Of a stretch of DNA of 64,000 nt, positions 1-64,000 are shown in pieces. Numbering within the stretch: position 1 is the stretch's first letter; every line of letters starts with the position of its first letter. Both the position numbers and the translations under genes were made by a program. Under the pieces are notes generated by a model that was not told the origin of the DNA, ran no database searches, and saw only the letters and a list, made by a program, of their open reading frames with translations. Source of the DNA: Phallusia mammillata (Eukaryota); contig OZ281500.1 in assembly GCA_965637545.1 (NCBI GenBank), positions 9,486,001-9,550,000 on the forward strand, in the 5' to 3' direction.

Positions 1-3000
1 TCAGTTCCACCTGCTTCTTGTTGGGCTGTATTATCCTCTTCAGTTCCTACATCCTCTTCGTCTTCGCCATCCAAATTTTGCGGATACGAACCGTAATCTG
101 TTGGATCCATATTTTCAAATTCTCCCTGATTGTCAATGGATCCATTTTGATTCTCAAAATAACTTATCATACTTTGTAGTTGTTCGTGTAAATCTGGCGG
201 TGTTTCTGACAGAGTGGTTAAGTATTCTTCCATTTCGTTATTTAGCTCTTCTTCTTCAGATGTGTTTTCTGAAGCTGGAGAATCAGTTTCATCGAACTCC
301 GAAGGTAAAACGTTGCTAATTCCTTGTGCTGTTAAATCTGTTTCGGCAAAGGAAATGTCTTCTTCTTCCGTCTCGTCGATTTCAACTCCCGCAGCATCTG
401 TTTCATCTGGATTAATGTTGTTGGTAATAGATTCCCCATTGAACTGCGAATCTAAATTATTTAGTAGCCCTTCTTCAGCGTCTGTAACTTCAGAGGAAAG
501 TGCATCAGTGTCCGGGTAATCCGACAAGTCGAAGATTGAACGCTTAGTCAGTTTTTCGGTGTTGACTTGAAGTTCCACAGTGTCTGTGCCGCCGGCAGAG
601 TCTGTAGACGTCTGTCCCAACGTTTCCAAGAGACTGTTTAAGTTTACTAACGACCCATCCAAGACTCCGATTTCGCCGCTGGATTCCGTTTCAATCATTT
701 CGTCTGTTGTAAGTTCAACACTACCTTCCCCACTTGTTTCTTCCTCCTCAGACTCTGTAGGGTCAGTGCTAAGCTCAACTGACCCTTCCCCACTTGTTTC
801 TTCCTCTGAAGAGTCGGTTTCTAGCTCAACTGATCCACTCGATTCATTTCCGTCCAAATCTACACCAGTACTTGATCCTTCTTCTTCAAGTGCTTCGTCT
901 TCAGTCAAGCCAACTTCACCGCTGCTTTCACTCTCCTCTGCTTCAATAGCTTCTTTTTCACCTTTTTCTTTGCCGCTTATTTCCATTAGTTGGTCCTGGG
1001 AAAGGGCCATCCCTTCGATGCGAGTGTCCAAATATGCTTTGGCGACTTCCAAGCTTCCGATCAGATCTGGCCTGAAACAACGAAATCATTTACGCAACGC
1101 AACAAAATCAGCAATATGAACTTTTCACTATAAATCGCATAAGTGTGCTTAAATTGATACTTACTGTGTGATTATCTGGCCACCAGTCCTCAGGTGTGAC
1201 AACAAGTCATCGATGGTCGCCTGTGTTTGCTCAATAAGTGTTATGACAGCTGTGACTGCTCCCACTGCAAGCTCCGCGATTTCCTATGAAAACAGGTGAT
1301 AAAGACGTTAAATCAATTGCCCGTGACACCTTTAATAAACGATAGCTTTTAATGACAGAACATACCCACATAATACCATTTGACCTTCCAGTCGGCACTT
1401 GGTTCGTTTATATTTATACGTAGGCTTACAAGTTTTCGTAAAAAAGGAATAAAAAAATTCTCGTAAACAAACAAATAAAGAAAAATATATTTGCTCCTTT
1501 TTACCCCGAGTGTGAACTTTTCCAACTGAAGAAACTTCTCGGGAAGAGTTATCGACGTTTGGCCGTTGGACTGGGCAAATTGTAGGGCGTACATCAATTC
1601 CTGTCAAAACAATATCATGAAAAATATTCATATTGATGAAAAACACACCTGTATCATTTATCGAAATCCATAACTTAATCTAAAGGTGTAATCCAAACCT
1701 CGATAGCTGTAAGGTCCTCATCAATTACGTCCATTGAAACTTTAATGCCATCCATCGACGCTTTGTATTCTTCAGGCAGCTCGAGATCATTAACAAACTC
1801 ATTTCGCGTCTCCTTTTCCTGGGCCTCATTGGTTGCCATATCACCCAGGTCCTCGCTGCCCAAACTCTGCCACGAGTCTATGAGATCCCCTTCGTTGGTG
1901 ATCAAACCGGACATCTCAGATAAAACATCGCTGAAATCTTTTGCCACCTGAAAGTATATCACGTCGTTACGTTTAGCATTGGTTAGCATAGAGGAAACCT
2001 ATGGCTGCCTAGACCTAAACCAAAGATAAACTATGTTCCTGCTGTTTGTACAAAGACATACAGCCATAAGACTGGAGTCAATTAAACCATCTTTAAAAGA
2101 TGACAAAATAGTGTCGAAACTTTATGTTTTACCTTACTGTAAGAAATCTGATTCTTGTTGAAGTTTTTGAAACTTTAGAAAATTTGTACCTAGTGGATGT
2201 GAGTAAAGTTCTTAAACTATGTTTGTTGCGTTTTGATTATTTAGTTTGAATTAAGTATTATGACTGTCGTACACAGTATAATAAAAAATTCTCTCTAGAC
2301 AACTAAGACGACGGTTTGCTGTTGTCGTTTTCGAGGTAGAGACACAATGTAGAATTCCGTGGCAAAGCGGATTTGCTAGCAAATACGACAGTTATGAATG
2401 GTAGCAGGTCAACTCCTATAAACACTGTAAGACGGAGATTTCGACGAACCTTCAGTGTCATTGGATTAAATCTAATCTGCTTACATGTGGCCACAGAGAC
2501 ATTAAAGTTATTCAGCACGCAACGGTGAACTCTGTTTACGCAAACCTTACGTCATTTCTGGCTTAGTTACCTGTGACGCAATGCGTTAACTGTAAGACCA
2601 CCAAAAATCACGACCGTGTTTGTCAAAGTGGTATAAAGCGAAAATCAAGCTTGAGCATTATTGGTGATTTTTGTGTAAAACTAGATATTGGATACAAGCA
2701 TAGTAAATGCCCACAATAATTGTAATCTTTGTGTATTTTTTAAAATTCCCTCACTTTTAATACAGCCCTGTTTGCATGGAATATTAAAATTGGTACTTAA
2801 ACCTATTTATATGAAACAAACATGTTTAACGCTTATAACTTGGGTTGCCATCGACATGGACCCCAAAATAAGGACAGCTGAAAAATACGAGCCATGAAGT
2901 ATCACAGCATGCCGTATTTTTTCACATTTTCTTTTATGATGTCACAAAATCTCGACACGAAAACATGCTTTGGTATGTTACGCAACACCGAATGTCAGAG

Positions 3001-4037
3001 GAAACGGATAGAAGTTTTGTAATTGTTGAAAATAAGATAAAATAAAGCAAGTCAAAACAAGTACATTTCTTAGAAATAAGGACAATAATTTTTCTGAGAA
3101 TAAGAACAAATCTTAGAAATAAGGACGGTATGGCAACCCTGGTTATAACCAAATGCAAGTGCCTGCGGTAAAGTAGAAAGTGATTTTATTCGCCACCTAA
3201 GGGCGATTCATTTTGTTTAGACCCTAATTTGAAGCGAACGGCAAGCCTTTGTGCGTCACTTGGGTGCGTTAAAGTAACGTTACGTCATATCGCGCTTATG
3301 TGCCTTACGTTTTGGGAGAATTTAAGCCGTTTGTTTATTGTTGACGTTTGTCGCAGGTCAGCGTTTCAAATGTTTACGTGACTATCGTTCTTTATTTTTA
3401 CAATACCACCAAGTACATTTAAAACAATCTAAGCGTTATTACTGAATTTTAAGCCATACATTTTTATGTTTCTATGGTATTTTTTAACAAATCGGGCGTT
3501 ATTGGGTTATTTGAAAATATTTAAATTAAGTGCAACAAAATCCACTTACAGTGTATTCAACTTTTTTGACTATTTAGGATTTGTGATAAGAAGGCTGAGA
3601 AAGTGTTTTGTCAGCGCTTAGGCGAAGTGCAGATCCGAATGCCTTTGGGCGATCACAGGACAAAATTATCAGCCAATTTTGCCCACACGTCAACCAAGAG
3701 AAATGAACAAAATATGCGTGAAAAGTTCCTTATTCTTTTGCATGATTCATGCTTTACCGAAAATAAGCAGGCATAATATGCACTTGCTATTAAACAATAA
3801 AGCTTAAACCTTATGGTGATAGATTATTCTTTGTACCTATTACACATTTATATTGAAATCATCACACTTTAGCCTCTTACAGAATGTGTTGTTGTCGGCC
3901 ATGAGTGTCAGATGGCTTGATTTTATACCTTTAATTTGAGATATTTTCACAATTTGAAACTTTTTTGACAATAAACACTCACTTACCGCTTGTGACACGA
4001 ACAACAAACACGTGACAGTCAAAAACTTGCAGAACAT
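1..4037 (-). CDS. Secreted highly acidic Ser-Gly-rich protein (proteoglycan-core or granin-like), 5' part; the gene runs off the left edge
   Basis: In-phase GT-AG exons at 1947-1699 (VAKDFSDVLSEM...LTAIE), 1283-1165 (EIAELAVGAV...GGQIIT) and 1071-<1 (open for all 1071 nt, E/D/S/T-rich). A candidate signal-peptide exon lies at 4037-3987 (MFCKFLTVTCLLFVSQA|gtaagt). Its link to the downstream exons, and any exons between 3987 and 1947, are inferred or unresolved. Confidence 0.7.
2840..3141. mobile_element. hAT-type MITE
   Basis: Imperfect TIRs ttgggttgccat / atggcaaccctg, 8-bp flanks cttataac / gttataac (7/8 match), and three subterminal ataaggac motifs. Confidence 0.75.
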
Positions 4038-6225
4038 CTCGCTTGCTTTGTCTGTCAAAATAAAAAAGTAATAGTTTCTTTGTATGTCTTGACAGTATGT
4101 TTATTTTAGTATTACCGTTAATCTTAAATAATAAAAAAACAATTGATAAAAACACCGATCATAAACCTGGCCAGATTAACATGTTTCAAATGGCAAAAAT
4201 ACATGAAATTTATTTTAATATTTAGGCGCTGGTCTAAAATTACGCAACGTCTGAAATAAAACACATAATTTTGTTTGTTAAACTTCTCACCTTGATTCGT
4301 TTTCAGATGGTTCACTTTGTGTCTTTGCCCAAAGTTTCTAATTAGTGTGATATCCAACCACTTCGTTACAACGAAAACTTACTAATGGTAAAGTTAGACT
4401 CGTTGGGAGGATTTCGACTTTCTTACAAAAAAATCGCGTCTTTCTTCTGTGCCGAACCGATTTATGCCGGGGGGCTCACGAAATGTGAGTCTCTCATAAT
4501 CTATGGTTGCCATTTTAAAGGAGTGTCGTCAGATAATCGTCTGGGCTTGTTTGATGTGAATAAATTCTTTCAGACTTTTAAGTTATTCCATATGTTTTAT
4601 GTAGAATTGCGTAAATTTGCCTTTCAAATAATTTTGATAAACACTTGCGTCGTGAATAAAACACGAATTTCATACATCGAAAGTTAAATTCCTTTTCCGA
4701 GAAAAACGCTCTGAAGTATCATCGGTTTATGATTTCACTTTTGTCAGCAATTCTGCATTTAAATTATCTTATTATTTGTCTCAAACTAAAGCAATAAAAC
4801 GGACCAAATCAAATTACATCATGATTGCGAAACACTACTGAGACGTGTTGTCATCGGTTTCACATCCTCTCATTATTTGGATTGATAATGTTCTGAAAAA
4901 CGAAAAATAAAAAAACTTTCCCAAAAACGGAACGTTGTGAAAAGAACAATGTGTTTTCGAAACTGAGGTCCACTTAGTTTTTACATCATATGTCTGATGT
5001 CATCCTGAATCATGTGAAGATTCGTTGCTGTTTTGCAAGTTACAGGTCATCATCAAAACGCTGCCTATTGAAGATGCCCACTCAAGATGTAGATCTTTTT
5101 TGTCAAAATACTGGGCGTCGTTGAACACCAGCCATCAATTACTTCAAACCACTTCTGATGTCGAAATACGATGCAAATGACTATGTTTTCACCCAAATTA
5201 CCACTAGGTGAATACAAATATTCTTACAGTCCGACCATATCAAGGAAACAAACGCTTCTTGTGTATTTTCAAATATTTCGGCACAATTAAAACCAGGGCG
5301 ATACCGGTCATCCTATGGGCGTTTTAAACAATAAAGTGGCTGGTACGAATTTAAGTCATATAACACTTCAGAGTACAGCTGCAGAAAAAAGATATTCAAA
5401 CACCTATTTCTAAAGTGGGCGATGTGGTAAACGTATGAAAATACTTGATTTAACCAACGTATATATAGTTAATGCGGATTTTTTAAGAATTATTTAGTTA
5501 ATGTAACCGATTGGTACCACAAGTAAACTTTGCATTCTACTTTTCTACACATAAAGCAAAGTAAAATTGTTTCAATTTTATTTGGCGAATTGCACTTTTT
5601 TTCGGACAGTTTTGCTTGAAAACTTTTGTCAACCTTGACTGACGTATTGACATTAAACTCGTTATATGTGACCAACAGACGGAATGCCATAAGCATGGAA
5701 ACAGTGCCTTTGAAATGCCTTCACTGATGCAGTGCGTGTCTATAAATTATTCAAAGCAAGTTATCCCAAACCGAGTTTAGGGCGCAGCAGGCTTCACACA
5801 GAGGAAATAAATTTTCGACATGTACATATAGGACAGCCGATCACGCTCTTTTGTGTATTGGAATTACAAGTAGCACAAATCGAACCTGTATTGATTTTAC
5901 TCTGCTAGAAGAAGGGACATAGAAGTACCGATTGGCCTATTGTGAACATTTCGTAGACGGAACTTTGTCACTTGCCCGGAATCGCCTTACACCACAAAAG
6001 CAGGTAAGTTTATTTAAAGTACAAACTAAATATCACAGTTAAAGAAGGTGTTTGTTGTTTTATTGTTGCTGGTTTAAAACGCTATGATACGTGTAAGATT
6101 GAATACAATTCGGAATCAATGGTGCTTAAACTTGGCTCTTTGTTGTTCAGGGTTTCGAGTAGCGTTTAACTGTGCTTGACAAGTCCTACCAATTTTCGCC
6201 AAGAACAGCACCGAAAGACTTCAAA

Positions 6226-9200
6226 ATGAATCAGAGCAAGAAAACTATTCCAAAAATTGTGGTAAGTACAAAGCGAAATTAACCTCAGGCAGTGGTAAAA
6301 ATGAGTTTCGGTCTTGTGGGCCAAAACAAGTCGCAATGCACGAAGGAAGTGAATGTGCGGCACGATCCATTTGTCAATTGCGATGGAAAAGTTTATTTAG
6401 CTATTTTGAAAAGTTTTAATGTGGTTACGGACGCCCCGAGCTGCATATAGTCTGTTGCCAAATTGCCTTCATGCTATTAATGCAAATTCGTGCTAGCGCC
6501 TCATGAACGTGACTTCTATAACATTCTTAATTGATTTAATTCATTTTCCACATCGTTTGTGTTTTCAGAGCGAGCGCCTGTTAATTAAAGGAGGAAAAGT
6601 CGTTAACCATGATCACACATTTCGAGCTGATGTTTTTGTGGAAAATGGCATGATCAGGTAAAAGTCCTGATACCCCCAAGAAACTAAAGTTTTATACCTT
6701 GTGTAGTCCTATGTACTTTGTGCTCACTAGATAACGTTTGGCACAATATTGCATCAAAACAAACTATATTCCGTATAAAACAATGATAAACCATGCTACA
6801 TTAAGTAGTTTTATTGCCAATGAGAATATTAAACCAATGTACGACATGGCATACACCACGTATTAACTTTATTCCAAAAAAACGCTAAACAAACGTCTAA
6901 AACGTTATTTGTTGTTTTGTAGGCAAGTTGGTTTGGACCTTACAGTGCCTGGTGGGGTGATTGTGATTGATGCCAAGGATGCACTCATTCTTCCTGGAGG
7001 GATCGATACCTCGGTGAACTTTGCCGCTAGCTCTACATGGTACGACTGCCACAGCAACAGTGACGAAACCACAGTCGACGACTTTTATAGCGGCACAAGA
7101 GCTGCTTTACTCGGCGGCACAACCACAGTCTGTAAGTACATCAATTCAAGTGCTCTGGTTAGATTAAAAGGGTGCGGTTAAGGTACATATGCAAAGTGGT
7201 TTGCGTAATTAAGATGCTATTTCAGCCCTGTATGGGCAAATGTAAATCGACCCCAGCCCCCAACGGTTTCAAACAATTTTGTGAAGCAAGTCTTAATGCT
7301 TCCAAACAGAAGTACCGCAATCATTAACAGTATATGATACTTCAATGCTTTTTACTGTAAATTTCGCCATTTTTAATCACTTAAAGTAAATTAGGTCATT
7401 TCGCTCGTGGCGTTCCAGGGTTTTCACCAATAACCAAATCACCTTACACGCTCGATCGTTTACCCAATCAAGACAAATCCCACAGGCTTGTCCCTTTCTC
7501 AACATCTCTTGTGTGTTACGGGCCTGCATCCTGTGACGGTGCGCATCGACCTACTAATGCATCTGTATATATTCACACCATTCCCTATGGACTGTCTTAC
7601 ACATGGGCGTGTTTGGTCGGATATTGTGCTGCTCATTAAGTTGACTGACAATTTAATTAAAACAATTACATAAGAAATGTTCATAATTCGATCGTGAATA
7701 GGCCTACCCCATCAATACATTCCTTAATTTAATCTCTTTCTGTGCGTCGTTTTTGAAATCGTTTGTCAAGTCGAGTAAACTGTGTATATTTTACCCTAAA
7801 GCTTTTTTTTCATACTAGTGGCCACAGCTTATATTTTTAATTCTACTATTTGTGCTCAGATTGAGATATTTTAATTATTACTTTAAAATGATAAATTTAT
7901 AAAAGTTACCGTTTAATGATGTAATGGGGCGTTTCAACAATTGTTTACATACAAAAACAAATATAACATACAAATGACAGCACAGTTACCTAATTGCAGT
8001 TGACTACGCAACTGCGAACAAGGGTGGACTTGTTGCTGGACACGAAGAACGGGTCGAAACAAGTGCGTCGAGCTGCTGTGACGTCAGCTTGCACGTTGAT
8101 ATAACGTCATGGAACGATGATGTCAAAAAATCAATGACGGCGCTGGCGAAAGAGCACGGGGTCAACTCTTTCCGTATAAGAACGAGCGATCGATTCCAGC
8201 TCAGCGACGACCAGGTTTTGAATTAATCATAAGCACCGGCTGTGTTGTAACTCCCGTCTATAAAGGCGTGACCCCCTTTAAAGCAAAATGACCCACCTAG
8301 TTTTACAGCCAGTTTTAATATCGGGTTTAACTGAAGTTGAATTACAATGAGTGTTTTGTGAAATAAACTTTACAACTGTAGAACACTACATACGGATCTG
8401 TTCATAAGGTTAATGGTGAAAATAACGTCCGAAATAGATGTAAAAAGCGACATTTTCAAGTGTTTTGGCAATTTATCATGCCATCATCAGTGATATGAAG
8501 GCCAAATCAGTTAACTGATGATAGCATGAGCATTTTCCGAAACGTTTGAAAAATAAAGCATGGTCACTTTTTCGTCTATTTGGGCCGTTATTTTCACCAA
8601 TACATTTTACAACCGTCGAAAAACTATGGTTGGTTAAGTGTAGGCTAAGTTTTAGTCTATTCATGGTTGAAAACCTACTTTGCTGTTTAATATTACCCAA
8701 GTGCATCACTTTGCTGGTATTAACTGGAACCCATCCAAAACATCTTGCACTTCAGAAGTGCGGGATATCATTGCGATTGGCACCAAGTATGTAATAGTTA
8801 TCATTTTGTCCTGGCAGAGGTATGTGTTCTGTAATTATGCCAAAAACCTTTCCAAGCGGATGCTTGCAATGCCCACAAATATGTTCCTCGTTTTGTAGCT
8901 GCAGAATTGATAGCTAAACGCCGTGGGCTATTGCTGTCTGACATGCTTTTTGGTATCTGTGAATTGCCTCCTGTGAGTAATGAAAAAAGATTACAATCAA
9001 AACGCTGAATTCGAGGTCCTGCTCATAAATGACCTTTGTTAAACTTTGCTTGTTAAACTTTACATTACGTTATACAAGTTTTAGATACTTGACCCCAACT
9101 TCACAAAGAAATTCTTCAATTCGTTGTGTTACACATTATTGCCCTTAAAAATCATTTGGTTGAATGGTAGTTAATGTGTCCACGTTCGCGGTGAGAAAAT

Positions 9201-12200
9201 TAATAACGGCAAAGAACACTTAGTTTGCGTTGCCGTTGGCGTGTGTTGAAATCGATATGTATGGATTAAGATTTGCTACAATCTTTTTTGTTGCCTTTTA
9301 TTTTAAAACAGATCTATTTAATTAGTTAGATGAATTGCTCTTTAAAGTCAACAAATGACAACCAAAATTACCTGTTTTAACAGATTTTTGATATTTTGCT
9401 GCACATTAAAACCCTTGGTGCTGTGGCTCTTGTTCACGCCGAAAACGGATCCATTGTTCGTAAACTTACCCAGGTTGAAAAAAGCAGAGGTCGAACACAA
9501 CCAGCAGGAATCCTCACAGCAAGAAACGAAGATGTAAGTGTACCCATAATTAGTTTTAAAACTAGCAGTTCTGTTTGATAGGTTCCTTTGGTATACCTGG
9601 TTAGGTTACGTATTTGTGTTTTTTCTATCACCCCTTTTTGTCAAAAGATTTGACAAAAAAAGTTTCACGAATATAACTTAAATATACAGACGCATTTATC
9701 ATTAGTATCAATTGGTGGTTATTTGATGTACACATTTGAAAACATTTTACACCTGAAATGTACAACCATTTATTACTTTATAGGTTGAATTGGAAGCAGT
9801 ACAACGTGTGATTATGATAGCCAAGCAAGTGTCATGTCCAGTACTCTTCATCAATCTTACTGGAATTAGGGCGGTGAATGCAATCGTTGATGCGCGAAAA
9901 TCAGGTAACATTTCTGCCGATTAGCATAGTATCTTGATTGCGTACGAAGTCGTTCAAGATTTGATGTTTGCCAACCAGAACGTGTTTTTTATGCCTTGTT
10001 TGTAACACACAAGACTTTAGCTTATTGTTTTGAAACGATAAGGTGGTTTACTGAATGGTGCACAAAGTGCATTGTTGTATTTCAGATTTTGCCCGATTCA
10101 ATGCTTTTTTGCTAGGGATTAAAAACAAAAATACAAATCTAAACATTTTTAGTACAAACATATATCCAAAGCATATTTAATACCGGATCAGTCCTGGCCG
10201 TTCGATGTAATCCGTTGATGTGTATAAATATAATAGCTTGTTGGAGATGTTCGAAATAAATAAATGCGAAATATCAGGAGTGAAAAGTGTAACCAATGGA
10301 GAATGACTTAGTTTTCCGCACTTTTTACAACAATTTGTCGGCATTTTGGACAACAATGTCATCATTTATGTTTGCTTGTAGGCCAGCAAGTGTACGCTCA
10401 AGTGAATGCGGTTGCCCTGTATCGTAATGGTTCTTCATATCACCAAGCGTCGTGGAACAAGGCAGCCGCTTGTGTAACTTGGCCACCTCTGCGAGACGAC
10501 CCCGTTATTCAGCAGTCATTGCTCTATGCCCTGTCCAGGTGCGGAAACTTCGTGACGTAAATTGCTTGTCGGAAAACTTTGCGCCCGCGGGTAAAACGAA
10601 TTCGGGTTGATACGTGTTGTGAGTTGGCGGAACAAGATGTTCTTTAAGGAAGTCCTGTTTTTTTGCCCGGTATTTTTTGATGTACAATGTTTATTTTTAC
10701 CTTTACTCTATGTTGGGGATTTTCTCGAAGTAAGCTGTGCATCTTAAAGGCAGTTTCCGAGAAATGTGCACTAACTTATACCCGTTGGCATTTACTTTAT
10801 TTTAACCTAGTTACATTGGTACATATTACAGCGGTCATATACACTGCATCTCAAGTGGCCATTGCGTCTTTACAAATGCTTCCAAGAGCAAACTGGGCAA
10901 GAGCGACTTTTCAAAAATTCCACCTGGAACGAATGGGGCGTTTGAGCGCATGATGGCGGTGTGGAGTTACGGTGTGGTAAGTTTTACGATGCGGCATCCA
11001 AATTTAGATTGCGGTTTCTTAGGACAAATTGCAACTTCATGATGACTAGATTATAATCCTTACAAATGACATGAGTTTGAGTTTTTTTTTAATTAAATAT
11101 TTTGACGCGGACATTTTGCCATTGCTCATCTTAATTATTATGAATATAATTAACGAGCTGCATTAAGCGTTCTTTAAAATAATCACGTTTTTGAAATTCC
11201 CTTTAGGAAAGAGGCATGATCGACCAAAATCAGTTCGTGGCAGCAACCAGCACCAACGCGGCCAAACTTTTAAACCTCTATCCCCGCAAGGGACACGTTG
11301 CCGTGGGCTCCGACGCAGACTTGGTGGTTTGGCGTTCGAACGACCACCGATCGTTATCCGCGAGCGCCTCGGCACTCAACGTGGTCAAACCTGATTGCTC
11401 GAACGCATTTGATGGAGCAGAGACCAACGGGGCACCTGTAGTGGTAATAAGTCGCGGAAAGGTTATCTTGGATGAAAATGAGGTAAAATTCGAGCTATTT
11501 TAGTGTTATTTATCATTATTTTGCAATTACTAGGTGTCTTGAATTAAATAGAAGACTGTGTTCTTTCCACATATCATGTTTTCTGAATGATTTCGTTTAA
11601 TTGTTTTAATTAATGCGCACAATTGCATTGTCTCGTCTGCTGCAAAGCTTTAACAGCGACCATATCAAATTATAATGACAGTAATCATAGGCGCCGAGTT
11701 TTGCAAAAATGCAAGGTGGCGGACGTAAAATATGACGTCACTTTGTGTGACGTCACTAATGTGTGCAACCACAAGAACTCAAAGCCAAACAAACTTTTAA
11801 AAGAATGAAACGTTTGTCAAAATGTGGATAAAAAAACTGATGTTTGAAATAATATTTAGCTGGCAATTGCAACACGTTGCTGTAGCTTTTATCATTGGTT
11901 TAGCAACGTTCAAAAATGTTTCGTCAAGTTGTTGCTGCTTTTATCACTTTAGATAACAAATTATTACAACACATTTGCATTGTACACAACAATGGCCGAC
12001 ATTCACTGACAGACAATTGTGTGTTTGACGTCATAAACAAGGGACTAACCACAACAAGTTGCAGTTTTATGCCACGTTTTGTGGTTGAATCGCTAGCACG
12101 TTTGTTAAAAGGCAAAATTGTTGCTAATATTCATCAGATTTTACGATATTTCGTACGATACCGCTAAAAACTAACCAAAATTTCCACGGTGGCCACCACC

Positions 12201-13612
12201 GTGCTTTAAAAACCCAAGGTGGCGGCGCCACCCCGCCACCGCCTACTCGGCGCCTATGACAGTAATGGTTTTTTGTGTGTACACCGTATCCAAAATAAAC
12301 AACATCTTAAAGGTTTTTTAGGTGTGATAGAGCACACAGCCATTTATACGCTATAACTACCTTAAACCTTTGCAACAACTGTCGGTGTTGTTACATTGTT
12401 ATAAATATGAAACAAGACATTCACATAATCGAGTTTAGTGCCCGCCAAGCGTCGCTTTAGACACGCGCCGATCAGGCACTTGCTGCATGGGCTGTAGATG
12501 AACGGGCAGCCGCATGTTTTGACCAAAAACTTTTGACATATACATACGCCAATTCGCACTCTACGCACGTATATAAGGTGAATCTACTAACACCATACCT
12601 CACGGGAGACCAACATTTAGCAAATTTTCGATAAGTGGCGCAAAGAGCACTTTTCACGGTTAAAACGATAGTTCTCCAAAAATGCTCACGGTTAGGGCTA
12701 TTAGGGTCGGGATAAAGTATTAGCATTTAAAATTCAATAAAACTACCAAAAAAACTTAGTTACTAATGTAAAAATTTTAATAACTTATTTCCCAACCCAA
12801 CCCCTCTTTAGCCGCTAAATTAGTAATTCAACTCTTTGCGCCACCTTGTGAAAGTGGGTTTCCCGTGAGGTATGGTGTTAATGCTCTACCCGTATATATG
12901 CGTTGTATATATACTTATATACGTCAACCGCACTGAAAGTATTAAGAGTGTGCGACTTATAAGTCTGTTACGAATCCTCTTACGTTAGATTACTAGCAAT
13001 GTCTCTGGGTTTTTTCCATACACTTACCGGTCCTTGTGTGAAATAATCATTGGAATGACGTGCAGGTTCATGTTGTCCAATCACATGGAAGCTTGTTGGG
13101 ACGACCACTTAAGCCGCCAATGATCTATAACCGGCTTGATGTGCAAGACGAAATCATGAAAGAGTTGTTTGTGAACGTTAAAAGCGACAGTCAGCCGCCA
13201 GTGGTCACCCCATCGGTCAACGGTCCACGGTACAGAGAGAACAACGAAGACAAGCCGGAAAGATTTACTCGTACTTCTGGTCATCGTGCAATGCACCAAT
13301 CAGGATGGAGTTTTTCAGGTGGGTGGGGCGGAAGCTTGGCTTTAAAGGCAACGGAGAGAGTTTTGGGCCAGATTGTTGAGATATGTTTAAACATATTAAT
13401 AATACATACATACCATTGTGGCAATTCACACTTCCCAGAAAAACAGAATCATTTTCATGATTGCATGAAAACCGAAATATTTTAAACTTTTTGTGAATAA
13501 TTTATTTTCTTGCGTTTCATATTTAGGAGACCAAGCTGACGATACTCGGAAAAAATCTACATTTCGATATTCTGTGCCTCCCGGTGGAATTTCCAACTTC
13601 AGTCTCAATTGA
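6226..13612 (+). CDS. CRMP: Collapsin response mediator protein (CRMP/DPYSL family; dihydropyrimidinase-like, probably non-catalytic), 11 coding exons
   Basis: Exons 6226-6261, 6569-6657, 6923-7131, 8000-8214, 9384-9533, 9784-9904, 10382-10538, 10832-10976, 11207-11482, 13066-13318 and 13527-13612 are all GT-AG and in frame. Family motifs: [12 protein letters not shown]|[69 protein letters not shown]. The CRMP-type tail HQSGWSFSG...[11 protein letters not shown] is present. A probable non-coding 5' exon ends at a gtaag donor near 6004. Confidence 0.95.
11686..12258. mobile_element. hAT-type MITE in CRMP intron 9
   Basis: 14-bp TIRs cataggcgccgagt / actcggcgcctatg, perfect 8-bp TSD acagtaat (11678-11685 and 12259-12266), and subterminal ggtggc motifs. 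Confidence 0.9.
12590..12878. mobile_element. TA-flanked foldback MITE (Tc1/mariner-like) in CRMP intron 9
   Basis: Inverted termini acaccatacctcacggga / tcccgtgaggtatggtgt, each flanked by TA, plus a second internal inverted pair gtggcgcaaagag / ctctttgcgccac. Confidence 0.7.
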
Positions 13613-14343
13613 AAACATTTCACCCCTTTTAGTCTTGCGTAAACGCGTTTTTACATAAGACTTTAACAAACAAGCATCCCTGGTGCACGAAAAACCGAAA
13701 AACCATAATAAAAAGAGCAAAAACTTGATGTTGTGTTTTCAGTGTACAAAGGAACACTTGGTGTTTACATGCACTCGTATGATGATTTTTGTTTAATTTT
13801 TTGATGTACCTGTATAAGTATAAATCTGCTGTGACTTGTTAATTGACAAAAAGCGGCCTGAAATGAACTGAAACTTTACCTATAAGTTACCAAAATATAT
13901 TACTTGTGATGTGATGTTGTATTCTGTCAACGAAACCCGCACCTTCTTGCGCTTAATTTCTGTGAAAATTTTCCGTTCGTTTTATTTTTGGTTGCTATAA
14001 AAGTAAATTTGAGTTCAAACGTCGTTTTGTTTGTAGGTGTTCAAAATTGTAAAGTAGCATTATAAATGTTAGTATGTTTACTGTAATTCAAGTAATACCC
14101 GTCTACATTTTTTGCAAATTATTTGCAACAACAAAAAAACAAACATTTAGAACATTTAGAACGAACGCTTTTCTGCGATAATTAAACCATTTCACGTGCA
14201 TTTCAACCCGACGATGTGCACCCTTGTGACTGATGTAGCAATTGAGGGGCTTTTTAACCAGTTTACTGAAATGAAATCAAAATGTTGAGCTGGAAGTCGG
14301 TAAATGTTAATTGATACGAAATGGTTTTTACATAGTGGTACGC

Positions 14344-14488
14344 AGGTTTTTTTAAGGTTTGGTTTGGGTGACCGCTAAGTAGTTTTAAGAGACCGCAAGT
14401 GTTTCATTTAAATACCAAAAAATAGCCATATTTGCTTAAATAGCCATTTTGGGAAACCGCTGGAGAAATTTGGGGGACCGTTTCGGTG
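14344..14488 (+). repeat. Dispersed ~145-bp repeat, copy 1 (transposon-end-like)
   Basis: Near-identical reverse complement at 40059-40200 (ggtttttttaaggtttggtttgggtga...gggggaccgtttcggtg). Confidence 0.85.
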
Positions 14489-15386
14489 TTGCACCCAGGT
14501 TGAATATTAGGTCATGTTCAGTAGGATTTAAACTTGAGGTTTTGCAGCAAGATTCAATTATGCTCGGGTTACTTAATGTTGGAAACGGCAGTTCTCATCT
14601 TTGTTCTGCATGTTCAGATTACACTTGATTGATTGATTGATTGTAGAGTATGTTAAATCACATCCGTCATTACCCACGTCAATGCACAGCTGCACAAGCT
14701 CTTCACTTGCATCACTTAGCATGTTGTGCTTTCACAATCGACATGCTACAATAACTGATCGTCGATCATAATCCGAATAACCGGAATGTTTGTATCAGTT
14801 GCCTAGCTGCAAGTGAGGCTGAGCGGACAAAAGTGGAAGGAGAATTTATCAATGACGGATGCTTGTGCAAACAGGTTCACCAACAAACAAGAAATTTCCA
14901 GGTGTGATTCGCTTTGGTGTTGTGTTACTTTGGCTTAAGGGCGTGGTTAATAACATTCAACGACGTAGAGAGGGTCATGGTATTGCAAAGTGACTAGGAC
15001 ATCTGGTGGCTAGTTGTTGGAACAAAAATTTGCTGTTTGACAAGCAAACGAATTCTATCATTTTTCTTTGAATTGCAAATACAAATCAATTTCTTAAATT
15101 AAAAATGCAATCTATATTGTTCCATATGCATGTGTACGATTTGATATGTGTCACTACATTAAAATGAACTTTGTTTGCCTAACTAGCAATAAATAAGTTT
15201 AGCATACAAATAATCAGTGGATGCAAATTTTTTATGAAGCTGGTCAACAATTTGCATCTAATATTTTAATAGATGCATCAACGTAATGGTGTGGCATGGA
15301 ATGTATATGTATGATAATACTTGTATATAAACTTTAACAACTCACTTATTTTTTATTGTGAATCTCCAAGGGTTATCAGAGTTTTT

Positions 15387-15700
15387 CCGCAAAATTGCTG
15401 AATGGTTAGCGCAGCAGCTTTTTGCGCACAATGTGATCGACTCTAATCTCGGCTCGGTCAGTTAATTGTGCTTCCGTAAGCAAGAACCTCAAGTGGGGAA
15501 TCTAATGTTGAACTACATTTGAAGTGTCAAACTAACTTTAATTAAAAAACAAAAAATGACTCTACGGACCAGCGGGAAGACAAATGAATTAAACAAGTCG
15601 GTCCGGGTTAGCGTTTTATGTTGAATAAAATGTGCTTACGTTGGACCTGCTTTGCAAATCGACCGATGTCATCACGGGTAATCTAACTTTCGGGTTTAAT
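15387..15700 (+). mobile_element. Degenerate tRNA-derived SINE-like element
   Basis: A-box-like ttgctgaatggttagcgc, a weak B-box-like segment, a following segment resembling SINE central regions, and an A/T-rich tail. It is a single copy in this window. Confidence 0.3.
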
Positions 15701-16131
15701 TTAGGGTTTATTTAAAAAAAACATGTCAAATTTGGGTCGGTTTGGGCTTATAGTTTCGTCTTTTGGTTCCAATATTTTGTCTGCGCGGTAAACTATTTTG
15801 TTTATTTTGGGTTTGTGTTAAATCACTGACTTTAACACGAAGATTATACTGCAGAATCTGTCTACTTCTTATTTTTTTTCTAATTGCTAACCACACGGAA
15901 ACAATATATGCTTGCAAACAAAACATGTATTCGGCATACAAAGTCAGGCCTGAGCAAAGACAACGACAAAGCGAGCGCACAAGAGTAATAACGAGACACA
16001 AATAACATCAGAGGATTTTCATATACAACCACACGTAAAAATGTAAGCAGCCAACATAAAATAATCTACTTAATAAACGAAAATATCAGGAACTCGGGTT
16101 GGCAGAATGGAATGCTGGTTTCGAGGTAGAT

Positions 16132-17221
16132 TTATGCAGCCTCTCTGAGCAATTGCTCGGCATCTATAAATAAAACAAACGACAGTGTTAAATTATTCAA
16201 TTAAATGCCTTTCTCCAAATGTTGTGCTATAACACAAAATACTTACTGATGCTGCTGGTTCTGGTGTAAGTGTAAGCGGTGCGAGCAGGTGGGGTGAGCA
16301 TGCACATGAACATGTCATCAGAGAAAACGCACTTGTTCACCTTCTTGCTGAACTCATGGAGCAACTCCTTCACCAACTTGGTGGTAACTTCAACGATGTT
16401 CTTCAAATGGCTAAACATTTCGTTGATCTTGCTCTCCTGGGCCTTGTTCACGGCGACAACCATTTTGATCTTGGATTCTTGGTCGTCATTTACCTTCTTA
16501 ACGGAGACGATGTCCTTGTCCTGTGCAGCGTTCTTCAGGTTGATGGCGGAGATTGCGCGGTCTTGGGAGGCATCCTTGTTTTTCAGGTCGGAGATAGCGC
16601 CATCTTGTCTCGAGTTGACGGATTGCAAGTCGCTGATGCTTCTATCCTGAGCTGCGTTTGTGTCACGAAGTTTGCCCAAGTCGGAATTCTGGGCGTTGTT
16701 TACGCTGTCGATGGATCCCATGCGAGAATCCTGCTTGGAATTATGACTTCTCAAGTTGCTAAGATGACGATCTTGTTCGGCGTTTTTGTTGTTAATGCCA
16801 TTGACGGATGCCTGGAGGGATTCCAACTCTTTTCTAAGAGCGGCGTTCTTGTTTCTCAGATCTCCCATCTGGCTGTTCAAACGGATGTTAACGTAATTTT
16901 GGGCCTTCATGTGAGCTTCCATCTTCTTGGTGCTTGCATCGAAGTTTCGCACCATACCATAAACGGCGCAAGCCTTTCTGTTGATGGCGTAAACGTAGTT
17001 GTAAACGGAGTTGATTCTGGAGTCGCGGTAACTGAAGGCACGACTGACATCACGCTTGTAGCCGTCAAAAGTGCTGCAACGCTGAAAAAACAATTAAATG
17101 TCATTGCATTAAACACATTTGAGATACTATTGCCACAACTTACCACAAGCCAAGCATTGGATGACTCAGGGAGAATCACCATTGCGGCGAAAACGATAGC
17201 AACAACCGAAACAAACTTCAT
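16132..17221 (-). CDS. Secreted coiled-coil protein, paralog A (3 coding exons); family unrecognised
   Basis: Exon 1 17221-17144 encodes signal peptide MKFVSVVAIVFAAMVILPESSNAWLV|gtaagt. Exon 2 17081-16247 encodes RCSTFDGYKRD..., the 14-aa NxxQD repeats and KCVFSDDMFMCML. Exon 3 16163-16132 encodes (N)AEQLLREAA*. Confidence 0.88.
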
Positions 17222-18308
17222 TTTTAGCTTTATTTCTATTTTACTGCAAGAAAATATAACAACGGTTACAACCGCAAATGAATATTTTTTAGATTCTTTG
17301 TATTTTATTAATAGTATTCGTATCATGGAGCTATCCAGCCAAACTGATAACTGAATTACTCCTGGACATGCTCCCGTATTTAACCACAAACTGCAACATG
17401 ATTAGCTTTGAAATGTAACTAAGTTAAAACAACTGTATGATTGTGTTTGTACAAGCATGAGTACTTCCTAACGCAATGGATTCGCCAAAACAGGTTCAGC
17501 ATTATTATGAGAATTCACGTCATAAACCCTTGTTTTTCGGGCCTAATGGTCATTCAAACTTCCGTACGTAAGTTTAACCACTTAAGCTTTTGCATGATTG
17601 CAATGCTAAGTGCCCTTACATTGAAGCTTCCTGTGCTATTATAACAACTCAAAAGTTCACTGGTGGAGAGAAAAATTGCTTTTTTTTCCAAAAATACAGA
17701 ATTTTTCGGAATAACACTAGAATATTTTGTGTTAGAATTATCATTATTAATATTGACAAAGAGTTGTGTTAAATTTATTTGAACACATGCTTTTGTTTAA
17801 AGCTTTTAGGGGTAGGTGTGTTTGTCAAAGCCTTTTCTCATTTGGTGGTTGTTGGCATAGAAAAGTACTTAAATACGTCATCACACACCTGCAAACATGC
17901 ATTAAGTGCTCTGGTGAACGTGAGTGATAGTTTGCGTTTGCTTTTGTGCAATTTATTAAAATAACCACCTGACGGCAATGTTACTCTTTTCAAACAGCTC
18001 TGCAAATTTTCCATGCCTGGTGCAAATAAAAAAATTGAAAATTTCCAAAACCTGGTGCAGCTGAAAGGGAGGCTGGAGCTCAAAAATATGCAACTATGGA
18101 TGCAACTTATGTAATTAGCGAAAAAGCCTGAGCAAAGACAGCAACAAAACGAGTACGCACAAAAAACAGCAATACACAGGGAATCAGAGGATTTTTTAAC
18201 CACATGTAAAAATATGCGAACATCAAATATTTCTACAAACTATAACTACAACCAAAAAATAAAGTTTCAAGTTCAGATTCAGAGTCGTTGGGAAGCCGTA
18301 GGAATAAT

Positions 18309-19693
18309 TTACTCACTTGCTCGGGCAAGCAATTGCAGGGCACCTAAAAATAAAACAAATTTGTTAAAAAAATGAAAAACATCTTTGGACACGTGTGTTA
18401 ACATGGCGTAACAAACACAACGCCAAAATTGTTTTTTATTGGAATTTACTTACTGAGGGTGCTAGCTCTTGTGTATGTGTAGACAGGACGAGGCGGTGGT
18501 GTCAGCATGCACATGAACATGTTCTCGGAAAACACGCACTTGTTCACCTTGTCAGTAAACTCTTGAAGCAATTGCCTTACCAGAGTGGGAATAGACTCGG
18601 CAAGAACCTTCAACTGGTTAAATGCTTGTGTCATCGAGGTGTCTTGTGCTTGATTCACTGCAACGATATCTCGGATTCTCGCCTCGTGGTCATCATCAAC
18701 CTTCCTCACGTCGCTGATGTCGTTGTCTTGTGCCGCGTTCTTGGCGTTTATGCCGGAGATTACGTTGTCCTGGGAAGCATCCTTGCTAACAAGGTTGGAA
18801 ATATCACCGCCTTGTCTGGTGTTGACAGATTTCAAGTCGTTAATGCTGTTGTCCTGCGCAGCGTTAACTGAGCGAAGTTGGGCCAATTCCGAGTTCTGTG
18901 CGTTATTAACACCATCGATTGCATTCATGCGGGAGTCTTGGGCACTGTTGTGATTCTTTACCGTTCCAATTTGGTTGTCCTGGGCGGCGTTCTTGCTGTT
19001 GATCGAGTTGAAAGCTGACAACAGGTTTGCCAACTCATTCCTCAAACCCGCGTTCTTGTTGCTCAGATCCTTAATTTGACTGTTCAATTTCGAATTTACG
19101 TTGTTCTGACTGTTAATGAAGTTCTGCATGATTGTGGTGCTGGTACTGAGGGTTTTTACCTTGTTGTAAACGGCGCATGCTTTTCTGTTGACAGCAGATG
19201 CGTAGCTCTGGATGGCGGCGATTTTTATGTCACGGTAGTGGAAGGAATTACTGACGACCCTTTTGTAGCTGTCGAAGGTGCTGCAACGCTAAAAACACAA
19301 ATTTGTGGTAACGCATAATCTTGGTTTTTGTTTGTTGGTAAATCTTATATTTGAAAATCATATAAACAAAACACAACCACGTAAGTGTCTGTAGATTAAT
19401 GAGTTTAGTAAAAATTGCTAATGAGATTCGGAATAATTGTAAACTGTAAGGTGATATTTTATACTTTTAAAGTTTTCTTGTAACTATGTTTTTTATGACT
19501 TTTTTTTAAATCCCTAAAAATATAAGCTATATCTACGTTAAAAATACATAATAATTTATTGTAAATTTATGCTCTATAATTTGAAAGGATCCTAATTTAC
19601 TGTAATACATACCACAGCAAGCCAAGCATTTGACGATTCAGGAAGAATCACCATTGCGGCGAAAGCAACAACGACTATGGAAAAAACTTTCAT
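18309..19693 (-). CDS. Secreted coiled-coil protein, paralog B (3 coding exons)
   Basis: Exon 1 19693-19613 MKVFSIVVVAFAAMVILPESSNAWLAV|gtatgt. Exon 2 19288-18454 is 835 nt, the same length as in A. Exon 3 18343-18309 encodes (S)ALQLLARASE*. Confidence 0.88.
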
Positions 19694-20332
19694 GTTTTTG
19701 TTTAATTTCTATTATCCTAAAAAACAAAACAGGTCAATGCACATCGCTTGTTACAATTTGATCAATTTCATAACTCAATGCACACTTTAGCTAACTACCA
19801 CATACCGTTTACGGCAATTTCAAACTGATGTGTAACCCCAAAACCAAGTCCTATTTATTTTATACATCTACAGTGTAAAAGAAGGATTGTCATAACACAC
19901 GATAAACTGTAAATTTAATACGCTCTATTAGGATCCTTGCGTTGGTTTGAAGTAGTGATTACAGTTGTGTACTGCACCCTTGCCGTTCTCGATTGTTAGC
20001 AACCACCTAACACCGGATAATGACGATTACGTGGAATGCAGCAAGCAAAAACAACAGCTTAAAAATAGAACCACAAAAACACCGTGTTTGTTCAGACAGA
20101 AAACAATAACTTATAGCACAGCAAAATAAATATGCATTTGTAAAAATTCTCTACGCACTGAACAGGAGTTAAACTATCTGAAATGGTATTTTAAAAAAGA
20201 TTATTCATTCAATTTTCGGGCCAAAACAACAAGTTGCCTAGCTTTTCTCTTTTGGATTATGTTTGCGCTAAAACCACACCATTTTCCGTCAACGGGAAAC
20301 CTTATCCATGCAATAAGTGCACTTGCAATCGT

Positions 20333-20547
20333 CAGTGGCTCTTCACATGGATTTTTTAAGCAGGAAATCGATCGTTCTGGAGATCATTGTCACAACACAC
20401 ATGCATAAGTGTTTTTTGAACTTGTTCACGCTCTTGTGGATCACTGTCATTACTTACATAAAAGCAAAATAAAGAGAACACGCCCCTTCCGTAGCAAAGA
20501 AAAAAGAGTTGACAAATAAATCGGATTGCAAGTGCAGTAAACATGCA
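20333..20547 (+). promoter_or_regulatory. Conserved upstream block of paralog C, shared with paralog D (22713-22941)
   Basis: Colinear conserved motifs upstream of both genes: cagtggctcttcac, aagcaggaaat, catgcataag, acgcccc, gtagcaaagaaaaa, ataaatcgg, acatgca. Confidence 0.6.
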
Positions 20548-20738
20548 TTAGAACGCTGCAAAGCTCTGTTGATATGTATTTAAATGTTCCATTTTTGTCT
20601 AATCTAAGATATGCCACCAATGAATATATAGACACGAAAGTGGTTCGTAACGGGTATTAAATTTTTTTGATAAAATGTTTGTTTGCAGTTACAAAATAAA
20701 AACAATTTATGTTTTTGGAACAGTAACTAAGCAAAAAC

Positions 20739-21748
20739 ATGAAGTTTATTTCTGTTGTGTTGGTTGTGCTCGCTGCATCAATGGTTCTGCCAGAAGCTTC
20801 TGGGTTCTTGCTGGTAAGTTGATTTCGTTTTTGTTAGACCCTACTACACATAATCAATCTTCTTTCTTTTATAACCGGAAAATTCAATGTTGTGTAACGA
20901 CTAAAAAATTACAGGGCATGGTAAAATGTTTTTTTTTTCTTTTTCAGCGTTGCAACACTTTTGACAATTACAGAGGCGACGTGAGCCGCGCTTTCACTTA
21001 CCGCGACGTTAAGATCTACGCAATGCAGAATTATGTTGCCGCTGTTGATAGAAAAATCTGCGCTGTTTACAACGTAGTGAAGAGCTTCAACACCGCCCAC
21101 GCCAAGATGCAGGCCTACATAAAGACACAGTCCTCCATCAACGCTCAACTCGCACGTGATATTTCTAACCTCTACAATGAAAATAAGGAGCTTGAAGCGC
21201 TGGTGGCTAGGATCCGAAACGCAGTTGCTGCTGCACAGAAAAAAAACAACGACCAAGATAGCCAGATAAATTCCCTCAAGGCCTATAACTCCAAACAGGA
21301 CTCGCGTCTCGCTGGACAAGAAAATGTCAATGCCGACCAACAGAATCAAATCAGTGCGATTCGAAGTGCTAATTCCGCCCAAGAAAGTCGCTTAAGTGAT
21401 GTTAGAAGTGCTAACAAGAGGCAAGACGACAGTTTCAACATGCTTAGGTCCAAAAATAATGCCCAAGATGGTGCTTTGGACGCCAATATTGCTAAGAACG
21501 CCGAACAAGATAATGCAATCAGTCACGCCAACGATCGCAATGCCGCCCAGAACGCCGCTCTTGAAAAGATCGTGAGTGAAAATGAGGAGCAAGCAAAGAA
21601 GATTAAGACCATCCAGACAACCATTGACAACATGAGGCAGTTTACCACCGATCTTGTCAATAAGATGCTTGATGAGTTCTCCGCTACGATGCACAAGAGT
21701 GTTTTCGCAAAAGATATGTTCCTCGTCATGCTCAACTCCTACATTTAA
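20739..21748 (+). CDS. Secreted coiled-coil protein, paralog C (2 coding exons)
   Basis: Exon 1 20739-20813 MKFISVVLVVLAASMVLPEASGFLL|gtaagt. Exon 2 20948-21748 RCNTFDNYRGD...MFLVMLNSYI*. Confidence 0.9.
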
Positions 21749-22712
21749 ACTGGACCGGAACAGCTTCACTGGATCACCGGATTTGCCAAATTATTTTTCT
21801 ATTTTGCTTCTAGCGTTTGAATCTGCAAAAGCGTTTCACGAAAATAAGCTGGGTGAGGTGGTGGAAAATGTATCGAAAATAAAAGATCGCATGCATCTGT
21901 GCGCAAGCGTTAACCTCGGGAATGGAATCAATCCGTTAAAAAAATAAAACGATTTCAATTGGTAGTCAATAATGGTTGTGCATTTTTAAGTTCAGGTTAT
22001 TTCAAAGTTGACTTTAGCACAACAGCTTTGAATTTACAGTGCAAAACCAGATGCGTTAAACACGTGTTATAGCTAAATCTTTATCCTATAAAATGCGGTA
22101 AGGTCGCACCACAGAAACTCACTGCGTTATTTGCTTTAAAAATCTTTCAGTTATTTTTTGAAAACATGACACGAGTTCAAATCAAGCATATTTTATATAT
22201 ATGCAGGCACTGCTTTGTTTGGGCTCATGTTTAGCAGAAAATTTTGTCAACATATCTAGTATCAAAATAACACGACAAAACTTGTGTAAGTTCATAAAAC
22301 CTCAAAGCGGCACACATACGTATATGTTAAATCAAACTCTGTTATTTTAATCCTTTATTAAACTATCCATTATAATTATTTGCTGCCGTAGCCATGCAGT
22401 TCTTGGGTGATACAAACAAGTTTCTTTATTGCAGGAACCGGATAAGGCCACTTTACAAAACGTTGTGTTTATTTAGAACAAAAACTAAACTTACAATGAA
22501 ACAAAGCAAATTCATTTTTGAACAGCACTTTCAAGTACAACAGGAGAAGACATTCCCAAAAGCATTTTTTTCCAAAAAAAAAATAATTCGATTTTTGATC
22601 AAAAACAAACACTTTACCATGCTTTTCTCTTTGGAGGTTTGTTTGTACAAAACCACGCATTGTACGTCAGTGGTAAACCTAACCACAATGCATTAAGAGC
22701 TCTTGTAAGCTT

Positions 22713-22941
22713 CAGTGGCTCTTCACTTGAGTTTGCTAAGCAGGAAATGAAATTAGTTGTTTTTTGTACTGGTACGTTGGCATAACACTCATGCATAAGC
22801 GTTCTAGCAACTTGCTTTTCACGCACTTGTGCAACACTGTCGTCAATGAAATGAAAACAAAGCCAAACGAATACGCCCCTATTGTAGCAAAGAAAAAGGG
22901 AAATGAAGCATAAATCGGTTGGTCAGTGCGTTGGACATGCA
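22713..22941 (+). promoter_or_regulatory. Conserved upstream block of paralog D
   Basis: Same ordered motifs as 20333-20547. Confidence 0.6.
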
Positions 22942-23135
22942 CTAGGAGGGCAGAAAGCCCGCTAGTAGCGTTGACATATTTTATTTCGTTTAACATATAA
23001 GTGAGCAATAAACATTAATATGAATGTGGTCCAACCGAATTTTGTATTTTTATTGATAAAAATTTCTGTTGCACAGATTTGTGCCTAAGTAAAACAAAAC
23101 TGTTTTCTGTTCAGAAAAGAAACTAAGCAAGAAAC

Positions 23136-24182
23136 ATGAAGTTGATTTCTGTTGTGGCGTTTGTGCTGGCTGCATCAATGATTCTGCCGGAAGCCTCCGG
23201 GTACTACTTGGTAAGTTGATTTTCGTTTCATTTATTGGACTGCATATACCATCCATTTTCTCACGTTTTTTTCTGACAATCGCTGGTATGTGTTTATGCG
23301 TTAGTTGACAAATTACAAACCATGCATCGATAATAGGGGAAACCATTTTTAACAAGGTCACTTAACGTTTATTACTTTCAGCGTTGCAGCACTTTTGACG
23401 GTTACAAACGCGATGTGAGCCGTGCCTTCAGTTACCGCGACTCGAGAATCAACTCAATGAATAGTTACGCTGCAGCCATCAACAGGAAAGTTTGCGCTGT
23501 CTACACCATTGTGAGAAACTTCAACAGCGCCCACGTCAAGATGGAGGCCGCAATCAAAAAGCAGTCCTCCATCAACGCTCAACTTGCACGTGACATTTCT
23601 TACCTTTACAATGAAAACAAGGAGCTTGAAGCGCTGGTGGCTAAGATCCGCATCGGAGTTGCTTCTGCACAGAAAAAGAACAACGACCAAGATGCCCAAA
23701 TAAATTCTCTCAAGTCTCACAACTCCAAGCAGGACTCGCGTCTCGCTGGACAAGAAAATGTCAATGCCGACCAACAGAATCAAATCAGTTCTATTCGAAG
23801 TGTCAATTCCGCCCAAGAAAGTCGCTTAAGTGATGTTAGAAGTGTTAACAAGAGGCAAGACGACAGTTTCAATATGCTTAGATCCAAAAATAATGCCCAA
23901 GATGGTGCTTTGGATGCCAATATTGCTAGAAATGCCGAACAGGATAAGGCCATCAACCACGCCAACAATCGCAATGCCGCCCAGAACGCTGCTCTTGAAA
24001 AGATCGTGAGTGAAAATGAGGAGCAAGCAAAGAAGATTAAGACCATCCAGACAACCATTGACAACATGAGGCAACTGACCATCAATCTTGTCAACAAGTT
24101 GCTTGCTGAGTTCTCCTCTACGATGCACAAGAGTGTTTTTGCAAAAGATATGTTCCTCGTTATGCTCAACTCCTACATTTAA
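23136..24182 (+). CDS. Secreted coiled-coil protein, paralog D (2 coding exons)
   Basis: Exon 1 23136-23210 MKLISVVAFVLAASMILPEASGYYL|gtaagt. Exon 2 23382-24182 RCSTFDGYKRD...MFLVMLNSYI*. Confidence 0.9.
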
Positions 24183-24464
24183 ACTGGACCGGAACAGCTT
24201 CACTGGATCACCGGATTTGCCAAATTATTTTTCATTTTTGCCTCTAGCGGTTAAATAACAACAGAGTTTAATGGGAAAACTAGGGTGTGGTGGCGGAAAG
24301 TGTGTCGATAATAAAAGCGCAAATATATCTGTGCACAAGCGTTAGCCTAAGGAATGTAACCTTCAGACTTCGAAATAAATACAAACCTGCCAAATCGCTG
24401 TCAACGTGTGTGTATTTTTGTGAGATTTCAGAGGGTGACTTAAAGTCCTAAACAACCACATAAT

Positions 24465-24480
24465 CCACTAGATGGCGCTA
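24465..24480 (+). promoter_or_regulatory. CTCF-motif-like site
   Basis: ccactagatggcgcta matches the core CTCF consensus CCASYAGRKGGCRS. It lies about 280 bp past the stop of paralog D. This is a motif match only. Confidence 0.4.
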
Positions 24481-27400
24481 AAGGTCTGTTTTGCGTATTT
24501 TTGAGACGAAATTGGGTTTGATGCTCCAGGAGACTCCCGGTCAAGTTTTTTTGTGTCTGCTGTATATTAGCCAGACGCGTCAGACCATTCGGCCAAGTTC
24601 CAGGGTTCTAAGCTGGTAAAAAATGGATTTGATAAACCCTTTCCTCGACCTTTGTCCACTGGGTATGAACGCTTGTGTTACATATAATCTGGTTAGGGTT
24701 ATCCAACTTTTTGTTGTTGGGGGACTTTAAAATCGTTAACTTACTCCGCGGGCTAGTGCCTAAGAAATACTGTTTCTAGATTCCAGTGATTAACACATCA
24801 TTACCAAAATCCAGACATCGCATTTATTAGGCTTAGATTGCATAGAACGCAAAAAACATAATTTTCAGATATTCTCTGTCGTTTAATCCTCACATTTTGG
24901 GACATCGAAAACAAAAATTATCCTTGTCAATAAAACGTTGGACTTTCGCGGGCCAACAAAAATATCTCGCAGGCCACAATTGGCGTGCAGTTGGACCACG
25001 TTGAACCAGTTAATACATTTCAAGGTCCGTTAATTTAAAATTGTCTATGTCGTAAAATCAAACACTCTTATATCTTCCTCAGCTTAATTTTTCACCGCGA
25101 TTTTATACGTCTTGTCCTGTGTTGAAGTATTTTGGAAACAAAAATTAAATCAACGTCAGTAAAAGTAATTTACATAAAAAATGGGCATATATCTTTAACC
25201 CGTACGATTCTGACCAAAAACAAATTTGAAAATAAAAACTAAAAAACAATTAGCCCAACAACCAACAACATTGTCTGTTTAATGTCCAACAAAGCAAAAC
25301 CAACAAAGAACGAAATCATGCTTGCTACAGGGATTGACCTATAAGGGCCATGTTACCCAACTTTTTTGTCTTATTGGACGAAGTTCGGCTAATAAACTTG
25401 CTGTCCTGACCTGCTGGTCAACACCACACAATGATTGGCAAACTCTCAGTCACTGCAACGACGCAAGAACCATAAATCATAGTTCCCCCTTTTCACATGT
25501 TTAATCAGAGGAACGTTTCGTTTTAAAACATTACATCAGTTGTTTATTTTAAAAACGACATTTACAACCAATTTGTTGTTCCCTCTACTTGTCAATGTTG
25601 TGAAGCAAAATGTCTTTCTAAAGCCTTATCGATGAAATAGTGACTATAACGTAACATTTCAAGCACCTACAGTTTGGACCTGTCCCTATACTTGTCAATG
25701 TTTACTTTTTTTGTTTCTTTGCTTACTTCTTCATGGTGCTCGTAACTGAGGAGCGAGTAATTACACACATTTAAGCAAACTGACGCAGCCTACCTTACCC
25801 AAAGCAACTTACACGGGAAAAGCAAGTCGTCTCTCATTCCCAAAACAAACCACAGGCAATAAGTGGTACGTAGGAGTAAATAGGAGAACTGAACTGCACA
25901 TAGTAAGTGTCAGGCAACATTTGAGTAAGATTCCACAAACCGTAGTGTTGGGAAGTTGGTACAATTAGGAGATGATTCGTGATTTATATTCGGGTTATTT
26001 TATATGTCAGCTACCGTGGTTAGCTGCATGACTCAGATACTACAGCGGCTCGCACCCGTTAAAACGGCTACAATTTGTGGTTGTTTGGCCACTGGCGCGG
26101 AATTTCCGTGGTGCTGTAAGCATATCAATTAAGGCGGAAGATAAGAAAAACGAAAAATGTATGGTCGGAAGCCAGGGTCATTTCCCACCACTACCGTGGG
26201 ACCTGCAATAAACAGTTAAGTGTTTCAAACGAACAACCGAAATAAACAAACAGCTGTTTACATGTTTTTGCTTTATCAGAAGCCGCAAAATGTCTGAGAT
26301 CTTGTCATGCAATGTTGCCTTAACGATTCAAAAAACACCCAGTCAAAAGCATTTTCATTGTGTAGATACTATACGTTCAGAGGTGAACTGACAGCAACCG
26401 GTTAAGTACAGACAGTAGCGTTGTTTAATCAAAAGGTTTTTATCTGGCTTGCACAAATTTAACTACCTCTACACACGGCTACGCGGGCTGTGAGCGAAAA
26501 AGGCAGACTGGCTCGGTGAAGCATAAAGGATCTTGTTGATGTGCCATCCGATAGCACACAACAGTACTCATGAGCATCAGACAGAATGAGTGCAATGAGA
26601 GGAGGATATAAGTGGGTGACAAGTCGACAGGTACGGAACATGCTACAGTAAGAACTGCCATCAGATTTTAGGGCATGTATTGTAAGCGTTAAGTCTGGGC
26701 ACCGTAGTGTTTATACCCCAGTGCTAGTGTTGGGCTGTGCGCAATGTAGACTAATACGCTAATGAATTTAATGATTATGACTAATGATTATGTTGATATC
26801 ATGCATATGTAAAGCCGTTCAATATCAAAAGTACCTGCGTATCAAGTAAAGGGCATATCCAACGCAACTGACTCTGTGTTGTGAGAACCAACGGCTTTTG
26901 CACGTTGTTTGCCCCGGTGAAATAGTTTTGAAGTAACGAATTCCTTCTTTTATTATCCCTCGAGGGGCTTTCGTGGCCCCGAGGTTGTAAGCCGCCTTTG
27001 ATCACTGATGCAATGGAAGTGCGATCGACGCGTTGTCTGCCGCAACTTTTATGGTACTAAGGTAGAAGTGTTGGCAAGGTGATAGGTTCTTTAAATGTCG
27101 ATGTGTTTCTTAACAGATTTGACATGCGCGACCTGACATGCAATGCTTGGGGGCGTTGCTGCTTGCAAGGAAATTCGATCGTGTGTGTGATGTACTGACT
27201 TGAAATTTGCTTCAGAAATTTTGAAAGTAGTTTATTTTCAGCATGTGAAAGAAATACTGTTTGTATTCTTTAGATACCAGAAGGAAGAAATCTTTACAGT
27301 TAACTTACGTTCGTTTTTACTTAAAAGCTATCTGGTGTATTGGGTGCTGGACAGTTTGTATTGTCTTGCTAAATTATTCCAAGCAGCAAATATAGGTAAA

Positions 27401-28031
27401 ATTGTTAAACAGTGATGTGTTACGTGGAAATTACGGAACAAATCTAAAGACGTGCAGCAGCTAGACGAAAATAAAGACACTAAGGGACGGGTAGTATTAG
27501 GTTAAATTGACCTCCAAATTGGCCGTTCACTTTGGCTTTGTTCGAGGGCTTACGTAGGAAATATTGCCTGATAGACGACCACCTTTTGACCGGAAAAATG
27601 TTTGCGGTTGGTATAGCGAACAAAGAAAACATATTCTAACCGGTTTTGTGCTTCAGTAAATAGAGATTCCACTTTTGTTCCCATCATTGTTTGCTGTGAG
27701 AACGTGTCTTTGCACATTTGATATTAAATCGCAAGTCGTATCGTATGATTGTCACACTTGCAATAACGGTACATTCGGTCTTTTGTTAAAGAACTGAGAA
27801 ATGATGATGGATTAAAGTCAAAAATGACTTTTCTGGTTTTATCACGTAACAAAAGTATTGTTAAATCACTTTAAAATGCTCTCCAATGTATGGTATATAG
27901 GAGATTAACTTACGGCTCTTTTGTACGGAAACTCAAATTATGGTGATCAAACCATACATCACACGTTCTAACCGGATTTACATTTCTACAGGTAATTTTG
28001 CATGTAACAACGTCTGCAGTAGCAAACTGAA

Positions 28032-31000
28032 ATGTCCGCACCATCCAAGAAAGCGCTGCAAGACAATAAAACATGTCAAGTTCGTTCAATTCGAGGATTC
28101 GTGTTTTTTGCTGGAATTGTGATGTGTGGACAAATGTCTCTGGCTATTTACAGCAAAAGCGTCTTAACCAATATTGAGAAAAGATTCGAAATTTCAAGCT
28201 CTCTCGCTGGTTTCATCGTTGGATCATTCAACATCGGCAATTTGCTGTTTGTAGTTGCGGTGAGTCAGCACCCTGACATAATCTAGTCCAGCATGTTGGG
28301 CGGTCGTCCAAAAACCGATCATGATTCGGTTTGTCTCGACTGGATTGCTTGGCAAGCGGATATATTAGGATTAATATGCCATTTTCTCCCCTGCAGTGGG
28401 TTTGTCCCAAAAAACAGTGTGAATGGGCGACAATACAGAGGATGACCTTTTGATCATAGACAAATGCAGATTTAGATTTAATTGTAGTTATTACAGGCCC
28501 TGACTTCTAAAATTAAATTAAATTTTCATTTGAACTTAAAACGAGACTAAAATAAACGGCATAAAAATAACCTGTATCTGGCTATTTCTTACAATACCTA
28601 TTAGCCACTGGTTGAATCGCAGTCCGCCCAGCAACACATGTTTGGTGGTGCGGTACCGATCGCTTGTTTTTCCGACTTAGGGCATTGGCGAGTTTACATT
28701 GTTTTAATCATCACCAATTGCCGCCGCGACAAGTTCAATGTACATGCACCAAGTTCAAATGGTTTTTAAGTAGCGGCTTGTTCGCTATTCAGGATGTAAT
28801 CGAAGGCAGGTTGACATGTAGGTTGACGACCAAAAGTACGTGCATAAACTGCTGTGTTGTGGTAACGCTGATCCCGTATTTGTGTGATTGAGAGGATATT
28901 TTTGCCCTGCCCGCATGTCAAAGTAACCAAGTACAGTTTTCCTGGAAATTGTGTTTTATTGAAGTTTTTACACAGTATTCCAGCAGAAAAATTGTCTTTG
29001 CATTTGTTTGAATAATAACGTTATACACATTCGCAGTATGAGTGGCGTTTCACATTCACGTTTACAAAAGGTTTTCATTTTCATACTTCGAACAAAGTTC
29101 TAATACATTTTTGCAACAGATAGGCCTACTCAAATAAGATATTTACATGTTTACCACAATCGTAAAAAATCAAGAGAATGTTTATTTTTTTCCTGTGTAA
29201 AAATGAGTTATCGCGAAGTAAAATGTTGAGCTCATCTTTTATGTGAACATAACAGTGTGGTGCATAATTTAAAAAAAACTACAAAAAAAATTCATCATAG
29301 GTTATTATTTTATTATGGGTCCCCTTCTATGAAGGGGACACATATTGTTTTTGTCCGTATTTTTTTTATATTTTTTTTTCTTTTTTTCTTTTTTTCTTTT
29401 TTTCTTTTTTCTTTTTTCTGTCTAACGCTGGTTTGTTAAACACGTTTGGTCAAGAAAGAGTGCTCCAAATTTATTAAAATTTGGACAGATGTTACATATT
29501 AATCCAAATTTGATCCTCCTAAAGTTTGACCCCGAATGACCCAGCGGTTCACCCACAGGCCCCCAAAACGTAATTTTTTTAAAACGGCTGTACTGACTAA
29601 AGTACATCATCTAGGAGTTATGTGCTCTGTTGGTTGGTGCAATGTCAGGTTTTCTAAAGAATTTTCTAACTTTTAACAGGATTTACCCATTTTTACCCCT
29701 TAAACCCCGAAATATTCGTTTCTGTCAAACGCTGGTTTGTCAAACGCGTTTGGTCAAGAAAGAATGCTTTAAATTTATTCAAATTTACACAGATGTTAGC
29801 TATCGTTTTAAACCTGATACTCTTAAAGTTTGACCCCGAATGACCCAGCGGTTAACCCACAAGCCCCCAAAACGTAAATTTTTTAAAACGGCTGTACTGA
29901 CTAAAGTACATGATCTAAGAGTTTCATGCTTTGTTGGTTGGTGCAATGTAAAGTATTCTACATAATTTTCTAATTTTTTATTGGATTTACCCATTTTTAC
30001 TCCTTTAACCCCGAAATAATCGTCACCCCTTAAATCCCGAAATAATCTTTTTTGGTTTTAGGCCAGAAATACAAGCCCTAATGTGCTGAAATTTGAAACA
30101 TTTGTTTGCAGTGGTTTACTCGTTTAGTATTCAAAAATTTGCCTTAATCGGCCAAATAATGACTTTCACAGCCCATAGTTCGTGTACACTGTCAGTCAGA
30201 CAGAAGTCCCAAGGGAGTCATTCACTGGTTAACGATTAAAACGGTTTTGTGCTGAGCGGGAGGGATCAGATTGACGTCCGGACAGACGTTTTAAGAGACA
30301 GTCTTTTCGGTGATTAGAAATCAGCTGTGTTTTTTTTCCTTAAGAATCTAAAAATCACCGCAACATTTCTTTGCTGTAAATCCGCACAGACATGCGTGTG
30401 GGGACCCATCAGTTTTTGTTTACAAAAACAATCATATGTGTAGATCAAATGATGTGTATAGTAAATTGGTAAATATCGTATAGAATATATAAAATGAAAG
30501 TATATCAAAAAGCCACCCTTCTAGTTTATCCCTTGAGTTACTTATATAGTAGCTGCAGAAACCCCGTTCACAAAGACGGTGCCGGTTTCACAAAGACGGT
30601 GCCGATCCCTAGTGTATCGTTTTTAAAGTATTATTGCATACCAAAAGGGTTTTACGATAGTGAAGTGTAAGGGCGTGGTTTTAGACTAGTGTAATCAAAA
30701 CTTTAATTAAATCACAAATTTGGGAACTTCATAGAGGTCTGCTACAAAATCTACATAAACGTCAAGTGTATGATACACTTTTAACTGTGCAACTTAATAA
30801 CATGTGTTATTTCCTATCATGTTCCACATACAAGATTTAAATTAGTTTGCTTTCGATAAGCGTACATCCCGAAATCTGTATATTCTACAACATATTTGAT
30901 TCTATTCCCTTAGTACACCGCATACAGTATTTTCATGTGTCAAGCAAATAAGAGATATTTGACATTTCCTGCAATGAGCGCAAAATTGATGCTAAAATTA

Positions 31001-34000
31001 ACTTTGGTTTCGTTTGATTGACAGGTTAGCAAGCTGAGCAGCAAGCGACACAGACCACGAATTATGGCATTGGGTTCTTTGCTGATTGCTGTTGGTGGAT
31101 TTGTCAACGCCATTCCACATTTTGTCACCAGCCCTTACCAGCCATCGCTACTGTAAGTTTGTGGTTGGTATAATTAACGGTATTTCAAGTTGTATTGCCA
31201 CAATACAATGCCACACTGTAAAGCAAAACCACAAGCATTTTATTTGCGATGTTAAACAAGAAAGAGGTTAAGGCTTCAATTGTTAAGGCACTGTGACGTT
31301 ATAAGGCACTGGAACAATGTGACGTTATAAGGCACTGAAACACTATGTGACGTTATAAGGCACTGGAAACCAACACATCGCAAAGTTAAAGTTTGTAGTA
31401 TAGTGCTGGCTATGTGGAGGACAGAAACAAATAGTTAAGTTTTTATCACAACCAACACAGAGATTAAAGACTGTCGCCAGCCAATTTCTACAACTGCTGT
31501 GCAGTGAAAATTTTACACACATTTCGTGTTTATGATGTAAAAGTATGTTGCGACCAACGTACAGTTTATGACGCGATTACTCCCTCCCGTATCCGCAAAC
31601 CTAACACGATTTCCTTTGTGTTGTTCGGTGTTTTAAGCATATCCTGCAGTTTGTTCGTCACTTCCATCCTAGGAGAATATAACACCCTCATTAAACACTA
31701 TTGTATTTCGAAGCACCGTATACAGTAGTTTTCTTGTGACCGGCGATTGTGATTCGGTTATTTCGGTTTTACATGGATTGTTCAGAAAAACTAAACGTTT
31801 TCCCACAAATCACAAGTAACTGTATTTTTAGAAACGAAACGCAATCAATGACCGACTGTCCTGGAACAAACAACAACGGTACAACTACGTATGTAGACAA
31901 TGGAGTTGGGTCACATCTCTTTCTTGTGCTCATTCTGGGCGAAATTCTGCAGGTTCGTAATGTTCAAAAGGGTATAAATAAGAAGTAGAATCTACTATTT
32001 GTGTTTAGTTTGAAGAAGTAGTGGAAATCGTGTCTAAAATATGCATGAAACACAAATAATTAGCGAAACAATTAATTTATCGAAATTTGCTTTTTTAACG
32101 ATTTATGCGCTAAAATGACCACTATAAATTAATACACTTCTCTACATTGCTCGGCTTGTGCAGAAATTATGGAATCATTCTACGAACAATACACATTGAG
32201 ACGTCTAATAAGACAAATATGACTAAGCTGGATGGTTTCAGGATGCGAATATTCCATTGTTGCGGTGATTCAGTGGTGAATAATTGTTGACCATGCGGTC
32301 TATCCGTTCTATTGTCAAGCGAGCACGCATAGTCTACATTCGCGAAACGTGCTTTACCAGTGAGATCTGAAACGAGTAGTACTTTGACAAACCTGAATAC
32401 ACACGCGCAGGAATCTATGTGTCAACAGTCAAATAGCCACATGCCACTTAAAAGGAAAAACTTAGCCTGACCACCGCAGAAGCAGCCTGTGCAACCCCAT
32501 TCACGCTTTAGTACATGATTTTCATGCAGTGTGATTGTATAGTTTTTTTTTGACAGGGCATTGGGGCGACTGTTCACATTCCGGTATCGTCCTCATACAT
32601 TGATGACTTCGCTCTCCCATCCAGATCTCCAATATACCTCGGTAAGTTTGAGAAGTTACCTTAGACAAAAATATTTTGACGTAGATATATATTTTTACAT
32701 TTCTACAAACTTAACATACTCGAAGATTTATGCAATAACCCAAAATTGCCAAAACCGTGGTTTAAGTTGAATGAAATTAACCCTTTCCCTCTGCATCGGT
32801 CTGTTGATCGTGTATGGCTTCTTCAGACAGTCCTGTCGATTACATTGACATAAATTGGCACGTGTTATGAATACATCAACTTGAACTTTACGCTTGGGTT
32901 CATTGTTTTCAAACCGTACTTCTTTCTGTAACTCGCGTTTACTGGCAACGTGTTTTTAAGGCAATCTAGCCGTTATGGTGAAAGCTTGGCATGCATGTGT
33001 TGTCAAATACTTTGTGTGAAGTTTTACTTTTGAACTTTTTGTTTTTTCTCAAAACATGTTTTGTTGCGCTCCGCCTCACGTTCACTTACGCCAGGGTCGC
33101 ATCAAAAACGAATTGCATCTTATTTGAACGAATAATCACCAGCTATGGCAAATATTGTACGTGTGTTGGCTTTATTGGCTTTTGCGAAGTATCGGCACAC
33201 ATTTTTTGAGTAATGTGTGTGGTTATTTGGGATGCGAACCACTCCTTTATGGCTAACAAGCCGAAATTAAATAATAATTTAATTCACCACTATACATGAT
33301 TTTTTACTTCACAGCTAACCTCTAGCAAAAGTCAAAAAACTATGATTTGGTTGAAATCGGCTTTATGTTTTCAGCATAGCTTAGCTTTTATATATATATA
33401 TAGCATGGAGTTTTGTAAAAGGCGAGATCCGACAATAATCCTACTAAAATTTTCCCGAGAATATTACGTCCCATGTTGTGGGTTTGTCGTTTATTGCCAG
33501 CTTTAAAAACGAGGCTGCAGGGCTTATTTACCCTGAGGTAATAGGCTTTTCATCGTTTTGCAGGAATTTCCTTTGTGTTCCAAAACATCGGGCCGGGAAT
33601 CGGGTACGTCATAGGGTCATGGACTTCAAACATTTACGTTGATTTTGATCGAGTCCCGGCGGGTACGATTTTTTTTGTTTTTATTTTTTTTGAGTTTATT
33701 TTGTAAACTACATGTTCGGCAACTGGGCACATCAAGCTCTGCTGCAAAATTTTAAACTTGCCTTGACGAGTAGTTACCTTACCAAGCTTTTGACATCTTG
33801 AGAAAAGAAACCCAGATTAAAGACAGGCAACACGGCGCGAATGTTTGCTTTGTGTTCCGTTTGGAGCTCACCATGCGTGTAAGATCCTGCACCGTTTGTC
33901 TTCAAACAGATTAGCGCCGCTGGCGTATTTTAACTGGCCGAAATCCGCTCAAGCCTGAAGCTGGCCTGTTTAAAAAAGGTCGCGGCCTTGGCCGACTGCC

Positions 34001-37000
34001 AATGCATGATTGGGTTATGCGAGTTTAGTTTTTCAGGCCTAATAGGACACTTGAAACCTATAGTATCTGTAGCTTATTCTATGCAAAAAGATAATAACCG
34101 TAATTATAAACACCAAAAGTAAAACAGTTCGTTGACCACAACTTGTTTTATGGAATACTCTCTTTTATACCACGATAGGAATACAAAAAAGTTTTAAGCG
34201 TCACAAAACGATTTACAACAAGTTTTCGATAATTTAGAAAATGTGACAATCACTAGTGAAGACAAAACGGTTTGGATCGGCGCTTGGTGGCTGGGCTATC
34301 TGGTCATCGGCACTTGGGTTGCGCTGGCTGCTCTTCCTCTATTACTCTTTCCTAAACGACTTCCAAAAGAAGTTGACAGTGATTGCGACCCCGACTGTGA
34401 TGATTCGGATTCGGTGGAAATGCGACCTCTCGAAAACGGCGGGTCGATTGAGAGCAAAGAACATGGAAAAGGTTCAGACGAGGACACTAGTTTCCCGCTT
34501 GTGTCTGGAGATGCCTCGTCAAAAAATCCCACTCAAACGCAAAACGAAATTGGGTTCTGGCAAGGTAACTGTGAACTCCTTACAGTGTTTGTGTAAGTGT
34601 TTTGGGTTGGTTTGACTTCCTCCAAACTGCATCCAAGCCTTTTAGGATTTCAGCATATCTATATAACGTCGAAATGACACAAAATCGTATTTAATGTTTC
34701 GATCTGTTTCTGGGTCAATCATTAAAAAACTCTAAAAATAGACTTAAATATTTGTGCCGTCGTGCACATAAAATCCAAAATCATCAAACTAAAGTCTCAT
34801 AAAACGATTGATTAACAGTTATTTTTTATATGTTTTAAAACACAACTATTTGTTTGAGTATGAATGCAAACATCCTGGTTGGTCCCCTTTGCTAATTTAA
34901 ATGTGATGACATATGTAACATGAATGATTCACTCGGGAACATGATGTTCGCTGTTGCCAAAGTCGTGATTATTTCCTCGCCGAGGGAATTGTACAACACG
35001 ATTGAACAATGTACTTGAAGTTGGTTTGGTTGTGTACCCTGTGTGTACAATATATTATTTGATACTCTGTTATCTCCTGATAACCTTAATAGATCGAAGT
35101 TGGTTTTTAGGCAGTTTTTACCCATTACCATCGAGAAAACATAGGTCTACCATTTAACCTAGTTAAACTTAATTTATACATTATCTGCTATTACAACTGC
35201 ACGTTTTTAATCCGCTTTTCATGCACTATTTTTCAAGCGTTCTGCGTAACCCGACACCGATAATAAAATGAACATCTCATTTCCTACTTTGGCCTCTTTC
35301 TACTATAGCAGCAAATAGCCCCACATATTTCCGCTTATTTTCTAATCACCAAGTGTTAATACACTAGCTGTTCAGCAGAGTCTGAATGATCTTTGTTGAA
35401 ACAACAACATTTTCGTAAAAACCAAAGCCGTGTTTGTTTTTATTCAATTACTTCAGCGGAACGTGAAACCAACTAACCACATGGCGATAAATCAAGATCA
35501 CATTTTCTTCCGCAAAATTGCAAGTGTTTAAATTACACCTCCTTCTTCTTTTGTAGACTTTGTGACAACCGTCGTTCGTCTTCTTTCCAATGCGCCTTAT
35601 GTCATGGTTATCTGCGGCTATTCAGGGATTATGTTTGTCACCGGTGCTTTGACGGCTTTCATGCCGAAACTTCTGGAACAAGCTTTCGACAAGTCGTCAG
35701 CCGATGCGAACTTCTTATTTGGTAAGTCGACTTGTGATGTTTCCTACTGCTTGCTTTCCACTTACTATTCCGTATTTTATTACTTGAATGCTCAGAAGAA
35801 GTAATTTTAGTTAAAGTTTGGATACATACAATGGATTTATGCTTGTCAATTCGCTGTGAAAGTAAATGGATGCTTTGTCTTGGTGCAATACGCACGATAC
35901 GCCGATCAAAAGCTCATTTATCTTTAACTTATGGGTGGCCGGGAGATAGATTATTATCGGGTTTCGCGGATCTACGTTTGATGTATTACCGGTTTGGATT
36001 CTATGAAACGTGTTGCTCGCAGTTGTGTATTATAATCTGATTACTGCCTAAAATTTGTAAATTACACCATTTCTGCACGTCAATTTTGCTTCAGGCGTGC
36101 AGCTACGCTATTTGGGATTGCTACGGTGTTTTTATCTCATTTTTTATTGTCAAAGAAAACAGTTACTAGGATACTTGTAACAGGTGGCGAAACCTCAAAA
36201 CGCTATCTCATATTTACCACATAACACATTCCGACCCCTTGCCTTTGCACCGTAAAGTTTGGTTTCACGCTAAAGTGTGCAAAGCAATCTCTTTGAGGTG
36301 ATTCAGCTGGATTGTACAAGCTCAGTCTTGGACTTGAAAAAGAGGGGCGCCATAGCAAATGAACTCATTACCCGATTACTACAGCAAACAAGGGCAATCG
36401 TGCTTCCTTGTACTAGTTCAACGGTCGCCAGGGCGTCTGCAAGTGAATCACTCACCCCGGAAGTGCTACCGGTATTGCTTCCGTTGTAAGCCAGAGCGCC
36501 GACACAGGAAATTAAGTTACCGGCGTCAGGTTGAAATGTTGATATAAGGCTAATTGCTGAGTAGCATTTCGGGCTTTGGAATCTTGGCAGAATATCACTG
36601 AAAACTGATCCAAAAGGTTTGGGATAGCCAACTGTTGTTAAAAGTTAATTGCCGAGGTCTTTTAAAATAAACTTTAGGGCACCTTGCAATTGTTCTGATA
36701 TCCATATTTGATGTTAGGTAGACTGTAAAGCAGCTTGCTTGTCGAAAACTCCACCACCGTACTGTTGTGACCTGGCATTTTGGGCTCCACGTGCATGTCA
36801 GTGAAAACTATGCAATTACTTCGGCAGCGACCCGTAACTTTTCAAGCGGTGTTTGCACTGTTTGGTTTATATCGAAATGGGTAACTTAGCGATGTTGTAT
36901 TTGTTAGAATTTCGTGAAAACTCCCCAAACTAAGTCCACAAGTATTTACCTTTTAAACCAATTTAAATCACTGTCGTCTTGCACTTTTACATTGACATTT

Positions 37001-40000
37001 ATTGTACATTATATGCTTAATCGTCTTTTTAATTATAATGACTTCATTGATTAAGCACTACCATTAAGCCGCTGCACCTGTGCACATAAGCAACCTTACG
37101 TTTTGTCTTTTCCTGTTTCAGGTATTGTCATTCCACCGGTCATGTGCATCGGGCTTTTGTCGGGGGGAATTATTGTCAATAGACTCAAGTGGACAAAAGA
37201 TGAAATCCTTCGCTTCATCGTAATATGCGGAGTTGTTGCTTTAATTCCCATCGTTGCCGTTTACTTCATATCCTGCACCCCGGTCGATCCGGTTAGTCCT
37301 GTTCGTTTTTTGTGTTTATTTGTTTTACCTGATAAAAGCCCATGTTTTTTTAATATAAAAAGGATAACCAAACGTAAATGCCATGCCAAGCGTAGTGGTA
37401 TACTGTATTTACGATGAAATAATTTTCAGGGCAAACCATCGGAGTTACAAATAATTTGTAGTGCACATATTATAGTGTGTTTTGTGGTGTGTTTCTGTTG
37501 CTTACGTTTGGTCATTACCTATATATGCTTTCATAGAAGTAAGCTTATTTACAGTTAGTGTATAAGGTAATCAAATTCTTAAAATTCCGCTTTAACCTAC
37601 AGTCTTTGTTCTTTTAGCCTTTTGGCAATGGCCAGATAAGCAAGCTTGACAGATTCTGTAAAAATATTTCTTTTTTAAATCCGTTGTAACAAAAAGGCAT
37701 GAGTGTGAACTAATCTTAAACAAATGCTTTTTATCGCGGTTCTCATTAAAGTTATAGACTTCTTTAGTTTTCAATGTTGACATTTTAAACCCTCGGTGGT
37801 TTTAAACAATGTAACGACGCTTCTTGTCCTATCCTGTTTTTTAATAGCAAAAAATACTTGACTTTGGCTTTCGATTCCCAATGTCTCATGGAAATAAAGT
37901 CGTCCAGGATCCGATAGTTTTTCTCGTCAACTACATCCTAGTTGCAGTCATTGTTGGAATGAATACCACTTGTGTTGGGCCCATAAACGATGTCCTAACA
38001 AGGTTTTATCCACAGGTGCCGACAGAATTGACTTGTTTATGATATTTGTGTCTTTGGCGAACAGTATGCCTAGCCTTGCAACTGTGGGGGTTGCCTATCG
38101 ATGGGGATACGCGTTAACCTTGTGTGACTGGGGCGTTTTTGGTGCTTTTGCAATTTTCTTCCAGTCGCTTATTGTTCAAAATTCAGCAACATGGTTTCAG
38201 ATTAAAGAGGTGCTTGTGGCTATCTCGTTGATGAGTGTTGTCTGTAAAATAGGAATGGGTATTGGATATTGGGTATTTGCTGTTTCGGTAGTCTTATACA
38301 TCCTTATTGATTGTTGTTACGGCTACCGGGTGTATTTAAGCGACTAACGTCCGAAGCCACCAGGGTATGCACAGCCCTTTATTAGAGCTGCAACAAAGTT
38401 ATTAGAGCTGCAACAAGGTATAAAAATATGTCTTTCGTCAATGCCTGCAGCAAATCAGCTTCCTTGTGACTTGTTAAAACAAGAAGAATTTGTCCTTGTG
38501 ACATTTGCATTGGCTTCTACACATTGCTTTTCGAGAACCAACCTAACACGTTTGTCTTCTGTATTGCATGCTCCTTTTTCGAGCGAGAGTCATATTAACA
38601 CTGTATCAGGAAACTTCGTTGTTGACTACTACTTCTCTTTCACAATTGGAGTTTTTCTGGTCGGTCCCCTGATGAGTAAATTTAAAAGCTTTAAGACAAT
38701 GGCAATGATAGGCTGCTGTTGGGACGTTTTTACGTTTATTCCAACGCTGGTTGGCATCCGAAAGAAAGGTATGTGGCCTGTTACGCGAAGTTACGTCCTA
38801 AACCAGCAACACGGGTAGTATTGTTTGTCCTCCCGCCAAGCAGCTTTAGCTTTAGTGCTCATAAATCGTTTCTATAATAATACTGGCGTTGAAGAAAGTC
38901 AAATTGCTTCGTTCGCAAGCTGACGAGAGTGAAGACCAACCGTTGCGCCAAAAGTAAACAATGAAGTGTTTGCTCAACTCAGTATACAATTTGGATTCTC
39001 GTGCAACCTATACGCTGTTGTGATAAGACCACAGCTTCCTAACCTGAGGTTCTCTTGCAAGATTTCTTTGTCGGTCGATGGCAGCTACGTCCATTCACTT
39101 CAATAGGATTATTCTTAATTATCATGAGCTTGCTTGAATCTCTTTTCGCTATGCGTCTAACTTACGTTTTGTGGCAATATTAGACCGTTTTTGTGAGGCA
39201 ACAGCTCTTGAAACTCAATTGCATCAGTTAAAAACATATTTGAAATCCAATTGTAGAGTTGCTATTTTTTGCTATTTAAATTTTAGACCAATATTTTAGA
39301 GCAAACATGTTTTGTAATAAATGAACATTACAAAACATGTTTTATTGCGACATATTTCAAGCAGCCAGTATACGACATTGTGCTTTTTGTGACAGGTACT
39401 CCTTGCATTTTGTAAGTCAATAACCAACGAAGTATAGTTTAAATATATTTCTTTTTATGGTCTGTTTCTTTGTTATCAACCCAGCATTATACTATAGCTT
39501 TAACTTTCTTTCAAACGCAATGATTTGCGGACCATTTAAATTTTGTTTTAAGATTCCAGCGAGTCGTTATGCAATGTAGTAGTTAGCCAGGACCACCAAA
39601 GTTAAACAAGTCTGCCAAATGACACATGAGTGGTAACAGAAAGTTAAATAAGCAATTATGCTTGTACCGTTGCGTTTTACGTTTAGAATGACTTGAATTT
39701 GGAAAATATCAATGTGGAAAAAGTTTTGATTTTTAGAGAACTGTGCTCAGGTTCACTGAAACCCATGACGACAAAGCAAACTGGAAATTGTCTTTTATCG
39801 CCCGATCTGTTTTACATCTGGATCTGGTACTACATTTAATCGAAAATTAACGCCACGACAAGGCGATAAACAAATAGAAAGCAATTGTTAACGCTTTTTC
39901 GGAACACATATTCCGATAATGTTGTTTTAGTAATATATGTTAACATAAGCAGTCCCGCCCTTCACATTAAACAGTCAATTATGTTTGTATGATTAATTTT

Positions 40001-41709
40001 ACTGTTTTGAGCCTGCAAAGTGTGCAGCAGAAAAGTTCGTTTCTTGGTGTGCCATAAGCACCGAAACGGTCCCCCAAATTTCTCCAGCGGTTTCCCAAAA
40101 TTTGGGAAAAAGCAAATATGGCTATTTTTTGGTATTTAAATGAAACACTTGCGGTCTCTTAAAACTACTTAGCTCACCCAAACCAAACCTTAAAAAAACC
40201 CTGGCTGTGATATACGTGTTGTTCATTTCATCAAACGGTTTGACAGCTAGACACACCAAACCATTTTTAGGAATTAATTCCCACTACAAAGTTACACACC
40301 CACTGACATAAACCCGCGGGAAGAAAGGCCACTTTATATCTACGACATTAAGCTTGCTATGACTACTTCACGTGAAGTAATGGTTTTGACATAAGCACTT
40401 ATTTCGCGGAAACAGGGTTCTCGCAATGACGTTATGTCTTCTCTTTTTGAAATTAATTGCAGGATTGCAAGAACATGAACTTCACGTTGGGGGCCATGGA
40501 CGGACCAACGCAAGTCATAAACTGTCAATCAGATTGCGATTCAATGACGGTGGTTTTCGTCATCGTGACGTCAATCGCAGCGTTAATTGCGGCCAACATG
40601 GTGACGCCAATATACACGGTCGTACTAAGGTAAGAGTTCGATTGGCACTTGTCGGCTCTAACTGGGACTTTTTGCATTGATAGTTTTGCTATATTTCTCT
40701 TTAGACTCACTAAAAATGTGTATGTCTGAAGCAGTGGTGAAAAATCATGGCATAGTTTCCAAATCGTTGCACAGTCTAACCTAGCTTAAAAATCTGCTTC
40801 TGTTCGCAGGTCCGTGGCGGCTGAAGATAAATGCACCGCAATCGGTGTCATGTTTCTCGTCATCCGAGTCCTAGGTAAGTTGTTTGTTCGTTAGTTTACA
40901 TTCATATTGCTTGAATCTAGGATCTGCGCTTAAAAAAACCGCCAGTGACACACGAATGTTTTTTGTTTTTAATCTTCGTTCGTGACACAAAACAGAGTAA
41001 AACCTGTGTGTGGCCCGTCCGTATTTACCGTTTGTCAATCTTATCGTAATTAAGAAAGCTGTGTTATCAACTCAAAGTCAACATTTTTTGAGGCTATATG
41101 TCAAGTTTTAAGTTTATAAATGTAAGGCGCCTGGCAAAAGCTACTAAAACCAAATTTGGAAGGAGTTTTTTTTAAGTCAGGAAGCTTCAATTAAAAAAAA
41201 TCCCCAAAACAAGCAACGTAATTAAATTTATAAAAGTATGGTGCTATCTCCGAGCAATTTGTTTTTGGTAGTTTTGCTGCATCAGGACTGACCTGTATTG
41301 TTTGTTGCAGGCCTTGTTCCGGCTCCAATAGTGACCGGTGCTGTGATTGACAGCACATGTTTACAGTGGAAGCAAGAATGTGGCGATGCTACGAAAAACT
41401 GCATAGCCTATGATGTCAACCGCTTCAGGTGTGGTAACAGATAGAGTTTCTGCCTTCAAGTTAATTAGCTGGCGTGTTTTCGCATACATATAACTATTTG
41501 CTTTGTTTTGTAGGTTGAGCTTCATCACCATTCTCCTTCTTGGAATCTTTGTCTGTTTGCTCTTCAACTTTTTTGCCTACGTTATTGTTCGGCGCAAAAA
41601 CCGCACAGACTCCGGATCCGGCTCACTGTGTTCAGCTTTGCACGCATGCAGATGTTACTTTCGTAACTGGCGCGGCAATTCCGAATCAAATGGGGAAGTG
41701 CATGTTTAG
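28032..41709 (+). CDS. SLCO: Organic anion transporting polypeptide (OATP/SLCO family), 12 coding exons identified
   Basis: Exons 28032-28259, 31025-31152, 31832-31952, 32557-32641, 33564-33662, 34238-34564, 35557-35721, 37122-37291, 40463-40629, 40810-40874, 41311-41428 and 41514-41709 are in phase. Family motifs: TNIEKRFEISSSLAGFIVGSFNIGNLL, HRPRIMALG, SYIDDF, YVDFD, WIGAWWLGY, LLLFPKRLP, PAPIVTGAVIDSTCLQW...CG....C..YD. Confidence 0.93.
29302..30320 (+). mobile_element. Helentron/HINE-like non-autonomous element with a tandem-repeat core (OATP intron 1)
   Basis: Starts ttattattttattat, then a perfect 9-bp hairpin gtccccttc-tat-gaaggggac (29319-29339), a T-rich microsatellite, two ~303-bp tandem units (about 29420-30025) and a distal cagacag/ggacagac tract. 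The family call rests on architecture only, and the right boundary is uncertain. Confidence 0.5.
30567..30604. repeat. 20-bp tandem duplication
   Basis: ttcacaaagacggtgccg occurs twice with period 20. Confidence 0.9.
31284..31369. repeat. ~26-28-bp minisatellite, 3 copies
   Basis: tgtgacgttataaggcactg occurs three times. Confidence 0.9.
37881..38950 (+). pseudogene. Decayed intronless MFS-type transporter-like coding relic nested in OATP intron 8
   Basis: Consecutive hydrophobic segments across shifted frames: MSHGNKVVQDPIVFLVNYILVAVIVGMNTTCVGP..., FMIFVSLANSMPSLATVGVAYRWGYALTL (resembles MFS motif A) and YYFSFTIGVFLVGPLMSK. They are broken by a frameshift near 38020, by stops, and by a 20-bp tandem duplication at 38379-38416. 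Confidence 0.4.
40059..40200 (-). repeat. Dispersed ~145-bp repeat, copy 2 (inverted relative to 14344-14488)
   Basis: Near-identical reverse complement of 14344-14488. Confidence 0.85.
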
Positions 41710-43263
41710 CGGTCGTACTGGGGCCGAAAAACCGCAGAGGAAAGGAGGTGACGTCAACTAAAGGCGTAATTAGGCACAAACTTGACGCCAATATCCCTGC
41801 TATACCAGGCCAATGTCAGCTGTGCCTTACCATATTGGAAAGTGAGAATAATTGCCGTCGAACTGCTGGAGACAATTCTTCTGGGTTAGCGCGAAGTTTA
41901 CGACCACATCTTTTACATGTATGTGGATTATTGATTCAGAGAAATTTTGTTACCCAAGGCAAAACGTATAAGGCTCTCTCTTCAAAAATGCCGCACGGTG
42001 ACATGTTGGATTTTTGTTTTAAGTGCAAGATAAGATCAGCCAAACGCAAATTTAATAGAAGCAACCGGTTACGGCCACCTGCACGTCTAGCCCACCGATT
42101 TCAAAGTCCACGAAGCATGTCCAAACCATTTCCCATATCCATTTGTTTAAAGCACTGCTGCTTCTTACTTATACAGTAAAAGCGGCACAAAACGTTTATT
42201 GGATTATGTTTAATAGCGGAACGCCACATGACAATGCACATCGGAAACCAACCGAGATCCAGGCAATGTCGCTACAATGTGCTTGACTGCTGTGTAGTTG
42301 ATGATGACAAATCTCGACCTTTTTTATTTTCCTAGACACTATGGTACTAAGGCTATGATTTCAGCATTATTTTCCGTTCTTGTTCGTCCACTGTGCACCA
42401 GTTTCAAGCATCGGCGAGACTAAATAATATGTTGTTTTGCATCTTGCCAAAATGCAGCCTATGTTTCAATTGACGCTTTTTGCTTTTCATTTGTACGCGT
42501 TAAGAATTTTTGATAAACCTGAATCACTCTGATATCTTACAAAAGACTTTTTGCTTGTAACTTTTTGAAGTAGATTTGGGCGAAGGCATATTTAGCCAAT
42601 AGCTTATTTGCATCAAAACTCGGTAGAACAAAACCGGACGAAAGTCATTTTTACGTGTGTATGCAATTAAAAAACTAGGGGTAGGCAGACAGTTACAAGC
42701 AAATTTCATTTATGTGCCTTATGTGTGTTATAAGTCTGGTAGACTAAAAATTATCACTGAAAAGTTCGTCTGACACGCTGTGCAAACGCATAGATTAATT
42801 TCTGAGAGACTTTTCCAAACATTATAGAATATGTAGGCTGTTGACGGTTCATGGACCAAGTCCGCTTTGAACATTGTAACAATCACGCAACCTGTTTTTT
42901 TTTAAATATGTGCATCAACACTTTATACAGTATTGTCTTCTTTTAGCTTTTTGTTGCCTAAATGTGTTTGTTTTTCTTGATAATAAAGCGAACACGGCAA
43001 TTATATACCGTGAAATTTGCAAAGACGACAAACTGAAATAAAACATCGCTCTTTCAACGATACTTCTTGTTATAGAATGCGAGGTCAGGTTGGGTATAGC
43101 GCATCAACACAACAAAATATAAAATATAGAAAGATCTGACAAAAGTAGAAAAATACAAATCTAAGCGAGACATAACAATCTGAATTTGTTCACAGTTGAC
43201 GTAAGAACATCAAAAAATATTTAACAAAACAAATGTTATACAGTGTTAAAAAGTTGTGGTATA

Positions 43264-46200
43264 TTAAAGTTGACGTTTGCTTTTTGTTCTCGGGCGCGAA
43301 GAACGTGGCTTTTGACGCGCCGATGACGTCATACTGCTTGTGTCGGTGTCGTCATCCTCGCTGACCAAGAATGCGATGGGAGCTATTCCACGTTTCTTTC
43401 CCACCTACCAAATGATAAGCATGTTTATTCAACGCAGACAAAAACAAGGCAAAATAGGCAAATGCAAGTTCAAATGCGTGCAAAATATCTAAAGTTGGGA
43501 CGTTTATACGTTAAATCAAAAGCACTTGTTAACCAGCCATAAATGTCAGCATAATCCTAAAGGGTGATTTTCTGCCGGCAAACGCGGTAAGAAGATTGCA
43601 CAAATAGGACTTTATCTGTACACCCGCTGGCTTATCTTTTGTCACGGCTTTTTGGCAACGAAATGATGATGGATGAATAAAGCCGCACGGTCTTACCATT
43701 TTAGTGCAGTTTGCATTTTTTCGCAGGCTATTTCTTTTGTTACCTGACACGTTTCAACATTACAAAAACTATTCTAATTGGAAACAAATATTACAGAAAA
43801 CTATTGAAAGCAAATTTTAGACAATATTGTGTAGTGTAGGGCAAGGGTCGGCAACCTTTTTTGCTCTGCGGTCCGTTTTCAAAAATAAAATTTTATCGCG
43901 GCAAACGCCTAAGTTAGTTTATCATCCCCGGGATATACGGGCAAAATGTTAAACCTGAAAAAGAATACGGCCTGGTAACGAACTCCTCGCGGACCGTCAG
44001 CGGGCCGCGGACCGGCGGTTGCCGACCATTGGAGGCTTCCACAAACTTAGGAAGAATTCCTGATAACAATCACTGACAGCGATTCGGGTGCACCACTTAT
44101 TGCCAAAAATACTTCGAAATGTTATGGGAGATCGAATTTGATCCTTCAACACACGATACGTCTGCACCAATACGCTTGGGAAGTCGTTTTGGAAGAGTGA
44201 CAAAGTCAAATTAACTGTGAAATTGCTAAGTTTCGAAAGCACGCACCTGAACGTCGCAAAATCCATCGGGTCTCGGGGATCCTAACACTAGGACAGGAGA
44301 TCCCTTGTTGAGTCCAATCTCCTCATCGTGCGACTTGTACGGGCTATCCACAGCAGGATCGTAGTCGTACAATGCTGTGGCACGTCGTATTGGACTTCCG
44401 AATAGGTTTTCACTTGCGCTCTGCTTGAAAAATTATATGGGCGTGCGACAAATGGAAATTAAACTTGACAGTCCCGGAAAAAGCGGCACAGTTTCTGTTG
44501 ACTTAACCGTTATGCTGGTTGCATTTTGGCGTCGCCGGCCGATTTCAGGAAATGTTTTTGACCGAGCCCCGCTGAAATGTAATTTATCACATATGCTGCT
44601 GCCGTGCAGTTCAAAAGTACAAAAGTAGAAACAGTGCATTTTTAAGAGAACTCTGCATACCTTTAGTAAAGGAAAATTGGGCGCTACCACGACAAAACCG
44701 AATGTTTTTGTCTTGTGACGTTTACATTTTTTCCAATTGACACATCAGGTAACTTCAATCAACCGCATAAACGTCCTTTAACCCAGGGAGTCGGAACTAA
44801 ATCCGAACCCGCAAACAAGTTTGAACGGTTGAACTTCACTAATCCCGAGCCGAACCAAACTGTAAATTTCATTTTTTTAAAACCTGAACCGGGGTTAAAC
44901 CCTATGTTTTGTTTGGCTTTGAACCACAACTGGAACCGAACCAGTCAAAAAGGGAGGTCTGAACGAGTAATTTTGCCTGAACCGGTACAAACCTGATAAT
45001 ATACATATTTTGAACATGCACCGAACCCAAACCCCTAAAAACAATAGAAAGTGAACCTGAACCGAACCCGAACTCATATAACAAGTGGTTTGGCTCCTTG
45101 TGTTTTAACACACAAAAGTAAACGTGCAACGAAGCAGACCTTTAAGTGGCCAACGCTGCCATTACGAGGGGTTCTACCTCCCTCGCCTGATTTGGCAAAC
45201 GAAACCACCAGGAACGAGGAATGCGCGAATGGGGCTGGTAAACAACTGACAAACACATGAATCAACGGCAATCCTCACGTAAATAGTTTACTACATGACC
45301 TAATATAGCCACTGATACCTTGTTACTTTGTTGTGGAGTGCTGGTCGACTGCATAACATCAGTGCCTGTTTGGTTAAATGAGCCGGCGAGTTCGGACTGT
45401 GCAGAAAAATCGGCATTCGGCGAGTACATGACCTCGGCCGGGCGTGACAGTGTTCCCACGGAGCTGACAGTTTTCACTTCAACGAGGAAGTTTCGAGTCA
45501 AGTCGAGGTCACCCAGGATCGCCTGTAATTCATTTTTTGGCAACCGTCACTAACAGTTGTCTGCTTGACAGCTTGCTGCTACAAATTTGTCTTTTGCCAG
45601 TGGTTGCCACCGTCGGCGCGTTTAAGCACAAGGGAACACTGATACCGATGGTTGATGGCCTGCCTGATATGGAGCAATGAGTTGATTGGGCAAAAGCATT
45701 TTTTTCAACGTCAAGATTACTATCCGTTACGCAAACACACGTCAGAACCCGATTTAGCATGATAAGTTTTTATCTGATTGAAATCATGCCACATACACCA
45801 AGGTTGTATATGCGAAAACACGTTTCCTAAACGTTATTGAAATTTGATTCATTTTCCAAAAATAATGTTCTACGAAGGTGTTGATAGGTAAACGACAGAA
45901 TGCACACAAAATTGCGCAAGTCGGCATGTTGTTTGGACAAAATACATGTTGTTCAGTAAAAGAAAAAAGCCTTGAAGTCGCACAGTGCTTGCTGATCTCA
46001 TTGTAACATTGAAGTGGATTAAAAGCTAAAACTGGCGCACATGGGCGTGGTACTTGAACATGCTAAAAGCGGTGATGCGAGTATCTCATAGCCTCTCATT
46101 AGTTAGGAAATCCGATAATTATTGTCTGATGCAACACCAGATAAAGAGCAAACGTCTGTGAGATGCCTCAATGTATATTGCTTATTGCACTTCAAAGAGA

Positions 46201-49200
46201 ACCCGAAACGAAACCCAGAGATTTGTCAAGTTCAGAAGCGGTAACAGTTGGTCCACTTGTTTTTCATTTTAGATAACGAGGCAAAGTATGCCAAATATTT
46301 GGCAACATTACAATTATTTAACTTCTTAAAACTTTTTTTTCAACACATCCCTACACTAGTGTACGGTGGTTTTAGTCTGTTTTTAATCAAATAGGGTTTA
46401 GATTTGAAGTATTTTCGAAGCAGTTTGGTTTGTCAAACGAAATATTGCTATATGAAACAGTATACACGGATCTGTTTGTAAGTTTATTGAGAAAATTAAC
46501 AGCCCAAATACACGTAAAAAGCGACGTGTTTTATTATTAAAACGTTTTGGCAAAAATATGATCATATCACTGAAGTTAGCATGAGCCGAAACGTTTGAAT
46601 GATAAAGTATGTCGCTTGGTTACATCTTTTAGGTCGTTATTTTCCCTATTTAATCTTGCTATGTTATGAAACACAAATTGCTAATGATTTAACCTTGTTA
46701 GAGTAGGCGCCAGAAATCTGTACTCGTCTCTCCCCGTCGATCGATATTTCGTATCCAATCACTGGGATTCCGTTGCTTCTGGAAATCTGTATGAGAGAGG
46801 CGGTTAAGATCAATGTTAAGTGATATCGGCCCAGACACGTTAATTCAATTGTATTCGATCGTAAAGGACGACATACCACGCTACAGACAGATATTAGCCC
46901 TAAAATGCAATAAGGTTTATTTAGGAGAATTACACCTTACGGGTTTTAGCTCGTAGTTGGACTTTGTCTTTTCAGATGTTGATATACTAATACCGCACCT
47001 TTACCCAAAGATCTTACTCTGATATGTGATAAGCTATCGTCGCACAAGGTAATACGTGTTCGCCGAAGGCGGTCACTCTGCATTAACACACACCATATCA
47101 AGCACAGGCGGCGTCCAGCTGATAATCATACTCTTCTGTCCCATTGTCTTCTCGATCACCACAAACGTCGGACTTCTCGGCGAAGAGAGGACGCGCGGTG
47201 GCGCTAAAGTGCGCTCAGTGCTGGCGTTCTTGTCACGCTTGCTACGCCTCTTCAATGACGAATGCTCGTCTCTGCGTGGTGGCAAAGAGGAAGAGCGGCG
47301 GGATTGCTTTTCAGGCAAGAGCAATGGAGTACTTGACCGGACATCGATGTCCAAATCGCGGCTGATTGGCAGCACGGGGCTGATGCTGCGCCGCGATGAC
47401 CTGCCGCTACTTCTTCTGGACCTTTCTAAATGACGTTTGCTCGGTGGTTCTTCTCCTTCGGCGCCTTTTTCGCTTGAGCGCGACTTCGGCTTCCTTGGCC
47501 ACTCGCCCATGAACGAAGGGGAATAAGATGTCGCTGATCGACAACCGTCATCGTCAATGGTCGCGGCCCGTCTGTCTTCGCCACGGTTTTCCTGGTACTT
47601 TGCCGTTGAAGAGGAATACGGTTTGGTGGAACTAAGCGGCGGCTGATTTATGTCACGTGCAGACGAATCGAACGAATTTGATCCCGCAGTCGATTTACTT
47701 GACCGAGAAACCCTAAACATGCAAAAAACGAATTTTGCCGGTGTAATTTTTACCATACTATGTATGTGCGAAAGGTTGTTGTTACCTGTCGATCTTGTCG
47801 GCCACTAACAGATGAGCTTGTTCGAGTTTTCGATACAAATCAACTATCTTCTCAGGACTTGAGCAGGGACTCTGGAAATAAAATGTATGCACCCAAGTTC
47901 GACCCAATTATTGTTAAGTCAAAACTTTATTCGACTGTACCTTTTTCTTTTTCGACTTTTCCTGTACGAACGCTTGCATTCCTTCGACCTGTTCAGCGGC
48001 CACAAGGTGAGCTAGAGGCACGAAACCAATCTTACCCCTAACCTCAGCAAGTTGATAAAGCTGTAAAACGTGTTTATCCGTTTGAGTTAAAGTTGCGCAA
48101 TTTAAGAAAAAATATGTATTTCGGATCAACTTTAATGAGTCATGTTGTACAAGTGTTACAAAGGGCACGAAAAATATTAAAACACAATTATCATACCTTT
48201 CCGTCCCCTCGCTTGTCTGGGTTACCAATAGCAACCACCGTGTCGCCAGCCAACACAGGTAGATCAGGGAGTAAGGAATGTGTTACTGGCGCTGTGGGGT
48301 CATCGTCTGAACGCGCCGAGGGGGCGTAATCCCTTTTGGCTACGAATATCCGATGAGTGGGCGGAGAAGGTGGTGACTTGCTGGATTTTTCCGTAAGCGA
48401 GCGAATGAGGGCAGAAGAAGGTCGCGGAGGTGAAATAAATTCTTTAAAAAAGGTGAATTTGTGTTGAAAAATGTCCGAAGTGATGCTTTTGCCATTAGTG
48501 GTATTTTTTGAACTTTTAATGAAATGTCGGGGTGTCTGAATTAGCCATGTAAAAATCCGGACAATAATGGTTTCAAGCTTTGGTGGATGAGTGATCCAGG
48601 TCAATGATCAAAATACGGAAATAGGTATTGTTAGTCAATACAACTTTTATGAGGTTGGCAATGAACCATATAGTACTTTACAAAATACTCACCGTTGCTT
48701 TTTCCTTTTTCGTCCTTTGAAGTTGTTGCAATCAAACTGTCTGCGTCCGACCAATCGCTATCCACCACGTTAGTGCGAATCAACGAATCAGCTTTCGCTA
48801 ACATTTGATCCAAGCCGACCGATGACGCAACTGAAATGTCATCATGCGATTCGCTTACGTCATCGCTGACGTCGTGCTTTTTCTTTCGAAGTTTTAATAC
48901 CAGTTTAGCCAGAAGCTGATCGCGCTCCAAACATTTGCGTTTAAGCTGAGATACTTTGGCCTGAAATTTACAAAAGCTTTAACTTGCGGTCGGAACATAA
49001 ATTGTATTTCTTTGGACTGCATTCACTTCTTTTCGTGTTTTAAAGGCATTGACTTGGTAAATGTTTGGTACGTTACAAATCTAACAAACTAAGCAGTGTT
49101 CAAGTATGAAACTATTGTTAATGTACCTTTTCGGGAGCTAATGTAAGCTCGGCGTCATGTTTCTTTAAAACAAGACTGGTAAACTAAAAAGCACAAATTG

Positions 49201-52200
49201 AAAGGGTTAGTGCAAACGGGTTAGTTGAACACACAAAATGCGAACTGTAACTAAGTTATGAAATAAAATGACTCTCGTTAGTTTATGTCAACGCAAAATC
49301 TAACATTTCGTTCTACAACAGCAAACGAAAGACGCCAACAATAAGCAAGAACTCACGTTGCCTGCTACGTATTCAAAACTGTCTTTGATGCTACGAAGTT
49401 GGTCTTTATCTGCTGGAGAAAGTTCGACAATTGAGGGCGATGCTTCAACCGATTTCGATTTTCGCGGCGTTGAAGCTAACTCACTGGCTGAAGTGTTAGC
49501 TGACGGAAGCTGTAATTCGCGCAATGGGGAAGACGGTTTCTATGCAATATGGAAAATAGTTACAACGCATGAAGTATGAAATTCGTATATCTGTAGTGAT
49601 CTGATCTTCAGTACATTTATATGTACTTGAATTGAATAGCTCAACAAACCGTGTTTTTATTACGAGTTTCGATCGATCACTCGTGAAACTAATGAAGTGA
49701 ATCTTCTACAGCATGGGCGAATAGAAAGTACTATCCGTAAAATATAATAAATTCAGTGTTTCTTTTTTCTTTCCTTGTTGCCACCGCCATGTAAGAAAAC
49801 AAGTAAAATGAAGTAGTCCGATACATATGTCCCAAGTACAGATTGAAAACCTTAATTACTAATAGTATTCGAAGACAAAGTTGTCGAAATTGAAACAAAG
49901 ACTACACACCGAAGGAAAACAATCTCTTACTCTTTCTTTGTTTTCGTGTTTTAAAACTTCAATGTTTTCCTTGAGCTTTGCGTTTTCAGCCTCGACTTCC
50001 TCTTTGTCAAGCAGATGCGCTTGAAGAAGAGCGCTTCTTTCCCGAGCCTCTTCCGCTTTTCTATTGGCTGCAGCAGTCTGCGCGCGAAGCGTTTCGAGGT
50101 CACGTGTCACTTTATCTACTTCTTTCTGTTTCTTCTTTAATGTGGCATAACTGTGCGAAGAAAGTTGGTTAAATCGTGTAACACTAAAAAATATAAACAT
50201 GTTGTTTTATTGTGGCCATTTTTGACATGTAGTTTGTAAATAACACAATATACTTTAAAACCCAACGTTTAAACGGCTATTATTAATTGATTCTATTATT
50301 AGTATTAAACACTTGGCAATCAGTTTTGTCATAAATATAGAGCAAGGGTTCTTAACCTGGGGTGCGAGAACTGTTCCTAGGGGGTGCGGGGATGCTGAAT
50401 CATTAAGGTTGGTTAGGTCTATTCTATTTAAGCAATTACAGAAGGGGGAGCGAAAATTGGTTAGTGATTTAAAAGGGGGTGCGAAAATTGGTTAGTGATT
50501 TGAAAGGGGGTGCGAAAATTGGTTAGTGATTTGAAAGGGGTGCAGCAAGGAAAAAAGGTTAAGAACCACTGATATAGAGTGTCACAAAGTCAATCTTTTA
50601 TAGTTTGCTTACTTATCCTCGATGTCCTGCAAACGATCCAGTTCGCTCTCTAGCTCCGCCAAGCGTCTGCTCATGTTGCGTTTCTCACGATCTGATTGCG
50701 TCACTTCCTGAAACCACTTGCGCGCCTCTTCCCTAGCCTTCGTCACTTCCTGTACCAGCGTAGGGCGATCGTCGGGAAGAAGCGAATGCTGATTGGCCAC
50801 TGCTCGGTCACGTGCTTCGAAAATGTCGGTATCATTTTGTTTGGAATCGTGTGGGGATTCCTTGCCTCTTTTTTTCTTTTCTTTACCTCTTCTTTCCGAG
50901 TCTTTAAAGTTTTGACTCGATTGGTCGGTTTGAACAGTTTCAGCTCTTGCTTCTCTCGGTCGTTGAGAATCTAGAGGTGATGATGGTTGCCGGACCGAAG
51001 ACAAAGAAGATGTGGAAGACGAAGACATATTGGTGCCTCTTTTTTGATCTTCATCTTTTGTTTTTAGTAACCCATTAGGAGAAACGGCTTCCTCTGGAAT
51101 CAAACCTTCACCGATGGTTGAAGATCGCGATGGACCGATGGGATCTGTTGCCTCTAGGGTTGCGTTATTCGAAGGCACAGATATAACACTAACCAAGTCT
51201 TCTCTCATAGGATCCGTGTTATGCAGTTCAGTAAGGCTGTCACTTTTAAGGGCGACTACATCTGGTTCTTGCACACCTGTGCCAAGTCTTAGGTTTTCAT
51301 CAAACTTGTCAATTGATTTTTCCTTTCCGCCCTTTTGTTTGTCGCCTAAACCAGGTACATCTTGGACTGAGTCGTCTTGCCCGAAAGGTGAGTTGCTTGG
51401 AGGGGCATTTTGTGTGTGGTCTTGAACGTCCATAGGTGAAGAAACGTTTAAGCGATTAGGACGCACATTTCCCAAGCTAACAGACTCAGAAGATGATGAT
51501 GAAGAACTGGTCTCGTCCTCTTTTTCGGGTTCAATGGGCTTAGCATCCGTTCCAATGTCTTCTGTGCTGCGATGAAGACCAACATGTGGCCAAATGTTAA
51601 TCGGTTCCTTGTGAATGGGACTCTTAACAGTGGAAGCGCTTCTTGGAGTATCAAGTACATCGCCAATATCGTGCACCTTTTGTTTCGCACTTTCGATGCC
51701 GCTGCGCAAAGGGCTTCTCATACGCTTTCCGTCGGAGTCTTCGTCAACCGATGAACTGGCTCTGACCGGTCCTGTCGACGATTCAAAAGATTCTGCACTG
51801 CGATGGGTTAAATCGCTTTTGCGTTGTGGCGAAGTTCTTGGGGTCGAGGAACGGGAAGATGACCGTGATCGGAACTGCATTGAGGTGTTAGGAGAGCGGA
51901 ATGAGGTAATTGGTGACGTCGGCATTGAGTTGACGTCGTTCAACGCTTGTCGAAGATTGTCGATTCGTTCTCGGAGGCTCGCGTTTTCCCTCTGTATTGA
52001 AGTTAAAATCAAAAAATGGAACACAGGTCAAATATATAAGGTACAAGTAAACATGTGCTTACCTGAAGCGATTCAATTTCCCATTTCAATTTTTCGATTT
52101 CTTTGTTCTTTTTCTGAACTTCCTTCTGCAATTTTTCGATCTCAAACTCTGATTCTTCAAGTTGATTGCATTTGTTTTTCAGATTGTATTGCTTTAGCTG

Positions 52201-55200
52201 AGTACAAAAACGTTATGTCGCCAGTAAATTCGGTTTACACAAGCCAATTTGCAAAGTTGGGGAGTTGTGTTATCGGGGTGATTTTATAGATTGAGTTCTT
52301 AGCTGCTAAGACTTAGCATATTACGTTGCATTGTAGGTTCGTAGCAGAGTTGCAAGCGGGCTGAAATCGTGCCCCAAACAGGCCCCGACCGATTTTTTCA
52401 AAATCCAAACACGAATGAGGCCCCAAAAGTGGTGAAAATGCCGTAAAATGACGCCGCGTGTCAAGTCAGACCGAATCAAGCCGGCCCTAACCCGATCCGA
52501 AAAACCGGGACTTCGTAGAAACAACTCTGGTTCGTAGAAACGCAAATAATGTGTAATGTGTATCTATAAGAGGCGTTTTAGTAAGCTGAAGTTACTTGAT
52601 CGTGTATATGCGAACCTCAATCATTTCTTGACAATCCTCGACTTGCTTCTCAAGATCCCGAACTTCCTCCATCATTTCCGTTTCCCGCTCTTTATTTTTC
52701 TTTTCCAGTTTTTTAGCTTCCTCATGATGTTGTTTCTTTACATTTTCTAGTTGATGTTGTAGCTCGTCAACCATCACGTCGCGATCTGAATTACAGATAA
52801 ATATGCGAAAATTTTTTTTTGTCTGCGCTCTTACCTTAAATTTTTGGACTACAAGGCATTTTAGATAAATCTCGAGTTATTTTAAAGTCTGCCCACATAA
52901 ACAGTGGTATTTTATACTTAAAACAGCTTACCTAACGACATTGACCCCTAGACAAAAAGTTTTTATTCGGAAGTTTTGGCATGGTGCCTTTTTTACCTTT
53001 AAGATCTTCTTCTTTTTCTTTTATCTTCGCCTTTAAATCTTCGGCTTCTTCCTCCAGTTCCAGTAGTCTTGCGTATTTTTCTCCATGGTTCGAGTTGTCG
53101 CTATCAGAATCACTTCTACTTTGTTGATCCTCATATTCACGCAGTTGTTCCCGAAGCTTCTCAGCCTGAACGACCATATAAGGAATGTTAATATTTAAAA
53201 ATCTACAAAATTTTCAGCTTTATGTTTTTAAGAACGAAACGAACCATAATGTTCAAAGCTAACCAAGTATGGTAAATTATAGGTAAAAGTGTAAGCAGTA
53301 AAGAAAAAGAGTAGCATTTTCACGTGATACTACAAATGTTAGTTCTGATGGGTGTTAAAAGAAAAAAAAACATAAAGTAAGAGCTAAAACAGAATAATGT
53401 CTGTTCAACATTAAGTTGATGAAAACCATTACCGCATGCAATAGATTTATTTGTGAGTGAAGTGAAATTTATTTTGGTGCACAAAATCCAAATTATATCA
53501 GTAAAAACCAACTTCGGCCTTGAAGTTGTCGCATTCCTTCTGCAGTTTTTGTATTTCCTCGTATTCCATCCGCTTTTTGAGGGTGAGAAGTTGTGTCTGA
53601 AGATTCATGCACCTTTTGTTCGCCATGTCCAGGTCCTGTCGGGCAAACGCGACCACGAGTTTGTGAATAGTTTGGAAAAGTAAGCAAAGTGGGTGCCAGA
53701 GCCACTACATGCATTTCGATATGAAGTAGAACAATGAATCAGTCAGATTTTTGTTCAATAAGCGAATGAAGAGCTTAAAAAATAGAAGGCACCAGTATTT
53801 AAGCGCCATATTTTTCAAAGGCCACCTTTCTATTAGGCATGAGTGGAGCATGCAAGGGAAGACAAATTACATCAACAGGTGTAACGATATTCTGTCTCAT
53901 CAAATTACTCACACTTCCTTTTAATTTAGAATAATCCTACCTTTCTGAAAAATAATTACATTTTTAAAACCCTTTTTAAAATACTTATATACCTGTTTAA
54001 GGTCTTTTCTCTCTTGGTCCGAAAAAATCCGATTGTTTCGTTCCAATAGCGCCACCTGGCCGCGGAGTGCGCTGATTTCACGTTCCATTGCTTCTTTGTC
54101 GTCCTGCGTCATCGCTGCCCCAGCTCCGTCGAGTAGTTCCTGCGCAGCAACAGTGGAAACATATAATGGAGCTTTATCTGCTAAAGCAACAATGAACAAT
54201 CGGCGACCCTTTGGCCTCGCGCTGACTTTCAAAACAAACCCGAGACACCTGTGACGGATTTATTGAAAAACTTACGGAAACTGTGTGGTGTATCTAGACA
54301 GAATTGCTACACTGTACTTTTCTACATTAAAAGTGTATGAAGGTTATCCAACAACATTATCTTTTACTGCCAGGTGTTTATACTAAGTTATGAAACGTAA
54401 TTTTACGTGAGTTTTGTCCATCAATTCTTTTATCCTGTAGACCCGCATCTATTAATATTACATAAGCATTAATTCGCACATGCACAAGAAAAAAAACTTT
54501 ACACTCTTTACATACACCGTTTAGATATGCGTTTGCATCAGCGGGTAAACCCACTTGGGTTATGTAGCCTAATACATTAAATGCAACAACATGTTCAGCA
54601 TTTTATGTTCAAAGACTAAAACGAACAACTTCTTACTCTCTCAAAAACACTTTTTGCCTACTGACCTGTCTCAGCATAGCGTCGATAGTGTTTCAATTAT
54701 CCAAAATACCACATATCAGGCATGACTTTCTTGCATTACCAACTCGGTATACATTGAGCTGCCACCTTCGTAAAAAACTCCTATACCCGTGCTGTGTTGA
54801 CTTCGCTTTAATTCGTGTTTTAGTTCGAAAATCGAATCACGCTAAACCTTGTTTGGCTGACAAATTTCCAGTTAGTCTGTGTCCGCTCAAAACGTAATGC
54901 GATGACCTTGTGTTTTTGGTTCGTGCGAGTGGCCACAAACGCTGAAAAGAAGTGTGGCGGCCCAAACTGACAAAAATAACACTAGCTCCATTATGGACGG
55001 ACACATTCAACTTTTGTTGATTGACGCAATAAATTGAGGTGAATAATTGGTTGTGCTATGAGAACTTTCACATGCTCGGTTTGTTTCAAGTATTAGCATT
55101 TATGTTGTTTATATTTTATCGAAGAGCTATAATAAACATTGAATCCACCTACATAAACTAAAAGTGTATTAATACTACGCCAGACCCTTTCTTGGAGCTT

Positions 55201-58200
55201 CTAAGCATCTTCTCAAACCCATAACAGGTGCTTCTCTGGCGCTGATTAACTAAACTACACTACCATAGTAGCAATAGCGTTGAAAAGCCAAATGTCATAA
55301 TGTGTCTGCGGATGTGACTTACCCATCCGCCTTAAACAACAACGCATTGTCCAAATTTTCTAATTCAGGCAAAAACTATTTTCAGTAACAACGACTTGAA
55401 ACGTCTTTTCATACCCAATCTTCGTTTGTTTCCTGAAATCCAAACACACCTACCTGATTTCGCTTCTTTAGTTTTTCGATCATGAGCTGGTATCCGACAA
55501 TTTCACTCTGCAACGATTTTATTTGATCACCGAGCGATGCCCCCAGTTTGGTGGCGATCGAGATAGATGGGGGTTCGGAGTCGGGGGTCGTCGTACCTTC
55601 CCCCTTTTCTGTTTGGGTCACTGGGGCTGGTATGTCGGCTTTATGCACAAAGAATAAACTTTGATAAAAACGACCTTGTGTACATTCAAGACACAAACAA
55701 ACTATACCATATAAATGTAACATATTAGAGATAGTTATGCTCGTAAGTAAAGTTTATGAGAACAGTTGCTAAAAACATATAGCTTACCTTCATTAAATCG
55801 CTCTTCGTCTGGTGCAAGTTTTTCACGTATGATACTACGTTGCAGGAGCAAGTCGTTCGCAAGACCGTCGGCCCCTGTACCGCCACCTTGTGACTCTGGT
55901 ATTGTTAACAATTCCGCCGCCAAACGAGTTGCCGAACCCGACGAGTGCGAACTGTCTATGTCCGAAACTTCATTTTCTGTGTAACAAACTACATAATAAT
56001 AGCAAACTACATTTATCCTGGATCTAAGCATTCGAAAAGTGCAACTCAACAGGGACCTACGTACGATCAAACAACTTAGTAGGCCATAAGCTTAATCCAA
56101 TAAACCATTTAATTAAAGTAACCTTCTTGACGTTTCGCTTTATTATATTTTAAGCCAGCCAAACAGGATTTTGCTTTTCAAAATGAAGAAAAATGTAATG
56201 AACGATGCTTTTTGGTGCAAAAAATATTAACCCACCAGTGTCAACCACGCCGTTTGTAGCTAATTGTCGTTGTTTTCTGGCTTTCTTTGTTTTCTTGAGT
56301 TCGCGTATAACGTCATCGAGGGAGAGTGTTTGGACGCACGCGTCGCACGACTTGGGTTTCATTTCGACACCATCCGGGGTCTGTAATACCAAGCGGTATA
56401 TTGTGTCGTTGCGCCCTTTCCCACAAGCGGCCAGATATCAAGTGGTAAGCATTACAACACAAACACGGTCACTGCACTTAAATTGTGGGTAAGGTTTAAA
56501 ACTATGCAACTATAGAAGATAGGTATCGCAAACACAGGATGTTTTTAGCCTTTAAAAAGTCAATATTTTGGTATTCTTCATAGTGTGCCATTCGCAAGCT
56601 TTGTAAGTTGATGACAGGTACATATCATTGTGTAGTAATTACATCGCATTCAATATTGCAAAGCGTGTTCTGTCCCATTTACTCTGCATTAAAAGTGATA
56701 GCAGTCAAAGCAAAAAATCTCAATTCAGGTTTAGTAAATGACATAAATACTCCAATGCTGCTACACTATTTTTATGGACTTAAAGCGTTAGTCCCCACGG
56801 TGCGTTTGACAAGACTTTTCAACGTTACTCTGAAAGTTAAAATTGTCTTTGGAAGAAAGAGTTTAAGACTCCGAAATAAAACATTGAATAGTAACTTTCT
56901 GGTCGAATTATGTAAACATGGAAAACAAAATTGTACGTAGGGAACATAAATATGATACTGTCAAACTCAACATCTTATGAGCTTTTTACAACGTCCTTTA
57001 GAGTTCGGAGCAGCATAGTAAGATTACTACAAACAAAACAAAATGGAATTCTAAGAAAGTTTTAAACAGCTGACATTAGTCGACTTCATTTACACTGTTT
57101 CGACTTCTGGTGGTTTAAAAAGTCCTAAAGTAGATAATTTTACAGTCGTCTGGTCAGCCTGTCATAGCGCTGATCCTGTGTGTTCTGAGATCTTATCTGT
57201 TCAACAATGAATATAGACCCTTTTGCTCCTTTTTGTAATTTGCTGAACTTACAACTTAACTCATTTTACTCGTTGGCCTACGCCCTTTTGAATGTGGCAC
57301 ATCTAGAGTAGCGCTATTCGCAACAATGAAACACAATGGCGCACATGTAAGCAAAACAAATACGCGATACGCCCATGTATGTTTCATACGACGGTCCTTT
57401 GTTGTCGCCAGCGTCCCTAAAACTTTGTGGCGGCGAAGGGGCCATTTTTAAACTTAATATTGTTTTATATTCCAGACTGCCCTGCAATTAACGTTCAGTG
57501 TTGGATGATAAAGTCACCTACAAGCTACTACAAGAAAATGAATATAAAATCTTTCATAAACTGCTGCTTTTAACGATTCTTTAAAATGTGCCTAAACAAA
57601 TATCTACATGATTTAATATCTCCATTACTAAATATATTAAACTGTATGGCGCCATAAAACTGTATCCAACGTCATGTATAATTTTAACATGTAAACCAGC
57701 TACTGGATCCTTGAACCTGTGAACAAGTTATACATGCCCTACGATACGATGCCAACCAAAGTTTATGGAGAGACAGAAACTTGTCCGGACATGACCCGCC
57801 GTTTTACAACCGGGATAGGAAGGGAATGGCGAGTAACGACCCGCCTTGTGTACTGTTACAATGCGACGCAAGCTTTGCGGCAAAAGAGCTTGTCGTGGCG
57901 GTGGCGTCTGTTCTGTTTGCGCAAGGACAGATCGATCTGGCGACCCCTAAGATTTTGTGTTGACTTCCCGAATTCTGTTGCCTTTGCGAACCGAACTTTA
58001 TACCAAGAATATACATTTTTGAGGTTAGTCTGGACAAAAGGACGATTTATAGCACAATAGGCTTTGAGGGATTGGCAGCCATGATGAACAACCCTAAAGC
58101 GGCGAAACTAAAAAAAATTGGCTCATTGGACAAAACATGCTATATAAATAACGTGAAAAGTGGAGCGCTTAAATGCATGCTCCACCTTAAAACTCTACAA

Positions 58201-61200
58201 AACAATCATCAAAACAATAAAACCAGCTGCGTAGAACTAGGTATTTAGCATTAAAACTAGGTATTAAAAACTTTGTCAAGCAAGTTCGGGCCTGATTGGT
58301 TGTTGAAAAGACTTTGAGGGGTTTTTAAACGTCGCAAACAAAACAGACTCAAACAAACCCTCATTTCTTATTCAGTCCGACAACAGACAAAAATTGCAAT
58401 TCTCCTGACTCATCACCCGTCACTCACCTCCACATGTTGTTCGCTTCCTTGGCGCATCATCTTCTGACACTCTTGATCGAGGTCAATCAGTCGACATTGA
58501 AGTTCATGGTTATCCTCTTCAGCACGTTGCAACTGGGACCGCAGTTCTTCAGCCATTTTCTGCACCTCCTGGTATCTATTAAAAAGACGAGACAAAAGTG
58601 TCAGGTTAATGCTGCCATTTGTTGTGTAATAGTTACTAATCACAGTTTTTAGTATTTAAGTACTAATGTCGGTTTTCAATATTTTATGTACTAATGTCAG
58701 CAAGTACTTATGTCGGCTTTTGGTATTTGTTCGGTAATTTCAGATTGTCGCACAGTGTAGAATTCTTTTAACTCGTTGGTTAAGCAGTTCTTTTTTAAAA
58801 ATCATTGCACTTGTATTTTTTGCTTTGAGCGAAAGTACGAATAAGAAATACGTTTAGTCCGCAAACTCTCTTCACAAAACAAAACTGATTGCAAACTCGT
58901 CATATAAGGTCATGTAAATATAAATAAAAAAGCAGACCGCACCAAAATTCTTCACTTGCCTTAAGAACATGAGCCTAAAGATTTTTTCGTTACCAATCGA
59001 AATAATCTTGACCTAAATTACTTTATATTGACATACAGTAAACGTTGCTAGCGCAAAAGATCAACGATTGCCCTGATACAGTTTGTTTAGCTCACGCTCT
59101 AAGATCTCTACGTAACAAAACAAATATTTGTACCTGGTACGCCATTGATTTTCGGCACCAGAAACTTGCTGCATTTGTGCCGTCGCTTCTTCCAGCTTTT
59201 TGTTTTTTGAATCCAGCTCCCCTTTCAATGAACTGTTGGTCGTTGATAGTTCGTCGATCTAACACGAAGTTAAAGCTTTTTTAATCAAATGTTATGTTCG
59301 GCGTGACCACCCTACCATTGGCTTACGCGGTAAGCCGTCAGTGCAGGGCGACGTTGTATTTAAGTTAGGGGCGGTGATGCCGCTTTAATCATGGATGGGT
59401 TGGGTAAGCTTACTTTATTTAGTAAAAGTTAACCACTTCGCCTTTACCAAACATCCTGGGCCAAATTCAGATCACCTAACTAATTCGAACAACTCAAAGA
59501 TGGACTTAACAAGTATGTTTCATGACAGGCTTGGTTTCAAAAAGTTTCTTAATTGCTTTCTCTCTTTCTAAGTTTGTACGCTATAATTATTAACAACGTC
59601 GTATATCAAGAAACCATCACCCTGAAAACTGTTTCCAAAGTCAATAATATAGGCTCGTAAATGACGCTTGGTCGCTTTTACTTTGGCCTTGACAACGTTT
59701 CATTAAAAAAACTTGAAATTATTAAATACTGTTTTTATTTTACTCCACAAAAATGCCCACAATCCAAATGTTTATCAACCGAAATTATGCACAATGACAG
59801 TTTACCCAACCACTTATATAATCGCAACATACCTGTGACTGGAAATTCTCATGTATGGCACCAAAAAACTCGCTCTGCATATCCTCGTTGTGTTTGGTAA
59901 GCTCCTCAACACGATCTCTTAGGGACACAGTTTCTTCTTCCATCTCTTGCACCTACATTGTCCGTAAAATTAACACCCAAACTCCGCAATCGTTAAAGCA
60001 CTCTTAACTTTGTGACCAGGTCGCCACAAATGCGATAAATTTCTGGGTGACACAGCTAGACGACATCGTAAAGTATGCTTTCGCGTGTAGTTATTCAATA
60101 CGTCAGCAATATGAATGTGTGCGTACACGATCGAGCTTGGATCTATGTCAACATAACCCATTGTTTGCGGTCGTCCTGAAAAGGTTATTTTCCGATTTTG
60201 GCGATTTAAACGATTTTAATAGTCGACGATTGAGCATTCCAATTCGAGGTTATAGTTACTTGCTGTCACGCTCTTGTTTAAAACGTCTTCCAAATAACGT
60301 AGAAAGACATAATAAGTTGTAAACTGACCTTTGCTTTATATTTTGCTATTTCATAGCCTTATATCTGCTATTTCCTAAGGAACTCTTGGTGTATTTTACA
60401 TTTACTCCTTAGTAGATTTCGCTGCTTAAATATACCCAAAGTTTCTCACAATACCTAGACGCTGGTTGGCCTTAAAGTACCGCTGGTTGAGACCTTCTAT
60501 CTTAGATGATGAAGACCACGTCAGTAATAATTTGAAATTTTTAGCATAAGGTCAAATGATTGGGTATTGTTTGCTTAGGTGTGGAATCGACACATACTGG
60601 TAGAAGCTGGTAAACACTTAAATAATGCAAACACAATGCGGAAGAACGTGATGTTTGGTGACGCCGAGCGTGTTGAGACTCATCGCGAAGCATGTGGTCA
60701 TAATTATTGTCAATCACGACCGTTTTTAGAGGTAATGTCTTTTACAAATCTTTTAAGCTGTAATAGTACCAATTCGGAGCCAAACGATCTACCTGTCAGA
60801 AATGGGTCACGACTACAGTAATACTGCCGTATGCCTTTTGGCCTTGTTGTAAACTTTTTCAAATAAAAAACTACACATTAGAAAACATTTTAGGAACACG
60901 CAGAAGTTAATTGACGTTGTTGTGAAGCGGGATTCGATTCCTTGTAATCAAGACTCAGGTCCAAGGTTAGGGTTTATCATGGTTTATTAGCTTTACAAAA
61001 GATAATAAGTTTTAGAAAACATGAAATACACAGTTGTAAACGGGCCGGAAATTGGAGCCCGAACCTAAATCGTTTTTGAGAAGCCCCGTCAGGCCCAAAA
61101 GTTTGGATGACAGGTGTATACAAAGATGTCACCGGAAAGACAAATACAACAAACACAAAAGACAATGGCCTTAACCATGGCGTTTTTGTGCTGATGGGCA

Positions 61201-63761
61201 GTAAGTTAAGTCCAGCAACTTAGCTAGTTAAGTTCATTTGAAAAAAATAGGCCCAAATTAAGCCCGTTTTTTTTTCGAAGAAGCCTAAGCCCGAAGCCGG
61301 CCAGAAAAGCCCGACTTTACAACTCCGTACAAAACACTTCAGCTTACATAGCAATGAATTATATACGTTTTCGGTAGGACTACCAACCTGCATAAGAAGT
61401 TTGGCTGCAGCATTTTCGGATGCCCGAAGTTTTTCGGTTAAATTGGTTTCTTGAATGATTCGAGCCGTATCGACGTCACAGTCGTCTACGTAACGCCCTG
61501 TGTCGTCATCATGACGTGGTTTCGGTTCGCTCTCCGCGATGCTACCGAGCTCGAGTTTCGGAACTGGTCGTTCAGTCATCTCGGTCAGACTATCTTCCAA
61601 AGAAGCGATCTTAAATCGTAAAGCTTCATTCTCTGAACGAAGTGAGAGTGAGTCTTCCTGCGAAAACAAATACATTTCTTATTTGTCACTCCTTCACTGT
61701 TCAGCTTCATTTGGGGTTCACTAAAATGAGTGTTTTGTTGAGATTTTTTCCGTAACTAAACTTTTATTCAGATGTCTTTTTCGTAGACTATATATTGCGG
61801 TTTTATAGGTATGACCGGTATGCAAATCGTATAATATGCCTACTTTAAACTGCATAGTCATTAGATACCTATATTGTAGTTACGCTTTTAATATTTTATT
61901 TGTAAAACAATTGGTCTGAAAAAAATTATTCTTTTCATTTGAGACAGAGTTCTCTGTATAAAACGAACACGTATTATTTGTGTAAGCCGACATGGTCCGA
62001 GTTAAACTAATTAGACAAATTTACCTGTAACCTAACAATCGCAACAGGGCTGTCTTCGCCCTCCGTGTTTGTCTCTTCCATGCTGGGTTGTAGAGATACG
62101 TCACTAACGTCATAGCGGTTATCACCAGAGATGTCAGTCCACTGCAGTGATCCCCGAGCACTGTCGCTTTGCATCCGCATAACTTCCTGTTCTAGGTTTT
62201 CTTTGTCAATTCTGAGAGTCTGGATCAGCTTTTGAGCCTGTACAAGCTCTTCTTGCAAAATCGAGGTCTCCTCTTCAAGTCTTTTTTTTAATGTAGAATA
62301 AGAGCATAAATGATTAAATAAACAGCAACAGGTGTATTTTTGACACAAACAGCTATAGGTGCCTTAAGCGCATTATTTAGTCTCTGACGTGACACAACTA
62401 ACACCAGTCACAAGTCACAACATGCAATAGGTCCACGCCCTAATTAAACTCACATTACCACTTGAGGAAAAATCAATAGTGTTTGCAAATATTTCAATGG
62501 TTTCGTATCCGGACAAACATAGCGACAATGTGACAATCGATGTATGCAGGTCAATGACAGTATTTCAAGCGAATGCTCTTTTCACAGTTGGGAACAAAAA
62601 CTTTGCTTTATACATTATTATACACAAACTACTCTGGACAACACATAATTTCAACCATGTTTAAACTATTCTGATGAATGTTAACGCCTTTACGGGCTGG
62701 TTCAAATACAGCCATGTTTGTCGTTAGTGCAATTAAGCTGAATGCTTATCGTCAAAACAAAACTTTTATGTAAATGACCTCACTTACCCTTCGTTTCGAT
62801 GAAGTTTACTTGCTTCGAGATTTCTATCAACATTGGATCCACGTTCATCTTCCTTTAACACGCGCCTTTGGTTTAACTGCTGATTCATGGTATTGTTTTC
62901 CTCCATGACCTCAGCAATTTTCATGTCGCGTTGCTGGACTTCGGCAGTCAACTGATCGCATTCATTGCGCAGCGTGACCACTTGGTTGTTGAGTTCGTCT
63001 ATGGTTGCTTGCATTAGTTCAATTGTTTCAGTGAGGTCTTCCACCGTGTGCTCGAGGTCGTCGTTTTTGTCTCGGACTTCCTGCGTCTCTTCTCTCGCGT
63101 TGATGAGACTCGTGTTCATTAGTTCACGTTCCATCTGAACACAGTGGAATAGCAACGTGAGCGACACAAAAAGGCAACTGCAATGAATCGAAAGATTATA
63201 TGTGACAGCAACGTTTTTTCTGCAAACGTGCTTAACGTTTAGCAAATGCCTAGTTTTTGTTCTAAGTGTTGATCTGGCATGTTTGCTTTTTTGGTGGTTT
63301 TATCCGTTGTTATTCTCTAATTAGAGTCGTACATAAAACAACTTATTGTAGTGGTTCTTAACCTGGAGTGCAAAACCTGTTTCTACAGGGGGAAAATACT
63401 GAATCATCGTTATTCTAATGTTGATAACTTGGCGGAAAATACAACAAGACCGCGAAAACTAATTGGTGACTTTAAGGTGGTGCCGACAAAAAGTTAAGAA
63501 TCACTGGCTTATAACAATGCAGATGAATCTAACAAATCATTTACCTACTGTTTATTATACTTTATCGCAAATACATGTTAAAAACGACTTTAATCAGCTA
63601 CAGACACTGACCTCCATCGTTTCCATATCAGTGGCGAAATCATTCTCATCTTTTCTCAAATCTTCAATTTCTTTCTGCAGTGTCTCGTTTTTTGTCTCGA
63701 GAAGTAAAATCTCCTCGTGCAGCTCCTCACTGCTCATCTCAGCTCTTCTCGCCTCCGACAT
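43264..63761 (-). CDS. RIMBP: RIM-binding-protein-like gene: long N-terminal coiled coil, Ser-rich region, SH3, FN3, SH3 (more than 20 exons; the 5' end may extend beyond the window)
   Basis: Coiled-coil exons include 63765-63612, 63134-62788, 62280-62025, 61657-61388, 59952-59833, 59258-59134 and 58575-58428, plus a large exon 51991-50613. SH3-1 lies in 48441-48197 + 48060-47941 (RIFVAKRDYAPS...LPVLAGDTVVAIG...GKIGFVPLAHL). FN3 lies in 47712-47094 + 46786-46694 + 45522-45327 (KSMIISWTPP...VIGYEISIDGE...AILGDLDL...VEVKTVSSVG). SH3-2 lies in 44423-44247 + 43404-43264 (ALYDYDPAVDSP...DGFCDVQVGKKRGIAP). Several internal exons between about 52000 and 58400 are only partly resolved. Confidence 0.75.
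43842..44031. mobile_element. hAT/Charlie-like MITE
   Basis: TIRs caagggtcggcaacc / ggttgccgaccattg with subterminal gcggaccg/gggccgcgg motifs. No TSD is retained. Confidence 0.65.
44778..45075. mobile_element. Degenerate hAT-like end with arrays of gaacc(g) motifs
   Basis: Begins ccagggagtcggaac and contains many (c/t)gaacc motifs, as in hAT subterminal regions. No TSD was found. Confidence 0.45.
50343..50571. mobile_element. hAT/Charlie-like MITE with internal 30-bp tandem repeat
   Basis: TIRs caagggttcttaacct / aggttaagaaccactg, perfect TSD atatagag (50335-50342 and 50572-50579), and about 3 internal copies of aagggggtgcgaaaattggttagtgattt. Confidence 0.92.
52345..52529. mobile_element. 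hAT-type MITE
   Basis: 8-bp TIRs cagagttg / caactctg and perfect TSD gttcgtag (52337-52344 and 52530-52537). Confidence 0.85.
61029..61327. mobile_element. Degenerate MITE related to 52345-52529
   Basis: Termini cacagttgtaaa / tttacaactccg and repeated agcccg/ggccc motifs. No TSD. Confidence 0.5.
63349..63506. mobile_element. Older copy of the 50343-50571 MITE family
   Basis: Termini tagtggttcttaacct / aagttaagaatcactg, shared internal ctgaatcat, and degenerate flanks acttattg / gcttataa. Confidence 0.6.
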
Positions 63762-64000
63762 TGATCTGTTAATCATAATTTTCATTTAAATCAATCACAA
63801 ACATAACAAATCTGATTCGCAATTTTTTAAAGGATTCTGTCCATGGCCTGCTGCTCAACAGGTTCAATAAGGTCATATTTAAACAACCGGTAAAGTTAGT
63901 AACTTCCTGCCCCAAGATCGGTTTGATCCGATTGGGATTGTTGACTTTTACAAGACCAAAATCATAAAGCAATTACATGTCTTTTCGAAACCAAGTGAAT

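What the first reader, a model, noticed from the sequence alone, without database searches (positions are those of the whole stretch)
16132..24182. Mirror-image four-gene cluster of secreted fibre-like proteins with a 2x2 combination of head and stalk types
Seen in sequence: the order is A<- B<- ->C ->D. The signal-peptide exon, stalk, C-terminus and exon number group A+B against C+D. The first ~55 mature residues group differently: the outer genes A and D are identical over the first 25 residues (RCSTFDGYKRDVSRAFSYRDSRINS) despite at least six synonymous differences. Two-state sites 22 (R/K), 25 (S/A), 33 (I/V), 45 (R/K) and 55 (E/Q) all split A+D from B+C. My counts over positions 1-60: A-D 44/60 identical, C-D 36/60, B-C 32/60, A-B 30/60. 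Beyond position 60, C-D is about 90% identical. The B-C link is therefore weaker than the A-D link. Inference: a tandem pair duplicated in inverted orientation, and later homogenisation within each pair spared the Cys-bearing head. Two head types would then be kept by selection on two stalk types, which suggests a combinatorial secreted system (heteromeric fibre, adhesive/matrix or recognition protein). I recognise no described family for it.
Basis: partly seen in the sequence, partly recalled or inferred. Interest (0 to 1): 0.85.

Follow-up and report, generated by a model that had tools for sequence, protein, structure and literature searches.

The report
Four secreted polar-core coiled-coil rod genes

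Summary
RNA contigs show B spliced as modelled and D expressed.

The products have no globular head. AlphaFold gives one helix over residues 2-252, with an unbroken heptad register from Cys2. Nine NxxQD polar core layers (N@a, Q@d, D@e) sit 14 residues apart. This motif is described for the phage P22 tail needle, where it holds Ca2+ in a trimer, and for bacterial trimeric autotransporter adhesins.

Of the 18 best-150 hits I read in an exhaustive search of 1.8 billion proteins, 16 were prokaryote- or phage-like fibres that match the stalk only. Only one other organism, carrying two paralogs, has full-length relatives.

The A-D head link is real at replacement sites. Silent sites in the same 180 nt follow the stalk tree, and A-D silent divergence is no lower than A-B or C-D. 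Outgroups suggest the A/D state is ancestral.

So I read the mosaic as selection on exposed N-terminal residues plus a C-D conversion tract over stalk and proximal 3'UTR. Mirror duplication with two head lineages is not supported. Tree tests rest on 60 codons.

The parts
16132..17221 (-). Gene A. Exon 1 17221-17144 (signal peptide), exon 2 17081-16247 (whole mature rod), exon 3 16163-16132 (10 C-terminal residues plus stop).
   Evidence: Sequence reading and motif location. GT..AG introns. Not seen in the RNA contigs of X1, which is no proof of silence.
16434..16784 (-). NxxQD array of gene A. Nine polar core layers (N or D at a, Q at d, D/E/N at e) at residues 100, 114, ... 212, alternating with hydrophobic layers.
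   Evidence: Heptad table. The motif is described in PMC13580157 and PMC2373917. Stalk-only matches to phage/TAA fibres.
18309..19693 (-). Gene B. Exon 1 19693-19613, exon 2 19288-18454, exon 3 18343-18309.
   Evidence: The exon2-exon3 junction is present in an RNA contig of X1 at 100% identity: it skips 110 nt with GT..AG on the minus strand.
19694..20738 (.). Intergenic region of 1,045 bp between the start codons of the divergently transcribed B and C genes. A shared or bidirectional control region is possible.
   Evidence: Coordinates. The function is inferred only.
20739..21748 (+). Gene C. Exon 1 20739-20813, exon 2 20948-21748 (the stop codon is in exon 2; there is no third exon).
23136..24182 (+). 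Gene D. Exon 1 23136-23210, exon 2 23382-24182.
   Evidence: X1 RNA contigs cross-laid on the A head and C stalk carry D's exon-1 end and D's 3'UTR as loose ends. This shows a spliced D mRNA.
21128..21805 (+). C-side copy of the C-D homogenised tract (stalk, tail and first 57 nt of 3'UTR). The D-side copy is 23562-24239.
   Evidence: 92% (coding) and 96% (3'UTR) identity, against 74% in the head, 59% in intron 1, 67% upstream and 75% in the 3' flank. Silent codon differences 20/177 against 10/34.
20193..20738 (+). Upstream block of C that is duplicated upstream of D (22575-23135) at 67% identity.
   Evidence: Self-BLASTN and pairwise alignment. It shows that C/D arose as a tandem duplication of the whole unit.
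16902..17081 (-). The matching stretches are B 19109-19288, C 20948-21127 and D 23382-23561.
   Evidence: Site patterns, dN/dS, tree tests and simulations.

Best explanation
The cluster encodes four paralogs of a lineage-restricted family of secreted fibrous proteins.

Protein:
- After signal-peptide cleavage, each chain is one continuous helix of about 250 residues (roughly 37 nm), in unbroken heptad register from Cys2, which sits at an a position.
- Residues 100-216 carry nine NxxQD polar core layers, each alternating with a hydrophobic layer.
- By analogy with the phage P22 tail needle and with trimeric autotransporter stalks, the rods are most likely parallel trimers. The stacked N@a/Q@d layers would hold ions on the axis: Ca2+ in P22, and Ca2+ is abundant in sea water.
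- The chains are probably cross-linked through the N-terminal cysteines into an extracellular fibre or matrix.

History:
- One gene duplicated in inverted orientation into an AB type and a CD type. These differ in signal peptide, C-terminal Cys pair and third exon. Each type then duplicated in tandem.
- C and D were later homogenised by gene conversion from about codon 60 to 57 nt past the stop codon.
- The first ~55 residues follow the same genealogy at silent sites. At the protein level, the outer genes A and D kept the ancestral residues under strong purifying selection (dN = 0 over 25 codons). The inner genes B and C changed at the same ten positions, which are mostly exposed (b/c/f), five times to the same residue.

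Shown: gene structures, expression of B and D, helix and register, motif array, site patterns, and the C-D divergence breakpoint.
Inferred: trimer, ion binding, cross-linking, the conversion, and selection as the cause of the A-D match.
For: Gene models and gapless alignment.

RNA: contigs with the B splice junction and a spliced D transcript.

Structure: AlphaFold2 gives a single helix over residues 2-252, mean pLDDT 80.

Register: N at a and Q at d every 14 residues from 100 to 212 in all four genes.

Motif in the literature:
- In P22 gp26 and in a GCN4 variant the motif forms a trimer, with Ca2+ bound by the six N/Q oxygens and D@e holding the Q side chains (PMC13580157).
- It is listed as a core pattern of trimeric autotransporter adhesins (PMC2373917).

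Similarity to prokaryotic fibres:
- The profile search gave 552 hits. Of the 18 best-150 hits read, 16 are phage- or bacterium-like fibres matching the stalk only.
- B against a protein from a phage-like contig: 40% identity over 101 residues.

Head:
- pS is A-D 0.45, C-D 0.31, A-B 0.52 over codons 1-25, and dN(A-D) = 0.
- Silent codon differences in the head: A-D 16/43, A-B 10/29, C-D 10/34.
- Third positions and all nucleotides favour AB|CD; amino acids and codon positions 1+2 favour AD|BC.
- Each class rejects the other's tree in parametric simulation.
- B and C changed at the same sites more often than expected (10 observed, 5.4 expected, p=0.003).
- Outgroup states match A/D at sites 22, 24, 25 and 33.

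C-D tract.
Against: - The head holds only 60 codons.
- AU tests reject neither AB|CD nor AD|BC for it (p=0.20-0.33). The parametric (SOWH-type) tests I ran are known to be liberal.
- Silent sites are close to saturation, so an old mirror duplication cannot be strictly excluded.
- Silent divergence between types is lower in the head than in the stalk (55/134 against 171/270, p=3e-5). My account does not explain this. It could mean old head-limited homogenisation among all four genes, or constraint on silent sites near the splice acceptor.
- Trimeric state, ion binding and disulfide cross-links were not tested. The cited paper notes that NxxQD in the core is generally disfavoured and that its peptides were unfolded in solution.
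- Tissue and material are unknown.
Confidence: 0.5

Rival explanations
1. A tandem pair (head types X and Y) was duplicated as a mirror image, so A and D (X) and B and C (Y) are the true relatives. Later gene conversion within each pair homogenised everything except the first ~55 codons. Two head types are kept on two stalk types as a 2x2 combinatorial system.
For: - The gene order fits a mirror image.
- Amino acids and codon positions 1+2 of the head favour AD|BC, beyond what the AB|CD tree produced in 200 simulations.
- With outgroups added, ((A,D),(B,C)) is still the best head tree.
- C-D homogenisation of the stalk is supported.
Against: - Third positions and all nucleotides of the same 180 nt favour AB|CD and reject AD|BC in simulation.
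- A-D silent divergence is not lower than A-B or C-D.
- B-C identity (31/55) is no higher than A-B or A-C.
- At four of the five codons with a shared B/C residue, B and C differ at the third position.
- No A-D or B-C similarity exists in introns or flanks.
- A-B shows no homogenised tract.
- The model needs separate conversions on both sides of the head in both pairs.
Confidence: 0.2
2. A short ectopic gene conversion between the outer genes A and D (about 75-140 nt at the start of exon 2) copied one head onto the other. The seven silent differences accumulated afterwards.
For: - A sharp breakpoint in D's affinity lies near nt 137-142 (27 A-like against 18 C-like sites on the left, 15 against 284 on the right; 0 of 2000 permutations).
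- A-D nucleotide identity is 91% over nt 1-75.
- The BLASTN match between A and D ends within 6 nt of the intron.
Against: - In codons 1-25 the silent divergence of A-D (pS 0.45, 7/25 codons) is not lower than that of C-D (0.31, 3/16) and is similar to A-B and A-C. A conversion young enough to explain 25/25 identity should stand out at silent sites.
- Third-position sites in nt 1-110 are split evenly between D=A and D=C (my count from the site lists and the codon table).
- The genes lie 6 kb apart in inverted orientation, with B and C between them.
Confidence: 0.15
3. The similarity of the stalk to phage and bacterial fibres is convergent. A single polar-plus-hydrophobic double heptad arose in an animal coiled-coil gene and was amplified internally. 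The family has nothing to do with prokaryotic fibres. This rival concerns origin only and is compatible with the best explanation.
For: - The N-terminal 60 and C-terminal 40 residues have no prokaryotic match (best stretches lie within about 26-240).
- The genes have animal signal-peptide exons, and the intron position is conserved in the other organism.
- There are no DNA-level tandem repeats, so the array is old.
- The shared positions are mostly the structural ones.
Against: - Identity extends to non-core positions: V at g before N, small residues at b and c, S before I, D before L.
- The N@a register is rare among natural NxxQD occurrences (PMC13580157).
- The whole mature protein lies in one exon.
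- The family was found in only one other organism among 15 billion proteins.
Confidence: 0.6

Closest known systems
NxxQD polar-core trimeric coiled coils: phage P22 tail needle gp26 (PDB 2POH/3C9I) and stalks of trimeric autotransporter adhesins
   Same: - Same motif in the same register (N at a, Q at d, D at e), flanked by hydrophobic layers.
- In P22 and in a designed GCN4 variant it forms a trimer with Ca2+ on the axis (PMC13580157).
- It is listed as a TAA core pattern (PMC2373917).
- A YadA-anchored protein with KKNETQDNRLDGID repeats is among the hits.
   Different: - The ascidian proteins are animal secreted proteins with introns and signal peptides.
- They lack a YadA anchor, a phage N-terminal domain and a receptor-binding tip.
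- They carry nine motifs in strict 14-residue spacing, whereas P22 gp26 was cited for a single site.
- The direct sequence match of a phage-type repeat stretch (P0010) to gp26 is weak (E=0.03).
Phage tail-fibre proteins with 14-residue (V/I)E(T/N)KNTxQDxRL(T/D) repeats (uncurated; hits P0002, P0010, P0018, P0019, P0049)
   Same: Same period of 14 and the same N..QD..[IL]..[LIV] pattern. 40% identity over 101 residues to gene B. P0049 lies on a contig with phage-like gene order.
   Different: - The phage proteins are 300-2,500 residues long, with globular N- and C-terminal domains.
- No similarity outside the repeat array.
- No Pfam or PHROG family covers the repeat.
Dreissenid mussel byssus thread precursors tpf1 (PMC10691215)
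   Same: Secreted, Asn-rich coiled coils of an aquatic invertebrate that form an extracellular fibre. They are predicted trimers or tetramers, were proposed to be acquired horizontally, and have no other metazoan relatives.
   Different: tpf1 proteins are 354-467 kDa, intronless and 19-20% Asn. The ascidian proteins are about 30 kDa, 11-14% Asn, and have a separate signal-peptide exon. Sequence relationship was not tested because no tpf1 sequence was at hand.
Heteromeric disulfide-knotted coiled-coil proteins of animals (fibrinogen, laminin) and the four-gene coiled-coil silk clusters of bees and ants (from my own knowledge, not tested)
   Same: Paralogous secreted coiled-coil chains encoded by clustered genes, with terminal cysteines and possible co-assembly.
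   Different: Only sub-threshold coiled-coil matches to Fib_alpha or ANG-1. No fibrinogen-related globular domain. The composition is not Ala-rich like bee silk. Heteromer formation was not shown here.

Membership tests
NxxQD polar-core coiled coil (P22 gp26 / TAA stalk type) | NxxQD motif with N at a, Q at d and D at e of a continuous heptad repeat | tested here: met
   The register is unbroken from residue 2. There are 5 strict and 7-9 loose motifs per chain, at residues 100-212 spaced by 14.
NxxQD polar-core coiled coil (P22 gp26 / TAA stalk type) | Parallel trimer | not testable with these tools
   Only a monomer could be modelled. The trimer is inferred from PMC13580157 and from the trimeric nature of phage fibres and TAAs.
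NxxQD polar-core coiled coil (P22 gp26 / TAA stalk type) | Axial ion (Ca2+) held by the N and Q side chains | not testable with these tools
   Known from crystal structures cited. It needs biophysics or a structure of the ascidian rods.
Trimeric autotransporter adhesin | C-terminal YadA-like membrane anchor | tested here: not met
   Pfam scan of all four products found no YadA_anchor. The bacterial hit P0084 has one.
Phage tail fibre / tail needle | Phage genomic context and phage N-terminal attachment or C-terminal receptor-binding domains | tested here: not met
   The genes have spliceosomal introns and signal peptides and are spliced in RNA. PHROGs gave only weak matches (best E=0.00066 to an unknown-function family) for A and none for D or P0007.
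Fibrinogen / angiopoietin-like coiled-coil proteins | Pfam Fib_alpha or ANG-1 above threshold, plus a C-terminal fibrinogen-related domain | tested here: not met
   Fib_alpha 15.3 bits (cut-off 29.9) and ANG-1 16.7 bits (cut-off 28.5). There is no globular C-terminal domain.
Gene-conversion mosaic within a tandem pair (C-D) | A contiguous tract of low silent and non-coding divergence bounded by more diverged flanks | tested here: met
   Stalk silent differences 20/177 and proximal 3'UTR 96% identity, against head 10/34, intron 59%, upstream 67% and 3' flank 75%.
Mirror (inverted) duplication of a two-gene unit | A-D and B-C are closest relatives at neutral sites or in flanking non-coding DNA | tested here: not met
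   There is no non-coding A-D or B-C similarity, and silent sites favour AB|CD. Power is limited by near-saturation.

The most novel reading that the evidence does not exclude
An ancestor of these tunicates acquired a phage or bacterial NxxQD fibre stalk by horizontal transfer and gave it a signal-peptide exon. It now secretes trimeric rods that fold and assemble only when they meet the calcium of sea water. This would be an animal extracellular material built on a prokaryotic ion-zipped coiled coil. Paralogs that differ on the exposed N-terminal surface (A/D against B and C) would set how rods dock to each other or to a partner.
Probability: 0.2. Interest if true: 0.8.

Novelty: new variant of a known kind. 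Interest (0 to 1): 0.5.

Why it matters
The NxxQD core motif was characterised recently as an ion-binding but energetically disfavoured feature. It is known from a phage needle and from bacterial adhesins (PMC13580157). An animal family with nine such layers in perfect register, secreted into sea water, would be a natural test case for ion-dependent folding of polar-core coiled coils. It is also a candidate for a second horizontally derived extracellular material in tunicates, after cellulose synthase.

The cluster gives a clean small example of silent and replacement sites of the same 180 nt supporting different trees. That pattern separates selection from recombination as the cause of a mosaic. 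The 2x2 combinatorial reading that made the finding look exceptional is weakened.

Tried and rejected
- Word-based homolog search with A's long exon found nothing.
- With a six-sequence profile it found only the other organism's paralog.
- A JGI metagenome scan found nothing.
- The PDB sequence search gave only generic coiled coils. A phage repeat stretch hit P22 gp26 weakly.
- Pfam and PHROGs gave nothing above threshold.
- Literature searches found no ascidian protein of this kind.
- Six-taxon tree tests of whether the AB and CD types predate the species split were inconclusive. Signal-peptide and C-terminal characters do suggest it.
- I first read the 92% stalk identity against ~70% flanks as plain proof of conversion. 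That was too quick, because the stalk's silent divergence (pS 0.22) is close to the flank divergence (0.25-0.33). The case now rests on head-versus-stalk silent sites and the 96% proximal 3'UTR.
- Positive selection on the head: no ω above 1.
- Fold search was not run, because a single long helix gives meaningless matches.
- Pseudogenes or contamination were rejected: intact frames, introns and spliced RNA.

Full report
**What is there**

The region holds four paralogous genes in the order A(-) B(-) C(+) D(+). I located exon borders by reading the sequence and matching motifs.
- A: 17221-17144, 17081-16247, 16163-16132.
- B: 19693-19613, 19288-18454, 18343-18309.
- C: 20739-20813, 20948-21748.
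- D: 23136-23210, 23382-24182.

Exon 1 encodes a 25-27-residue signal peptide. It ends in SSNAWL(A)V in A/B and in EASG plus three residues in C/D. A phase-0 intron follows. One long exon then encodes the whole mature protein. A and B add 10-11 residues from a small third exon.

Earlier scan notes call the genome a sea squirt. I did not test this.

tblastn finds only these four copies in the window.

RNA contigs of run X1 carry the B exon2-exon3 junction at 100% identity. They also carry a D transcript, whose exon-1 end and 3'UTR appear as loose ends when it is laid on the A head and C stalk. So B and D are expressed and spliced as modelled. A and C were not seen, which proves nothing with contigs.

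The 263 mature residues align without a gap.
- Positions 1-60: A-D 44/60, C-D 36/60, B-C 32/60, A-B 30/60.
- A and D are 25/25 identical, with seven nucleotide differences, all synonymous.
- Sites 22, 25, 33, 45 and 55 split AD|BC. Sites 28 and 30 split AC|BD.
- Beyond position 60: C-D 182/203, A-B 121/203, cross pairs about 70/203.

**What the proteins are**

Pfam gives only sub-threshold coiled-coil matches. The PDB sequence search gives nothing specific.

AlphaFold2, run on a six-sequence alignment, predicts one uninterrupted helix from residue 2 to 252 (mean pLDDT 80). There is therefore no globular head.

The heptad register is unbroken from Cys2, which sits at an a position. From residue 100 to 212, every second heptad is a polar layer with N at a, Q at d and D/E/N at e. 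These alternate with I/L/M at a and L/I/V at d. There are nine such layers in all four genes, at identical positions.

This is the NxxQD motif.
- PMC13580157 describes it from the phage P22 tail needle gp26. There, and in a GCN4 variant, it forms a trimer in which six N/Q oxygens hold a Ca2+ ion and D@e holds the Q side chains.
- The same paper reports that the N@a register accounts for under 4% of natural NxxQD occurrences within predicted coiled coils.
- daTAA lists NxxQD among the polar core patterns of trimeric autotransporter adhesins (PMC2373917).

**Relatives**

An exhaustive profile search of 1.84 billion representative proteins gave 552 hits.
- I read 18 of the best 150. Sixteen look like phage or bacterial fibres with 14-residue KNTxQDxRL-type repeats, and they match the stalk only.
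- One has a YadA anchor. One lies on a phage-like contig.
- Gene B is 40% identical to that protein over 101 residues.
- The other two are full-length relatives, with the N-terminal Cys segment and the C-terminal segment. Together with P0153 they represent two genes found in one metagenome sample (ERZ27241789) and one sequencing run (SRR5248323). These are L001, and L002 = L004.
- These genes share the intron position one codon before the Cys.
- L004 has a CD-like signal peptide (ending PKASGLLL) and no C-terminal Cys pair. L001 has an AB-like candidate signal peptide and the Cys pair.
- This suggests the AB and CD types are older than the split between the two organisms. Tree tests cannot settle it.

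**The mosaic: C against D**

C and D are a tandem duplication of the whole unit, since 546 bp upstream are 67% identical. Identity along the pair is as follows:

| Segment | C-D identity |
|---|---|
| Upstream | 67% |
| Exon 1 | 83% |
| Intron 1 | 59% |
| First 180 nt of exon 2 | 74% |
| Stalk and tail | 92% |
| First 57 nt of 3'UTR | 96% |
| Further 3' flank | 75% |

Among codons with identical residues, 20/177 differ in the stalk against 10/34 in the head (p=0.013), and 7/18 in codons 26-60 (p=0.005).

I read this as a conversion tract from about codon 60 to about 57 nt past the stop codon. A and B are evenly 55-75% identical and show no such tract.

**The mosaic: A against D**

The protein-level signal is real.
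- D's affinity switches near nt 137-142: 27 A-like against 18 C-like sites on the left, and 15 against 284 on the right. None of 2000 permutations reached the observed value.
- Amino acids and codon positions 1+2 favour AD|BC.
- The observed likelihood gain was never reached in 200 alignments simulated under the AB|CD tree.

The silent sites disagree.
- Over codons 1-25, pS is 0.45 for A-D, 0.31 for C-D and 0.52 for A-B, while dN(A-D) is 0.
- Silent codon differences in the head are A-D 16/43, A-B 10/29 and C-D 10/34.
- Third positions and all nucleotides favour AB|CD. AD|BC is rejected in simulation (about 0.01, and 0 of 200).

AU tests reject neither tree (p 0.20-0.33), and the simulation tests are liberal. 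The conflict between replacement and silent sites in the same 180 nt is nonetheless what selection predicts, and not what ancestry or recombination predicts.

Further points:
- B and C are not alike overall (31/55 identical).
- At the 44 positions where A = D, B and C both differ at ten (5.4 expected, p=0.003), five times with the same conservative residue.
- Those ten positions (7, 17, 21, 22, 24, 25, 33, 45, 46, 55) are mostly b, c and f positions. That places them on the outside of the coiled coil (register).
- The two outgroup genes carry the A/D state at sites 22, 24, 25 and 33 more often than the B/C state.

So A and D most likely keep the ancestral exposed surface under strong constraint, while B and C have diverged on that surface.

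**Unexplained**

Silent divergence between the two types is lower in the head than in the stalk (55/134 against 171/270, p=3e-5). It is lowest in the first 25 codons. The cause could be old head-limited homogenisation among all four genes, or constraint on silent sites next to the splice acceptor. I could not tell which.

**Mechanism proposed**

I propose secreted parallel trimers with axial ion sites every 2.1 nm. They would be cross-linked through Cys2 (position a), Cys38 (position b) and, in A/B, the C-terminal Cys pair, to form an extracellular fibre or matrix. The conserved N-terminal surface would be a docking site.

Strict co-linearity of all polar layers across paralogs that are only 35% identical is compatible with heteromers. 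So is the presence of B and D in one RNA sample. Neither shows that heteromers form. Trimer, ion binding and the material formed are all inferred.

**Origin**

Horizontal transfer from a phage or bacterium is possible.
- For: a single exon for the mature protein, a patchy distribution, and mainly prokaryote- or phage-like stalk matches among the hits read.
- Against: the similarity is confined to the repeat, and the array is old at the DNA level (no tandem repeats).

A comparable case of a horizontally acquired Asn-rich coiled-coil fibre is reported for dreissenid mussels (PMC10691215).

Joined spliced models were not searched or folded.

Noticed in passing
window 21749-21805 and 24183-24239: The first 57 nt of the 3'UTRs of C and D are 96% identical, while the next 120 nt are 75% identical. 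This is either the end of the conversion tract or a conserved 3'UTR element.
   Followed up: partly
L004:9071-9145 and L001:6076-6160: In the other organism, the gene on L004 has a signal-peptide exon ending PKASGLLL|GTAAGT, very like C/D. L001 has a candidate exon 3.7 kb upstream with an A/B-like ending (ANALWG). The two types may predate the split between the two organisms.
   Followed up: partly
window exon 2 of all four genes, mature residues 9-10: A dibasic K-R follows an aromatic residue at mature positions 8-10 in A, B, D and both outgroup genes (C has R-G). It is a possible convertase site that would remove the first ten residues, including Cys2.
   Followed up: no
window 16902-17081, 19109-19288, 20948-21127, 23382-23561: Silent-site divergence between AB-type and CD-type genes is significantly lower in the first 60 codons (41%) than in the stalk (63%), and lowest in the first 25 codons. 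No explanation so far accounts for it.
   Followed up: partly
window 16356-17354 (+), 18395-18871 (+), 20909-21382 (-), 23454-23816 (-): Long antisense ORFs (up to 332 codons) overlap all four genes. They are probably a by-product of the repetitive codon composition of the coiled coil and not genes.
   Followed up: no
window exon 2 of A-D: GC3 of the long exons is 0.55-0.66 and their overall GC is 0.45-0.48, against about 0.39 for the surrounding DNA. This may reflect codon bias of highly expressed genes or a foreign origin.
   Followed up: no
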